Origin: Promethearchaeota archaeon
Lineage (GTDB): Archaea > Asgardarchaeota > Lokiarchaeia > Sigyniarchaeales > SOKP01
Length of the DNA: 62,406 nucleotides
Assembly: GCA_016840085.1 (NCBI GenBank)
Contig: JAEOTA010000034.1
Location: 1 to 62,406, forward strand
Direction of reading: 5' to 3'
Notes under the pieces: generated by a model
What the model saw: the letters and a program-made list of their open reading frames with translations, nothing else
Told to the model about the DNA's origin: nothing
Database searches by the model: none
Translations under genes and position numbers: made by a program
In this document: piece after piece, positions 1 to 62,406 of the stretch
Layout: every line of letters begins with the position of its first letter
Numbering within the stretch: position 1 is the first letter of the stretch

Positions 1-2
1 AG

Positions 3-173
3 ATGTTTGAGACGAAATTTGAAGAGTTTAAAATCATTTTATCCGAATTGCCTGATAAACGGGTTATGGGAGCCCAGCATAGATATTTTCAAGCAGAATT
101 TAAGAAGCTTGATACATGGTTTGGCAAGTACCAAGAGATTTGGAACAAGTATTTCGCGCTAAAAAAAGAATGA
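3..173 (+). CDS. hypothetical protein (probably 3' end of a gene entering from the left)
   Basis: Open frame MFETKFEEFKIILSELPDKRVMGAQHRYFQAEFKKLDTWFGKYQEIWNKYFALKKE* read manually. Confidence 0.45.
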   Translation: MFETKFEEFKIILSELPDKRVMGAQHRYFQAEFKKLDTWFGKYQEIWNKYFALKKE

Positions 174-236
174 AGGTCAGCGAAAGATTTAAACACAATC
201 ACTTAATTTTGTAACTACCCACAGAAGTTAGCATAT

Positions 237-455
237 TTGATGATTGGTATTAGTACACTAATTATTATAGTAGGCTTGGGTATATTGTTTGTTTCAGAGC
301 AAATAGTTTCATTTCAATCAGAATGGGATATGGGTGGAAACTATAAAAGGGAAATTGATATATATCCGGTTGGATCTATTATGATGATTATTGGATTTAT
401 TCTTGGAGTATCCTGTTCTTTATTAAAAACAAAATTAAATTATTTTAAAGTTTAA
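237..455 (+). CDS. small two-TM membrane protein
   Basis: 72 aa with two hydrophobic segments flanking a polar loop. Confidence 0.55.
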   Translation: MMIGISTLIIIVGLGILFVSEQIVSFQSEWDMGGNYKREIDIYPVGSIMMIIGFILGVSCSLLKTKLNYFKV

Positions 456-725
456 CAATAATAAATAAAACTTATAATAAAAAGGAAGTGAACACAATTT
501 CTTGTTTTGCCATGATATTTTAGATTCTATATACATCTATTTAAATGAAAAAATAAGATTGGCTACAAAATTCAGTGATGGCGAAATGATCTGATCACAT
601 TTTGTGTCGTAATCAATAAAAATAAGGATTTCCCCAACCAAGTAAATTAGAACTCCTTAATTTCGGATGGAAAATGATTTAGAGTTAGCGAAAGATTTAT
701 AGGGAGCTTTTTCCTTAATTTAATT

Positions 726-1343
726 ATGTCAGTAACAAAATCAAGAGAAAAATTAGCTCCCATTAGGATAGAACAATGTACTCTAAATAAATTTTTTCCT
801 AATTTACCTGAACCTGAAGATCATAGCTTACTGGCAGAATTGGAAAGGAGAGAAGCATTATCTACTGATATAGGATATACGATAAGAATGAAAAGAAATG
901 GAACGATATGTATTAAAGAAACACATTGCCTTACATGTGGTTCCCGATTGGTTAAAAATGGATATAATGACAGGATTGCGATTTTAGATAATGGGCTTGG
1001 GAAACATGAGTTTCGCATTCAGAGAAAGCGTTGTTTTAGATGCGGAGAAATTAAACCTGATTATTCGAAGATTGCGCCAAAATATGGCAATTACCATGAG
1101 AACTATAGACGGAGGGCACGACAACATTATATGGAAGGGTTGATGCCCTCTCAAATTCAGCGAGTGTTTAAAATCGATTTTGGTATAAAGATTTCATTAA
1201 CCCCTCTTGTTAATTGGCTAAACGAGGCTGCTAAACCACTTAGAAAGACTTTAAAAGAGACACCTGTGCCCTCGAGTGGGTATTGGGGATATGACGAGAT
1301 CCATTTAAGAATTAGCAAAGAACGGAGAAGAAGCAGTTATTAA
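726..1343 (+). mobile_element. truncated DDE-type IS transposase (N-terminal Zn ribbon + HTH, breaks off just after the first catalytic Asp)
   Basis: CLTC...KNG...QRKRCFRC Zn ribbon, then an HTH-like region and GYWGYDEIHLRI, the first DDE strand. The ORF ends about 10 aa later. IS family not resolved. Confidence 0.75.
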
Positions 1344-1611
1344 ATATCTATTATTTTCAAAAAAACCAGATGTCATCATCATGGACTATAAAATACCGCT
1401 AAAAAATGGACTTGAAGCAACTAACGAAATATTACAAATTAATAACAAAGCAAAAATTATAATTGTAAGTGCGGATAAGGCTATTGAACACATAACCAAT
1501 GAGATTGGGGCAATAAGTTTTATAAAAAAACCCTTTGATAATAAAAGACTGGTAAAAAATATAGAAAAGGCAGTCAAAGGGGAAGTAAATAGTTACTTTA
1601 AATGTATTTAA
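1312..1611 (+). pseudogene. 5'-truncated CheY-like response regulator receiver domain
   Basis: The frame extends upstream of the listed ATG (1381): LAKNGEEAVIKYLLFSKKPDVIIMDYKIPLKNGLEAT...IIIVSAD...GAISFIKKPF. The N-terminal acidic-pocket strand is missing. Confidence 0.8.
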
Positions 1612-1762
1612 AACGAAATTACAAAAATCTATTATTAAAGGTGCTTTAAATCAAATATTAATACGATTATGAATTAGTATATAAACTCTAAATCATATAT
1701 TTTTCATAAATTTCAATAATAACAACATGTAAACTAGATATTAAATCTATATAGAAAACAAT

Positions 1763-1882
1763 GACTCCTGCCTACACCCTGGATTTTTGTCTTTTGGTAG
1801 TGTAAATTCTTACACTCTGATTTCGCCCTCCTCCCCCTATTGTATTTTTTCGACGCGTTTTTGCGTCTTGTTGGCAGGAGTC
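1763..1882. repeat. GC-rich structured element: 10-bp terminal inverted repeat with internal hairpins
   Basis: GACTCCTGCC (1763-1772) pairs with GGCAGGAGTC (1873-1882). Internal hairpins are AGTGTAA-attc-TTACACT (1799-1816) and GACGC-gttttt-GCGTC (1852-1867). A partial copy lies at 6942-7001. Confidence 0.6.
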
Positions 1883-2507
1883 CCCCTTTCTTATTGTTCT
1901 CATTTTAACCTGTAAATTCCTCCATATATTAATTCAAATTTACTTAAAAACGATTTTAACTTATAATTCTTCATAATTTTAATTCTATTAATTGAATCTG
2001 CAAATTTATTTTACTCCACTTCAGAAAAAATTAGTAATTTATAAGAATAAACTCCGAAGAATTCTTATAATTTTAAAATTATGTATTGTTATCGCGTACA
2101 ATTTCAAGTAAGTAATTATTAACTTTTTTATTAAACTCAATTTTTTTCAATTTAGCAAGTTCTAAAAGTTCAAATGAATCTTTTAAAGTAGTAGCAATCT
2201 CCTCCATAGTCTCTGTCTCTAGATGTCTTACTTTTTCTGTAAAATATTGATGGATATCATCTGATCATTTTACGTATTTTTCTGATTTTAAATATTCCAT
2301 ATGGTATTCGCTAGATTCTTCAAGTTCACCTTCCAATTTTCTAATTAATTTTTCTTTACTATTGACTTCCCCTTGTAGCTTTAGAATATCATACGCCAAT
2401 TTGAGCTAACACTAGGAACGAATATTGGCATTGATATTGCAAAATAGGTAGTTTTCTTAATAATAGGTTCTTGGTATTATCTTGATATTGTAGAAAAAAA
2501 TAATACT

Positions 2508-3156
2508 GTGAGTTTGTGTTACCTCCAAGTTGCATATGTATACCAAACTGGTCAAGCTTGCATAATTAGATGGCAAATAGACAAAGAATTTTTCCAAATA
2601 GATAGTTATCTTTATGAGAAGAGTACTCAGATTCAAATTATTGTGCTTGGAATTGTTAATAAATATGCTTTTGAGTGGAATATTTCCGGTTCCCTTAACG
2701 TCTCTAAATATTATCAAATCAAGGTGGTAGATAGTGGAAAATCCTTCGTTATATGGTTTTAGCGAATATTTTACAATTACGTATCTGCCAAGCATATCAA
2801 TTCATTCTCCTTTAAATGATACAGTATGGAATACAGGAAAAGATTATAAGATTCAGTGGACATCCACAGGTGTCATCTCTTCAGTAGATATTCATCTCTA
2901 CGAGACGTCTACTAAAGTCTTAAATATTGTTGAAAAGACTTCTAATGATGGGCTATATTATTGGACTATACCTAACAACCTTCAGGATTCTGCATTTTAC
3001 AGAATTTTAATTGTGGATTATGAGGATGTGCAGATACATGATTGAAATGACTATTTTGAGATTAAGAGCATCCCTGATAATGGCAATAGTAATAATAATG
3101 ATGATGAGGATGATAATAACGACATTTATGACTTAAAATATTGGCAGAATTCTTAA
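2508..3156 (+). pseudogene. disrupted surface protein with tandem Ser/Thr-rich Ig-like (Kre9/KNH-like) domains
   Basis: Two repeats of the pattern I.W...V.I.LY......I......NDG.Y.W.IP......Y.I.IVD. A frameshift near 2740 and an in-frame TGA at 3043-3045 interrupt it, and it continues NDYFEIKSIPDNGNSNNNDDEDD. Confidence 0.7.
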
Positions 3157-3333
3157 ATAAGTAAAATACAATCTATTTAAACTTGTTTTGTTAGTAAATA
3201 CTTAATAGAACCATAATGTAAATTGATTTCTTTAGAATTATAGAAAATCATTTCTCTCTACAACATATTTTTTATTTAAATAATAACCCTTGTAATAAAG
3301 AAATAATTAAATAAAAGAATTAAATGAGATAAT

Positions 3334-4653
3334 ATGGAATTATTATTTCATAAAGGTACTATTCGAATTGAAGGAAATTATAATAATCCTTATGCTAAAT
3401 GGGATAAAAGAGCAAATTGTTATAGAGCAGAAGCATTTTATTATAAAGATTTAATTGAGTATTTAAAACATATAGGTATTCAACACGAAGATAGTGTTTT
3501 AGATTTAATTCCTTGTCCACACTTTAGTTCTAATATAAAATTAAGAGATTACCAAAATGAGGCTTTAGAAAAATGGTTAATTAATAAAAAAGGGATAATT
3601 ATCTTACCAACTGGTTCGGGAAAAACGATCCTTGCAATTAAAATTATTGAAAAAATTAATTCGCCTACTTTTATAGTAGTTCCTACATTGGATTTAGTTA
3701 ATCAATGGAAAGAAGAATTGAAGAAAGCATTTAACTTAAAAATTGGAGAATTCACGGGGAAAAAAAAGGATATTCAATCTATAACAATTTCGACATATAA
3801 TTCAGCGTTTATAAATGCTGCATATTTAGGAAATAAATTTAAATTACTCATCTTTGACGAAGTTCACCATCTTCCTTCTGAAAGTTTTATACAAATTGCT
3901 GAGATGTTCGCTTCACCATACAGATTAGGTTTAACAGCAACTTATGAGAGGTCAGATGGTCTGCATGAAAAATTACCACGTTTAATCGGTGGTATTGTTT
4001 ATGAAAAAAAAGTAGATGATTTAACTGGAACATATCTCTCAAATTATAAAAAAGTCCGAATAAGCGTTGATTTAACAGAACAAGAGAAAATAATTTATGA
4101 TGAAAACATAGAAATCTTTAAGAATTTCTTGATTTCAAGGGATATACAAATATACAATAATTCAGATTTCCAAAAATTAATTATGCGTTCGGGTTCCGAT
4201 CCAGAAGCAAGAAAGGCAATATTATCGAGAAATGTTGCAATAAATATAGCTTATAATTCAAAAAATAAGATAGAGAAACTTAAAGAACTATTGAATAAAG
4301 AAGATCGGATAATGATTTTTACGAGATATAACAATATGGTTTATCAAATTTCAAGAAAGTTCCTAATCCCTTGTATAACATATAGAACGAATAATAAAGA
4401 AAGAAAAGATATATTAAAAAAATTTAAAAAGGCCATCTATACCGCAATTGTATCATCTCAAGTATTGGATGAAGGAATAGACGTTCCCGAGGCAAATATT
4501 GGAATTATCTTAAGTGGAACGGGGAGTAAAAGAGAATTCACTCAAAGATTAGGTCGATTATTGCGTCCAAGAAAAGGAAAAATTGCAATTCTTTATGAGT
4601 TAGTATCAAAAAATACAATGGAAGTTAAAACATCTTATAGGAGGAAAAAATAA
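3334..4653 (+). CDS. xpb: XPB/Rad25-like SF2 DNA helicase
   Basis: LRDYQ Q-motif, LPTGSGKT Walker A, DEVH, LGLTAT.ER.DG, VLDEGIDVP and QRLGRLLR. Stop overlaps the start of the next gene (TAATG). Confidence 0.92.
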   Translation: MELLFHKGTIRIEGNYNNPYAKWDKRANCYRAEAFYYKDLIEYLKHIGIQHEDSVLDLIPCPHFSSNIKLRDYQNEALEKWLINKKGIIILPTGSGKTILAIKIIEKINSPTFIVVPTLDLVNQWKEELKKAFNLKIGEFTGKKKDIQSITISTYNSAFINAAYLGNKFKLLIFDEVHHLPSESFIQIAEMFASPYRLGLTATYERSDGLHEKLPRLIGGIVYEKKVDDLTGTYLSNYKKVRISVDLTEQEKIIYDENIEIFKNFLISRDIQIYNNSDFQKLIMRSGSDPEARKAILSRNVAINIAYNSKNKIEKLKELLNKEDRIMIFTRYNNMVYQISRKFLIPCITYRTNNKERKDILKKFKKAIYTAIVSSQVLDEGIDVPEANIGIILSGTGSKREFTQRLGRLLRPRKGKIAILYELVSKNTMEVKTSYRRKK

Positions 4654-6134
4654 TGCTTTCAAAAGATTTACTCGTTGTTATTAAAAGGAATGGAGTGATA
4701 AGACCTAAATATCTTCGAGACTTGAATATAGCTAAGTCATTAATAGCAATCTTTAATGAACATGTTGGAACTAAGTATCAAGATTTACAACAAGACTTAA
4801 ATGCTTTCGAGGAAGGAAATAAGGATTACAAAGTAATTCGAGGATTAAGTACACTCTTGGAGCAAAATTGCGAATTTGAAACAAATTCAACCTTAGATAG
4901 TGTTAAAATTAGAAGCTTTTTATTTGAAAGAGGGTTAGTTATTGATGATTTTGAGAGAAATCAAATCATCGAGCAAGCTTGCGATTTTTTTAAAGGTTCA
5001 AAAGAAGAAATAGAAGAAGTTTTCTTTTCAGATTTACCTGAAGGAAAAATTTTAATAAAATTATCCCCAATATCCGCTCTAGATTTAATAAAAAGATATA
5101 ATTTATCCTTAACTCAAACATTACTATTCAATGCGTTAGAGCTAACCATCTCGATTGAGGGGAATTATCAGCAAATCTTTAGACAAATTAATTACCTCGG
5201 ACTAATGTATGAAATTGAAAAAAATGATTCTGAAATTTCTTTTATAAAAATAACAGGACCGGCTTCGCTACTAAGAAAAACAAAAAAATATGGTACGTCC
5301 TTTGCTAAACTTTTTAATTATATTATTAAGGCTGATAAATGGAGTCTTTCAGCTAAGATCGAAATGAAAAGTGGAAATGAGCCAAGAATTTATGATTTCA
5401 AGTTGAATTCAGAAGATTCGGTTTTATTATATAAAAATATGGTTGAAAATGATATTTTTGATAGTGAAGTAGAAGCTCAATTCTATAAAGATTTTAAATT
5501 ATATAACATGGGTTGGGAAATAAAAAGAGAACCAACTATTATAAGAACAAAAAATTATATAACCATCCCCGATTTTGGGTTTTATAAGCATGGACAAGAG
5601 CTTTTCTTAGAAGTTGTAGGATTTTGGACGCCAGAATACGTTAAGAAGAAAATTTGGAAACTCAAAAATGCTGAAACCAAGATTATGGTTGCTGTAAACC
5701 AAAATTTAAATTGCGAAAAAGGAGATTTTCCTAGCGAAGTAATCTTTTATAAAGACCGAATTCCCGTAAAACCAATAATCAAGATTTTAAAGAAGATTGA
5801 TGAGAAATATATAAAATTAGAAATAGAGAAACTTAAGACAGTAAAAATAACCGAAGATTTTGTTTCAATAGAAGAAAAAGCTAAAGAATTGAATGCTAGT
5901 ATTGAGAGTCTAAAGAAATTAGAATTAAATAACCATTATATCATTGGAGACATGATTGTATCGCAAAATTATTTACAAAAAGTAAAGGAAAAAATTGGTA
6001 CAGAGAGTGATTACTCCAAAATCTCACAAATCATAGCTGATAACAATTTAACATTAGGCGCTTTAGAATATATGGGTTATAAAATTGAATGGAAAGGGCT
6101 CGTACCAGTAAAAATTACTAATTTTAAAAAATAG
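4653..6134 (+). CDS. bax1: Bax1 / DUF790 family endonuclease
   Basis: RYNLSLTQTLLF, ITGPASL...KYG, FDSEVE..F, W...REP, IPDF and LEVVGFWTPEY motifs. Translationally coupled to XPB. Confidence 0.9.
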   Translation: MLSKDLLVVIKRNGVIRPKYLRDLNIAKSLIAIFNEHVGTKYQDLQQDLNAFEEGNKDYKVIRGLSTLLEQNCEFETNSTLDSVKIRSFLFERGLVIDDFERNQIIEQACDFFKGSKEEIEEVFFSDLPEGKILIKLSPISALDLIKRYNLSLTQTLLFNALELTISIEGNYQQIFRQINYLGLMYEIEKNDSEISFIKITGPASLLRKTKKYGTSFAKLFNYIIKADKWSLSAKIEMKSGNEPRIYDFKLNSEDSVLLYKNMVENDIFDSEVEAQFYKDFKLYNMGWEIKREPTIIRTKNYITIPDFGFYKHGQELFLEVVGFWTPEYVKKKIWKLKNAETKIMVAVNQNLNCEKGDFPSEVIFYKDRIPVKPIIKILKKIDEKYIKLEIEKLKTVKITEDFVSIEEKAKELNASIESLKKLELNNHYIIGDMIVSQNYLQKVKEKIGTESDYSKISQIIADNNLTLGALEYMGYKIEWKGLVPVKITNFKK

Positions 6135-6135
6135 C

Positions 6136-6579
6136 TTAATTATCTCTTGAAGTATTTCGTCTATAAAATATTATGCCATTTACAATTACTAAATTGGAAA
6201 ATGGATTGCGCTTCTTCATATAAGTGGTTGAAAATTCCTTGTCATAGTATCTCATTTTGAACATATCACGGATGTACTTTGCCTTATGTGAAATCGTTTT
6301 TTGAACAGTCCCAAAAAAATTACACACATCTTTGCTGCTAACGTAAGGTTCAAAACACCTATCAAAGAGAAAGTTGATGCTCCCTATAGCATGGACTATT
6401 GCTGCTGCCCAAATTTCCATACGACCTCTAATAAATGGAACATTATACTTATGAGACATCTTTAAAATAAGTTTCTCACATAATTGTTTATAATCATCAT
6501 CTAAATAGGCATCACAGAATCCAGCAGTTAATTTAATTAATTTTTGCTTCTTTTTCTCGATTAAAACCTTATCCCTCAT
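6136..6579 (-). CDS. DUF6398-like protein
   Basis: FC...LDDDY..LC..L..K..., RGR..IWAAAIVHAIGSINFLFD...EPY.S pattern. Confidence 0.7.
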   Translation of the reverse strand: MRDKVLIEKKKQKLIKLTAGFCDAYLDDDYKQLCEKLILKMSHKYNVPFIRGRMEIWAAAIVHAIGSINFLFDRCFEPYVSSKDVCNFFGTVQKTISHKAKYIRDMFKMRYYDKEFSTTYMKKRNPFSNLVIVNGIIFYRRNTSRDN

Positions 6580-6941
6580 TAAAGTCCCTCATACGATCAT
6601 AGTTTATATTCAATTAACTCTCTTCAATTGGATGATATTCATCTATAAATTCTTCCATAGTTTAAAGAGTTATTAGATATTTAGATATTTTCTTATTAAA
6701 TGGCTATTAACTAACTGTAATAGGATAAGGAAGAGTAGATGATTCGATCTAATAATTTGAAGGAATTAATAAAAAAGAATAATTAGAGAGAAATAAAATA
6801 TTAACATTCATTAATTATCCTATTTTTACTACACCATTCAATCAATTTTTTTTGCTCTAACTGGTTTATTAAAAGTTTAATAGTTTAAATAGTCAAAAAC
6901 CGAAGAATTATTTGCAAAAAATAAGATTTCTTACAAATACT

Positions 6942-7001
6942 CTGAATTTTTGTCTTTTGGTGTTTTTTAAAGGCTTGTTTGCCTCTCGTTTAGCAGGAGT
7001 C
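6942..7001. repeat. partial copy of the 1763-1882 element
   Basis: CTGAATTTTTGTCTTTTGGT vs CTGGATTTTTGTCTTTTGGT (1779-1798). Hairpin AGGC-ttgttt-GCCT is followed by GCAGGAGTC, as in the first copy. Confidence 0.5.
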
Positions 7002-7674
7002 ACTTTTTATCTTTTATGGATATTATATTACAAGATCAACACCTTTAAGTTCATATAATAGAATTCTAAAATAATGAGCTATAAAATATGTAGATTTAAA
7101 TATTAAATTACAAATATTTGATATATAAAAAAGACAAATTAGTTCATTTTAAAATTAGATTATGCTATAGGAATTCTGCAGCAAATGTTAAAAGAGAAAT
7201 CGTTCGGAATGGAATATATGTAATAATTGTTGAAATTTATTAATCTTATCTTATCCTCTCGAATTGATAAAATTTATAGAGACAATATTAAGAAAGTAGG
7301 ATCATAATATACTAAATACATCCTCAGAATTAAAAGAAAGTTTTATCTACATTGAAAAAGATGAAAATATGTTCTCTTTAAGCATATAATATTATTAATG
7401 GAAAGATAAGTCTGAGTTTTTATCTGAAACAGAATTTGGTATTCCAATAGAAGTCCCTAGACCAACTGTTCCGTTCTTAACTCCTTAGTTAATAATTGAC
7501 ACTAGAATTTCGTAAGGCATATGACCGAAATATCTCAACTCTCCCTTGATAAATCGTCTTACGCTTCAAACTTACATTTTTCACATAATGATATTACAGC
7601 TTAATAAATTGAGAAATTATTAATGAATTACTTGCCATAAAAATTTTAAATCTTCTTAGAAACCAAAAAAATAG

Positions 7675-8547
7675 TTATTTCATCAATAAATCCCTATTCA
7701 AGAGATATTCTCTAGGATAATATCGAATAACGCCCATCCCAGCAGTCCGGTTCGCTCCAACATTAGTATATTCTCCAACGCGAGATAAAATCTCCAACCA
7801 ACGGCAATTACCTGAATAATCTTCATTGACAAAATCTATATCATACTTTCGATTAAGTTCCTCTAAATAATGGACATAATAGTTTTTGTTTATCTTAGAA
7901 ACTTGGAAGCTCGCATTGCCTAATCCCCCAACAACAGGTATTTTTTTTCCAATCTCTGATCGCACCGTCCGCATCCTATAACCACTTATATATAGATGAG
8001 CATTTATCCAATTCAAAAATGGTTCTCGATCGAGTTTACATATTTCTGAAGCAAAATCATTCCAAATATTAACCAAATTCCCAAAAAGAAGGAGAGGAAT
8101 CGGAAATCGAACGGGATAATCGCCCATACTTGTATTAAAATAAATAAGCTTAACGAAATTTATGCTAAAGTTTTTAACTGGTTGAGATTTGTCAATAATT
8201 TGTTCCTTTAGATTAATTCGTTCGAATTTTACACTCGAAATATAATAATCTTTTTGACCAATTCTTAATTTAATTCGGTCATTTGAAATTAAATCTTTTA
8301 GCAATGTGTCGCTTAATTTATCATCAGCCGAAACTATTACGAAATCTAACTTTGGAATTTTTTTATGAATGATGCAATTTATTGAATAGGGGCGGACTTC
8401 CTCGTATTTATGAAGCTGATGGACTAACTCTGGCTTAATCTCATGGAGCCATTTCATTATGACGCCCCTGAATATATATCCATAAGGGTGCTCGTAAGGC
8501 TTAATCCGTCCGTCTTCTGGATAAAGCTCAAATGTTATTTTAATCAT
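7675..8547 (-). CDS. cas6: CRISPR-associated endoribonuclease Cas6
   Basis: C-terminal Gly-rich loop GEYTNVGANRTAGMG, LH...VRPYS, RFP.P..LF..L...WN. Last gene of the cas operon. Confidence 0.9.
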   Translation of the reverse strand: MIKITFELYPEDGRIKPYEHPYGYIFRGVIMKWLHEIKPELVHQLHKYEEVRPYSINCIIHKKIPKLDFVIVSADDKLSDTLLKDLISNDRIKLRIGQKDYYISSVKFERINLKEQIIDKSQPVKNFSINFVKLIYFNTSMGDYPVRFPIPLLLFGNLVNIWNDFASEICKLDREPFLNWINAHLYISGYRMRTVRSEIGKKIPVVGGLGNASFQVSKINKNYYVHYLEELNRKYDIDFVNEDYSGNCRWLEILSRVGEYTNVGANRTAGMGVIRYYPREYLLNRDLLMK

Positions 8548-8579
8548 ATGTATCTTCCGAAATATTATTTTTTTTAATT

Positions 8580-11225
8580 TTAATTTGACTTAAAATTCTC
8601 AAAATTTAATCCACATTCATCATATATTTTTTCGATATACTCATTTGAAATATAAATAAAATTTCTATCTAACGAATTTAGATTATATTTTTTTAAAAAA
8701 TGGGAAATACTTTTCATTTCTTCCTTATTTGCTCGATAATTTAAAATATTTGATTCAAATTTAGATTTTATAGTTAAATATTTGTCAAGTCTTTCTAATC
8801 TATCTTTTTCTTCTTTTATAGCTAAATATTCCATCCATATTTTATGTGAATCATTGTCAATATCCAAATAAAATTGGTAATTATATGTATTTTCAATTAA
8901 AACAAATTCTTTAGATATATCTGAGAAATTAAATCTTTGGATATCTTCGATTATATCTATTGAGTAATCTGGCGAGAAATATTTTTCATTAGTAATTTTT
9001 TTAAAATATTTATGTGACATATTAAACCATTCATTTTCAAATAATTCTAAAAATTCAGAATTTATAGTATTAATATTGTTAGATTTAAGAAGAATCTTTT
9101 TTGTTATTTTTAAAAGATCATAGTCATAAATGTAATTTGAAAAATAATCATCATTTTCTTTATCATATAACTTAATAATGTAAAATTCACCTTTATTTTG
9201 TGAACTATTATTACGATTACACCGCCCAGCCACTTGAATTAAAGAGTCTAAAGGTGCAAAATCGCGTATTACCAAATCAAAATCTAAATCTACACCAGCT
9301 TCTATAACTTGAGTGCTAATTAAGATTATTTTTTTTTGACTTTTTTTAATTTCAGGGATTAAATTTTTTATTTTTTTTATCAATTCTTGGCGCTGTTTAA
9401 CCAGAATGTCACTGGATAAGAAAAAAAGCTTTATTTTATTTGAATTCTTTTTTTCATTTTTAAGAGATTTGAAAAAATCTCTAGCAGATTTTCTAGTATT
9501 TAAAACACATAGAAAACTGTTAAAATCTTTTTTACTTTCGAATAGTTTTATAAATAATTTTAATAAATTATCGCTTTCAAAATTAAAATTTTTTTTGTTA
9601 ATTTCAGGTTGAATGAAGATTTTTATACGATTTAATTGATTAAAATATTCTTCTTTATTTTCTACTAGTTCATAGGATGTGTTTGGATCAAAAATCATGG
9701 GTAATGTTGCTGATACCAAAACAACTTTCATTTTAAACTTTTTTATAAATATTAAAAATATTTCTCTTATTAAATTCCAATACTTTAACGGAAAACATTG
9801 AATTTCATCTAAAATAATTATACTGTTCATTAATTTATGAAATTTTATGTTTAACATATTACGATTATAAAATAGGGAATAAAACAATTGATGAAATGTA
9901 GTTACAACGATATCAGCATTCCATCCTTCTATTAATAATTTAGCATCTAAACCAGCACTCATTTCATCGTCTAAACCCTTATAACTCATCTCAGTTCTAT
10001 GATTATGACACAATAATTTTTCCGAAGGTTTATTAGAATCAATCTTTAATATCTGTTGGAATGTCTCATTGATTTGATCAGTAATGCTTAAAAATGGTAA
10101 GCAATAAATAATTTTAGATTGACTAAGATTGATTTTAATTAAATTATCATTGTGCTGCATTGAAGATTTATAATTTATCATTTCGGAAATACAATTAATT
10201 ACTGAAATAGTTTTACCAAAACCTGTCGGCGCATTAAAGGTTAATATTTTATTTAAATTTTCTTTGTTATATTGGTGTATTTTCATTTTAGAATCATTAA
10301 ATATTTTATTACGATTAATATTTATTGGATTTAATTTATCAATTGTATTTTTTCTAATTTCTGTAATATATTGGTCAATTTGAGGTGGCAAATTCATTAA
10401 TGTCTTGTTCTTGCCTAAATCAATTGTCCCATCAAATGCAGCATCCATTTTATCAGATTCTAAAAATATAGAATTAATGATTTTAATCAGAAGAAAGAAA
10501 AATATTTTCTTATTTGGATTTTTCTTTCTTGAAATAAATTGTTTAAAATTCCTAACAATAAAAGGATAAATTGAGTTGGTATGAATTTTTTCAGATTTAC
10601 CAGTAACCATTTTTTCGATTATTTCTTTAACCTCATCAAATATTTTTGTGAATTCAATATCACTAAAATAAGACATGTTTTTTTTCAAGAAGTTTATATA
10701 CAAGTCTTTAAGATACGTGAAATTTTCTTCTAATGAATTAATTTGCTTAGTTAAGTAGTTTTTATTTCTATAATTTGTCGTTAATTCCCCTAATTGAGAA
10801 GATAAATTATTTAAATTCATATGATGGTCTCTAACGATTGTGAACCCTGCAATTATAAACAAACTTTTTACATTTTTTATAGGGTCATCCTCAGAATACT
10901 TTTCAAAATACATAACAAGAATTACTAAAGTAAACAATGAAGAAATGAGTGAATGTGAACTTAATTTTGAACGGTCTTTTTTACCCTTACTCAATTTATT
11001 TTGAAAGTATATCGTTGCCTTTCCCAAATCATGAGAAAAACCAATAATTCTTATATAATCTCTTAAAAAATCATTATATTGTCTAATACAACTAGTATCC
11101 AAAATTATTTTGAGTGACTTTAATGAATCATTAATTACATTTGAAATATGTTTTATTAAAGACTTATCTGTATGAGAGCAAATTTCCATAGAATTAGAAG
11201 AGAACGACATTCTCAATAAATTCAT
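8580..11225 (-). CDS. cas3: Cas3 HD nuclease-helicase
   Basis: HTDKSLIKH, HDLGK and HH (HD domain), APTGFGKT, DEIQ, SAT, STQVIEAGVDLDF, QVAGRCNR. True start is possibly the MEICSH Met. Confidence 0.95.
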   Translation of the reverse strand: MNLLRMSFSSNSMEICSHTDKSLIKHISNVINDSLKSLKIILDTSCIRQYNDFLRDYIRIIGFSHDLGKATIYFQNKLSKGKKDRSKLSSHSLISSLFTLVILVMYFEKYSEDDPIKNVKSLFIIAGFTIVRDHHMNLNNLSSQLGELTTNYRNKNYLTKQINSLEENFTYLKDLYINFLKKNMSYFSDIEFTKIFDEVKEIIEKMVTGKSEKIHTNSIYPFIVRNFKQFISRKKNPNKKIFFFLLIKIINSIFLESDKMDAAFDGTIDLGKNKTLMNLPPQIDQYITEIRKNTIDKLNPININRNKIFNDSKMKIHQYNKENLNKILTFNAPTGFGKTISVINCISEMINYKSSMQHNDNLIKINLSQSKIIYCLPFLSITDQINETFQQILKIDSNKPSEKLLCHNHRTEMSYKGLDDEMSAGLDAKLLIEGWNADIVVTTFHQLFYSLFYNRNMLNIKFHKLMNSIIILDEIQCFPLKYWNLIREIFLIFIKKFKMKVVLVSATLPMIFDPNTSYELVENKEEYFNQLNRIKIFIQPEINKKNFNFESDNLLKLFIKLFESKKDFNSFLCVLNTRKSARDFFKSLKNEKKNSNKIKLFFLSSDILVKQRQELIKKIKNLIPEIKKSQKKIILISTQVIEAGVDLDFDLVIRDFAPLDSLIQVAGRCNRNNSSQNKGEFYIIKLYDKENDDYFSNYIYDYDLLKITKKILLKSNNINTINSEFLELFENEWFNMSHKYFKKITNEKYFSPDYSIDIIEDIQRFNFSDISKEFVLIENTYNYQFYLDIDNDSHKIWMEYLAIKEEKDRLERLDKYLTIKSKFESNILNYRANKEEMKSISHFLKKYNLNSLDRNFIYISNEYIEKIYDECGLNFENFKSN

Positions 11226-12006
11226 TATTTTTGTTTTTTAATTTAAAAAATTCTTTTACTATTACCTTTATGGCTTTTCCTATAGGATTGTAAATTATGT
11301 TTTCATAACTCTTAACTATTCTCGGATATTCCATTATGTTTGGAGCATTTACTTTATATAAATTTGAAAAATTAAAATTAATTGGATTGCTTTGATCCAT
11401 ATCTATCAAACAGACCGGAACTACTGAACTAATTTTGACCTCACTGCTATTATTTTCTATCTTTTTCATTTGAAAAATTTCATTAAATTTAAAATTACAT
11501 ATAAATTCACTTATCCCCAAAAAAGGAGTATAATAACTTTTATGTTCCTTAATGTGCTCTGATAACTCATTAAAGTATTTATTTGTATTTGGATAATAAA
11601 TTCTGTACTTGGGTTTTTTAAGCAATTCTAACTTAGCTTGAGTGTGAGGAGATTGCCCCAACCATGCCATCCCTAAAAAAGCAGCAGTATCAGGCTTTGG
11701 AGGTAAGTTTAATATATCCAAGAATTCTTTATTCGACTCTGGAAAATTCCTTGAGGTTCTTGCTCTTGTATTTAACCAGTTTATCCCAACATATATTTTT
11801 TCAATAGGATTCAGAATTCTAATTCCAAATTTACATTTGAACATTTCATATCGTTCTTCAAATGATAGTCCTAGTATGGCACCAATAATCCCAGTTAAAG
11901 AAGTTTTAGGAGGGAATTCGTATGTTAAAGGTGAAGATGTAGTATAGAATTTCTTAAAGAAACCGAAATCTCCTGAAATGTCAAAAGTTAAACATTCCAC
12001 CGTCAT
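11194..12006 (-). CDS. cas5: type I-B Cas5 (Cas5h/Cas5b)
   Basis: FDISGDFGFFKKFYTTSSPLTYEFPPKTSLTGIIGAILG and YTPFLGISEF. Confidence 0.93.
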   Translation of the reverse strand: MTVECLTFDISGDFGFFKKFYTTSSPLTYEFPPKTSLTGIIGAILGLSFEERYEMFKCKFGIRILNPIEKIYVGINWLNTRARTSRNFPESNKEFLDILNLPPKPDTAAFLGMAWLGQSPHTQAKLELLKKPKYRIYYPNTNKYFNELSEHIKEHKSYYTPFLGISEFICNFKFNEIFQMKKIENNSSEVKISSVVPVCLIDMDQSNPINFNFSNLYKVNAPNIMEYPRIVKSYENIIYNPIGKAIKVIVKEFFKLKNKNNEFIENVVLF

Positions 12007-12019
12007 ATTAATATAAACC

Positions 12020-12973
12020 TTAAAAATCTAAATTTTCAATGGGTATATTCTGGCTTTTCCAGTCATTAATTAGATTTAGGATATCTTTATAACCTTTGAA
12101 TTCAGTGCTTGGATGTGCTTTAATAAATATCTTTTTAATTTTAGAAACATCTTGAATAACACTCTCCTTTAATGGTCCCATATCAAATAAAAATTCTGAA
12201 ATATCACGCAATGCCAGGTCATCTACAGATTGATCCTTTTTAGAAATCTTAATTAATTTATCAATTTGTCCTATGAAATATTCTGACTCATTATATTCTA
12301 ATTTTATTAACAAACGTGGAGAATGACCAACTTTAGATCTAGATTGTAATCGCTCCGTTCCTTTCCATAATCCTTTTAGTAATAATTCTAAGTCTTCATT
12401 AGTAAGTTTAGTAATCGCACCTAATTTTTCATTAATTATTCCATAAAATCTATATAAACCATAATGAATTATATAATCATTTCTAAATGTTCGTTGCATT
12501 GCTTTTTGTTTACCAGCGAACGCACCTGTTCCTTGTAAAAGAATTGGTTCAACTTTATGAATAGATCTACCAAAATTAAATTGAACTGGACCTGTTAATT
12601 GGATAGATTTCATTTTTTCACCTAAAGGTATGGCACAACCAAAAAGCCTCACATCTATACAGTTCTCTATTAATAAATCAGCAGGATCCACATTTTCATT
12701 CTTTTCTATAAAATCTTGTGCTCTTTCTCTAGCCATTTTAATTGTACCGTCATCTTTTTCAAATTCGTCAATTAATATGACTTGATTTTCGTAATCTCTT
12801 AAATAATCTCTTATGGTTCTTTTTAATCGAACATCTGTTACAATTCCTAAGCCTGTCTCCTCATCAATTCGAGGTTTATTCTCTGCTAATGGATCTCCAT
12901 TTGGATTATTGTCTCTAACATCGTAAAAAAAAGCCAATTCAGCACGATTTTCGATCAATTTATTTTTACTCAT
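12020..12973 (-). CDS. cas7: type I-B Cas7 (Csh2)
   Basis: NPNGDPL.ENKPRID, VTDVRLKRTIRDY, DVRLFG, LTGPVQF, SRSKVGHSPRL. Confidence 0.95.
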   Translation of the reverse strand: MSKNKLIENRAELAFFYDVRDNNPNGDPLAENKPRIDEETGLGIVTDVRLKRTIRDYLRDYENQVILIDEFEKDDGTIKMARERAQDFIEKNENVDPADLLIENCIDVRLFGCAIPLGEKMKSIQLTGPVQFNFGRSIHKVEPILLQGTGAFAGKQKAMQRTFRNDYIIHYGLYRFYGIINEKLGAITKLTNEDLELLLKGLWKGTERLQSRSKVGHSPRLLIKLEYNESEYFIGQIDKLIKISKKDQSVDDLALRDISEFLFDMGPLKESVIQDVSKIKKIFIKAHPSTEFKGYKDILNLINDWKSQNIPIENLDF

Positions 12974-13409
12974 TTTGTTCTTCCTCTTTTTTTTGCAATT
13001 TAAAATATTTATATGATGATAATCCGTGAGTAAAATACCAACTGAGTTCTATATTGGATAAATCCCATTTCGAACCTGCATCTTGAAGATATATTGATAT
13101 TTCACTTACTAGATTTGAATAAGGCCTTTGTAGGAGTTTCAATTTATTTACAACTTTTGGAAATAGCTCTAGAAGAATCCGATTATCTACTCGGAGATTA
13201 TGTAAGGAACTCCAAAAAGCCTCATTACCTTTCTTTTTAGGGTTCTGAACTCTCTGAACTTCAAGTAATAACCCTATTAGTACCCCCTCAAGAAAAACTG
13301 CTTTAGAAGGGATATTGATAAAAAAATCACTATACTTTTCAAAATATTGATTTATTTTATCTCTATAATTATCTTTTTTGCCTTTTTCATTATTAGATAT
13401 TTTTCTCAC
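12966..13409 (-). CDS. cas11: Cas11b-like small subunit (C-terminal part of Cas8b, in a separate frame)
   Basis: Helical protein with KAVFLEGVLIGLLLEVQ, F...L..L and YFTHGLS, which correspond to the C-terminal domain of TM1802/Csh1-type Cas8b. Start codon uncertain (GTG 13409). Confidence 0.75.
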   Translation of the reverse strand: MRKISNNEKGKKDNYRDKINQYFEKYSDFFINIPSKAVFLEGVLIGLLLEVQRVQNPKKKGNEAFWSSLHNLRVDNRILLELFPKVVNKLKLLQRPYSNLVSEISIYLQDAGSKWDLSNIELSWYFTHGLSSYKYFKLQKKEEEQNE

Positions 13410-14919
13410 CTTTGAAGATTAATTGATTTAATTTCTTAAATAAAAGTACGATAGGAATAAAATCCTTTATATTATAACTAACATTAATCGTACAAGAATT
13501 ATTTAAATATAAATTATTTTTCAATTTTTTAAAGAAAAATGTTAGAAATCTCTTAAAAGTTATATTTCTTCCTGTAAATAATATCCATAATGTTTGCAAA
13601 TATCGATCTCGATCAAAGTATTTTAATCTTTTATCATAAAATAAATTTTTTAAATTTTGGAACGAAAAAATCATTGGAAATTTATTGGCGTTAATTCCTG
13701 GAAATAATGGATGTGTATCAAAATCATCAACATTTTTTATTTCTTCATTAATTTTTCGAATTCTACTGGGAGAAATGTCCTGTATATGTAATAATATATT
13801 AAAAACAGACTTACCAGGACCAGTTAATTCATAAAATAAAAAATTAAAAACCATTGAATCCTTAAAGTCAGAAAGAATGTCTAAAATTAATTCCTCTCCT
13901 TGAGATAATTGCTCGTAAGTAATCTTCTTTGTAAGTAATTTATTTTTTATATTATTAAACTCATATAAAAACTCCATCATATTAGCTCCGGAGAATAGCA
14001 TTCGAGGTATTAAATGAAAACTAATTCCTCCTAGCTTAAAGTCAAATTGTTTCTTAAGTACGGCTCTCCCTATAAGTGCAAATAACGCACACTTCTCACA
14101 TACAGGATAATTTAAATATACTAATTTTTTATCAAATCCTCCAGCGATATACCCTCTTTTATCTGATGTATAGAAAGTAAAAGGTGAAAAGTTCCCTGAG
14201 ATTAATTTTTCAGACTTAGTATCGTGGCATAAACTGCAAACATTGATTTCTTTCACTTTTTTAAAGAGATAATCATTTATCAATTTTTCTTTAAAAACTT
14301 CAACGATTTCTTCTATTAAAGATGGTAATTTATTATCAATTTTAATACTTAAGACCGAGTTGACACTTGTACTAATGGCTTTTTCGTCATCAAATATTTC
14401 TAATTGTCTTTCTACTAACTGTTGTTTAACTTTTAGCAAATTCTTATCTAAAACTTTATTTATTTTAGATAAGAGTGTAAATTGTTGATACTTCTTGTTC
14501 TTCTCAAATTTATTGAAATATTTCTTAATATTTTTTAACGCACCATCAATACCTTTTTCTATTTTCTGCCGTGAACTTTCATCTCTTTTTCCTTTTGGAA
14601 CAATTTTCAACGTAGGTGTACTATATGCGCCTCCTCTGGCAGGAAAATTTAAAACTTTGTCATCGAAATTCTTTTTATAGACTTCTTGACTAATTTTAAC
14701 GAATTTTATTGCCTTATTTTGTTTCTTGAATTCTATAAAAAATATGTTTGGAAATTTGAAATCTTTATCTTTTTTAGCCAAAAAATTATCCATGTCAAAA
14801 GGAGGACTTGAAAAATATTGCACTAAATCTTTAAAATCTAACTCATTAACCTCTCCAAAGTTAATATTTTTTTCAATAGCAACAAATGCTTTTCCTAAAT
14901 TTACAATACTATCGATCAT
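13393..14919 (-). CDS. cas8b: type I-B large subunit Cas8b (TM1802/Csh1-type), lacking the C-terminal Cas11 portion
   Basis: MIDSIVNLG N-terminus, CSLC...FTFYTSDKRGYIAGGF...NYPVCEKC Zn motif, FHLIP. Lies upstream of cas7/cas5/cas3. Confidence 0.88.
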   Translation of the reverse strand: MIDSIVNLGKAFVAIEKNINFGEVNELDFKDLVQYFSSPPFDMDNFLAKKDKDFKFPNIFFIEFKKQNKAIKFVKISQEVYKKNFDDKVLNFPARGGAYSTPTLKIVPKGKRDESSRQKIEKGIDGALKNIKKYFNKFEKNKKYQQFTLLSKINKVLDKNLLKVKQQLVERQLEIFDDEKAISTSVNSVLSIKIDNKLPSLIEEIVEVFKEKLINDYLFKKVKEINVCSLCHDTKSEKLISGNFSPFTFYTSDKRGYIAGGFDKKLVYLNYPVCEKCALFALIGRAVLKKQFDFKLGGISFHLIPRMLFSGANMMEFLYEFNNIKNKLLTKKITYEQLSQGEELILDILSDFKDSMVFNFLFYELTGPGKSVFNILLHIQDISPSRIRKINEEIKNVDDFDTHPLFPGINANKFPMIFSFQNLKNLFYDKRLKYFDRDRYLQTLWILFTGRNITFKRFLTFFFKKLKNNLYLNNSCTINVSYNIKDFIPIVLLFKKLNQLIFKGEKNI

Positions 14920-15080
14920 AGTTAAAAGATAATTGTTATTATTGACTTTTGAAGAATTTTAATTTCTTCAAAGGATTCAATATCTTTTGTTTGAACAAAT
15001 ATTTGTTAATGGTATTTATATTTATTTTTCTTATTTAAAACTTTAGGACTTAATATACTTAATAATTTTTTAATTTTATA

Positions 15081-16250
15081 TCAATTAAGTGCAAAAATTT
15101 CTGTATTTACATACTGTTGTCTATAAAGAAAATATGAGAATTCTTCGATTTTCCCGTGTTCTAAGTAGATTTTTTCGGGATTACAATTTTCAACAAATTT
15201 TTCTAATTCATTGAAGTCGCAATGGTCGCTAAACGGAATATATTTATCAGCGGGAAATTCTCTGCGGAACGATTCGTTCAAAACTTTTCCTGAAAGATAA
15301 ATTATTTTTGCACCCGTTGTAATTAAACTTTTATAAGGGTCGTTAAACATATAATAAGGGGGGATGAGAAGGATATAGTCGTTAAAATTTATTAACTGCT
15401 TTTTATTATAATTTCTGTAAGGCTCCCATTTATTAAATATAATCCCTTGATTTTCTAAAATCTTGGTTAATTTGGCAATATTTTTATCGAGTAGAATTCT
15501 ATGAGATGAACTTAAAGTGTTTAAAATAATTTGGCTTTTACCAAAGGCATACCCTAAAAGAATGACTGGATGCCCTTTAGATATTTCTTTTTCTATGTGT
15601 TCATTTAAATCTTTTTGAATTTCTTGAGATCTAGGAAAAATAAAATTTGGAGCCCCAAATGTGCACTCCATAATTAAGCGATCACATTTAATCGGCTTTA
15701 ACCCTTTAATAACTCGTTGTCCATTAAGTAATGCACGATCTTCGGTAATAAAATCACTTGTATAAAGAATTTTCTCAGAACCCTCAATGAATAAGCTCAA
15801 AGAGCCATAAGTATGTCCATTCTCTAGTAATGTCAATGAAATTCCATTGTAATCAACTGATTGAGGATAGTTTTTATCTCTTCCAAGTAACCATGAACTT
15901 TCAGGTAAATTAAATTTTCCTCTTGAGCGAACTTTTGCTATTTCTTTTGTAATTTTAGAGCAGAGATATTTTGGTTGAGATTCTTTATTTTCCAAATCTT
16001 TTGAGATTTCTTCTGGAATGTTTGGAATATGATCCATGTGAGCATGTGATACAAAAATAATATCGGCGTTAGGGTTCAAATGGTCTATAGCAATATTAAC
16101 CCCGTCAATGTAAATATTAATTCCAAAATTTTTATCATAACCAATGTCAATACTTTTATTTCTATATTTAGACTCTTGTGTTCTGCTCTGAAGGTTATTC
16201 ACAAACGCTTTAAATTTTTTGAGTGGACTGGATTCAAAATTATTTTTCAT
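15081..16250 (-). CDS. metallo-beta-lactamase / beta-CASP nuclease inside the cas operon
   Basis: All motifs present: IAID, SHAHMDH, NGHTYGS, YTSDF, MECTFG.P, GYAFGKSQ, FSDHCDF and LEHG. Starts 22 nt after the cas4 stop. Confidence 0.9.
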   Translation of the reverse strand: MKNNFESSPLKKFKAFVNNLQSRTQESKYRNKSIDIGYDKNFGINIYIDGVNIAIDHLNPNADIIFVSHAHMDHIPNIPEEISKDLENKESQPKYLCSKITKEIAKVRSRGKFNLPESSWLLGRDKNYPQSVDYNGISLTLLENGHTYGSLSLFIEGSEKILYTSDFITEDRALLNGQRVIKGLKPIKCDRLIMECTFGAPNFIFPRSQEIQKDLNEHIEKEISKGHPVILLGYAFGKSQIILNTLSSSHRILLDKNIAKLTKILENQGIIFNKWEPYRNYNKKQLINFNDYILLIPPYYMFNDPYKSLITTGAKIIYLSGKVLNESFRREFPADKYIPFSDHCDFNELEKFVENCNPEKIYLEHGKIEEFSYFLYRQQYVNTEIFALN

Positions 16251-16272
16251 AATATAATCATATCTTCTGTAA

Positions 16273-16962
16273 TTATCCTCTTAAACAATAATTTCGGCAT
16301 TCACAATCAATACATTTCCCTTTATCTCTCGTTGGATTGGGCATTTTTTCAGACGCTAATAATTTTTTAATTTGCTCAATTATATTCATAACTTTTAGCT
16401 TATCTTCTATTCCAATTAGATAATCGACTACTTTACCGTGTTTGGAATAATATACGCGCACTTTTTTAACTAAAAAATCAAAATTCTTTTCAATTAAAAT
16501 TGCTTGAGCAGTTACTTGATATTTATGGGGATTATCAATGCCCTCAGGTGGAATGTTTCCTGATTTTATTTCCACTGGATATGCTTCTTTTCCATCGAAT
16601 TCAAAATAATCGATTAAACCAACTAAACCAAGCTCAGAGTCTGTTAAGTAAACATTGTAATATTTTTGAGCGTAGCCATCTTTCGATTTATTTGCCATTT
16701 TCTGAAGCTTTTCGTGTTTTTTGGCTCCAAATTCCATTTTATAAGTCTGTTTCATAGGGGAATGGAGTATATATCTAAAAAATATAATCCTTTTACAGTA
16801 GGAAAATTGCCTCACTTCTTCCGTGCCAATGAATGGTCTATCATAAAGATTGATCCATGGGTTATTTTTTCTTATTTCGTTTAATTGATGCTTATTTAAT
16901 CTAAACTGTTTTAAATCGATTATATTTTCCTTTTGAACTTTATTTTCCATATATTCTTTCAC
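16273..16962 (-). CDS. cas4: Cas4 nuclease
   Basis: FSYCKR, G...H, GLIDY, PVEIK, QVTAQA and C-terminal CIDCECRNYC (4Fe-4S ligands). Confidence 0.93.
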   Translation of the reverse strand: MKEYMENKVQKENIIDLKQFRLNKHQLNEIRKNNPWINLYDRPFIGTEEVRQFSYCKRIIFFRYILHSPMKQTYKMEFGAKKHEKLQKMANKSKDGYAQKYYNVYLTDSELGLVGLIDYFEFDGKEAYPVEIKSGNIPPEGIDNPHKYQVTAQAILIEKNFDFLVKKVRVYYSKHGKVVDYLIGIEDKLKVMNIIEQIKKLLASEKMPNPTRDKGKCIDCECRNYCLRG

Positions 16963-16997
16963 TTAATTGTTTATTATGATTGAAAATGCACATTTAA

Positions 16998-17300
16998 TTA
17001 CATTGAAAGTATATCTTCGATAATTTTATATCCCTCTCCGAACTTAGACTTAACAGTTATGACTTTTGAATGGCATTTTTCGCAAATCGGGATTATCCGA
17101 ACATCCCCGGGCACATCTTTAAGGAGCTTTTTTAACCTCAATGCAATTTCTTCTGCACGATTAAATGTTAGCTCGCCGAAAAAAACCGAATAATTGAGAC
17201 GAATTAGATTATAAGACAATAACATGTTCGAAATTTTTGTCCGAAACAGATCAAATTCAACAGGTATATCATAAATAATTATAAATCTCGTTAAATTCAC
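16998..17300 (-). CDS. cas2: Cas2
   Basis: IIIYDIP, RLNYSVFFGEL, DVRIIPICEKC. Lies between cas1 and cas4. Confidence 0.92.
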   Translation of the reverse strand: MNLTRFIIIYDIPVEFDLFRTKISNMLLSYNLIRLNYSVFFGELTFNRAEEIALRLKKLLKDVPGDVRIIPICEKCHSKVITVKSKFGEGYKIIEDILSM

Positions 17301-17355
17301 CTATTTTTTTTAATTTCTGATTTATTATTTTTAATTTTATTTTTCTTATTTCAAA

Positions 17356-18435
17356 CTACCAATTCATAATAAATGGCTCATAGCTTGATGATGCCCCTAT
17401 CAAGTAATTTGCTAATTTTCTCGCTTGTCGAACCATTTCTTTTTTGTAATTTAATTTTACAGTTTTTCCTTTTTCGCTTTTTTCATGGGGTTTTTCAAAT
17501 AATTCTTCCGACTTGCTACCACCCATAATCTCCTTCCGTAATTCGTTATAGTAAAAGGATTTTTTGTCATCACTTAATCGATAGCCCTGTAAAGTGTTTT
17601 CAAAATCGTCTACTTTGAATTGTCCTTTCTGGATTAACCGGGCAACTAATCTATCAATAACAGGCTGTCGGAATTCTTCAAGCAAGTCCAAAGCTAAAGA
17701 AGGCTTACCGGAGCGGTCACTGTGTAAAAATCCGCCATATAATTCTAATCCTGCTGCCGCAATTGAGGTTGTAATATGGCCTTGAAGTACCGTATAGCCT
17801 AACGATAATAATGAATTCATTGGATCTTTTGGAGGACGCCTTGTTCTCGTAAAAATTTTAAATTCTTTAGGAAATAAATTCCTGTATTCTAAAAAATATG
17901 TTGCCGTTGCCTTTCCTTCTAATCCCATTAACTCCATTCGAATATTATAGACTTTTTTGCCTTTCGCAAAATGCTTTGAGAATCGTAATAACGAGTCCCT
18001 CATCCTTCCAATATGTCTCGAGGCTGCCTTTAAACGCATATATTTCTTAGGATTTGATTGCTTTCGATTTTTAGCAAAATAAAGCAATAATCGCCGTTTA
18101 TTTTCTATCGCAGCATATACAAATTGAGACGCCAAATGACAGCCACGCCAATCTTCATAGGCTAATAACTGTTGCCTTCTCGTAAAAACTGTACCTACAT
18201 TCGCAAACGGTGTGTATAAGCCATAAGGTTTTCCTAACGATGTATAAACTATATTTACGGCGTAAAAAGATAGCGAATGTAGAGCTTGTGAGGTAATTTG
18301 GACTCCGTTCCCTACGATAATACTTTCAACCTCTCGTAAAGGAACTTCAATAGGGTTTTTATCAGGAACGGAAACTTTTAACATTTCTTGTTTTTTTCCA
18401 ACCCTTGTCCCTGGTGTTTCTAAAATTATATCCAA
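17356..18435 (-). CDS. cas1: Cas1 integrase
   Basis: LMGLEGKATATYF, RRPPKDPMNSLLSLGY, GFLH...SLALDLLEEFRQPVID. TTG start with upstream GGAGG. Confidence 0.96.
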   Translation of the reverse strand: MDIILETPGTRVGKKQEMLKVSVPDKNPIEVPLREVESIIVGNGVQITSQALHSLSFYAVNIVYTSLGKPYGLYTPFANVGTVFTRRQQLLAYEDWRGCHLASQFVYAAIENKRRLLLYFAKNRKQSNPKKYMRLKAASRHIGRMRDSLLRFSKHFAKGKKVYNIRMELMGLEGKATATYFLEYRNLFPKEFKIFTRTRRPPKDPMNSLLSLGYTVLQGHITTSIAAAGLELYGGFLHSDRSGKPSLALDLLEEFRQPVIDRLVARLIQKGQFKVDDFENTLQGYRLSDDKKSFYYNELRKEIMGGSKSEELFEKPHEKSEKGKTVKLNYKKEMVRQARKLANYLIGASSSYEPFIMNW

Positions 18436-18467
18436 TCCATTCCAACCTCCTTTCTTAATTATTTTTT

Positions 18468-19799
18468 TTAATAGACTTTCCTTCCGATTAGATCGTACAT
18501 ACTTAATAGCATAGGCTTATCCGAAATGTTCGAATTAACGATCAATATAGGACCTAAGGCACATAAAATTTCATATATCTCTAACTCTTTAGCCAACGCT
18601 TTAAAGTTGATAAAAGATATATTTCCAAATGTCTTAGTAATATCAAAAAAAGTCAGACCAGCCTTATGCTCTATCGCGTTTCTCGAAAACTCTGCGATTT
18701 CTTTTATATCCAACATTTCTTTAAAATTATCTTCGAAAGCATGCCTTAAATCAAATGATAATGGCGTAAAATACTTGTAAAGTTCGATAAACTGTAGGAT
18801 TTCAATATCAATCTCTTTTAAAATTCCTTTCAACAATACCTTTAAAAAAGATAAAGGCTTCTCAAAAAAATTATAAATAAATCGCTTTATTTCAAAATTT
18901 CTATAATATCTTAGAAAATTTATTAAAATCCATTGGCCTAAAGCGTAATTATTTAATGAATTATTAATATTTGAATAAGTAGAGATTAATTTTACTTTAT
19001 ATTCGCCAAAAAACGAGTTATTAATAATATTTTCGGGATTTTTATCATTATTATTAAACTTTTCAATACACGATTCGAGAACCAGAAATATCTTATTTAA
19101 CATCTTTTCTAAAATCTCTATATTCATAATTCTGTTTGAATAACCCAAAATTAAACCTAATAAACTTCCTTCCCATATCATATGGTATTTGAGAGCATCC
19201 AACGATCCGATTATCACCTTTAAAGTCGAATCGCCCACCATTATTAAACCAATCGCGTGATTTTTTAAACATGGATTTGTCCGTTCTGAACCAATTGGAT
19301 ATCCGCACTTTGGCGCAAATAAATCCTCACATATAACCCGCTGTTTAAAGTTTTTGTTTTTAGTAGGGTTAGCAAAATTATTATTATAAACCTCTTTAAG
19401 ACAATTCCAATATCCATAATACACCTTAGAAAAACACCTTGAACACAATAATACAGGTAAAAAATCAATTGAACATTTAAGATTATCTAAAATTTTGCCG
19501 CAATACGAGCATTCTCTCTCCATAGAAAATTTCATGTTTATTTTGCCAAAAAATAAGGATAACTGCGACTCATAGCCTTCCGATTTTATATCAATATAAG
19601 GATACCATCTTCCTAATAAAGGGCGAAATATAAAACGCTTTATAACTTTTGTTGGATAAAGTAGGGTTAAAATGTTCTTAGTGCAATCGTCTGATATTTC
19701 CTGAATTATTTCTTTTAAACCTCCTCCTATCGCCTTATCGTCTGATGTATTAAAATCTAAAATCATTGAGATATTTACCTTAAAACTTTTTTTATGCAA
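18468..19799 (-). CDS. Cys-rich DUF2797-like protein heading the cas1 operon
   Basis: RECSYCG...CSRC...C...C...C...CLKNHAIGLIMVGDSTLKVIIG...WEG and C-terminal LGPILIV...LIGRKVY resemble the DUF2797 pattern (C..H.vYLa...lKVG.t...dQGA and G.yLi...G..v). Ends 32 nt before cas1. Confidence 0.6.
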   Translation of the reverse strand: MHKKSFKVNISMILDFNTSDDKAIGGGLKEIIQEISDDCTKNILTLLYPTKVIKRFIFRPLLGRWYPYIDIKSEGYESQLSLFFGKINMKFSMERECSYCGKILDNLKCSIDFLPVLLCSRCFSKVYYGYWNCLKEVYNNNFANPTKNKNFKQRVICEDLFAPKCGYPIGSERTNPCLKNHAIGLIMVGDSTLKVIIGSLDALKYHMIWEGSLLGLILGYSNRIMNIEILEKMLNKIFLVLESCIEKFNNNDKNPENIINNSFFGEYKVKLISTYSNINNSLNNYALGQWILINFLRYYRNFEIKRFIYNFFEKPLSFLKVLLKGILKEIDIEILQFIELYKYFTPLSFDLRHAFEDNFKEMLDIKEIAEFSRNAIEHKAGLTFFDITKTFGNISFINFKALAKELEIYEILCALGPILIVNSNISDKPMLLSMYDLIGRKVY

Positions 19800-20599
19800 A
19801 AAATTATCTCTAAGTGAGCGGATTTGGGATATATGGCCCTTTAATATATTTTAAAAAAATATTCTGATTAAATTTTCGCTCGGATGTAGCTTAAATCTTA
19901 TCGCCTTATTTTAGTATTAATTTACACTGTTCTTTTTCTGGAATTTTGTCTCAAAAGAAATTTTTTGCAATTAGATATTAACATATTGATATAAAGAAAT
20001 TATACCATTAATATATATTTTTGATTCTTCTATTAATAATACTATTCATTAAAAATTCAAAATATTTACATTTTAATTCGACTAAAATTTTTCTTAAGAC
20101 TAATTCTAAACGCTTATCCTACGCATAATAATAGTTTGTCTGTAAAAAGCGATGTTAAAAAGACAATTATAACGTTAAAATTGATATAAACTTTTTTTTT
20201 CTCATTTCCTTAAACCTTTAAGCTCTCAAGTTTTTAACAAAATTTATTGATCTAAAATCTCGGCAAAAATATATTTAAACTATTTAAATAATTTCGAGCA
20301 TTGATCCAAATTTTTTACATTTTTATAGAAGAGAATTTTTTTAATAAATTAAATTTCTACAAACATCTTTTTTTTCAAGAAAAAGTTAATTTGATCACAT
20401 GAAATTGTTGGATTTTTAAGGTCTTTCGATTAAGTGGGTATCTTAAAAAAAATTAGAAAATATTTAATTTAATCAAAATTAGACTACTTCATCGTTAAAT
20501 ACGGAAAAATAAAAAAGTTTTTTAGCGTTTTCCTCGAACCAAATTTCGTCGAGCTTCTTTTTAAATAAATTGCAAATTGTTTGATGCTCGATTAATGAT

Positions 20600-20805
20600 C
20601 GTAGAAAATAACTTTTTTGTTATTAAAGTTTGAAAGAAATAAATCAAAAAGAGAGAATATTCCTATAAAAATAAAGCAGATTTTTTGATAAAACAATAAT
20701 TTTGGAAAAAAATATTGAAAATTTTTTATTTTAATATGAAATTTTTATTAAGTTAACAAAAATTAAATATACTTTTTTTTCATATTATATTATATAGTAA
20801 CTAGA
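20600..20805 (+). promoter_or_regulatory. CRISPR leader (AT-rich), boundaries approximate
   Basis: Non-coding, extremely AT-rich stretch directly before the first repeat, on the side facing the cas genes. TATA-like runs near 20760-20800. Confidence 0.6.
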
Positions 20806-21739
20806 GTCGCATAGAAAATAGCTTCAAATAGAAGATTGAAATTATGTGCATTTTGCAATATGAGAGATTTCTACATCAAGTCGCATAGAAAATAGCTTCA
20901 AATAGAAGATTGAAATTATATATTAACGCTTAAACATCCGATACAAATAATTAAAGTCGCATAGAAAATAGCTTCAAATAGAAGATTGAAATTACTGAAT
21001 TTTAATTGAGTCATTTAGAAATATCTCCAAGTCGCATAGAAAATAGCTTCAAATAGAAGATTGAAATTTGCGTATTCACCCGGCAGTACTATCATTAATT
21101 CGTTGTCGCATAGAAAATAGCTTCAAATAGAAGATTGAAATCAACCATTCACACCGTTAATGGTTTGAAACCATATCAGCGTCGCATAGAAAATAGCTTC
21201 AAATAGAAGATTGAAATATAAAATAAAGGTGATATATAAAAAATGCCTGAAGGGTCGCATAGAAAATAGCTTCAAATAGAAGATTGAAATTCCGCCTTAA
21301 GTAAATCTGAAGCAATATCTTTCCATAGTCGCATAGAAAATAGCTTCAAATAGAAGATTGAAATACAAAAGATGTAACACTCACAACAGGAGCAACTGGA
21401 CTGTCGCATAGAAAATAGCTTCAAATAGAAGATTGAAATGACTTTAAGAAAACAGCTAAATATATCAAACAGAGAAGGTCGCATAGAAAATAGCTTCAAA
21501 TAGAAGATTGAAATAACTGAAATTCATCACTTTCACGACAAGCAAATCGAGTCGCATAGAAAATAGCTTCAAATAGAAGATTGAAATTCAGATATCATAC
21601 AATCATTACCAATTGTAATTGGGTCGCATAGAAAATAGCTTCAAATAGAAGATTGAAATTAAAATGACTCGCTTTATAGCATTTGAAGGACGTGGTACAT
21701 TAGTCGCATAGAAAATAGCTTCAAATAGAAGATTGAAAT
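20806..21739 (+). CRISPR. CRISPR array: 13 identical 37-nt repeats GTCGCATAGAAAATAGCTTCAAATAGAAGATTGAAAT, 12 spacers of 35-43 nt
   Basis: Repeats start at 20806, 20880, 20956, 21031, 21105, 21181, 21254, 21328, 21403, 21478, 21551, 21623 and 21703. The CTTC-aaata-GAAG hairpin directly before the 8-nt handle ATTGAAAT gives + orientation. Confidence 0.99.
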
Positions 21740-22125
21740 TTATTCAGTCAAATAAAAGAACTAATAGGAGGTTAGGCAGAGAAATGAACAAATATTTCGC
21801 TCCACTCTTCAGAAGTTATAAATCCGTAGCCCTTTCGGCTATTAAACCATTTTACTGTTCCTTTTACCAATTTTAAGACCGATTTTTGAAATATTGAAAA
21901 AAGATAATTCAATTCAAAAAGAATTAATTCTAAAAAGGACGCAAGGATAAAAAATGTAAAAATCTTCTTTTACGATTATTACCGTTATAATTTTGATAAA
22001 CAAATCTGAGACTAAATAATAAATCTTTTTTAAGACTTCAAGCCATTTTTCGTTATCATTTTTTAATTTTTTATAAAGATCTCTTCTTCCATTAATATGA
22101 TCCATATGAATTTCAAATTTAACAG

Positions 22126-22566
22126 GTGGTTTATCGGAATCTTTTTTTCCCTTTAATAGATGCCATATCTCTTGTTTTTATTTTAAATAAGGTTAAACCT
22201 ATTGACATCTCTCGTTTGGTGGTTTCTTACGGTCAATGTTTTTATTTTATCATATTCATCTTATATTTTGGGAATCAAATCATTATCTGGGTTATACTAT
22301 CTTTTACATCCTGGATATTGATTCAAAGAATGGTTATATTCCCAATTTTATTTCTTTCTTTGTATTGGAGAGCAAAATTGGCAAAAGAAATGATAGAACA
22401 GGATATTTTAGAAAAATATCATAGTGGAGATATTAAAGAAAAAAGTTATTATCTTAATTTATATTCCTTAGTGAAATCCGAAAGGTTAACAAAAATGGGA
22501 TTAATTTCTAAATTGATAACAGGTATTACTTTTCTCTTTACTTTTATACCAATTTTAATTCTATAG
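22126..22566 (+). CDS. hypothetical membrane protein (possibly a fragment)
   Basis: Several hydrophobic segments, no recognised family. Confidence 0.4.
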   Translation: MVYRNLFFPLIDAISLVFILNKVKPIDISRLVVSYGQCFYFIIFILYFGNQIIIWVILSFTSWILIQRMVIFPILFLSLYWRAKLAKEMIEQDILEKYHSGDIKEKSYYLNLYSLVKSERLTKMGLISKLITGITFLFTFIPILIL

Positions 22567-22903
22567 ATTTACCTTATATGAATAATCTACTGAAGAATTT
22601 AATGATTTAAAACCAACTCTTAATATTCTATTTATGGAATAAAGGAATTGGGATAATGATGAGTAAAAATAATTAGTTTCTACAAGATCTAAAGATTTGA
22701 AAAAGATATTATATGTTTGAAAAATAATATACTCCATTTAAAGAATATATCGAAGACAAATTAAATAAAAAAGGAGGGATAATAAAGGAGAAGGCAATTA
22801 ACTTAAAAATAATAATTTAAAGGAAAATTCAAATAAGTTAAGTGTATACTTTTAATAGATCAGGCATTAGAATAAAAGATAACAGCAATTTTTTTTAAAT
22901 TCT

Positions 22904-23845
22904 TTAAAGGATTCTTTGTCTATTCACATTTTTTAAATCTGGATTCGTTTTTATCATTTTTTTCAGGTTTCCTATATGTCCGGTCTTAAAGAAAATGAAC
23001 CGAAACGAATTCATTATAGCCTTATAATTATACTCTTCTACATCTCTTATGGACTTTTCATTATAATAAATAGGGTAAAAATTATTTTTAATATTTAATA
23101 GCTTTTTAAATCGTTTCATTTGAATATTATCATCATAAAAAACAAGGCATAATTTAGGAGAAAGAGGAAAGTATAATAAATTATCATCATAGTCATATTT
23201 GAATTCTTGTTTTCTTTTAGGTTCAACAACAAAGACTGGATTATCTGATAAGTAAAATTCCAAGTGTATATCTGAATTTTCAATACTCATTAATAATAAA
23301 TTAAATTTTTCAAATCTTACCATAAATGAATCTCTAAAATCAATGAATGTCTTCTTAGAATCAGTATTGTTGATCATCGGATACCTTGGATCCATTGTAA
23401 TAGCTGAATTTTGAAATATATTTGCTAATTCCTCAGCTTCTTCATCGCTTGTATTAAATCTTTTTTTGATAAAAATTTTATATTCATTTCGCATATAGCG
23501 TGTACGAATTATTTGATAAAAGGCAAATTCCTTAATTACAGCAATTTGCTCCTTATTAATATCTTGAAGTGATTTATTCTCTGTAATTTTATTAATGATT
23601 TTGGAAGATTGCATATCAATTTTTTTAAGAAATTGTTCTGTATTTTTTGGATCCGTTTTATCATAGAAATTTTTTTCTACACAAAATCCTTTAGTAGAGC
23701 CTTCAACTTGTTTGGAAGTTTTTAAATCAAATCCTCTAATCTTATAAAGATCTGGCTTAATTTCTCTTCCAAATTTATTTAATAAAAATTTAGGCACATA
23801 ATGTTGATGTATGTATTTTCCTTGAGTATTTTCGATTGTTATCAT
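22904..23845 (-). CDS. DUF4238 domain protein
   Basis: N-terminal HQHYVPKFLL..F, NFY, E..L..ID, Q..RT, FYLSDNPV and FPLSPKLCL. Confidence 0.82.
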   Translation of the reverse strand: MITIENTQGKYIHQHYVPKFLLNKFGREIKPDLYKIRGFDLKTSKQVEGSTKGFCVEKNFYDKTDPKNTEQFLKKIDMQSSKIINKITENKSLQDINKEQIAVIKEFAFYQIIRTRYMRNEYKIFIKKRFNTSDEEAEELANIFQNSAITMDPRYPMINNTDSKKTFIDFRDSFMVRFEKFNLLLMSIENSDIHLEFYLSDNPVFVVEPKRKQEFKYDYDDNLLYFPLSPKLCLVFYDDNIQMKRFKKLLNIKNNFYPIYYNEKSIRDVEEYNYKAIMNSFRFIFFKTGHIGNLKKMIKTNPDLKNVNRQRIL

Positions 23846-24122
23846 ATTATTAAATTGATTTTTTTAATTGATAGATAGATTTTTTTTGCTAATTTTTTCC
23901 TTTAAATACTTAAATAATTCATATGGATCTTCATTATCTGTAAAATTTTTAAATTTATTAAGAATAAAAAATTTGAATGATTCTTTTTTAATTATTTTAG
24001 TGATCTTTTTATTTAATATATTAACAGAAACCCCAATAGTAACCAAGTATTAACTGCATAGGATTATTCTGGAATTTCACTTTGTTGATATAATCCTCAT
24101 GAATTGAGGTTTATAGTATATT

Positions 24123-24323
24123 TTATAGTTTTTCAAAAATTTCACTTCCTCTTCCAAGAATAATATTTGTTTTAGGATTTCTTGCGATTTGAACATCATG
24201 TCCACAATCTGGACAATTATAAAGACCAATCTTTTTCCAAGGAACGGTCTTCGCTCCACCATGCTTGAACTTATGTCCACATTTCTCGCAATACATGTCC
24301 CAATCATTATCATTATTCTCCAT
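24123..24323 (-). CDS. small Zn-ribbon protein
   Basis: CEKCG...CPDCG, preceded by a GGTGAG RBS-like sequence. Confidence 0.6.
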   Translation of the reverse strand: MENNDNDWDMYCEKCGHKFKHGGAKTVPWKKIGLYNCPDCGHDVQIARNPKTNIILGRGSEIFEKL

Positions 24324-25308
24324 AATCTCACCATGAGCTAAGTTAATAATTAAAAAATTTCTTATTCAAAAGTAAATATTTGATTCATATATGAAAATTA
24401 AGATATAAAAATTTTTGTAAGATTACCCCAATACCAATTTACGAAATTTAATTTTATAAATCTAATATTTCTTATTAAAAGATTAATAATTTCAAGAATT
24501 GTATGTTTAATTTCTTCTAATTCGAGGAAATATTATAATTTTTTGATAAAAATCAAGTTAAGTCTCATTTAATCTATCCGTAAAATAAAAAAAAGAATTA
24601 AAAAAAAAGGTTTATCTAAATGGAATTTTCTCGATTCCGCTATGTAATGAATTGTATAAAATCATATCTTTTTCATTTATAATAGTAATTTCCTCAAATT
24701 TTGGACAATGAATCTCAAGTCAAATATAGTCTATTAATCCAAAATGAGCATGACAATAAGAATTTAGGAGTTATAAGTGAAAAATCTTAATACTTATAAT
24801 CAAGATCTTTTTTTGAGGAGCATCTTTACTCTCTTTAAGGACAAATTTATGTTCTTTATTTGATTGCCTTTCTGAAAATAAATGTTTTAATTTTTCTTCA
24901 GTTATCGATAAATCTTGGCTTATTTTGACTCTGAAGTTTATAAAGATAAAATATGGGATTTTATCTATCTCTAAATTGAAGATAGTGATGTTTAGACTCA
25001 CCTATTGATAAAAGATCAAATTCAACAATTAATTCTACTAATTTTATATGAGATAAATTTCTTAATTTATTTTTAGGATTTCGTGATTTTTTCCCCATCA
25101 ATTCTTTCTAACATTTGATTTAATTTATCTCTGGAAAGATTCTTATTATTTATAATCCCAATTAAATATTCCTCTGGTACTAAACTTAGAAAGAATCTTA
25201 TTTGTCTAATTGTCTCTGATTCCATTGTATTTTTTTCCTTATTAAACAGAATTCTATCAAAAGTTAATTTTATTCTTCTAAATTTAATTAATATTTCCAT
25301 TTTTTTTA

Positions 25309-25638
25309 TTAATTTCCACAGACGGGACAATTTCCTGTATAGTCCTCAGGTTTATCGGGATGATTTCTATTATCAAGATAATTTCGGTGCTCATGCCATA
25401 ATTTACATTCTTTTTTATATGCATCAATAGCGGTATCACAGTGACAATATTGGTAATATCGGTATTCATTTTCTCCATGACTTATTCTCGATCTTAGATC
25501 ATTATCAGATCTTCCTATATATCTTGGATGTCCATCTATACTTCTATAATAAATATAAACTCCTGGACTATTCATAATAGCATTATCATTTCTTAATTCT
25601 CTCATAGGTCTTATACGACCTAATCTTCCGCATACCAT
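25309..25638 (-). CDS. stand-alone small GIY-YIG nuclease
   Basis: PGVYIYY...YIGRSDNDLRSR..H...A...E..L...N. C-terminal CPVC. GGTGA RBS upstream. Confidence 0.78.
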   Translation of the reverse strand: MVCGRLGRIRPMRELRNDNAIMNSPGVYIYYRSIDGHPRYIGRSDNDLRSRISHGENEYRYYQYCHCDTAIDAYKKECKLWHEHRNYLDNRNHPDKPEDYTGNCPVCGN

Positions 25639-25999
25639 TTTTATTTTTCACCTTTTTTAAGTTTAAAACATAAGTCAAGGAAGATTTATTTAAATTTATA
25701 TATAATCATTATCTTTCTCAAAAATTATCTATATAAAAGTTCAACCAAGTAAAATTATTGTCTTTTTTTGACTATTGAACTCTATAATTAAGTATATGGA
25801 GATTAAAATGTAATTTTTATTATATTTTATTCTATAAGAATGCTAATAGATAATTTCAAGATATGTTTTAAGGAAATAAAAGAAAAAATTAGATACCTCA
25901 AATCTAAAGGCTTAATCAAGCTTAAATTTAATGATTTTAAAAGAGATCTTTTTTATGTTTTAATATTTAAGAATTTAATTTTTTATTTAAAATCTTTTG

Positions 26000-26278
26000 C
26001 TATAAATATTTATGTGTATTGAGATCTAATGTTAATGTTTCATTATCTTTTTTATAATTATCAATAAACCATATATCAGCAAATTCAACCTTAAGCCTAG
26101 TTTTATCTTCAATCTTTAAAGTTAAATGTTCTTTTATTTCGTAATTACTACGGATTATTTTTATCTCGGTTATTTTTTCTTTATCTTTATCATACATTAA
26201 AACATTAAATGTTCCATTAGATTTGTTTTCTTCAAGAATTATAATTATTTTTTCTTTGGTTATTTCAATTCCCGACAT
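26000..26278 (-). CDS. hypothetical protein
   Basis: 92-aa ORF starting 12 nt after the 26291-27379 gene, with GGAG upstream. Confidence 0.5.
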   Translation of the reverse strand: MSGIEITKEKIIIILEENKSNGTFNVLMYDKDKEKITEIKIIRSNYEIKEHLTLKIEDKTRLKVEFADIWFIDNYKKDNETLTLDLNTHKYL

Positions 26279-26290
26279 TTAATTTTCTCC

Positions 26291-27379
26291 TTATTTTTTC
26301 ATTTCTTTCTTATATTTCTCCCTATAATATAAGTAACTTCTTTCTGTTTTTTTGTGGATGAAAAATGGTGCAGGTACCCATCCTGCTCTATTATTATTAT
26401 TTGCATGTAAAACTAAAAGTGCTAAGTTGGTCATTGGAATTTTAATATTACTCGCCTCTTCTAAAGGGACATCATCAGATAAAATTCGTTTAAATTTCTC
26501 ATAATTCCATGTTTTCTTTGGAAAATATTCACTGGTCATATACTCAGGACTATCAAGATTATCAAAGTTCTTCTCATCAGTTCCATAATTTTTACTTCTT
26601 TCCAGATAATTTTCGTCTCTTATTAATCTAATTGAATCAAGAGTTAATGTTAATAATAATTGAGCATCTGTAATTTTTACTTCAATTTCATCAAGATGAG
26701 TATATTTTGTATCAAAATAAAATATATCTCCAATATCTAAATCATCAAAAAATGAAGTTAGTCCATTCCAGCTATAAGTAATGCGCGTGAGTTTTTTCTT
26801 TAGTGATTCTTGTATAATTTTATCCAAGACAACATAATTTGACTGACTTGTTTTAAAGTACAATAATTTATATAAATCAATAGAGTTATTTGGATGATCT
26901 CTATTCCAATTATAAATTTTCATAATTATTTCAGGTTCTATTTCACAAGAAATTAAGACTCCTTTAGCACTTTGGTAAATATCTTCTAAGTCTTCTTGAT
27001 TTTCTACTCCACCAAACTTTTTTATAAATTCTATTACTTTCTCTTTATAAGGATTAGTTTCGGTTAATCCGTCTAAATATTCTTTAAGCTGATAAAAATC
27101 ATTTTCTATAGCGCTTAATTTTAATTCAATAAGTTTTAAGATTAAGTTTGATTCACTATCAGAAGTTAATGCCATTAGATCTACAATTCCTTTAGATCCT
27201 CTTCCTTTAATTGTAGGAAATTGTCGAATTATGGCAGGGAGTTCAGAATTCTCAATTTCTTCACCTATAACTCCTATTATTCTTGGATTATTGAAAAGAA
27301 AGGATTCCATTTGATGCTCACTATTAAAACTAGTTGCTTCAGTTAATCTTTCTATAGAATAACTAAATAATTCTGACAT
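26291..27379 (-). CDS. PD-(D/E)XK nuclease (NucS/EndoMS-C-like N-terminal domain) plus uncharacterised C-terminal domain
   Basis: SEHQMESFLFNNP, RQFPT, GIVDLMAL, LIELK, QL..Y. Confidence 0.7.
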   Translation of the reverse strand: MSELFSYSIERLTEATSFNSEHQMESFLFNNPRIIGVIGEEIENSELPAIIRQFPTIKGRGSKGIVDLMALTSDSESNLILKLIELKLSAIENDFYQLKEYLDGLTETNPYKEKVIEFIKKFGGVENQEDLEDIYQSAKGVLISCEIEPEIIMKIYNWNRDHPNNSIDLYKLLYFKTSQSNYVVLDKIIQESLKKKLTRITYSWNGLTSFFDDLDIGDIFYFDTKYTHLDEIEVKITDAQLLLTLTLDSIRLIRDENYLERSKNYGTDEKNFDNLDSPEYMTSEYFPKKTWNYEKFKRILSDDVPLEEASNIKIPMTNLALLVLHANNNNRAGWVPAPFFIHKKTERSYLYYREKYKKEMKK

Positions 27380-27661
27380 TGCTAAAGCCTTTTTTGTATA
27401 AGATTAATAAAGATTTTGATCTTTACTGAAACCAATGAGTCTCTATATTTAAAGTCTATGCTTTAGAATTCAAATTTTAAAGATGATTTTGATTCTTTTT
27501 ACGATGATTCCTAAAACTAAAGCATACACAGAAACAACATATATCCATTACTACAACATGATCTTCAAGAGTAGAATTCTCAATAGAGACATATTGGCTC
27601 ACTTCACTTTCCGTTAAAGCCTTATCGATTCCTTCTTGAGCTTTTCGCGAAGTTAAGCCAC

Positions 27662-27973
27662 TTGATCCATCTTCAACACCAAAAAGTTCGTGATAATAAT
27701 TATCAAAATTTAATTGATAACATTTTAGATGTTATTATTAAAGTAGACAATAAGTGGAGATTTACATATATCAATCCTCAAATACAAGAGATTTTCGGAT
27801 TTCGTCCTTCAGAATTTCTTGGAAAAAATATCTCTAAATTGATTCATCCCGATGATTTTATTTATATATGTATAGTAGCGATTGCTGATGCAGTAACCAT
27901 TATGGATGCCATCGGGGATGGCAATGCCATACACCATTGGGAATGGCAGGACTATATACGATATGTGGGATAA
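27662..27973 (+). pseudogene. PAS domain fragment joined to unrelated sequence
   Basis: YQNLIDN..DVI...D....FTYINP....IFGF.P.E.LGK....IHPDD followed by an abrupt change of character. Confidence 0.7.
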
Positions 27974-28046
27974 TTGAATTAACATAGACTTAAAAAGGAG
28001 TAATCTATTAATAATTAAAGTAAAAAAATAATTTTGAGATGTCTTT

Positions 28047-29315
28047 ATGAATATAAATTTTAACTATTGGGAAAAAGAGGAATGGGTTTCTTATATAGAT
28101 GAATTTATAATACCTATAAAAAATAAGGCAGATATTATTTTTCGTTTTTGGGATTATCTTTCCGATAATTATTCTTCAATGTCTATCTTAGATATTAAAG
28201 ACAATAAACTCTTGCTCGAGAAATTATTAGGAGGTATTAAAGTTAATGGAGAATATAAAGATAGAAGCGCAGCGTTATTTTATAAGAATTTTTTTGGTTG
28301 GGAATTAGAAGATGTAGGTTCATACTTAAATAATCAAGAGGAGGGAATTGAAATGGAAATTGAAACTAAAATTAATGAAACGATATTTATAGAATTTCTT
28401 AAGGAACTAGAGGAAATTTGTGATATAATATTAGATATGGCTCTTGAAAAGGGATTAATTAGCTCTACATGTAATAATGATTCTGATATAGATTTTGATA
28501 TATTGCTAAATTCAGATGAAAAAGTCATAGAAACAATAAAGGAATTATATGATCAAATTCTTAAATTTACAATAAATTATAACGATAAGACATTATTTCT
28601 TTGGACAATCCGTAAAATAACTAAAAGATTTCTTTGTTTTCAATATCATAATATTTGTAAAGGTAAGAACTTTGAAACAATGATGAATCTTTTAGGTATG
28701 AATGGATTTTATTCTCCTGACATTGATGAGAACTCTGATAATGCCAAGAAAATAATCGATGAATATACTATATGGGAATTAAAAGAATATGGTTTAGGAT
28801 GTAATATTTGTAAATTGCACAATTTTATTTTCAGAAAATTTAAAGAAAATAAAGAGTATTATGTTGGAACTCAATTATGGGATTGTCTTAAATTTATATT
28901 CCCAAATCATAAAGATTTAGAGAAAGAATATATTGATTCTATCAATAGAAAGTTAATTTCTTGGAAAATGCCTGATTATATAAGTACATATGGATGGGGT
29001 GGTTCTGGGAAACCTTATTGGCATTATGCAAAATATTTTTCCCAACTTTCAGAAAATTCTTCAGTTCCCAACTGTTTTCGTTCTATCGATTCTTTCTCAA
29101 ATACACCCCACGCTTCCTCCAGCTTGTCTAAGTCGACGTCCTCAATTTCGCTAATTTCTGTAATCCCTGGTATCTCTTCCTCAAACTCATTTGGTTCGCC
29201 CATTTTTTACTCACCTTCTCTTTTGTCTTTTTTTTATATTTTTTATAAATTTTTGTCGATTAATATATTTCAAGCATTATATATAAATTTATACTATCTT
29301 GTAAAAAACTTCTAA
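28047..29315 (+). CDS. hypothetical protein; last ~95 codons probably spurious (antisense to another gene)
   Basis: Globular-looking N-terminal 325 aa. The Ser-rich tail is the antisense of ORF 29024-29203. Confidence 0.5.
   Translation: MNINFNYWEKEEWVSYIDEFIIPIKNKADIIFRFWDYLSDNYSSMSILDIKDNKLLLEKLLGGIKVNGEYKDRSAALFYKNFFGWELEDVGSYLNNQEEGIEMEIETKINETIFIEFLKELEEICDIILDMALEKGLISSTCNNDSDIDFDILLNSDEKVIETIKELYDQILKFTINYNDKTLFLWTIRKITKRFLCFQYHNICKGKNFETMMNLLGMNGFYSPDIDENSDNAKKIIDEYTIWELKEYGLGCNICKLHNFIFRKFKENKEYYVGTQLWDCLKFIFPNHKDLEKEYIDSINRKLISWKMPDYISTYGWGGSGKPYWHYAKYFSQLSENSSVPNCFRSIDSFSNTPHASSSLSKSTSSISLISVIPGISSSNSFGSPIFYSPSLLSFFYIFYKFLSINIFQALYINLYYLVKNF
29024..29203 (-). CDS. small acidic protein (59 aa), not in ORF track
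   Basis: MGEPNEFEEEIPGITEISEIEDVDLDKLEEAWGVFEKESIERKQLGTEEFSESWEKYFA*, with GGTGAG RBS shortly upstream of the ATG. Confidence 0.5.
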   Translation of the reverse strand: MGEPNEFEEEIPGITEISEIEDVDLDKLEEAWGVFEKESIERKQLGTEEFSESWEKYFA

Positions 29316-29422
29316 CAAATATCTTTTTATTGATCATAATCCCCTTTTTCAATATTACAAATTGAAAATTATGATAAATTACACTTAAGATTAATATGGA
29401 TCAAAAAAAAGAGACTATATCT

Positions 29423-29908
29423 TTAGAAAGAATAAATAACTTCACACCTTATTTTAACAGGATTTTCCTTGAACTTAAGATAATCTTCAAAAATTTTATT
29501 AACAGTTTTTATATAATTTCCTTTACGTCCTATTGCGACACCTCTTTCTTTAAAAGACAATACAGCTATAATTATCTCTGGAATAAGTTCATCATCAATC
29601 ATTATGAGATCATAAATAAAGGGATTTGGAAAAAATCTGTATATTAAATTAGCCAATATTTCTTCCAAATAAATAAAAAGAATCTTTCTATGTCTAATTT
29701 TATGACGAAACTTGTTCAAAAATTCATTTACTTCCGCATAATATTCGTTATCAATAAAGTAAAATAAAAAATTATTTAAAATCAGAATAGATTTAGGAAT
29801 AACATTTGTCTTCTCATAAAAATACTTGTAATATAAGAGTTCTTCATTAGAAAATTTCTTTATATTTAATGATACTTCATTAATGATACTTATACCACCA
29901 CCAATCAT
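29423..29908 (-). CDS. archaeal NusA-like KH-domain protein (divergent paralog)
   Basis: Y...F...T.V.P..., second KH with ERGVAIGRKGNYIK (GxxG loop). Confidence 0.65.
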   Translation of the reverse strand: MIGGGISIINEVSLNIKKFSNEELLYYKYFYEKTNVIPKSILILNNFLFYFIDNEYYAEVNEFLNKFRHKIRHRKILFIYLEEILANLIYRFFPNPFIYDLIMIDDELIPEIIIAVLSFKERGVAIGRKGNYIKTVNKIFEDYLKFKENPVKIRCEVIYSF

Positions 29909-30176
29909 ATTCCCAATTCTATCAAAAAATATAAAGAGACTTTATAAATACGTATATAAAAGAGAATTTAAAAGGAAAGCAAATAGGTGATACATTTGCA
30001 GGTACTGACCAAGATATGCTTGAAATTCGTGATGAAAAACAATTTAAGCAGTATACAAAAGAATATGCTGAATATTATAAACAACGAGAACAAGACGAGT
30101 ATTTAGAATTTTTGGCTAAAAAAGCCGCAAAAACATAAAGTCTTTTATATAAATTATAAAAAAGGAGGTAAATTAT

Positions 30177-30563
30177 ATGAAAAGAAGAATTAGAATAAAA
30201 CCATATACACGTAAGCGTTATGGAAAGAGAGAAAGAGTTAAAGGACATGATAAGCACATAAATATTAAAAGAATCGGAGAAATTGATTTAAAACAACTTA
30301 GCTTAGGAGCTTCTCGAAAAGAGAATAGACAAAGATTAAGTAATTCTCATCCAGATACTATTAAAAGCGCAAAAACGATGTTTGAAATGCCAAATAAATT
30401 ATGGGCTGCTAATCCTGATAAATTCGATATTTTAGGATTTGATGCAAAAGAACCACCTAAAGTCTATAAATTGCCTGAAACCGGCTTAAAAGGACAAATT
30501 GTCTCGTATCAAGGTAAAATTTATATCGCGGACCAAAAAGGCGTGTCTAAACTTAAGAATTAA
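30177..30563 (+). CDS. basic hypothetical protein, virus/MGE-like
   Basis: AGGAGG RBS and Arg/Lys-rich N-terminus (KPYTRKRYGKRERVKGH). Confidence 0.55.
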   Translation: MKRRIRIKPYTRKRYGKRERVKGHDKHINIKRIGEIDLKQLSLGASRKENRQRLSNSHPDTIKSAKTMFEMPNKLWAANPDKFDILGFDAKEPPKVYKLPETGLKGQIVSYQGKIYIADQKGVSKLKN

Positions 30564-32514
30564 TATAAAATCAATTAAAGATTTTTTATTTCGATAAAAA
30601 AGTAAGGTGGATACAACATGATTGGAAAAAAAAAATACTTTAATATGATGTTCAAAAATCTACATCAATTTGAGCAAAATATTAATGTTTTAGTGAATAA
30701 TTCGAATGATTCACGATTGAAATATCCTCTCTCATTTGAACAAATCTCTAATATTCTGGGGTTTCTAACTCATCATACCGGATATCAAAAGGATATTATT
30801 GAAATTTTAGAGATAATAATGGATTCTTAAAAATTTAAAGAAAAAACATACCTGGATTTAGTTATGAAAGTTTTAGAATATTTCGAAGATGATGATTTTC
30901 GCTTATTTTATTGAAATTTTTTTTTAATTCCAGGATATAAAATTCATAAAAAAATAAAAGATCTAAATTTTGAATTTTGTCGTATGCTTTTTTAATGAGA
31001 ATGCATTTGTCATAAATCATTGAATATATTTAGAATATTTTTCCTTTTCTTCTTGGATTGTTTTTTATTTTATTTGTAAAACTTTAAAAAAGAAATATAG
31101 TTTAATAATATTTACACTTTTGGAAAAATAAAGACTTAAATAATATTTTTTTTATAAAAATGTAAACGATTTTAGAATTAAAATCCATAATTATGCTTTT
31201 AGACCGGAATAAATCTTTAAGAAATACAGAATTTGATTTTAAAATGTTTATTGATTTTGATCCAATTTGTAAAGTTTTTTATCATAATTTTTTTTTTGTT
31301 GAAAATAAAATGGTGTTAAAAATAGCTTTGACACCCTCCGTAAACGATGCTAATACTTTAATGAATTTGACCACTACCAAGAAGGAATTCCTCGATTCGA
31401 AATATGAAAAGTTTGATATTACAAGATATGTGTATTTAATACACTTAATATGAAATTCAGGGAGTAAAAAACAATAATGTATTTAATATCCATATTTCCA
31501 GTTTCAAGATATCACTACACTGAAACCTATAAAAAAACTACAATTTGGAATAGATTGTAGGAGGAATGAAAACTAATGAAAAAGAAATTACCAGATTGGG
31601 TCAAGGAAGCAATATTAAAGGATGTCGAATACATTACAAACTCATTAATAGAACTGGAGAGATATGATATCTCAGCAAATGAAACCCCAATACCTAAGAG
31701 CAGAAAAAAAAGAACTGAAGCCATTAATTAAAAAGTTCATAAAAACCATATGAAAATAAATTTTATTAAGACTTCAGATTTTTTAATTTTGAATCCTTTG
31801 TCATATTCCTTATTTCTCCAATAGCCTCCATAATGGTCCTAATGGAAAGTAGTATAAAAAAACTACTCATTAAAGGAAAAATCGTAGTTAATAAAAGTAA
31901 TTCAAAAAAAATGTCCAGCGTAAATATAGACTAAATCCTATTTTAGCGATTCAATTCATTTTTAAAGGAAAGGTCCTCCCTGATAATCTTAACTTCTCAA
32001 AAATAGGAGTTCACCCAAAGAAAGATATAATAACGGTCATGGCCACACAGGCTGGAGGGTATTGAATTAATAATATAATAACGATGAAAAAATGTAAATA
32101 TATCTATAATCATTATGGTTGCTTTCTTATTAACTTCTATCATTTTTGAAAAAGTTCTTTTCCATTCTAAGGTTATCGATAAGATCTCCTAATTTTTACT
32201 CAACAGAAATTTCATAAGAATTCAATTTATTGAAAAAACCTCCATATTTTTTAAATAAAGGTGTCATGGTTATAATTTCATCTTTAGAAAACTACTGAAT
32301 ACATTTTTAGCATATGTTTTCATTATTTAATCTCGGATCTTTAATATTGGCATTCATGATAGTATTTAGAAATCTTGTGAAAATTGAAGATTTACATAGA
32401 AGAAAGTATTTAATTTAAGACCATATAATCAGGATTTGATTAGAATTCTTTGAAAAATAGTAAATTAGTAGGATTAACTCATTTTTGACAAGTTATATAT
32501 TATTAAATAATCAA

Positions 32515-34077
32515 TTACTCACTAACAGTGTTACTATTTTCTTCCATATATGAATCAACCAATTCATTATACTTAGAATTAATTTTTGTGTATAGCTCAT
32601 CTTTACATTCCTTATCGGGACAAAAAACTCGAAAAATATGAAATTCTGATTTATTAGTCTGAAAATTTATTGAACTTTGGACATTATTCAAATAGTGAAA
32701 TTGATCAGTCTCAGGATCATGAAAAAGAATTAATTCACCTTGATATTCATTTGGATCTTCAGGATCTTCCATTTTTATATTACTCAATGGTGCATCTACT
32801 TTATTATTTAAGACAATTAAAGGTGATTCATAACTCTCGCTTAAATCATTTTTTATCCAAGATTCAAGATCTCCAAATACAGTTTCTAAAATGCTGTCCA
32901 ATACTTTTTTTTCTTTTTCATTATTTTCAGGAATACTTTTTAATCTGTTTATTTCCCATATAAGTTCTGATTTCTTTCTCCGGAATAATAAATCCAAATA
33001 AGAATTGAGCAACTTAAGATCGGAATTAATTTCTTCGCTTGATAACTTCTTCAATTCATGCCAGCAATTTCTCATACAATTCCAAATATAATAATCATCA
33101 AGCATATGCCATAATTCAAAAAATCCTTGAGATTGTTCAGAATCTAACTTTTTTTCATTTATTATTGGCGATAATATAATATCAGGTTTTAAAGGTAAAG
33201 ATGCCTCTATAACATTCAAGCTGTCAGAGTTTATCATAATTCTATATGATTCACTTAATAAAAAATCAAAATAACATTTAACTTTATGAAAATAAACGGA
33301 GTTAAACATAAACATTCGAGCGAAATAAAAATTATCAATTGCATTTATTGCTTTTGTTGAATATACAATAATATTATCAGACAAAGGTTTTAATGTAGAG
33401 CTCCTCTCTTTTATAAACAATTTTCTTAAAATTTGATCTATATCGATCTGTCCAAATGAAACCCCTGTAGAAAAAGAATCTCGAACAAGATAATCCATTC
33501 TATCAGCATCAAGTTCAGAATGTAGTATTTGATTGAGTAGTGGGAATCCTGATGTGCCTTGGATAATTTGACTTATATTTTCTCTATCTTGTTCTATAAT
33601 CTTAGGATTTTGATCTTTTGGATTATATATATCGGTTTTTTTAACTATTTCACCACTTAACCATTCATGAAATTTTTTCTTAATTTTAATATTTGGATAT
33701 TTTTTCTTAAAATAATCTTCTATTACAATTTCTGTACAATGAGAATAAGGTAAATGACCTATATCATGTAAAAGTGCTGCCGATCTAATTAATTTTTGAT
33801 CTTTTTCTGACATTTCGAATTTATCTATAGATTTTGAGCCTGATATTGGTAATTTTTTGAAATTATCAATTATTTTCGAAGTTACAGCTAGCACACCTAG
33901 GGAATGAGAGAATCTTGTATTTCTAGCTGTAGGAAATACCATATGTAAAGTTCCTAATTGATTGATATTATGTAATCTTTGAAATATTAATTTATCGATG
34001 ATGTCTATTTCATCTTGAGTTAACTTTATAAAACCGTAAATTGGATCAAAAATTTCTTTAACATAAGATAAATCCAT
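32515..34077 (-). CDS. HD-domain phosphohydrolase, SAMHD1/COG1078-like dNTP triphosphohydrolase
   Basis: IFDPIYGFI, FQRL..I.QLG....VFP.A..TRFSHSLGV, LLHDIGHLPYSH, HE, LDADRMDYLVRDS, R..MF..VYFH. Likely start is ATG 34077 (MDLSYVK). Confidence 0.9.
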   Translation of the reverse strand: MDLSYVKEIFDPIYGFIKLTQDEIDIIDKLIFQRLHNINQLGTLHMVFPTARNTRFSHSLGVLAVTSKIIDNFKKLPISGSKSIDKFEMSEKDQKLIRSAALLHDIGHLPYSHCTEIVIEDYFKKKYPNIKIKKKFHEWLSGEIVKKTDIYNPKDQNPKIIEQDRENISQIIQGTSGFPLLNQILHSELDADRMDYLVRDSFSTGVSFGQIDIDQILRKLFIKERSSTLKPLSDNIIVYSTKAINAIDNFYFARMFMFNSVYFHKVKCYFDFLLSESYRIMINSDSLNVIEASLPLKPDIILSPIINEKKLDSEQSQGFFELWHMLDDYYIWNCMRNCWHELKKLSSEEINSDLKLLNSYLDLLFRRKKSELIWEINRLKSIPENNEKEKKVLDSILETVFGDLESWIKNDLSESYESPLIVLNNKVDAPLSNIKMEDPEDPNEYQGELILFHDPETDQFHYLNNVQSSINFQTNKSEFHIFRVFCPDKECKDELYTKINSKYNELVDSYMEENSNTVSE

Positions 34078-34121
34078 TATGTTAACCCTTTTTAATTCGA
34101 AAAAATTAAAGGATAAAACAT

Positions 34122-34649
34122 CTAAATAAATTGAGACGTTTTTAATATATTCCAATAATTATTAATTGGTCGATCTTTTAATTCAGGTTTTCTTTCTATA
34201 AACTCTTTGATTGTATCTATTTTTGAATTTCTACATTTTGAATATGTATGTTTATCTATAAATAGAAGTGATGCTAAGATTTCCAAGTCATTAGTGTCCC
34301 ATTCCCGGTTAAATTCTTTTATAAAAGATGACTTTAATGTATTTATACTAGTGATCTCTGTATCAAGAGATTTGTCATGAACATTTTTAGTTTTTATCAT
34401 ATCTATAAATGAATTATTCTGATTCCATAATTCATTAATATAAAACATATCCTTTGTTAAATCTGGGGAATATGGACCTCTTATGTACCAATTATAATTA
34501 TAATTAAATTCATTAGTTATTTCATTTAATAAGAAAATTAATTTTTGATAAAAGAGTCGATTTTTAAATAGACTCATGTCAAAGGATTTTTTGTCATTAG
34601 ATTCTGTTAAATATCCTAATCTGATTAATGCCATAATTAATTTCTCCAT
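34122..34649 (-). CDS. YwgA / Panacea(DUF4065)-like winged-helix protein
   Basis: RLFYQKLIFLL...YNYNWYIRGPYSPDL..D and LEILASL motifs. Likely start ATG 34649. Confidence 0.7.
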   Translation of the reverse strand: MEKLIMALIRLGYLTESNDKKSFDMSLFKNRLFYQKLIFLLNEITNEFNYNYNWYIRGPYSPDLTKDMFYINELWNQNNSFIDMIKTKNVHDKSLDTEITSINTLKSSFIKEFNREWDTNDLEILASLLFIDKHTYSKCRNSKIDTIKEFIERKPELKDRPINNYWNILKTSQFI

Positions 34650-35983
34650 ATATAATATAAAGATCATTGCATATATAAAGATTAAGACTGAAATCAATCA
34701 TAAATTTTTAATTCTGGCATTATTAATGGAAAAAAATTAAAAGAATGAAATTATTTTTATGGAAAAGAGAAAATACAAAATAATTCAAAAGGAATTATCA
34801 ATGTCTTTAGAAGTAAAATTAAAGGAACGGAGTAAGGACCTAACCACTGAAGATCTTAAATCTATTATTAATCAAATAGAAGATCCTATTACCAAATTAA
34901 TAGCTAACAAATATTTGTTAAATGGTGAATAGAAATTAAATCTTGTCCTAAATGTGGTAAGGAGATAAAAATAGAATTTGTTATTACTTATCTAGATAAA
35001 AGACAACAAAAATTTTCTGAAATAGATATGGAATCTTTTGAAAAATATCAAGTGCTTTCTAATCAAATCAGGGAAGATGGAATTAAAGGAGTGCGAATAA
35101 GATTACATCCAGAAACTAGAGATTGGTATATTTGTAAAGTAATATCTCATAATGACTGGATTAAAAGATACAGAAAATTTATGTCCTGTAAATAGATGAG
35201 TGAAGAAAATAAGCAAAAGTTTAAGGAAAACATTGGAAAATATTTTATGAGACGTTATTTTTGTCCAGATTCAGAATGTGGTTTTTCAACTGATGATAAT
35301 ACGTGGGGATTTAATAAAAAACGATATAGACCGTATAGAAATAAAGGAGATTTTTTAGGTTAATAATTCTTTAAATTAAGAAGTGAGGAAATATGCCTAG
35401 ACAACCAATAAATTATTTTATTTTCTTTATAATTTTATGATTAGAGATCTTTCTCTTTCTGGAATTCAATATTGAAATCCCTACGGTATTTAGCAATTAT
35501 ATTGGAGAACCTATAAAACGAGACATAAGCTCAAATTTACTTATTAACTTAAATGTACCATTAATGCTGTAATTATTAGATTGTTTTTTTTAAAAAAAAG
35601 ATAAATAAGTTGAATTGAGCCTTGCTTCATACTAAACCAAAATTTTAAAAACGAAAATGTCAATGTGTGTAACGCTATATTAACAACAACAAAAATCTAA
35701 TAAAAACCACCATAAAGCGAATTCACACCCCTTACATTTAATATGTATTAGGAGGAGTTTCGCTTACCTAATCTATTAAAGAATAATATCTTTAAGGTGA
35801 AATCATATGAAAGAAAAAAAATTAATTTTCTTTAATATAATTTCAATATTCGGAAAAAGGAAAATTTCATTGAAAAGATTCTTTATGGGCAATATTTAAA
35901 GCTCTAAAGATATATATCAAATTAAAAAACCATTTTAAAAATTTATTATATTTTGCTAAACTAATCTTTTTGAGTGCAGGTTA

Positions 35984-36697
35984 ATGAAAAATAAAAATAA
36001 TGTTATTAAAATAGGTGGATCGTTACTATTCACTGAAAAAAGAACAATTGATTCAGAAAAAATTATCGCATTCTCTAAAATTTTTAAAAGCAGCGAAAAT
36101 CCTGGAACTCATATTATTATTTGTGGGGGTGGACTAATCGCAAGGGAATACATTGATGCAGTTAGATCATTTGAAGGATCAGAAGCACTATGTGATATTT
36201 TTGGAATTGAAATCTCCCGTATTAACTCTAAATTAATAATAGCTTCACTAAAAAATTTGGCTTATCCACAAGTGCCAAAATCGATTGAAGAGTTATCAAC
36301 AGCGATGCTTTTTAATAAAATTATTGTAATGGGAGGATTACAACCTGGGCAATCTACAACTTCAGTAGCACTAGAAGTTGCAGAATTCACTGGTGCAAAA
36401 GAATTAGTGATACTTACTGATGTGCCGGGTATTTATGATAAAGATCCAAAAAAATTTGATGATGCGATATTATTAAGACATCTTACCTTTGATCAACTAC
36501 AAGAATTGATTTTAAAAAATTCTGATAATAAGCAAGCTGCTGCAGGAGAATATAGGATTTTTGATGCAGTATCTTTACAGGTTTTAAAACGTAGCAATAT
36601 TAAAGTTATTATCTTATCAGGGAAGGATCTGAATGAATTTAAAAAGTATTGGAATGGAGAAAAAGACATACTTGGAACAATTATCTCAAACGATTGA
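35984..36697 (+). CDS. pyrH: uridylate kinase (archaeal)
   Basis: VIKIGGS, CGGG..AR.YI, MGGLQPGQST, TDVPGIYDKDP, AGEY..FD. Confidence 0.95.
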   Translation: MKNKNNVIKIGGSLLFTEKRTIDSEKIIAFSKIFKSSENPGTHIIICGGGLIAREYIDAVRSFEGSEALCDIFGIEISRINSKLIIASLKNLAYPQVPKSIEELSTAMLFNKIIVMGGLQPGQSTTSVALEVAEFTGAKELVILTDVPGIYDKDPKKFDDAILLRHLTFDQLQELILKNSDNKQAAAGEYRIFDAVSLQVLKRSNIKVIILSGKDLNEFKKYWNGEKDILGTIISND

Positions 36698-36774
36698 AGT
36701 ATTCATAAATTATTTTAACATATAATGTTTTACTAAAATAAATTACAGATTAGTTTAATTGATAGGAAAACAAA

Positions 36775-37008
36775 ATGTCTCAAACTTCATGGAAAGATCA
36801 AATTAAAAGAAAATGGGGGCCTCATAGTCATTGTACTATATGTGGTAAAGCTATGCCAACAGATAAGAAGTTTTGCAGTCAAGCTTGTCGCGATAATTAC
36901 CTTGGACGTGAGAGAAAACAAAAAAAAAAGGGAAGGATACAATGTGTGTTTCTTATAGTAATGTTAGTTGTTATGATGTTAATGTTGTTTATACCATCGC
37001 TTCTCTAA
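36775..37008 (+). CDS. DUF2116 family Zn-ribbon protein with C-terminal TM
   Basis: PHSHCTICGKAMP....FCS..C, basic linker and a C-terminal hydrophobic helix. Confidence 0.8.
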   Translation: MSQTSWKDQIKRKWGPHSHCTICGKAMPTDKKFCSQACRDNYLGRERKQKKKGRIQCVFLIVMLVVMMLMLFIPSLL

Positions 37009-37087
37009 TCTTTCTTTTTTAAAACATAGAAATGACTTAGTATCAAAACAATTTATAATAGCAATACTTTATATTATTGTGTAAAAC

Positions 37088-37253
37088 GCAGAGATAACCA
37101 AGCCTGGTCAATACAGCTCCTATGAATAAGGACTTATGACTAACGGTGTCGGACTCAAGATCTCTTAAAGAATAAGACATCCGATCTCATAGGAGTGCGT
37201 GGGTTCGAAAATTTAATAGTTTTTCTGTTTCTTCGAAATTCCCACTCTCTGCA
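37088..37253 (+). tRNA. tRNA-Leu(CAA) with three introns
   Basis: Removing 37112-37143 (D-loop), 37160-37178 (37/38) and 37210-37239 (T-loop) gives the 85-nt GCAGAGATAACCAAGCCTGGTCAACGGTGTCGGACTCAAGATCCGATCTCATAGGAGTGCGTGGGTTCGAATCCCACTCTCTGCA. Anticodon CAA at 37156-37158. Confidence 0.9.
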
Positions 37254-37256
37254 TTA

Positions 37257-37619
37257 TTACAATTTTTCAATGATTTCTTTTAATACTTGGTCCAAAAAAA
37301 TTATTAAGGGTTTTACGATTTCTTCATTTTTCTTCTTATTTCTTAAAAATAGAAGAAGTAAAACTGGTGCTTTAAGTGTATGAGATGCTCTTTCAGCAAT
37401 AATAGTGCTTAATAAATTTGAATCTACTCCAAATAGATTAAATGAGGTTGTGGGAGGTTTAACACCGTTAATCATAGGAGGACTTCCTAATGTTACAGTA
37501 CCAATACCCATTTTGTTTTGATCTGATATCAGTAATAGAAAACTTTTATGTAATTGGAAGAGATTTAAATAAATTGTAATATCATCAATATTTATATTCT
37601 TTTCTGCTAAAAGTTCCAT
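37257..37619 (-). CDS. proteasome assembly chaperone 4 (PAC4/PSMG4)-like protein
   Basis: SFLLLISD....IGTVTLGSP....SFNLFG....LLS..IAER.S..L..PVLL matches the PAC4 pattern. Confidence 0.6.
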   Translation of the reverse strand: MELLAEKNINIDDITIYLNLFQLHKSFLLLISDQNKMGIGTVTLGSPPMINGVKPPTTSFNLFGVDSNLLSTIIAERASHTLKAPVLLLLFLRNKKKNEEIVKPLIIFLDQVLKEIIEKL

Positions 37620-37731
37620 ATTTTCTGTTGTTATGCTATTAATTTTATAATTAAAATAGAAGTTAATTATAATTAAAGGATTAGTTTGAAATTTTATTTT
37701 TTATTTATTGGATAAAATTGGATTAAACATA

Positions 37732-38430
37732 CTAGTCAGGAGAAAGAACCACACCGGAAATTCTTTGTCTTCTTATATCAAAATCATGATCCACGTGTAT
37801 TGTAATACAATGTTGATCGATATTTTGAAGATTTTTATGAACATAGCTTATAGGAACTACTGGTAATTCTGATTCAAGTACAGCATTTTTAGGAACAGGG
37901 ATGGGAATAATAGCTTTGCATCTTTCACAATTTACTAAAACTACTTTAATGTTAGGTGATTCTACTTTTTTTATTCTTTCTAACACATCGGGTGTTAGAT
38001 TGGGAGAATCTAATGAGATCTTCTCTTTTTTCTTTGGTGCTTCAGGAACTAATGGAATCTCTAGTTTCATATCATCATCAGATGAATATTCTATTTCTTC
38101 AATCTCCTTATTTGGTTTTGTAGGTATTTTTAGCTCTACCTTGATAGGAAACTTCAATGGGAATATAAAATTTAAAAGATTAATAACTAAGACGGCAAAA
38201 AGACTTATCAATGCTATTAAAAGTAATATACTGCCATTTAATAAATTTAAAACCGCCTGAAATACTAAGAGAATAATGCAAACAATATCGATTATAATGT
38301 TTATAATGAATATTATCCATACATTTCTAGGAATTTGGTATAGGTCAAACTCTTTATATTTTTCCTTTAATTTTTGAAATGGACTTCTTTTTTTTACCTT
38401 AATCCCATTTTTGGTATCCATTAATCTCAC
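37732..38430 (-). CDS. membrane protein: two TMs, Pro/acidic linker, C-terminal Cys/His putative Zn domain
   Basis: Two TM helices, then CERC...YVH...HCITIHVDHDFDIRR. Confidence 0.6.
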   Translation of the reverse strand: MRLMDTKNGIKVKKRSPFQKLKEKYKEFDLYQIPRNVWIIFIINIIIDIVCIILLVFQAVLNLLNGSILLLIALISLFAVLVINLLNFIFPLKFPIKVELKIPTKPNKEIEEIEYSSDDDMKLEIPLVPEAPKKKEKISLDSPNLTPDVLERIKKVESPNIKVVLVNCERCKAIIPIPVPKNAVLESELPVVPISYVHKNLQNIDQHCITIHVDHDFDIRRQRISGVVLSPD

Positions 38431-38661
38431 TATTTAAAATTATTAAGATATCGCTAATATTGTTCATTTAAAATTATAAAAATAATTGTATTTTTTAATT
38501 AAAAACTTTATTGAATATTATTCTAATAGCTTAATTAAAAACAAACTTAGTTTTTTTTAATTATTTGTACTTTGTTTTTAAAAGGAAGATATAAATTTGT
38601 AGATAAGAGTTCTATAACTCTTTATAATTTTAAGAAGTATACTATCTTTAGATAATTGAAC

Positions 38662-39294
38662 TTATACACCAAATATTTGTCTTAGTTCATTATAAATCTT
38701 AGACAACTCAGAAATTATTTTAGCATTATTCTGTTGAAGATAATAATTAATATATCCAGCTAAACCTTCACTATCATTAATCCAATCTAAGAAGGCTTTT
38801 ATTTCACCTTGTAGTTGTGGATCAATACTCACCCCTCCTGCCGAAGTCATTCCTCCTGCTGATGCTACACCGCCCATTTGTGCTCCTTTTTGACCCAATT
38901 GGGCATTAGGGTCCTTGAATGGTGTTTTTGAACTCATGGAACTAAGAACTCTTTGAACGTCCATCGCAGCACCAAGTCCATAACCATCAGGATCCATATA
39001 TGCAATTAACTCATGTTCTTCATCTTTTGCGCCAATGATACTACCTTCTCCTTTAAGGGATTTAGCTACTAATCTTTCGGCTTCTATTTGGAATACCGAA
39101 TATTTAACTCCTGATACCATTATGAATTGAGCATTTTGACCCATCCAGCTTGAAATCACTCTGTCTACATCTGCACTAATATCCCAATTATCTGTTGTAT
39201 AAATAATTTCTTTACCTTTAAGTACAACTGCTGCGATAATATGGGGATCTGATTGCATCAAATTATATACTGCAGTTGCAGGATCCACTGGCAT
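38662..39294 (-). CDS. Asgard profilin-like protein with C-terminal extension
   Basis: IIYTTDNWDISAD, VSGVKY, ERLVA....GEGSII, LIAYM.P resemble Loki profilin motifs (QTENWNIS.D, IQGIKY, ERKIGTN..GKGH). Followed by a Gly-rich linker and a helical domain. Confidence 0.75.
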   Translation of the reverse strand: MPVDPATAVYNLMQSDPHIIAAVVLKGKEIIYTTDNWDISADVDRVISSWMGQNAQFIMVSGVKYSVFQIEAERLVAKSLKGEGSIIGAKDEEHELIAYMDPDGYGLGAAMDVQRVLSSMSSKTPFKDPNAQLGQKGAQMGGVASAGGMTSAGGVSIDPQLQGEIKAFLDWINDSEGLAGYINYYLQQNNAKIISELSKIYNELRQIFGV

Positions 39295-39401
39295 CTTTTT
39301 TCCTCTTTCTTTTGGTAATTTTCAAATAAAATAAGATCTAAAGTCATTTAGTTTTGCTATAAAATAATTATTTACTAATTTATTAAAAATTTATCGATAA
39401 C

Positions 39402-39881
39402 TTAATTGTTATTAAAATTTTTACTTTTTTTAATATTGATTCTTCCGAATTTTGGCTTATTATATACTTTGATTTGATCTGAATTCTTTACACTAATTTC
39501 TCGATTATCTTTTTCAAATATTAGTTCATTCTTTAAAAAAGCTTTATGAAGATCATCCTTATTTTTTGAACTTTTTAAATGATCTTTAAGACTTATATCA
39601 CTTTTAAACAATTTCCCACATACTGGACAACTTAGTGAATCCTTCTCTAAAAGACCTTTAGGTGTTTTTACTATAATTGTATATGATCTCTTTATATTTA
39701 ACATACCCTTCTTATGCCGACAATAATGTCTTCTTAATTTTCCATAAGGTGGATAGTCGAAAAAAACTTTACTTCCATGCCGGCATTCCCAATATAATAT
39801 ATCTGCACCACATTTTGGGCATTTTGTTTGAAAAGATCGTAGATAACAATGCTTTCCGTGTGATTTATAAAAATGTCGCAT
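39402..39881 (-). CDS. multi-Zn-finger protein (includes a C2H2-type finger)
   Basis: CPKCG, C.H, H.C and CPVCGKLF.....L.DH........H. Confidence 0.65.
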   Translation of the reverse strand: MRHFYKSHGKHCYLRSFQTKCPKCGADILYWECRHGSKVFFDYPPYGKLRRHYCRHKKGMLNIKRSYTIIVKTPKGLLEKDSLSCPVCGKLFKSDISLKDHLKSSKNKDDLHKAFLKNELIFEKDNREISVKNSDQIKVYNKPKFGRINIKKSKNFNNN

Positions 39882-40046
39882 TATATAAATATAAAGAACA
39901 AACTTATTAAAATATTATGTTCTTAATTAAAAATCTAAAACTTAAAAATGCGATTATTATTAACGGATAAATCCTCAAAACGCAAACATTTAAATGTGCG
40001 AAAATAATTATGTGAATTAAAGAAGAGAAATTATTAAGGGTTAAAG

Positions 40047-40979
40047 TTGGTGGATCTCTCATCATCTCAAAAAAATTTTAATTTATGCCCAGAATGTGGT
40101 AACAAAAATTTAATTTCAGATGAGACTCGTGGTGAGATCGTTTGTAATTTTTGTGGTTTAGTTTTGAGTCAAAGAATAATAGATTCAGGACCAGAATGGC
40201 GAGCATTCACATCTGAAGAGGCTATTAAAAAGGTGAGAGTTGGAGCTCCCACAACTCTTACACTACATGATAAGGGGCTAAGTACTATGATTGGTTGGAA
40301 GAATAAAGATGCGTTTGGAAACCCAATAAGTCCTAAAATGAAAGCTGAAGTGTATAGGTTAAGGAAATGGCATGTAAGGACAAGAACTAATAAATCTATT
40401 GACAGAAATTTAGCATATGCTATGAATGAATTGGATCGATTTGCCTCTCAATTGAATTTATCTAAAGATTTAAAAGAATCTGCTGCTCACATCTATAGGA
40501 AAATGGCTAATAAAAATTTAATTAGAGGAAGATCTATTGAAGCAATGTTAATTGCCTCAATTTATTTATCATGTAGACTAAATAACATACCAAAAACTTT
40601 AGATGACTTTATTGAGTTCGCATCTGTTGATAAGAAAAAAGTAGCTCGATGTTATAGATTAATTTTAAATGAGCTTAAACTGAATATACAAGTATCTTCT
40701 CCAATCAATTTTATTCCAAGATTTTGCGCAGAATTAAAACTATCAGGGAGAACTCAAAATAGGGCAGCTTCAATTTTGAAACTTGCTAAGATGTATCGTA
40801 TTACTGCAGGTAAAGCTCCAACAGGTTTAGCAGGTGCAGCTCTCTATGTTGCTGCTATTCAAGAGGGAGAACGTCGAACCCAAAAAGAAATTTCTCTAAC
40901 GGCGGGGGTAACTGAAGCAACTATTAGAAATCGTTATAAAGAACTAATTAATCATTTGAAATTTGATTTAAATGTATAA
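40047..40979 (+). CDS. tfb: transcription initiation factor IIB
   Basis: CPECG...GEIVC..CG, GPEWRAF, LHDKGLST, two cyclin repeats, TEATIRNRYKEL. Confidence 0.97.
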   Translation: MVDLSSSQKNFNLCPECGNKNLISDETRGEIVCNFCGLVLSQRIIDSGPEWRAFTSEEAIKKVRVGAPTTLTLHDKGLSTMIGWKNKDAFGNPISPKMKAEVYRLRKWHVRTRTNKSIDRNLAYAMNELDRFASQLNLSKDLKESAAHIYRKMANKNLIRGRSIEAMLIASIYLSCRLNNIPKTLDDFIEFASVDKKKVARCYRLILNELKLNIQVSSPINFIPRFCAELKLSGRTQNRAASILKLAKMYRITAGKAPTGLAGAALYVAAIQEGERRTQKEISLTAGVTEATIRNRYKELINHLKFDLNV

Positions 40980-41029
40980 GGAAATTGATATTGTTTAGAA
41001 TAAATTGATCTTTTAAGAAAAAGGCTTCA

Positions 41030-41179
41030 CTAGCGAACTTTTATTCTTTTTATGACTTCAGGTCGCTTTTTATATAAAATTCGAAAACCACAATGGGAAC
41101 ACTTAATACCGGGTAATGCACTTAATTCTTTTTTACTAACTTCTTTCCCACAACTCTTTCTTGCGCACACATATTTCAT
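41030..41179 (-). CDS. rpoP: RNA polymerase subunit Rpo12 (RpoP), not in ORF track
   Basis: MKYVCARKSCGKEVSKKELSALPGIKCSHCGFRILYKKRPEVIKRIKVR* (49 aa), with the C..CG.RILYK.R signature. Confidence 0.9.
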   Translation of the reverse strand: MKYVCARKSCGKEVSKKELSALPGIKCSHCGFRILYKKRPEVIKRIKVR

Positions 41180-41281
41180 ATAATCTTCAAATTTTACATA
41201 ATTAAAATACTTTTTGTTTATTTGCTGAAATATAAAAAAAGTTTTAGATAAAAGAAATAAACTGATGCCAATATTTATATC

Positions 41282-42091
41282 TTAAATATACAATGATTTT
41301 CGTTTATCATCTGCATCAATAATATTGAGATTATCCAGATCTTTTTCTAATTGATCTCTTTTAATTTGGAGATTTTTAGTAATATTTTCAATATTTTCTA
41401 TAGAATATTTCTTTTTTATGGGCAAAGTAAAAGATTTTTTTAGCATTTCTAAAAGAATAATTGATGCTTTTAAATCAGTAATATCTTCATTAATCATGGC
41501 TAAGTTATCTGTCTCTGCGAGGAATACTAAACCATCAATATTAAATCTTGCTTTTGCTAAAGTGGGGATTAAGCCATTTGCGCCAATTATTACTCCTTTT
41601 TGTATTTTTTCACAATTATTTCCATTCATATACTTTTCTAATATCTCTCGATTTGTTGAACTAGCAAAAATTTTAGGTAATTTTGAATTTAACTTTCGAC
41701 TACTAACAGGATATGCCCCTAAAGCAATAATTAATTTAATTCCATATTGATGGATTATATCTGTTAAGAAATTAGAAATCTTATATATTCCCTTTGGGGT
41801 TAAACTTTGGGCATCAGCTGTTATTAACATAATATCTCTTAACTTATTGGGATCATTCCAATATAAAATTTCAGCTTTAGGAGCTGATAAAATACTATCA
41901 TCCACAATTGCTCCAGCAGGATAATCATCAAAAATAATATCCATTAAATTTTTAGCATTAAGCTGACCAATTAACGAATCTAAAGCAAACTTACCTACAT
42001 CAGCAATACCAGGCATTCCCAAAATACAAATTGGATTTATTAAATCTTCTTTGGTAATATGATTATGGTTAATTTTTCTTATTCCTTCCAT
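41282..42091 (-). CDS. PAC2 family proteasome assembly chaperone
   Basis: NPICILGMPGIADVGK, IIALGAY, G.IIGANGLI, LAET...D..AS, C-terminal LYI (HbYX motif). Confidence 0.85.
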   Translation of the reverse strand: MEGIRKINHNHITKEDLINPICILGMPGIADVGKFALDSLIGQLNAKNLMDIIFDDYPAGAIVDDSILSAPKAEILYWNDPNKLRDIMLITADAQSLTPKGIYKISNFLTDIIHQYGIKLIIALGAYPVSSRKLNSKLPKIFASSTNREILEKYMNGNNCEKIQKGVIIGANGLIPTLAKARFNIDGLVFLAETDNLAMINEDITDLKASIILLEMLKKSFTLPIKKKYSIENIENITKNLQIKRDQLEKDLDNLNIIDADDKRKSLYI

Positions 42092-42287
42092 ATCTTTAAC
42101 CTTATATTTGTAAAAATATGTCTAATAATAGGATATTTTTTTCAATTTAAAAACGATGTATTATCCTAGTAGACACAAGGATTATTGCAAAAGTAATATA
42201 ATCATAATATCAAAAAATTAAATTAATAAGATTGGTTTTATCATATAGAAGAAGTACTAGATCTTTATTTAAATAATAATTCTGTTT

Positions 42288-42884
42288 ATGGTGCACTTGG
42301 TTTATAAATGTTTGATGTGTGGAACATGTTGTCATGAGATTCCTGGGGATTATAAAAAGAGAATTCCCTTATATCCTGAAGAAGTTGATAAACTTATTGA
42401 AATGGCTGAAAAACTTGGAGTAGAATTTAAAGTTATAGAGGATTTAGTATTCCCTGATATTAAAAATGAAAAAATTTTAATACTTACTTATCGAATTAGG
42501 TTAGAAAATGATACTCATGGATGTCCTTTCTATATAAAAAATAAAGGGTGTACTGTTCACAATGCCAAACCTTTAGCGTGCCAAGCTTATCCGTTAGCTC
42601 TAAAACGTATTGACGCATTTAATTTTGAAATAACTATTGATCCTCTATGTAATTATGTAATAGATAATTATAATGAATTAAAAAATTTAGATTTAGAAAA
42701 ATTAAAAAAGATCTTTAAGGATGAGTACCCAAAAGCTGAAAATTTTTTTCGAAAGAATAAGAACCTAATGTTTGAGATAAGGAAATTAGAGGTGACTAAA
42801 AAAATAGAAATACCTCGTGAAATAAGCTTAGATGCCTATAATTTATATTTAGCAAATTGGGATCGAGACGAAATTAGAGTTTAA
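42288..42884 (+). CDS. YkgJ family CxxCxxCC Fe-S/Zn protein
   Basis: CLMCGTCC, CPFY...GCTVH..KP.AC..YP. Confidence 0.85.
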   Translation: MVHLVYKCLMCGTCCHEIPGDYKKRIPLYPEEVDKLIEMAEKLGVEFKVIEDLVFPDIKNEKILILTYRIRLENDTHGCPFYIKNKGCTVHNAKPLACQAYPLALKRIDAFNFEITIDPLCNYVIDNYNELKNLDLEKLKKIFKDEYPKAENFFRKNKNLMFEIRKLEVTKKIEIPREISLDAYNLYLANWDRDEIRV

Positions 42885-42957
42885 AACTCTCTAATTTTGG
42901 GTTTTCTTTTAAAATATCAAGAATAATAATTCTGAGCATTAATAAACTGTTACATAA

Positions 42958-43356
42958 TTAAATTTGTAATTTTAAATCTCCAATTAGCATACTAAATTTC
43001 TTATCTCCTAACCTAACTATTTTATAATTATTAAACGCTTCACTAATTAGTTGAGCCAAAATATGCTTACAAAAATTTCGCTTTTTGTTCACAACAACAT
43101 TTTTATAAAAATCCTGACAAGAGCAATATATTCTTGGATATATTAAATGTTCTTGATTTTCTCCCATAGCAGTCCAAACGATTCTATTAGAGGGTTTATA
43201 GATATATTTTGTTATTCCTCTCTTCAATACTTCAATAACAGTTGTAGATTTTTCAGGAAAGATATCTTCTAAAAATGAGATTAGATCTTCATCAATTAAT
43301 TTTTTTTTTTTTGCTCTTTCAAAAAATTCTAATAAAAAATCTTTTGACATATGCAC
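42958..43356 (-). CDS. SWIM zinc finger protein
   Basis: YCSCQDF.........CKHILA. Confidence 0.8.
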   Translation of the reverse strand: MHMSKDFLLEFFERAKKKKLIDEDLISFLEDIFPEKSTTVIEVLKRGITKYIYKPSNRIVWTAMGENQEHLIYPRIYCSCQDFYKNVVVNKKRNFCKHILAQLISEAFNNYKIVRLGDKKFSMLIGDLKLQI

Positions 43357-43402
43357 TATATATAATATTAAAATATTCTAATAAAAAAATATCATTGAAG
43401 TT

Positions 43403-44698
43403 TTGAATAAAATATTATATCTTCCAACAAGGTACTTTCCTTCAATATCTGGAGCCGAATTCTATTTACAACGTATGGCTGAAATCCTAAGTTCAAAATA
43501 TAATTATGAAATAGATATTTTTACTTCTAATGCTATAGATTTTAAAGCCTTAAGAGATAATAATGGAAAGAAAATAGATAAACGTAATAAATTTTATCAC
43601 AGCGTAAATAATTTGAAAATAAATAGATTTACGGTTAATTATGGTGTTCCAAATAATGTAATTCTAAATAAAATGAAAAAGATTGAGGCATTTAAATCAT
43701 TAAATCTTTCTGATGACTGTGTGAAAAAATTTATTAAAAATGGACCATATTCAGAGGAATTCATAGATTTTTTCCTTATGACAAAAGATTTGAATTATGA
43801 TTTAATTCATACAACATTTTATCCATATTTTAATTTAATATTAAGTTTGATTATTGGAAATATACTGAATAAACCAAAAATTTGTACTCCTTTTTTTCAT
43901 TTTTCAAATCCTAGATATTCAGATTTAGATTTAATTGAAGTTTTGAAGAAATTTGATATTATCATTGCTTGTACTTATGTTGAGAAAAAATTTTTAATAG
44001 AAAATCTGAAGATCCCTAGAGAAAATATTAAAGTAATTTCAATGGGAGTTGATTACTATAGATTTGAAAGGATCCACAAGTCTAAGTACAAAAATTACTA
44101 TTTTAAAAATATTTATTTTGATAAAAAAGAAAAACATTATAAATTAATTTTATTCTGTGGAAATAAGAATTATGAAAAAGGTGCTATTTCAATCTTAAAA
44201 TCTATTCCTCATATTCTTAAAAAAATTAAAAAAGTTAATTTTATTTTTATTGGACCATCAACTACTGCTTATAATCATGAATTAAAAAAAATCCAAAAAA
44301 CTACAAATATTAAAATAATCAATCTTACTCCAGATAATTTAACGGGTTATTATGACAAGAAAAAATTGACCGCATTTAAAGAGGCAGATCTATATTTAAT
44401 GCCAAGTCGTAGTGACGCTTTTGGAATTTCATTTTTAGAAGCATGGGCCGCTGGAAAGCCTGTTATTGGTGCAAGAATAGGCGCTACTCCTGAAGTGATC
44501 AGAGAAAATATTGATGGTTTTTTAGTTGAATTTGATAATCCAGAGGATATTGCTCAAAAGGTTGTTAAATTATTAAAAAATAAGAGATTACGCAAAAGAC
44601 TCGGTTCAGCAGGGCAATTAAAAGTTTCTCAAAATTACACTTGGGATATCATAGCTAAAAAAACTCATGAAGTATATCAAACTTTAATGAACATATAA
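43403..44698 (+). CDS. GT4 family glycosyltransferase
   Basis: Y.P.ISGAE, K..EKG, PSRSDAFGISFLEAWAAGKPVI, E.I....DG.L. Confidence 0.9.
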   Translation: MNKILYLPTRYFPSISGAEFYLQRMAEILSSKYNYEIDIFTSNAIDFKALRDNNGKKIDKRNKFYHSVNNLKINRFTVNYGVPNNVILNKMKKIEAFKSLNLSDDCVKKFIKNGPYSEEFIDFFLMTKDLNYDLIHTTFYPYFNLILSLIIGNILNKPKICTPFFHFSNPRYSDLDLIEVLKKFDIIIACTYVEKKFLIENLKIPRENIKVISMGVDYYRFERIHKSKYKNYYFKNIYFDKKEKHYKLILFCGNKNYEKGAISILKSIPHILKKIKKVNFIFIGPSTTAYNHELKKIQKTTNIKIINLTPDNLTGYYDKKKLTAFKEADLYLMPSRSDAFGISFLEAWAAGKPVIGARIGATPEVIRENIDGFLVEFDNPEDIAQKVVKLLKNKRLRKRLGSAGQLKVSQNYTWDIIAKKTHEVYQTLMNI

Positions 44699-44714
44699 GA
44701 TTATTCACAAAAAT

Positions 44715-45935
44715 ATGAAAAAAATATCAGGAAATCCTTTTTTAAAAAAAGAAAACGGACAAATTTTTATTGATTTAGTCCCTTTTAAAAACCTAATAAA
44801 AAAATATAAAACTCCGATTCTTATATTTTTAGAAAATCGAATTAGGGATAATATTAAATCTTTTAGAAATGTCTTTAACACAGAGTTTAAGCGTTTTAAA
44901 TGTTTCTACTCATTAAAAGCCAATTTTCTTCCTGAAATATGTAAGATTATTTACTCTGAAGGGATTGGTGTTGAACTTATTGGATTACCTGAACTAAAAT
45001 TAGCTTTAAAAATTGGTTTTCCCCCAAGTAGGATAATAATCGGAGGGCCATATTTATCAAAAGAGCTTATTGAGGCAAGTATCAAAAGTAAAGTAAGAGA
45101 AATAATAATATATGATTTAAACGATTTAAAAAAAATCAATTCAATTGCCCAAAAGTTTGATCAAGTTCAAAATATTAGCATTAGAATAAATTCTCAAAAA
45201 TTTAAAAGTAAATTGGGTATAGTATTAAATGAACACAAAATAAAACAATTAAAGGAATCATGCATATTGTATCAAAATATTAAACTTACTTCAATTTTAT
45301 CTCACTATAGCACTCAAATGAATGATTTGAACCAGTATAAAAGAAATATAGCTACTATATCAAATAATTTGAAAGTACTACTATCCCATAATATTAATGT
45401 TGAGAACATAAATTTTGGTGGTGGGTTTCCAGAAGCTACAGTTATGCCTCAAGATCAATTAAAGAAAATAGCAAAATCTATTAGAATTCTTTTAGATGAA
45501 TCAGAAATTAATTATAGGAATGTTTATTTTGAACCTGGAAGATATTTTATAGGTGACTCTGGGTTATTTATCGCGAAAATTGTTAAAGTAGGTGAAAAGC
45601 GGTGGATATTTTTAAATATTGGAAATCATATTTGCCCAAAATTTGCTAAATGTTCTTTAAGATTTTATAATGCTTCCCTAATAGATAAACCACATAAATA
45701 TAAAACTTCTATAGCTGGAATTGTACCAACTGATCAAGATGTATTAGCAAAAAATTACTTTTTCACTGAACAATTAAAGCAGGGTAATAAGATTATGATA
45801 ACAAATACAGGAGCTTATTGTTTAACTTTTTCAAATCGGTTTCCTTATTCTTTGCCAAAAATACTTTTGATAAAAGGGAATGATGTTAATGAGATATTTG
45901 ATCCTGAAATAAATCAAGATTTTTCAATAAATTAA
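44715..45935 (+). CDS. PLP-dependent group IV decarboxylase (LysA/ODC-like, divergent)
   Basis: YSLKAN (PLP Lys), SKLG, NFGGGFP, EPGRY, NTGAY. The usual catalytic Cys motif appears as GIVPTDQD. Confidence 0.8.
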   Translation: MKKISGNPFLKKENGQIFIDLVPFKNLIKKYKTPILIFLENRIRDNIKSFRNVFNTEFKRFKCFYSLKANFLPEICKIIYSEGIGVELIGLPELKLALKIGFPPSRIIIGGPYLSKELIEASIKSKVREIIIYDLNDLKKINSIAQKFDQVQNISIRINSQKFKSKLGIVLNEHKIKQLKESCILYQNIKLTSILSHYSTQMNDLNQYKRNIATISNNLKVLLSHNINVENINFGGGFPEATVMPQDQLKKIAKSIRILLDESEINYRNVYFEPGRYFIGDSGLFIAKIVKVGEKRWIFLNIGNHICPKFAKCSLRFYNASLIDKPHKYKTSIAGIVPTDQDVLAKNYFFTEQLKQGNKIMITNTGAYCLTFSNRFPYSLPKILLIKGNDVNEIFDPEINQDFSIN

Positions 45936-46037
45936 ATCAAATTTTGGGAGATTTTAAGTATTATTAGCATAACACATTAATTCTAATTTTTTAATTAAAT
46001 TTTATTTTGTAGCATTAAATTAAAGAATTGATTTATT

Positions 46038-47144
46038 ATGGAATCATTTATTAAAAATGCCAGCAAAAGAGAGATAGTTAGAACACAGATTGATCCATTT
46101 GGTCATGCTAACATTAAAATTGTTGGTTGTGGTGGTGCTGGAAACAATACGATAAACAGATTAATGAAAATCGGAATTCGAGGCGCTACATGTGTAGCTA
46201 TTAATACAGATTGTCAACATTTAGATAGTATTGAATCACATATTAAATTATTAATTGGGAAGAATTTAACTAAGGGTTTAGGTGCGGGAGGAAATCCTGA
46301 AATCGGAAGAGCTGCTGCTGAAGAATCTCGGCAGGATCTAACCAAAGTTTTAAGAGAATCAAATTTGGTTTTCATAACGTGTGGAGAAGGTGGAGGAACT
46401 GGAACCGGAAGCGCTCCTATCGTGGCAGAAATAGCGAAACTCGAGGGAGCAATAGTAGTAGGTGTAGTAACTTTACCTTTTGAAACCGAAATTGGACGTA
46501 TTGATAAAGCAAAGATGGGACTAAATCTTTTGAAAAGATATGTTGATACGCTAGTAGTTATAGACAATAATAGATTACTAGAAATTGCACCCAATTTACC
46601 AATTATAGAAGCGTTTAGCGTAGCTGATGAAGTTCTAGCTACAATGGTTAAAGGTATCACAGAAACAATTTCTTTGCCCTCCTTAATAAATTTAGATTTT
46701 GCTGATGTAAGAACAATCTTAAGTACAGGAGGTGTCGCAATCGTAGGCGTAGGTGAATCAAATAAAAAAGATAATCGAATTGAAGATGCTATTAATGATG
46801 CATTAAATACTCCTTTATTAGACGTTAACATTGATGGAGCAAAAGGAGCATTAATCCATATTTGTGGAGGAAATGATATGACATTAGCAGAAGCAAATTC
46901 TGTAGCACAGAAAATTACTGAAAAAATGGATGTACATGATTCTATGGTAATATGGGGTGCCCGAGTTTCAGATGAGTTTGATGGTTTTATAAGAGTTATG
47001 CTTCTTATAACTGGAATAAAATCACCTCAAATATTTGGTAATGGGTATAAAATCAACCAACCAATTTATAAATCAATATCTAAATCTTCAAAGGCTAGTT
47101 TATCAGATGATATTTTTAACATTGGTGAAATTACATTTGATTAA
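46038..47144 (+). CDS. ftsZ: cell division protein FtsZ
   Basis: GCGGAGNN, NTD, GLGAGGNPE.G, GGGTGTG, NLDFADV. Confidence 0.97.
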   Translation: MESFIKNASKREIVRTQIDPFGHANIKIVGCGGAGNNTINRLMKIGIRGATCVAINTDCQHLDSIESHIKLLIGKNLTKGLGAGGNPEIGRAAAEESRQDLTKVLRESNLVFITCGEGGGTGTGSAPIVAEIAKLEGAIVVGVVTLPFETEIGRIDKAKMGLNLLKRYVDTLVVIDNNRLLEIAPNLPIIEAFSVADEVLATMVKGITETISLPSLINLDFADVRTILSTGGVAIVGVGESNKKDNRIEDAINDALNTPLLDVNIDGAKGALIHICGGNDMTLAEANSVAQKITEKMDVHDSMVIWGARVSDEFDGFIRVMLLITGIKSPQIFGNGYKINQPIYKSISKSSKASLSDDIFNIGEITFD

Positions 47145-47191
47145 TTGAAATTTTATTATTCCTTTTTATATTTCTTTTAGAATTCAAATAT

Positions 47192-47560
47192 ATGAAAAAT
47201 AAGTTTTCACCAGAAATTCAGAATGAAATAGATGATATTTTTGAAAAAATAAATATATGGAAAGAGTTATTTTACTTTAAGGTTGAATTTTATTTTGATG
47301 GATGGGCAATATTCCTGAGGGAAAAAAATCTCTATCCAAGATCTATAGTAATTTTTAAATCATATGTAAAAAACACATATTCTCTAAGAAGTTTTGAAAT
47401 ACACCTTCATAATTTAAAAAAAGAGGAATTTAAAGAAATTTATTCTAAAGAAGATATAAGAAATCATGAAAATTTATTAAAAGAACTAAAAGAAGTCATA
47501 TATGGAAAAGATTTATTAAGAAATGTCTCAAAAACCTATAAAAATGCATTTCTACAATAG
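47192..47560 (+). CDS. hypothetical protein
   Basis: 122-aa ORF co-oriented directly after ftsZ. Confidence 0.6.
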   Translation: MKNKFSPEIQNEIDDIFEKINIWKELFYFKVEFYFDGWAIFLREKNLYPRSIVIFKSYVKNTYSLRSFEIHLHNLKKEEFKEIYSKEDIRNHENLLKELKEVIYGKDLLRNVSKTYKNAFLQ

Positions 47561-47565
47561 TTTTT

Positions 47566-48123
47566 TTAAAATTCAGGTTTATAAAACTGTCTAAATTGTT
47601 CCTTCTTTTTCTCATTATACTTATTCTCTAAAAACTTTAAAACTACATGATGTGGCGTACCATTTATTAACATATTCGTCGCTTTTCTAGCAATCTGTAA
47701 ATTTTCGTAGTCTGCTATTATAGAAACTGTTTTACCATAAACAGAGACGAAACTTTCAGCATATTTTTCAATAGCTTTTCGTACTTCACCATTCCTTCCG
47801 ATAACCCTTCCCTTTACACGTTTTATACGTTTATCAGATTTTCCCAAAATTGACATAAGATTAAAAATTTCAAGATCATAGTTTTCTTCTAACAATTTCA
47901 TAGCTTTAGTTGGATTAAAACCTCTACTAATTGCGTTAACTATCTTTTGCGCAGTGTAAATGTTAAGTGGCATGTAATTTGGATCATCTGGTATTGGTAA
48001 AATTTCACAATCGCCAGTTTTGCTATCTAATTTAATCTTTACACCAAGTTTCTCTTCAATTTCCTTTTTTATTCTACCATCTTTTCCTATTAATATTGCA
48101 ATGCGATTTTTTCCAACCTTCAT
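47566..48123 (-). CDS. KH-domain pre-rRNA processing protein (Dim2/Pno1-like)
   Basis: LIGKDG, AI.RGF.P..A..L, RVKGRVIGRNG, SVYGKTVSII. Confidence 0.9.
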   Translation of the reverse strand: MKVGKNRIAILIGKDGRIKKEIEEKLGVKIKLDSKTGDCEILPIPDDPNYMPLNIYTAQKIVNAISRGFNPTKAMKLLEENYDLEIFNLMSILGKSDKRIKRVKGRVIGRNGEVRKAIEKYAESFVSVYGKTVSIIADYENLQIARKATNMLINGTPHHVVLKFLENKYNEKKKEQFRQFYKPEF

Positions 48124-48173
48124 TTTTTTAACTTTTTTTATTGAAATCTTAACTTATAATATATCAAAATCTT

Positions 48174-49022
48174 TTAATTTCTTGGATTTGTAACTTCATA
48201 ATAGAATTTTTTAGGATCTGGAAGTCCTATACCAAATTTTTCAAAAAACTTAAAGATATTTTTAATATCTCTTACCAAATAAACTTCTGCTTTTGGATGT
48301 TGTATAGAGACAGCTTGAGATATATCAATTACTACTGGTTTCTGATTATGATACAAAATATTAAATTCACTCAGATCTCCATGAACTAATTTAGCATTTT
48401 GATATAAAATTTTTATAAAATCTAAAATTTCATTAAAAAGATTAATTGGATCTTTAGGCTTTTTAATATCCTTTAGAATTGGAGCAGGTATAGATTCAAA
48501 ACCGATATATTCCATTAAAAGAATATTACTTTTAATAAATATAGGTTTTGGGACGCTTAAACCAACTTTATATGCTCTTTTAAGATTTTTGAATTCTTTA
48601 CTTGCCCATAAATAAATAATTTTGGATACATTACTAGGTATTTTTTTAAATCTAGGATCTCCGATAATATAATTTCTCATCCATCTTGAGGTGTTACTAT
48701 CAATTTTATATATTTTAACAGCAACTTCAAATCCATTTTGATCATAAGCTAAATAAACATTTGCCTCCTTTCCAGAAGATATTATGCCTTCTATTCTTTC
48801 TAGCGGCCCATTTACTAATATTTTATTTAATTGAAAAACTGTACGTTCATCAAAAACAGATTCAATAGTAGCCCTTTTCTTAGATTGGTCAATCTTTTTA
48901 ATTCTTTTGTTGTCTATTTTTCTTTTTTCTAGCTCATCAATACTAGTTTCAAGCTTATCATTTAATTCATTATCTAAGAATTCATCAAATTCCTTATCAA
49001 CGTTATTATTTTTTTCTTCCAA
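48174..49022 (-). CDS. rio1: RIO1 family kinase
   Basis: ISSGKEANVY, AVKIY, YIIGDPRF, WA.KEF.NL, LVHGDLSEFNIL, IDISQAV...HP. Confidence 0.93.
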   Translation of the reverse strand: MEEKNNNVDKEFDEFLDNELNDKLETSIDELEKRKIDNKRIKKIDQSKKRATIESVFDERTVFQLNKILVNGPLERIEGIISSGKEANVYLAYDQNGFEVAVKIYKIDSNTSRWMRNYIIGDPRFKKIPSNVSKIIYLWASKEFKNLKRAYKVGLSVPKPIFIKSNILLMEYIGFESIPAPILKDIKKPKDPINLFNEILDFIKILYQNAKLVHGDLSEFNILYHNQKPVVIDISQAVSIQHPKAEVYLVRDIKNIFKFFEKFGIGLPDPKKFYYEVTNPRN

Positions 49023-49034
49023 TAAAATATTCCT

Positions 49035-49985
49035 CTATTCTTTACTTCTCATTATATTTTCACTAAAAAAGTAATCGTAGTCTTTTATCAATTTAATGTT
49101 ATTTTTACTTCTTAAAATGATTTTATTTTTAGTTATACTCTCAACGATATAGTATTCATTACTAATTAAAATTTCATCATTGATCCTTATTGGTAAAAAC
49201 TTTACTGAAGTTTTTAATCGGTAAAGATTCTTTCCTTTCTGAGAATCTCTTCCTATTAATTTTTTTGTTCTTTTTAGTAAGAAGTGGTATTTTGATTTTA
49301 AAAATTTTATGATGGAGTTCATTAATTCATTTGTACTAAGATATAGGTCCATACCATTTTTTTGATCTACAAGTTTAGAAATGTATTGCCTAGGATCTTT
49401 TTCAAATAACTTATCTACAAATTTGTTAATCTCATTTAATATATTATCTATTAAGTCTGTATATTTTTCGTCTTTTACCCGTAGTTGGATAATTGATATA
49501 AAATAAGTACCCCCTCTTAAATTAGAACAATTTTTGCATAATATTGGATTGAAATTCAACTTTACAACTTGTTTATGTTTTATTTCAGAACTTCCTTTCA
49601 AATTTCCTTTAATTTCTACTTCAATAGATTTCAAATAATCTTTTGAAGAATACTTGAGACTATTTTCTTCAAATTTAAGAGAAAAATCAATTTTATTCTG
49701 TTTTATTAAAGGTTTTAATAAAAATCTATGAATAGCTTCTTTAATTATAGAAAATAATTCATTTTCTGAAGGTAAAATCCACATATCTTTTTTAGAATAA
49801 CTTCCACAATCAATACAGATATTTAAAGATAGATTTTTAGGTAAATCAAATAATGGATTTTCACTTAAATAACACTTTAAACACATTCCAAAATGAGGAG
49901 AATCTTTATCTAATCTTGTTCCACAAATAGCACAAAATCTATGAGGCATTAAAACATCATCTTTAAAGCCATTGGAATGCCACAA
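49035..49985 (-). CDS. nmd3: NMD3 family large-subunit biogenesis factor
   Basis: FCAICG, CLKC, CIDCG, CKNC, IIQLR, KLIGRD..G..LYR. True start is likely MPHRFC (ATG overlapping the DUF424 stop). Confidence 0.85.
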   Translation of the reverse strand: MWHSNGFKDDVLMPHRFCAICGTRLDKDSPHFGMCLKCYLSENPLFDLPKNLSLNICIDCGSYSKKDMWILPSENELFSIIKEAIHRFLLKPLIKQNKIDFSLKFEENSLKYSSKDYLKSIEVEIKGNLKGSSEIKHKQVVKLNFNPILCKNCSNLRGGTYFISIIQLRVKDEKYTDLIDNILNEINKFVDKLFEKDPRQYISKLVDQKNGMDLYLSTNELMNSIIKFLKSKYHFLLKRTKKLIGRDSQKGKNLYRLKTSVKFLPIRINDEILISNEYYIVESITKNKIILRSKNNIKLIKDYDYFFSENIMRSKE

Positions 49986-50239
49986 ATGGTTTTATAGTGA
50001 GTAACGATTTTACAATCAATTGCTTTCTTGATTATGTTATTACCAATTATATTGAAATATGATGCTACTCTTAAGATCTCAATGGCATCTTCCAAATTTA
50101 TTAATTTTCCTCCAAAAAATTGATTAGAAATTTCAATTTTTAAATTATCTTCTTTAAATACTTTGTTTAGGAGTTCTTCATCACAACAAGCAATTATTTC
50201 TAATTCACCTTGAAGGTGGATTTTAAGGAATACTCTCAT
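49949..50239 (-). CDS. DUF424 family protein
   Basis: IIACCDEELL, FFGG, NIIG...I..A, I.GIP.A. Confidence 0.85.
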   Translation of the reverse strand: MRVFLKIHLQGELEIIACCDEELLNKVFKEDNLKIEISNQFFGGKLINLEDAIEILRVASYFNIIGNNIIKKAIDCKIVTHYKTICGIPMALKMMF

Positions 50240-50254
50240 TTTTTATTTTTAATA

Positions 50255-50668
50255 TTATTTTTCTTTAATTTCTTGTCTAGCTCCGCAGGCTGTACATTTC
50301 AAATAATCTTTTTTTCCTTCTCTTTGAATTTGCGTATCTGGTTTATTACAAATGCTACATAATACATAAGTTTTTGTATAATTTTCAATTAGTCGATTTA
50401 AGACCTGAGCCTTATATTGACCTTTTAAAAATAATTGTTGACCCCTAATTTCACCCATTGTTCCTGCTTTTTTAAGAAAAATTCCTGTGAAATGCTTTTT
50501 ATCTCTATTCAGAATACCAATTATCTTATTAAAATTAGTAATGAAACTATTCCTACTTTCAATTCGTAACTCTACTTTTGGAATTTCAAATCTAGAAGAT
50601 TGCTTTACATTTTCTGGAATCTTTTCATATGCTTTATCTAATAATTCCTTATAATTATTTAAATCCAT
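50255..50668 (-). CDS. eif2b: translation initiation factor aIF-2 beta
   Basis: Y..LL..AY, RFEIP, NF..I...LNR, YVLCSICNKPDT, C.ACGA. Confidence 0.95.
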   Translation of the reverse strand: MDLNNYKELLDKAYEKIPENVKQSSRFEIPKVELRIESRNSFITNFNKIIGILNRDKKHFTGIFLKKAGTMGEIRGQQLFLKGQYKAQVLNRLIENYTKTYVLCSICNKPDTQIQREGKKDYLKCTACGARQEIKEK

Positions 50669-50766
50669 GGTTTATTGTTCTATTTATTTTCTTTATTAAT
50701 ATGAAATACAATATTAGAAAAATAGTTTACCATTATTTAAAATAAAGTAGAAATTTTCAAGTTAAA

Positions 50767-51504
50767 TTAAAAAGATTCATAGATATTATCATCTGATTCA
50801 TAAATACGCGATTCTAGGATTAGATCATTTAGGTATGTTCTTAATTCTATATCAGTAATTTTCGTTTCATTTTTTATTTTTTCAAAATCTACACCATTTC
50901 CCTCTACAGAATATTTTTTAATTATTAAATAGACTTGTTCTTTTTTAGTCTCGATTTCTTTATTATTTTGACTCTCTTCAAATAAATTGTCAATATCAAG
51001 TTCGTTTGAAAATTCTTTAAAATCTAGAATTTTTGTTGGAGTATCTTGAATTTCACCTAATTTGATTTTTTTAATTATTTCAGCATTTCTTAACAAAATA
51101 AAATTTGGGTGTTCCACTTTTTTAATAATTTCAATCCATAACGAAACAAAATCCTGCCATTTACTAACACGACCGATAATATCTACAACATCTCCAAGAT
51201 TAAATCTTTTGTACTTTTCAGGATTAATATTTCTTATTAATCCTTTTATCAATCCGGTACCATCATCTAAATCGAAATCTAATCCTATATTTGAGTTAAT
51301 ATCTACTTCTTCTTCGAAATTATCTTCTTTTAATTCAGTCAATTTTTCTTTTTTATTAATAATTGTAGCTATTATTCTTATTCGCTTAACTCTTCCAAAG
51401 ATTGTATGGAAAATTTTCTTATTTTCATCATAAATTCCTTCTATAATATGCTTAATCCAGCAATGAATAGCAGGGGATCTTTTGTAGCTGATCGAATCAC
51501 TCAT
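50767..51504 (-). CDS. RPA32-like OB-fold protein with C-terminal winged helix
   Basis: RIRIIATI, LDDGTGLI, GDVVDIIGRV OB fold, acidic linker, C-terminal wHTH (L..L.....IYE). Confidence 0.75.
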   Translation of the reverse strand: MSDSISYKRSPAIHCWIKHIIEGIYDENKKIFHTIFGRVKRIRIIATIINKKEKLTELKEDNFEEEVDINSNIGLDFDLDDGTGLIKGLIRNINPEKYKRFNLGDVVDIIGRVSKWQDFVSLWIEIIKKVEHPNFILLRNAEIIKKIKLGEIQDTPTKILDFKEFSNELDIDNLFEESQNNKEIETKKEQVYLIIKKYSVEGNGVDFEKIKNETKITDIELRTYLNDLILESRIYESDDNIYESF

Positions 51505-51651
51505 AAGAATTTTATCTCATTATTTAATATTTTATATTCAAATTTCGTTAAATATAGAAGTAATTATTAAATGAGTAATATTTGAATGGTTTCTGATAAT
51601 AAATTCTTTTGAAATCATGTTAACCAATTTGAAAAATATAATTTTAAATAT

Positions 51652-51786
51652 TGGTAGCGGGGGTTCGATTTGAACGAACGAATCTGCCATTCGTCCGTTA
51701 ATGGACAAATGATCTCAGGGTCTCTCTATGGAGTGGAAGTGCCATTTATGAGCCCTGCGGCATAAACCAGGCTAGCCCACCCCGCT
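51652..51786 (-). tRNA. initiator tRNA-Met(CAT) with two introns, CCA encoded
   Basis: A1-U72 acceptor AGCGGGG/CCCCGCT, GGG/CCC anticodon stem, CAT at 51750-51748. Intron at 37/38 (51746-51722) and an intron of about 30 nt in the variable region. T-arm GTTCGTTCAAATCGAAC and 3' ACCA. Confidence 0.9.
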
Positions 51787-52045
51787 AAGAATGAACGTAT
51801 TGGGATATAATTGTTAAAGTTATATAGTTATTATATATATTGCAATATAAACCTCATAATTAAATTTTTTACTTTTTCAAAGGATTTGTTAAACATTACT
51901 AGTAATTTTTTTAACCGATTTGTAAAAAATTTAAATTATATAAACTTGAAGTCGTTTTTAGCTTAATTTAAAGAAATTCTCCTTCAAATTTATTTATTTT
52001 AACGGAAAAGTTTAACTTGTAATTTTAATTAAATAATAAAAAATA

Positions 52046-53887
52046 GTGTTTGAATACTACAGCTATATGACTTCCTTTAATTCAATTTTGATAGATTTTT
52101 TTTTAAACCCGTGGTTTTTATTATCACTACTTTTTTGGTTGATTGTTTTGGTATTAGTTTATTTATTAAGAAATAAAAAAGAAGCCGCTTATCTTTTTTT
52201 TCCATTATTAGTAATGTTTAAAACAAAAAGATTAAACAATTTTATAAAGAAAATTTCAAGAAAAGCTCCTAAATTCTGGAGAATTTTCTGGACAATAGGA
52301 ATATTTATCTCATTTGGAATTACTATTTTTGCTTTTTATTTCTTTTTTGCAAATTTTATTAATTTGATTATAAATCCTAGAATCGAACAAGCCATTGTTC
52401 CTCTTATTCCAGGAGTAACTATAAATCTTCCTCTCTTTTTTTACATGATTCTTCCTCTCTTATTTGTCATAACTACTCATGAATTTGCTCATGGTATTTC
52501 TGCTAGTTCTGAAGATGTAGATGTTAAATCTACCGGTGTTCTTGGAGCATGTCTTTTTTTTATAATCGGCTTTGGAGCTTTTGTAGAGGTAGATGAGCGA
52601 GAATTACATTCAAACAAGATTCATAGGAATACTCGTTTAAGGATTGCAGCAGCAGGAACTTATGTTAATGCTATTACAGCAGGAATTGCTTTTATATTGA
52701 TATTATCTTTTCCCCTAATTATTTCCCCTACTTATCGACAAGTAACTCAAGTAAGAACCGTATTAAGAGCAGAAGAAGGCGGATTTAATTATGGAAACCT
52801 TTTGAGTGGTGATGTAATTCTTGCAATTAAAAAAGAGGGTGCTTTAGATGATGATTATATTAATCTTGATGATTATAAAGGATACACTCTTTCTAATATC
52901 TTATATAACAAAACAGAATTAAGATGTTCTATAGGTGAAAATCTCACATTCAAAATATACAATCCTTCTAAAGATACTTACTCAGAAAAAAAAATTATTT
53001 TAGGGCCACGATATAATGTAGGGATCGGATATAGATATAATTCCAATGGTACCGCGTTTGAAATTACGAAAATTTATCTCGAAAATGAGGGAGGAAATAA
53101 TTACAATAAAAATCTGTCAGTAGGATTAGTTATAAAAGAAATAAATGGAATTCCTATAAATATTTCTCTAGGTAATTCATTAGAGAAAGTATTAACAACT
53201 TTCAATTTAAAAAGTATAAATCTTACAACAGATTTAAAAACTTATATTTTGGATGTAGATGTTGATGGCGTTCTTGTAGGAATTCAAAGTAATTCATATT
53301 TTATGCATAAAAATCAAATAGCAAAATTCTTTACAAGTTATTTTCCGGAATTATTAATAAGAGAATTATCATGGCTTTTCATAATTGCTTTTAGTGTAAC
53401 ATTATTTAATACATTGCCTTTACCCGTTTTTGATGGAGATAGAATGGTGAAAGAGTTAATTAATTGGGGATTTGGTGAAAATTATAATTCTTTAAAGAAA
53501 AAAAGAGATAAATATCTATTTAAGGATGATGAAAACGAATTTGAATTATCCGAATACCGTATTGAAAAAATAGACTCTGTAAAAATCATAATTGAAGATC
53601 CCAGAATAATAACTGAAAAGAGTGAAATCATATTACCTAAAGAAAAGTATAAATTAATAGATAAGATTAACGATGGATTTAATGATACAGTATCTTTAAA
53701 TCTCCCTAAAAAAACCAATATTGGAGAAAATGCAACAATTGAAATCTCTTATCAATATTGGTATGATGAGAAAAGAAAGATAAAAAGAATAATTGTTAAT
53801 AGTTTACGATTATTAACCTTATTTATTGTTGCAGGTAATTTTATTTTATCCTTCGTAAAATTTGGCGGTATAATCTTCTGGATTTAA
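52046..53887 (+). CDS. site-2 protease (M50) membrane metalloprotease with PDZ-like inserts
   Basis: HEFAH, GAFVE, RIAAAG..VN, FNTLPLPVFDGD. Confidence 0.92.
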   Translation: MFEYYSYMTSFNSILIDFFLNPWFLLSLLFWLIVLVLVYLLRNKKEAAYLFFPLLVMFKTKRLNNFIKKISRKAPKFWRIFWTIGIFISFGITIFAFYFFFANFINLIINPRIEQAIVPLIPGVTINLPLFFYMILPLLFVITTHEFAHGISASSEDVDVKSTGVLGACLFFIIGFGAFVEVDERELHSNKIHRNTRLRIAAAGTYVNAITAGIAFILILSFPLIISPTYRQVTQVRTVLRAEEGGFNYGNLLSGDVILAIKKEGALDDDYINLDDYKGYTLSNILYNKTELRCSIGENLTFKIYNPSKDTYSEKKIILGPRYNVGIGYRYNSNGTAFEITKIYLENEGGNNYNKNLSVGLVIKEINGIPINISLGNSLEKVLTTFNLKSINLTTDLKTYILDVDVDGVLVGIQSNSYFMHKNQIAKFFTSYFPELLIRELSWLFIIAFSVTLFNTLPLPVFDGDRMVKELINWGFGENYNSLKKKRDKYLFKDDENEFELSEYRIEKIDSVKIIIEDPRIITEKSEIILPKEKYKLIDKINDGFNDTVSLNLPKKTNIGENATIEISYQYWYDEKRKIKRIIVNSLRLLTLFIVAGNFILSFVKFGGIIFWI

Positions 53888-53904
53888 TTTAACAAAAATT
53901 TACA

Positions 53905-54888
53905 ATGGTTTTGATGTCTCATCTTAACAATTTTTTAAATAGAGGTAAATGTTCATATTGTAATAATTCGGTTTTAATTCAACGTAAATATTCAGGAGAA
54001 AATCTATGTCAGCAATGCTTTGTAAATAACATAGAGAAAAATGTAAATAATACCATTTCAAAATATAGAATGTTAAATCCAAATGATAAAATTATAGTAG
54101 GGTTATCTGGTGGAAAAGATTCCATTGCTCTCCTATATAATTTAAACAAGATTCAAAAAAAAGTATATCAATCTGAACCAATTATTGCTTTAATCATAGA
54201 TGAGGGTATTAAAAACTATAGAGAAAATAGTATTAAAAAAGCCAAAGAATTTTGTATAAAATATGAAATTGAATATAAAGTCATATCATTTAAAGAAAAA
54301 ATTGGCTATACATTGGATGAAATAATTAAAAAAAAAAGGGACTCTTCAGATTATAAATATGCTTGTAATTATTGTGCTACATTTAGACGGAGATTATTAA
54401 ATGACGGTGCAAAAGAATTTGGTGGTACAGTACTAGCATTGGGACATAATCTTACAGATTTAGCAGAAACTTATCTAATGAATATTCTCTATAAACGTTT
54501 GCATTTAATTGGGAATCAATATTTTTTTAAAGAGGAAAATGTAAAAGTAAGGCAATACTTCATAAAGAAGGTTATACCTCTTATGAGAATTCCTGAAGAA
54601 GAGATCTTATTATATGCAAATATTAAGAAATTTAATTATTATCCATTACACTGTCCATACAGAGAAAAAGATCCAATTATTAGAAAGAGAGTTTTAGATT
54701 TTATTCAAGAATGTAAAAAATACAGCCCAGAAATAGAATTCAATTTACTCAATGGATTTTTAGAATTATCTGCTGTGCTCTATAATCAAATTGAAGGAAA
54801 ATTATTTCAAACATGTCAATTGTGTGGTTATCCGTGCGGAAATGGTCAAATTTGCATTTACTGCCGTTATTTAAAAGAATTTGATTAA
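53905..54888 (+). CDS. tRNA 2-thiolation protein (NcsA/TtuA/Ncs6, TIGR00269-like)
   Basis: CSYC..C..C, SGGKDS PP-loop, CNYC..FRR, GHN..D..E, CPY, C-terminal C..CG...C..C. Confidence 0.9.
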   Translation: MVLMSHLNNFLNRGKCSYCNNSVLIQRKYSGENLCQQCFVNNIEKNVNNTISKYRMLNPNDKIIVGLSGGKDSIALLYNLNKIQKKVYQSEPIIALIIDEGIKNYRENSIKKAKEFCIKYEIEYKVISFKEKIGYTLDEIIKKKRDSSDYKYACNYCATFRRRLLNDGAKEFGGTVLALGHNLTDLAETYLMNILYKRLHLIGNQYFFKEENVKVRQYFIKKVIPLMRIPEEEILLYANIKKFNYYPLHCPYREKDPIIRKRVLDFIQECKKYSPEIEFNLLNGFLELSAVLYNQIEGKLFQTCQLCGYPCGNGQICIYCRYLKEFD

Positions 54889-55877
54889 TGAGTCTTGTCA
54901 ATTAAATATTCTCCCATTTCTTTTAGTTTATTATATTCTCTTATTTCTTCTTTAAATAATGGAACTTCAATCAAATTTTTCTTTAATTTTTCCATAAAAA
55001 TATCTTTTATTTTCACCAAATTCTTTTGCTGCATTTCTCTTCTCGCTTTACAAAAAACACACAGTTCAGTAGTGTCTTGATACAATTGGTTCACAACAAT
55101 ATTAGAGACGGGAATTTTATGTTTGATCAATTCGTTTAATAATCGACCAGTCTCAGTGATAGCCATTTCTTCAGGTATCATTACAATTATAAATGAATTC
55201 TTAATAGGATTTGTAAGATCTTCCCTAGCATTTAAAATAGCATTATTTAGTCTTTCTAGAACCTCTAGTGAATTATCGTCCTTTTTTTCCTCCCTACTAA
55301 ATAACCTTTTAACAGCTCCAAACATCTTCCCTATTCTTATTCTCATTTTTATAAGCTTCCCAATCCATCCAGATAAAGTTTCTGGTAAACTTAAAAATCT
55401 TAAAGTATGTCCTGTAGGAGCTGTATCAAATATTACTAGATCATATTCATGTTCTGTTTCGATAAATTCTAAAATTTTTCCAAAAGCTAAAGCTTCATCA
55501 ATTCCAGGAGGAGTTAATGAAGTTAGTTCTTCCATATCCCCAAATAATGGCATATTTTCCATTAATCCAGACATACCCATCTCTTCCATTGGATTTATGT
55601 TAGTTAATCCCTTTAATTCAGATATATTTGCCTTTGGATTAATCTCTAATGCCGTAAGATTCTCTATTCCTTCAATTGGAGTAGGTACACCAGGGGGTAA
55701 ATCAACACCTAAACTATCCCCTAAAGAATGAGCTGGATCAGTACTTATAATTAGTGTATTTCTTCCATGCTCAGCGGACCAAATTGCTGAACTTGCAGCG
55801 CAACTCGTTTTTCCTACGCCACCTTTCCCCCCAAACATAACCATTCTTAAATTTAACAAAATATCCTTCAATTGCAT
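54885..55877 (-). CDS. ArsA/Get3 (TRC40)-family ATPase
   Basis: GGKGGVGKT, STDPAHSL, PGIDE, DTAPTGHTLRFL, Met-rich insert, CVFC near the C-terminus. Confidence 0.92.
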   Translation of the reverse strand: MQLKDILLNLRMVMFGGKGGVGKTSCAASSAIWSAEHGRNTLIISTDPAHSLGDSLGVDLPPGVPTPIEGIENLTALEINPKANISELKGLTNINPMEEMGMSGLMENMPLFGDMEELTSLTPPGIDEALAFGKILEFIETEHEYDLVIFDTAPTGHTLRFLSLPETLSGWIGKLIKMRIRIGKMFGAVKRLFSREEKKDDNSLEVLERLNNAILNAREDLTNPIKNSFIIVMIPEEMAITETGRLLNELIKHKIPVSNIVVNQLYQDTTELCVFCKARREMQQKNLVKIKDIFMEKLKKNLIEVPLFKEEIREYNKLKEMGEYLIDKTH

Positions 55878-55933
55878 TTTTGAATTTACACCATTTTTAT
55901 TAAATCATGATAAGATTGAGTACGGAATTAATA

Positions 55934-57220
55934 TTAATAGTCGATTTTATAACGAAGAATTGCCGCAATTCCTCCAAAAGTACTATTTAACATTTCTCCT
56001 TCTTCGGTTTCTGTCGATAAAATTTCAACATTCGTACCAGTAGATTCGGCTATTTCTCCAAGATCTTCAATAATTGAATTAATTTCAATAATTTTAAATG
56101 AATTTGAACTACATTTTGGGCATATCTCTTCTTGAGCATCTCCTTTAATTTTTTCTAAAATTTTTTCCTTCACAATTCTAATTTCGCTATATTCACAATT
56201 TGTACATCCTAACTTAATTTTGTAAGTATCCAGTTTTTCAGAAAGTAAAAGTGTATCGACTGCACCATAATTCAAAGCCCTCTGTATTTCTTCTAACCCA
56301 TAAGTAGCTAGACCAGACTCATTAGAAACTTCTTTCATAAAACTTTGCATAGCTTCTTTTTCACGAATGTATTTGACATTTTCCATTTGTTCTTTAACTT
56401 TTTCTATTAACGCTCGAATCCCTTCGACACCACTATACCCAATATCTACAACATCTAATATCTTATCCCGCAATCTATAATCTAAACTCTCATCCTTTAC
56501 AAATTTTTCTTTTGAAGGTCCTGGACCACCTATAAAAATACCTTGTAAATCTTCAAAACCTAAAAAAATCTCATTTACTGTATCAGAAATTCGTCTATAG
56601 AAAGCTATTTCTGCTTCTTCATTTAATCTTTCAAATCTTCTCTGTGATTGGCCCCCTGCACTATGCTTCGAATGAATTCCGGATGTAAATTCTTTTACGA
56701 CTTCTATAGTATTTCCTTTAATATAACCTACTGCGGATTCTTTTCGCCCAATTACTAATAAACCGTAAGTCTCCTTAGAAGTAAGCATTTCCTCCAAGGG
56801 CCATAATAAGAATTCACTCGCACAGTGGTATCTAAATGTGGTAACTCTATCAGGAGGTTCAACTATATATAACTCATTTTTCTCAGTCCCAGGTGTATTA
56901 CTTTGAGGAATTGCTCCAGAAAACATAACTAGTCCACTTTCGGGAACTTCTTTAATATTTTTTAATTGGCCTAAAAGACTAGAAATACTATCTAATACAT
57001 TTTTTCGAGTTAGTTTTGATTTGATATTTTGACTTTCACTTACTTCATTTTTCAGATGGTTTGTAACATCTGAAATTTTTCTGTCGTGAGGGATATATAC
57101 AGAAATTAATTCAGTATGAAAACCCTTTTTACTTTTAAGATCTTCTATTAGTTGTTTAGTTTTATAAATTTTTAAATCATTAGGTTTCTTTTTTGTTGCT
57201 GAACTCATATCCATCTTCAA
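55934..57220 (-). CDS. prf1: peptide chain release factor aRF1
   Basis: TELISVYIP, NIKS, YHC.S.F, GGQSQRRF, FGGIAAILRY. Confidence 0.97.
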   Translation of the reverse strand: MKMDMSSATKKKPNDLKIYKTKQLIEDLKSKKGFHTELISVYIPHDRKISDVTNHLKNEVSESQNIKSKLTRKNVLDSISSLLGQLKNIKEVPESGLVMFSGAIPQSNTPGTEKNELYIVEPPDRVTTFRYHCASEFLLWPLEEMLTSKETYGLLVIGRKESAVGYIKGNTIEVVKEFTSGIHSKHSAGGQSQRRFERLNEEAEIAFYRRISDTVNEIFLGFEDLQGIFIGGPGPSKEKFVKDESLDYRLRDKILDVVDIGYSGVEGIRALIEKVKEQMENVKYIREKEAMQSFMKEVSNESGLATYGLEEIQRALNYGAVDTLLLSEKLDTYKIKLGCTNCEYSEIRIVKEKILEKIKGDAQEEICPKCSSNSFKIIEINSIIEDLGEIAESTGTNVEILSTETEEGEMLNSTFGGIAAILRYKIDY

Positions 57221-57303
57221 AAATTTAAAATTTTACAAAAAATTAATAGTTTTTCTTTATATGAATCTATATAAAGAACTATAATAATATTTACGTTAAA
57301 ATT

Positions 57304-58101
57304 ATGACTTTGGATGAAAATGAAAACCATGAAATTCCTAAAACCCACCCTCGCTATGAAAGTCTTAAATATCGTCATAAAATTATTGAAGGTTTGAAAA
57401 AATTGGTAGTTACTGAGGCAGGCTTAATAGCACATGGGAGAGGTGAATGCTTTGATTATATTATAGGAGAAAAGACGACTCAACCAGCGAAAAAAGCAAT
57501 AAGAGCTGCTGTAGCAGCATTATTAATCGCAGAGAAACCTGTTATAAGTGTAAATGGAAATATTGCAGCATTAATTCCCGAGGAACTAACTGCTCTAGCT
57601 AAAATCTTAAAAGTGCCCCTTGAAATCAATTTATTTTATCGAAAAGAAGGTAGAATTGAAGCTATTAAAAATGTATTACAAAAAGCTGGTGCTACTGATA
57701 TAAGAGGTATCAATGAAGAAAAGATGGTTGAACTTCAAGGTCTTGAGAGTAATAGAAGAAAAGTAGATTTAATTGCTAAAGCTGATCTAGTAATGGTACC
57801 TTTAGAAGACGGAGATCGAACAGAAGCTCTAAAAAAGTTAAAAAAGAAAGTTATTGCAATTGATTTAAATCCCATAAGTAGAACTGCTTTATGGGCAGAT
57901 ATCACTGTTGTTGATAATGTGGTAAGAACTATACCTAAAATGATAGAAATCGCAAAAGAATTAAAAAAATTAAATCGGATACAATTAAATAAAATTATAG
58001 ATAATTTTAACAATAAAAATAATATTCAAAATATGTTAGATTTAATAATTGAGTATATTGAAAAACAAAAAAGCGAAGCATTTAATATCCTAAAGGGATA
58101 A
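57304..58101 (+). CDS. 4-phosphopantoate--beta-alanine ligase (archaeal phosphopantothenate synthetase)
   Basis: IP..HPRY.SL..R, GLIAHGRGE.FDY.IGE, SVNGN, VPLEDGDR, IDLNP.SRT. Confidence 0.93.
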   Translation: MTLDENENHEIPKTHPRYESLKYRHKIIEGLKKLVVTEAGLIAHGRGECFDYIIGEKTTQPAKKAIRAAVAALLIAEKPVISVNGNIAALIPEELTALAKILKVPLEINLFYRKEGRIEAIKNVLQKAGATDIRGINEEKMVELQGLESNRRKVDLIAKADLVMVPLEDGDRTEALKKLKKKVIAIDLNPISRTALWADITVVDNVVRTIPKMIEIAKELKKLNRIQLNKIIDNFNNKNNIQNMLDLIIEYIEKQKSEAFNILKG

Positions 58102-58206
58102 ATTTTTTAGTTTTTTTTATTCATAAAAACTTAAAAGTTTCAAATATTATATCGTATATATTAATAAAGCTATTTTTCTATTAAAAATATTTGAGCAAGA
58201 ATAGCG

Positions 58207-58734
58207 ATGGGTACTGATAAAGATACAAAGATTAATTTATTCGATACATATAAAAATAAACAAGAAATTCTTATAAGACGATGTACTTTAGATGATTTAG
58301 ATGGAGTAATTGATGTAAATGAAAGAGAACTTCCAGAAGATTACCCCTACTTTTTTTACAAAAGCATACTTGATGATTATCCAGAATCTTTTTTGGTAGC
58401 TCAAAATAAAAATGGTAAAATAGTTGGATATGTTATGTGGAGAGTTGAAAAGGCACCCTCCTTCGATGGTTTAAAATATGAAAATAAAGGACATTTAGTT
58501 TCTATCGCGGTGTCAGAAGATTATAGGAGAAAAGGAATTGCATTTGAATTATTATCAAATAGTATGTCAGCAATAAAGAAATATAGAATCAAAAATTATG
58601 TTCTGGAAGTTAGAGTATCAAATTATAGCGCTATTAAATTATACGAGAAATTTAATTTCAAAACAAAAGGCATAAAAAAGAATTATTATAGAGACGGAGA
58701 AAATGCATATTTCATGGTCCGTGAAGTTAAGTAA
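58207..58734 (+). CDS. N-terminal acetyltransferase (Ard1/RimI-like GNAT)
   Basis: LPEDY, GH.VSIAV...YRRKGIA, LEVRVSN..AI.LY, YY.DGENA. Confidence 0.92.
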   Translation: MGTDKDTKINLFDTYKNKQEILIRRCTLDDLDGVIDVNERELPEDYPYFFYKSILDDYPESFLVAQNKNGKIVGYVMWRVEKAPSFDGLKYENKGHLVSIAVSEDYRRKGIAFELLSNSMSAIKKYRIKNYVLEVRVSNYSAIKLYEKFNFKTKGIKKNYYRDGENAYFMVREVK

Positions 58735-58747
58735 TAATAATTAATAC

Positions 58748-59755
58748 CTAAAGCACAGAATATTCTAATCCTTTTATTAAATCTGTTAAAATTTCATTAA
58801 TAGGTACATTTATCCCTAGTTCTTGAGCATATTTTAATATTCTCCCATTAATAAAATCAATCTCAGTAACCTTACCATTATTTATATCTTGTAACATTGA
58901 ATTTTTATTTTCTGCTGTTGATTTTGCCACATTAAAAGCTAAAGTAATATAATCTTTTTTAGAAAACTTAATTTTTTTTAATTCTGCGACTCGAATTGCC
59001 TCATTAATGGCTTTACCCATAAAATGCTTTAATCCATCAAATTCTAACAATTGCCCATTTCTTAGCCTTGTTAATGTGCCAATGGCATTGATTCCAACAT
59101 TTACAAATACTTTCTCCCAACTCGCTTTAATTATATCTTGTACAATTATAGTTTCTAAATTTGCTAAATTCAGAAGATCTTTTAATAAAACTAAATCTTT
59201 ACTTGCCTTTTCTAATTTATCAGTTTCTAAATTAAGATTATTTAAAAAAGGAAATCCAATTTTTGTTATCCCTTCGCCTGTATGGTATAGTTGACCTGGT
59301 TCTTTTAATATTGCTCCATTTGTAGTAATTGCCCTTATAATTTTTAATTTTGTACAATAATCACTTGCTATATCTTCATTACCAATTCCATTCTGTAGAA
59401 TAACCAACCATTTGCTCGAATTAATAATACTCTTATATTGAAATAATGCATCTTTGCTATCATATGCTTTTGTTGTAAGAAAAATAAAATTAAATTTCAA
59501 ATTAGGATCTTTTATCAATTTTTCTTCAAGATCTTTCTCATTTTCATATGCTTCAATGTTTTTAATTTCTTTAATAGCTTTATTTTTATGAATTATTAAC
59601 CCTTTTCTCTTTATTGCATTCGCTTGAACCTTTTTACAAAAAAAAATCACATTTAAATCGTATATATCAGATTTTATATTAGCAATATATCCACCAAAAA
59701 GGCTTCCTATCGATCCAGCCCCGATAACTCCAATCCTTATATTAGTTTTATTCAA
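58748..59755 (-). CDS. panE: ketopantoate reductase
   Basis: GAGSIG, TTKAYD, LQNGIG, WEK..VN..IN, SMLQD....TEIDFING. Confidence 0.92.
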   Translation of the reverse strand: MNKTNIRIGVIGAGSIGSLFGGYIANIKSDIYDLNVIFFCKKVQANAIKRKGLIIHKNKAIKEIKNIEAYENEKDLEEKLIKDPNLKFNFIFLTTKAYDSKDALFQYKSIINSSKWLVILQNGIGNEDIASDYCTKLKIIRAITTNGAILKEPGQLYHTGEGITKIGFPFLNNLNLETDKLEKASKDLVLLKDLLNLANLETIIVQDIIKASWEKVFVNVGINAIGTLTRLRNGQLLEFDGLKHFMGKAINEAIRVAELKKIKFSKKDYITLAFNVAKSTAENKNSMLQDINNGKVTEIDFINGRILKYAQELGINVPINEILTDLIKGLEYSVL

Positions 59756-59819
59756 ACTTTATTAGAACTCCCTTAATTTCTTATATATATTAAAAAATAA
59801 TACCCTATATATGAAAAAT

Positions 59820-60689
59820 CTATTCTAAAAATCTATCCAAACCAGTTTGACCTTTTGAATAAGTTCCTGACTTTTTCTTAATATCTAAAATATTTACCTT
59901 TTCAGGTGAATTTCTCGGCTTAATATTTAATTCTTTCATTAACATTAAAGAATTTTTAACAGCGTATCCCGAAAAATGATTGTTAAAATAAATGCCTATT
60001 TTATCTACATTTTTAATTACTTTTCTAATTTCTTGAGACCACCTTTTTATTTCTTCTTCTTTAAAAAAATAATCAAACCAAATTTCTTTGCCAAAACCAT
60101 GAAATCGAATATAAGCAAAATCAGGATTAGTTATATCCATTCTAGGTGGTAATAAAGGCTCTATAACGGCACAATATGTTAAAGATTTCTTTTTTAAATA
60201 ATTGAATATTTCCTTATCAATCCACGACTTATGTCTAAACTCGACAACCAAATTATATTTGTCACTTTGAGGATCTCCAGGCCAATTATCTATAAATTCC
60301 TTTAAATTATTGAAGTTCTCTTTCTTATTAAATGAGGGAGGTAATTGAATCAAAAAAGCTAATAGCTTTTTCGTCTTAATCAATGGTTCCATAGATTTCA
60401 AATAAAGCTCTAAATCATCTAAACATGAATTGATATCTAACTTAGACTCATGGCTAACAATTTGAGGTATTTTCGCTGAAAACAAGAAATTTTTTGGAGT
60501 TTTTTTAACCCAATTTTCTACTACCCATTTTGAAGGGATATTATAAAATGTAGTGTTAATCTCATTAGTATTGAAAATTTCTGAATAATAAAACAGAAAA
60601 TCCTCTTTTTTTAGATTTTTAGGATAAAATGGACCAACCCACTCATCATATCCCCATCCAGAAGTGCCGATTAAAACTTTGTCAACCAT
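59820..60689 (-). CDS. DUF72 (YecE) family protein
   Basis: IGTSGW.Y..W.GPFYP, EINTTFY, QLPPSF, EFRH.SW, YIRFHG, YFNNH. Confidence 0.92.
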   Translation of the reverse strand: MVDKVLIGTSGWGYDEWVGPFYPKNLKKEDFLFYYSEIFNTNEINTTFYNIPSKWVVENWVKKTPKNFLFSAKIPQIVSHESKLDINSCLDDLELYLKSMEPLIKTKKLLAFLIQLPPSFNKKENFNNLKEFIDNWPGDPQSDKYNLVVEFRHKSWIDKEIFNYLKKKSLTYCAVIEPLLPPRMDITNPDFAYIRFHGFGKEIWFDYFFKEEEIKRWSQEIRKVIKNVDKIGIYFNNHFSGYAVKNSLMLMKELNIKPRNSPEKVNILDIKKKSGTYSKGQTGLDRFLE

Positions 60690-61296
60690 ATATTACACAT
60701 TATCTTAAATTTTTTTTTAATAATTTTTTCTAATCATTGCTGCCTATTGCTAATAATTTAAGTTATTCCTATTTAATCTTTAAAATTTACCTAATTTTCT
60801 GATTTCTTTTTTAATTTTATTCTAAAAAATAATTATTAACCACTTAATTTATAAATCTCGTAATCTTTAGTTCACCATTTAAAATTTATGAATTTAGACC
60901 ATAAAATTTTTAATGTAGTATTTACTCTAATATTTCGTCGATTGTATATTTACATTCGATAATTATTGGTGAGAAAATATCTCATCCAAATGGATGATAT
61001 ACGCCTTTAATTGGCAGCGGTCTTGTGGAAGTATACCTTACGAGGAGAAACATGCGAGAAATTGATTTCTGAAACATATTTTTTATTGAATTCTCTATTA
61101 CGGCGCATGGAGTACCCTATGACTGGGATATTACAGGAAGCAATGTACCAAGCCAAGCATGAAAAATCATGCTCATAAGAACATACTCCCTACTTATTAA
61201 AGGCTTCTTGTCAATCGTCTTTAATTTTTAATTACCAATTCCGAATATGCAATCCCTTAGGTAAGCAATCTGAATCTTTCCTCAATTAGACGCCAA

Positions 61297-62406
61297 TACG
61301 CCTCCGCTATTTGGTGGATATCTTGGCTTGGGCACCGATGAAGAGCGTGACAAGCTGCGATAAGCTCGGGTTAGTCGCATGAAGACGCTGACCCCGAGAT
61401 CCTCGAATAGGACATCCGCTTGCGGCCTAATAATCCGCAAGATTCCCGATAGGGAAGGGGAACCCTGAGAAGTAAAACATTTTAGTATCAGGAGGAAAAG
61501 AAAACAATAGTGATTCCGTGAGTAACGGCGAGCGAAAGCGGAATAGATCAAACCGAATCCCTAGGGAAACCTATGGGAGATGTGGTGTGTGGGCCTTGTA
61601 CGACCTCACTAGAAAAGATGAATACTCTTGGAAAGTTGAGCCATAGAGCGTGATAGCCGCGTAATCGTAATCTAGAAGGTTGCTGCGAGTGTCCCCGAGT
61701 AGTGCGGGATGGTTTTCTCGTACGAACGTACCAGATACACGCTGGTAAATCTAAATATGTCCCAAGACCGATAGAGAAATAGTAGCGTGAGCGAAAGATG
61801 AAAAGTAACCCGGAAGGGCCGTGAAAAGTGCTTGAAACCAAATAGCTTAGTAAGGATGCAGCCTGAAAGGATAGATCCTATATGAATGAGTTCTGGTGAC
61901 GGAACATCAAAGTGTAGAGGACTAGGGTTGCATCATCAGTCTGGAATCATTGGCCAGGGAGTTTATAGTAGTGGCAAGCTTAAGTGGATCACCCACGAAG
62001 GCGTAGGGAAACCAATATTCCTGCAACCTAACTATCACATTAGGAAGATCTACTTGTTAATGAGTGGTTCTGCCATTCTGAAAACGTGTAGCGAATCCTT
62101 CTAAGGAGTTAGGCCAGAGGAATGGTCTTAAAGGGCCAAGAGTCTCTGCTATAATACCCGAAGCCGGTCGATCTATTCCTGGTCAAGATGAAGTCGTTCG
62201 AAAGGGCGATGGAGGTCTGCACCAGTGTTGATGTGCAAATCGCTTGGATGAACTGGGAATAGGAGCAAAAGGCTAATCTAGATCGGTGATAGCTGGTTCT
62301 CCCCGAAGTTGGTATCAGCCAAGTCTCAGATGAGGTCGCCAGTGGCGTAGAGCACTAATTGTGTGGTACGGGGGAGAGATCCCTCGCCTCGCTCTTAAAC
62401 TCCGAA
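61297..62406 (+). rRNA. rrl: 23S rRNA, 5' portion (start approximate, runs off the window)
   Basis: GGTGGAT...CCGATGAAG..CGTG.CAAGCTGCGATAAGC, GAAGTAAAACATTTTAGTA, AGTAACGGCGAGCGAA, GACCGATAG, GATAGCTGGTTCTCCCCGAA: conserved 23S domain I-II blocks. Confidence 0.97.

What the first reader, a model, noticed from the sequence alone, without database searches (positions are those of the whole stretch)
15081..19799. Candidate new CRISPR adaptation module: DUF2797-like + cas1 + cas2 + cas4 + beta-CASP nuclease in one operon
Seen: five co-oriented minus-strand genes with gaps of only 32, 55, 35 and 22 nt. The canonical cas1-cas2-cas4 core is flanked on both sides by non-canonical genes and is set off from cas8b by a 161-nt gap. 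Known: standard I-B adaptation needs only Cas1/2/4, and some systems recruit accessory trimming nucleases (DnaQ/DEDDh). I do not know a described module with this pair of partners. Inference: an expanded spacer-acquisition machine, in which the beta-CASP enzyme generates or trims prespacers and the Zn protein is a scaffold, sensor or regulator.
Basis: partly seen in the sequence, partly recalled or inferred. Interest (0 to 1): 0.85.

Follow-up and report, generated by a model that had tools for sequence, protein, structure and literature searches.

The report
Five-gene CRISPR adaptation cassette, Lokiarchaea
In one group of Asgard (Loki) archaea, the three usual spacer-capture genes (cas1, cas2, cas4) always travel with two extra genes, an enlarged and probably inactive zinc-binding DUF2797 relative and an intact beta-CASP nuclease; this suggests a built-in DNA-processing helper, but the first extra gene is already in a 2023 catalogue and neither has been tested.

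Summary
Five co-oriented minus-strand genes (X, cas1, cas2, cas4, beta-CASP) have gaps of 32, 55, 35 and 22 nt. A CRISPR array lies on one side and a type I-B effector operon on the other.

The cassette is conserved. All 14 related Loki loci keep the same order, and X is present wherever the contig reaches. In 400 Asgard genomes, X, this beta-CASP subfamily and this Cas1 clade occur in exactly the same 11 genomes. None of 72 loci with more distant beta-CASP relatives has these cas genes. The neighbouring effector module differs between loci (I-B, I-D and others), so both extras belong to the adaptation module.

X is a remote, enlarged DUF2797 relative with two Cys4 clusters. Short DUF2797 proteins also sit directly upstream of cas1 across Asgard archaea and keep a GIY-YIG-like core. 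X has lost those motif residues. The beta-CASP keeps all catalytic motifs.

The module is not wholly new. The supplement of Altae-Tran et al. 2023 lists this very gene as the UAS-44 representative, 'Acquisition (DUF2797 large zinc finger protein)'. I found no published mention of the beta-CASP partner or of the five-gene unit.

This scan has already noted the same cassette in at least five other genomes. The proposed mechanism is inferred, not shown.

The parts
18468..19766 (-). X: a 432-aa enlarged DUF2797-family zinc protein and first gene of the cassette (an alternative TTG start lies at 19799). It has two Cys4 clusters, a degenerate GIY-YIG-like core, a helical insert of about 130 aa, and an N+C-terminal small beta-barrel.
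   Evidence: No Pfam, NCBIfam or PADLOC hit. Invariant residues are C86, C89, C108, C111, C122, C146, C154 and C166. AF2 model: pLDDT 79, pTM 0.80. Atlas match to a DUF2797 cluster: TM 0.50/0.69. hhalign to short DUF2797: 98.6%. Coordinates equal the UAS-44 representative.
17356..18435 (-). cas1 (359 aa)
   Evidence: PF01867 E 7.6e-73; TIGR00287 227 bits. Belongs to a clade with 66% identity or more that is found only with X and the beta-CASP.
16998..17300 (-). cas2 (100 aa)
   Evidence: PF09827 E 4.2e-15; TIGR01573.
16273..16962 (-). cas4 (229 aa)
   Evidence: TIGR00372 129.8 bits; PF01930.
15081..16250 (-). A 389-aa minimal beta-CASP metallo-beta-lactamase nuclease, last gene of the cassette.
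   Evidence: TIGR04122 E 1.4e-35 (below cut-off); PF07521/PF07522. MBL motifs 1-4 and beta-CASP motifs A, B and C are conserved in 47 family members. The family is Loki-only, 42-76% identical, with a sharp drop to 33% or less outside it.
20806..21664 (+). CRISPR array with 37-nt repeats and spacers of about 36-39 nt. An AT-rich stretch of about 1 kb (19767-20805) separates it from the start of X. Transcription on the + strand is inferred from the ATTGAAAT repeat end.
   Evidence: TRF. The sequence shows one further repeat at 20806-20842. The same repeat family lies upstream of X in L001, L003, L006 and L011.
7675..14919 (-). Context: the type I-B interference operon, consisting of cas8b (13393-14919), a small-subunit-like ORF (12966-13409), cas7, cas5, cas3 and cas6. 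It is not part of the conserved cassette.
   Evidence: Pfam/NCBIfam. cas6 was assigned by clustering with the PF10040 proteins of other loci.

Best explanation
This is a conserved five-gene CRISPR spacer-acquisition cassette, X-cas1-cas2-cas4-betaCASP. It is restricted to one family-level group of Lokiarchaea (Promethearchaeota). It moves as a unit, together with its CRISPR repeat type, between different type I effector modules.

Shown: strict co-occurrence and gene order; independence from the effector type; homology of X to DUF2797; intact catalytic motifs in the beta-CASP.

Inferred mechanism: Cas1-Cas2 integrates spacers and Cas4 trims the PAM-side 3' overhang, as in other Cas4 systems. 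The beta-CASP enzyme is an active metal-dependent nuclease whose closest curated family is the DNA-ligase-associated repair exonuclease. It would supply a dedicated DNA-end processing step, either 5'-to-3' resection that produces 3'-overhang prespacers or trimming of the non-PAM end. In bacteria, host enzymes such as RecBCD or DnaQ-type exonucleases do this work. X descends from a cas1-linked DUF2797 protein with a GIY-YIG-like nuclease core. It has lost the motif residues and gained a helical insert. It most likely acts as a zinc-dependent, non-catalytic DNA-binding or scaffolding subunit that docks on Cas1-Cas2.
For: - Gene order: all 14 related Loki loci carry cas1-cas2-cas4 directly upstream of the beta-CASP in the same order, with X upstream of cas1 in 13 of 13 loci where the contig reaches. 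None of 72 loci holding more distant beta-CASP relatives (35% identity or less) has any of these genes.
- Co-occurrence: in 400 Asgard genomes, strong X hits, strong beta-CASP hits (E<=1e-88) and Cas1 at 66% identity or more fall in the same 11 genomes, on the same contigs.
- Effector independence: downstream effectors differ. They are I-B (window, L008, L009), a Cst1/DevR type (L001), a two-Cas7 variant (L006, L012) and I-D (L011). Sister Cas1 sequences carry different effectors.
- Divergent variants: two divergent relatives keep the gene set. L111 has the order betaCASP-X-cas1...cas4-cas8b, with hhalign 98.8% and 96.8%. L110 keeps the order with a 563-aa beta-CASP.
- Activity of the arrays: arrays next to the cassette are large, about 75 repeats in L006. 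This points to active acquisition.
- Beta-CASP catalytic residues: D56, H69, H71, D73, H74, H146, D166, E195, H343 and H365 are conserved in 42-47 of 47 members.
- Identity of X: the X profile finds PF10977 proteins at E 5e-7 to 4e-4 among 1.84 billion proteins. hhalign gives 98.6%. All five such short proteins sit directly upstream of cas1.
- Generality of the DUF2797-cas1 pair: 24 of 28 other Asgard Cas1 hits have a DUF2797 hit immediately upstream.
- Nuclease fold and its loss: for the short-form model, the three best of 48,161 PDB chains are GIY-YIG nucleases (At-HIGLE Z 5.6, Slx1 Z 5.3 and 5.1), with I-TevI at rank 7 and UvrC-N at rank 12. X replaces the residues conserved in the short form: Y173 to G, G185 to I/L, E198 to W/R.
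- Complex prediction: Cas1+Cas2+X gave weak support. The score was 0.50 (runs 0.53, 0.00, 0.50) and the best of 3 controls was 0.00. The mark was reached by 58 of 80 solved complexes and 2 of 110 mismatched pairs. At 0.60 or under it was reached by only 7 of those 80 and by both mismatches. The runs agree in at least 0% of contacts, and the partner's pLDDT is at least 69.
- Related accessory nuclease: a PolB-exo-like RNase_H_2 (DEDD) exonuclease directly follows the beta-CASP in two loci. That is a class of enzyme already known to trim prespacers.
Against: There are no expression, interaction or activity data.

The beta-CASP substrate is unresolved:
- Its TIGR04122 score is far below the cut-off.
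- PDB profile hits to RNA enzymes (CPSF73, Ysh1, about 5e-18) are at least as strong as those to DNA enzymes (Apollo, Artemis, about 1e-12).
- Motif C is His, as in CPSF73-type RNA enzymes (from my knowledge of Callebaut et al. 2002).
- The nearest non-CRISPR Asgard paralogues lie beside proteasome or transporter genes, not beside a ligase.

The GIY-YIG link is weak. It rests on moderate Z-scores below 8. hhalign against a GIY-YIG domain alignment found nothing, and Foldseek found nothing. Calling X inactive is therefore an inference from alignment alone.

The complex prediction is only a weak pass, and one run scored 0.
Confidence: 0.55

Rival explanations
1. The beta-CASP enzyme acts on RNA, not on prespacer DNA. 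It could trim the repeat-derived 3' handle of crRNAs after Cas6 cleavage, or process array or leader transcripts. It would travel with cas1-cas2-cas4 only because the repeat type travels with them.
For: - The strongest PDB profile hits are RNA-processing beta-CASP enzymes: CPSF73, Ysh1 and archaeal CPSF.
- PF07521, the 'RNA specificity domain', is the top Pfam hit.
- Motif C is His.
- The repeat family is conserved with the cassette.
- A non-CRISPR Asgard paralogue sits next to proteasome subunit genes. From my own knowledge, that setting is typical of archaeal RNA-processing beta-CASP genes.
Against: - The gene is always the immediate neighbour of cas4, never of cas6 or the effector genes, which swap freely.
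- The best curated family is the DNA-ligase-associated exonuclease, E 1.4e-35, against 7e-18 for aCPSF1.
- In some loci a DNA-type DEDD exonuclease is added right after it.
- Exonucleolytic trimming needs no repeat-specific enzyme.
Confidence: 0.2
2. One or both extra proteins act after integration or as a safeguard, not in prespacer supply. They might process flaps or gaps in the half-site or full-site integration intermediate at the leader-repeat junction, or they might regulate or restrict acquisition.
For: - The closest curated family of the beta-CASP is a DNA-damage-response exonuclease that works with a ligase.
- X has zinc ribbons and a dead nuclease-like core suited to binding DNA structures.
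- The cassette starts about 1 kb from the leader-proximal repeat.
Against: - No ligase or polymerase is linked.
- Host repair normally fills integration gaps.
- Nothing here tells this role apart from prespacer processing.
Confidence: 0.15
3. The flanking genes are chance or hitch-hiking neighbours with no role in CRISPR.
For: No experimental link exists. The general DUF2797 and beta-CASP families are mostly not CRISPR-associated.
Against: - Co-occurrence and gene order are perfect across 14 loci and 11 of 400 genomes.
- The gene set is retained after rearrangement in L111.
- It is retained across effector swaps.
- The DUF2797-cas1 pairing recurs in a second, distant subfamily.
Confidence: 0.02

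Closest known systems
UAS-44, 'Acquisition (DUF2797 large zinc finger protein)', and UAS-13, 'Acquisition (DUF2797)', in the supplement of Altae-Tran et al. 2023, Science (PMC10910872)
   Same: The UAS-44 representative is given as GCA_016840085.1, contig JAEOTA010000034, 18467_19766, minus strand. Those are the coordinates and strand of X in this window. It is catalogued as linked to CRISPR acquisition modules, with score 8 / 9.2. UAS-13 matches the short cas1-linked DUF2797 form.
   Different: The catalogue gives only a name and an association score. In the text I could search, I found no mention of the beta-CASP partner, the five-gene unit, the loss of nuclease-type residues in X, or any experiment. 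The figure images are not held.
Accessory prespacer-trimming nucleases of CRISPR adaptation: Cas4, DnaQ/DEDDh domains fused to Cas2 or Cas1, and host ExoT/DnaQ (from my own knowledge; the catalogue also lists UAS-48, 'Cas2 + 3'-5' proofreading exonuclease', and the RNaseH entries UAS-3 and UAS-45)
   Same: An extra nuclease gene is encoded inside the adaptation operon. Some loci of this cassette add a DEDD-type RNase_H_2 exonuclease as well.
   Different: The fold is beta-CASP/MBL, not DEDD or PD-(D/E)xK. DNA-acting beta-CASP enzymes typically work 5'-to-3' or as endonucleases, which differs in polarity from the known 3'-5' trimmers. The activity here is untested.
Ligase-associated DNA damage response exonuclease (NCBIfam TIGR04122)
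   Same: It is the best-scoring curated family (E 1.4e-35, aligned over residues 46-381). Both are minimal beta-CASP proteins without extra domains.
   Different: The score of 122.7 bits is far below the 325-bit cut-off. This protein has an N-terminal extension of about 45 aa. Identity to those proteins is 33% or less. It has no ligase neighbour and an obligate cas context.
Cas14, the beta-CASP effector nuclease of type VII CRISPR-Cas
   Same: Both are beta-CASP nucleases encoded in a CRISPR-cas locus, and both occur in archaea including Asgard lineages.
   Different: The NF045584 score is 49.7 bits against a cut-off of 800. This protein has 389 aa against about 610, has no Cas10-like C-terminal domain, and sits next to cas4 in an adaptation module. 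[quoted passage not shown]
GIY-YIG nucleases (Slx1, At-HIGLE, I-TevI, UvrC N-terminal domain), and the claim in bioRxiv 10.64898/2026.10.10.758204 that DUF2797 hides a GIY-YIG-like fold
   Same: The core of the short cas1-linked DUF2797 model has GIY-YIG nucleases as its three best PDB matches. It also carries a VYL...IKVG.SR...YRLLEQG pattern.
   Different: The Z-scores are only 5.1-5.6. The profile-profile comparison is negative. In X the Tyr and Gly positions and the conserved Glu are replaced.

Membership tests
DUF2797 (Pfam PF10977) | Match to the Pfam HMM above the gathering score (25 bits) | tested here: not met
   hmmscan of X and 17 homologues at E<=10 gives no PF10977 hit. The own genome has no PF10977 match.
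DUF2797 (Pfam PF10977) | Detectable homology to bona fide members by profile methods and fold | tested here: met
   The X profile finds four PF10977 proteins at E 5e-7 to 4e-4 in 1.84 billion sequences. hhalign gives 98.6%, E 5e-16, over 164 columns. The Atlas match to a DUF2797 cluster has TM 0.50/0.69 with 252 residues aligned. Eight Cys plus P56, Q68, G200 and G428 are invariant across both forms.
UAS-44 (Altae-Tran et al. 2023) | The same protein cluster as the catalogue's representative, linked to acquisition genes | tested here: met
   The representative's coordinates, 18467_19766 on the minus strand, equal the X gene in the window. The contig length of 62,406 equals the window length.
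GIY-YIG nuclease superfamily (X itself) | Conserved Tyr (GIY), Tyr/Gly (YIG), Arg and Glu catalytic residues | tested here: not met
   At positions where the short cas1-linked DUF2797 proteins have Y, G, R/K and E, the X family has G (11/12), I/L, variable residues and W/R. This depends on the alignment.
GIY-YIG nuclease superfamily (short DUF2797 relatives) | GIY-YIG fold | tested here: inconclusive
   In VIA-align the three best of 48,161 chains are GIY-YIG nucleases, but at Z 5.1-5.6. Foldseek found nothing. hhalign against the PF01541 domain alignment gave probability 0.09.
beta-CASP metallo-beta-lactamase nucleases | MBL motifs 1-4 (D, HxHxDH, H, D) and beta-CASP motifs A (D/E), B (H) and C (H/V) | tested here: met
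   D56, H69, H71, D73, H74, H146, D166, E195, H343 and H365 are present in the window protein and conserved in 42-47 of 47 family members.
Ligase-associated DNA damage response exonuclease (TIGR04122) | Score above the curated cut-off (325 bits) | tested here: not met
   122.7 bits.
Ligase-associated DNA damage response exonuclease (TIGR04122) | Genomic association with an ATP-dependent DNA ligase | tested here: not met
   No ligase in the window cassette or in any of the 14 related loci.
Type VII Cas14 | Score above the NF045584 cut-off, a Cas10-like C-terminal domain, and an operon with cas7 and cas5 but no adaptation genes | tested here: not met
   49.7 bits against 800. The protein has 389 aa with no C-terminal domain. 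It is adjacent to cas4.
Type I-B CRISPR-Cas (the locus as a whole) | Cas8b, Cas7 (Csh2), Cas5h, Cas3, Cas6, Cas1, Cas2, Cas4 and a CRISPR array | tested here: met
   cas8b is split from a small-subunit-like ORF, which I did not study further.

The most novel reading that the evidence does not exclude
The cassette is a self-contained prespacer factory for archaea, which lack RecBCD. The beta-CASP enzyme resects 5' strands of foreign DNA ends to make the 3'-overhang duplexes that Cas1-Cas2-Cas4 captures. X is a dead GIY-YIG/zinc subunit that holds the nuclease or the DNA on the integrase. On this reading the DUF2797 family as a whole would be an unrecognised core adaptation protein of Asgard CRISPR systems: an active nuclease in the short form, replaced in function by the beta-CASP in the long form.
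Probability: 0.3. Interest if true: 0.75.

Novelty: new variant of a known kind. Interest (0 to 1): 0.55.

Why it matters
How prespacers are produced and trimmed in archaea is poorly understood, because the known helper enzymes are bacterial (RecBCD, DnaQ-type exonucleases). A nuclease and a zinc protein that are inherited with cas1-cas2-cas4 through several effector swaps are strong candidates for dedicated adaptation factors. Testing them would show whether a beta-CASP enzyme can serve in spacer capture. It would also show what the DUF2797 family does, and this family accompanies most Cas1 genes of this clade across Asgard archaea. A compact, self-sufficient acquisition cassette could also be useful for CRISPR-based molecular recording. 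The value is tempered in three ways: half of the association is already catalogued, the scan has met the cassette repeatedly, and nothing has been measured.

Tried and rejected
- Foldseek against the PDB found nothing at E<=0.001 for the X model or the short DUF2797 model.
- VIA-align of the full X model gave only small beta-barrel matches (BAH/Tudor/SH3-like, Z<=4.7) and weak GIY-YIG rows (Z 3.0-3.3).
- hhalign of the short DUF2797 alignment against a GIY-YIG (PF01541) domain alignment built from Loki genomes gave probability 0.09.
- hhalign of the X profile against the 499-aa protein upstream of cas1 in L110 matched only the zinc-ribbon segment (probability 60%), so its identity is left open.
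- PADLOC-DB, NCBIfam and Pfam have no model that recognises X, the beta-CASP or the short DUF2797 as cas-associated.
- Literature: searches for Asgard + Cas1 + Cas4 + beta-CASP, for Lokiarchaeota + CRISPR + metallo-beta-lactamase, and for DUF2797 or PF10977 found no description of the cassette. The 2025 CRISPR classification mentions beta-CASP only for type VII. The 2020 Asgard CRISPR paper by Makarova et al. (PMC7307682) is not held, so I could not check it.
- Expression: no RNA holder was listed for the region, so co-transcription could not be examined.
- I expected the nearest non-CRISPR beta-CASP relatives to sit beside a DNA ligase. The three I examined do not: the ORF beside the L016 copy had no Pfam hit, and the G307 and G011 copies lie beside transporter/regulator and proteasome genes.
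- One regex script for repeats timed out and was replaced by TRF runs.
- The type VII Cas14 reading was considered and rejected (see the membership test).

Full report
**What is in the window.** The region is AT-rich, about 27-31% G+C. On the minus strand lie, in transcription order:
- X, at 18468-19799 as an ORF. The likely start is the ATG at 19766, giving 432 aa.
- cas1 at 17356-18435, cas2 at 16998-17300 and cas4 at 16273-16962.
- A 389-aa MBL/beta-CASP gene at 15081-16250.

A CRISPR array with a 37-nt repeat lies at 20806-21664, and about 1 kb of AT-rich DNA separates it from the start of X. The repeat ends in ATTGAAAT on the + strand. I therefore infer that the array is read away from the cas genes and that the leader faces X.

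**Is the arrangement conserved?** The beta-CASP protein belongs to a sharply bounded family of about 53 proteins. All those that a source names come from Promethearchaeota (Lokiarchaeota). They are 42-76% identical to the window protein. The next relatives, mostly from ammonia-oxidising Nitrososphaerota, are 33% identical or less. X has 16 close relatives by word search and 26 full-length cluster representatives by exhaustive profile search; those that a source names are again Promethearchaeota.

I fetched loci through individual proteins and through a scan of species-representative genomes. I then located all five genes by tblastn and by clustering of neighbouring ORFs.
- All 14 Loki loci have cas1-cas2-cas4 immediately upstream of the beta-CASP gene in the same order.
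- X precedes cas1 in all 13 loci where the contig extends far enough.
- None of the 72 loci that hold more distant beta-CASP relatives has cas1, cas2, cas4 or X.

Whole-genome searches of 400 Asgard genomes point the same way. Strong X matches, strong beta-CASP matches (E<=1e-88) and Cas1 at 66% identity or more occur in exactly the same 11 genomes, 12 copies in all, on the same contigs about 3.4 kb apart. The next Cas1 is only 46% identical. Within the window's own genus only 2 of 54 genomes (the window's included) carry the cassette, as expected for a mobile defence module.

**Which module do the extra genes belong to?** The genes downstream of the beta-CASP differ between loci:
- Cas8b-type I-B in the window, L008 and L009.
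- A Cst1/DevR type in L001.
- A variant with two Cas7 genes and two unknown large proteins in L006 and L012.
- I-D (Csa3, an 872-aa large subunit, Csc2, Cas3, Cas6) in L011.
- No effector directly adjacent in L003, L005 and L007.

In a Cas1 tree, the cassette's Cas1 proteins form one split with 100/100 support on a long stem. Sister pairs carry different effectors: the window (I-B) pairs with L001, and L006 pairs with L011 (I-D). The CRISPR repeat family stays with the cassette. Some arrays are large, about 75 repeats in L006, which suggests acquisition is active.

Two divergent relatives keep the gene set.
- In L111, from another family of the same order, the order is betaCASP-like, X-like, cas1, then cas4 and cas8b. 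hhalign probabilities are 98.8% and 96.8%.
- In L110 the order is an unknown 499-aa protein, cas1, a 290-aa cas2, cas4 and a 563-aa beta-CASP.

Keeping the same partners after rearrangement is good evidence for functional linkage.

**What is X?** No Pfam, NCBIfam or PADLOC model matches it. The family alignment shows eight invariant cysteines. C86, C89, C108 and C111 form a zinc-ribbon pattern, and C122, C146, C154 and C166 form a second cluster. The AlphaFold2 model is confident (pLDDT 79, pTM 0.80). It has no clear PDB match. In the ESM Atlas it matches a DUF2797 cluster at TM 0.50 by the model and 0.69 by the hit, with 252 residues aligned.

The exhaustive profile search recovers four proteins of about 303 aa at E 5e-7 to 4e-4, and these pass Pfam's DUF2797 threshold. 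hhalign between the two groups gives 98.6% probability.

Every one of the five short relatives I looked up lies directly upstream of cas1-cas2, often with cas4 and with overlapping or nearly abutting stop and start codons. They come from Helarchaeota and Lokiarchaeota. Cross-referencing two genome searches shows that 24 of the 28 Asgard Cas1 hits outside the cassette's own clade have a DUF2797 hit immediately upstream on the same strand. None of those short-form modules is linked to a beta-CASP gene.

[quoted passage not shown] I modelled a short cas1-linked member (pLDDT 81). In an all-against-all search of 48,161 PDB chains, the three best matches are GIY-YIG nucleases: At-HIGLE at Z 5.6, and Slx1 at Z 5.3 and 5.1. 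I-TevI and the UvrC N-terminal domain are at ranks 7 and 12. These scores are moderate. Foldseek and a profile-profile comparison with a GIY-YIG domain alignment are negative. I therefore treat the fold assignment as likely but not established.

The short forms share a VYL...IKVG.SR...YRLLEQG pattern. In the X family the first Tyr is Gly in 11 of 12 sequences, the Gly is Ile or Leu, the basic position is variable, and the Glu is Trp or Arg. X therefore looks like a derivative that has lost the putative active site while keeping both zinc sites. A complex prediction of Cas1+Cas2+X gave only weak support. The score was 0.50 (runs 0.53, 0.00, 0.50) and the best control was 0.00. At 0.60 or under, only 7 of the 80 solved calibration complexes reached the mark, as did both mismatched pairs that passed. 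The runs agree in at least 0% of contacts, and the partner's pLDDT is at least 69.

**What is the beta-CASP protein?** All MBL motifs and beta-CASP motifs A, B and C are present and conserved across 47 members, so it is predicted to be active. Its best curated family is the ligase-associated DNA-damage-response exonuclease TIGR04122, at E 1.4e-35 but 122.7 bits against a 325-bit cut-off. Weaker matches follow to aCPSF1 and to the type VII effector Cas14, at 49.7 bits against 800. It is not Cas14: it is minimal in size, lacks the Cas10-like domain and sits in an adaptation module, which type VII loci lack.

Against solved structures it is about equally distant from RNA enzymes (CPSF73, Ysh1) and DNA enzymes (Apollo, Artemis, SNM1A). 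The nearest non-CRISPR Asgard paralogues lie beside proteasome or transporter genes, not beside a ligase. The substrate is therefore open. I favour DNA for three reasons: the gene is an invariant neighbour of cas4, it is independent of cas6 and the effector genes, and in two loci a DEDD-type exonuclease (RNase_H_2, PolB-exo-like) is added right behind it.

**Most likely mechanism (inferred).** Cas1-Cas2 integrates and Cas4 defines the PAM end. The beta-CASP nuclease supplies end resection or trimming of prespacer DNA, which in bacteria is borrowed from host enzymes. X, a zinc-bound dead-nuclease relative, binds DNA or bridges the nuclease to the integrase. The short, apparently intact DUF2797 form never co-occurs with the beta-CASP, and the degenerate long form always does. 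This fits a hand-over of the cutting role, but it is only a correlation.

The rivals are an RNA role for the beta-CASP (crRNA 3' trimming), a post-integration repair or control role, and chance. Chance is effectively excluded.

**Comparison with the literature and novelty.** [quoted passage not shown] Those are the coordinates of X in this window. It also lists 'UAS-13, Acquisition, 6 / 7.9 (DUF2797)'. The main text mentions adaptation modules linked to RNaseH (UAS-3, UAS-45) but not DUF2797.

Searching the supplement for MBL, metallo-beta-lactamase, CPSF, RMMBL and beta-CASP returns only type VII material. The only other full-text hits for DUF2797 are unrelated to CRISPR, apart from the fold preprint. 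I could not read Makarova et al. 2020 on Asgard CRISPR diversity.

So the link between X and acquisition genes is already catalogued, with this very gene as the exemplar, but it is untested. The following appear not to be described in what I could search:
- The obligate beta-CASP partner.
- The five-gene unit and its effector swapping.
- The degenerate state of X.
- The near-universal DUF2797-cas1 pairing in this Asgard Cas1 clade.

The same cassette has been noted by this scan in at least five other genomes. I class it as a new variant of a known kind, a CRISPR adaptation module with accessory nucleases. Interest is moderate to good.

Noticed in passing
L110:2711-3583 and L110:4375-6066 (G144, contig C191): In a divergent version of the cassette, Cas2 has 290 aa. 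The Cas2 domain covers only residues 3-88, and the C-terminal extension of about 200 aa has no family. The beta-CASP has 563 aa, with an unassigned N-terminal part of about 300 aa. The 499-aa first gene matches X only in the zinc-ribbon segment.
   Followed up: partly
L111:4971-9803 (G130, contig C91): A rearranged variant has the order betaCASP-like (361 aa), X-like (467 aa), then a 465-aa Cas1 whose Pfam match is split in two (an insertion), then cas4 and cas8b.
   Followed up: partly
L003:13746-14723, L007:11239-12216, L011:35-1033: A 325-aa RNase_H_2 (PF13482) protein with PolB-exonuclease-like matches follows the beta-CASP gene directly in two loci. In a third it lies on the far side of the array. 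It may correspond to the 'RNaseH' acquisition-linked entries (UAS-3/UAS-45) of Altae-Tran et al. 2023.
   Followed up: partly
L015:3978-5104: In this locus the beta-CASP gene is split into two ORFs (173 + 195 aa) and is followed by reversed cas3 fragments. This is a decaying copy or an assembly error.
   Followed up: no
window 12966-14919: Cas8b (508 aa) and a 147-aa ORF matching the C-terminal part of the same TM1802 model lie in different frames and overlap by 17 nt. This is either a split large subunit or a separately encoded small subunit. Another first-stage note covers it.
   Followed up: no
G011:C42 (L113:5221-7598): A non-CRISPR paralogue of the beta-CASP (344 aa) lies directly after two proteasome subunit genes. 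In other Asgard families such paralogues are near-universal (for example 30 of 31 and 19 of 19 genomes). The window's own family has only the cas-linked form (10 of 134).
   Followed up: partly
Asgard genomes of family f31: ORFs of about 300 aa match only positions 120-298 of the short DUF2797 profile (E 1e-14 to 1e-8). They occur in 70 of 89 genomes in the three lumped families that include f31, and the ones I cross-checked are not next to cas1. They are probably a housekeeping DUF2797 branch distinct from the cas1-linked one.
   Followed up: no
L004:10062-10529 versus L005:3239-3901: Two records of what appears to be the same locus differ in cas4: 155 aa in the JGI contig and 220 aa in the NCBI MAG. 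This points to a frameshift or an assembly difference.
   Followed up: no
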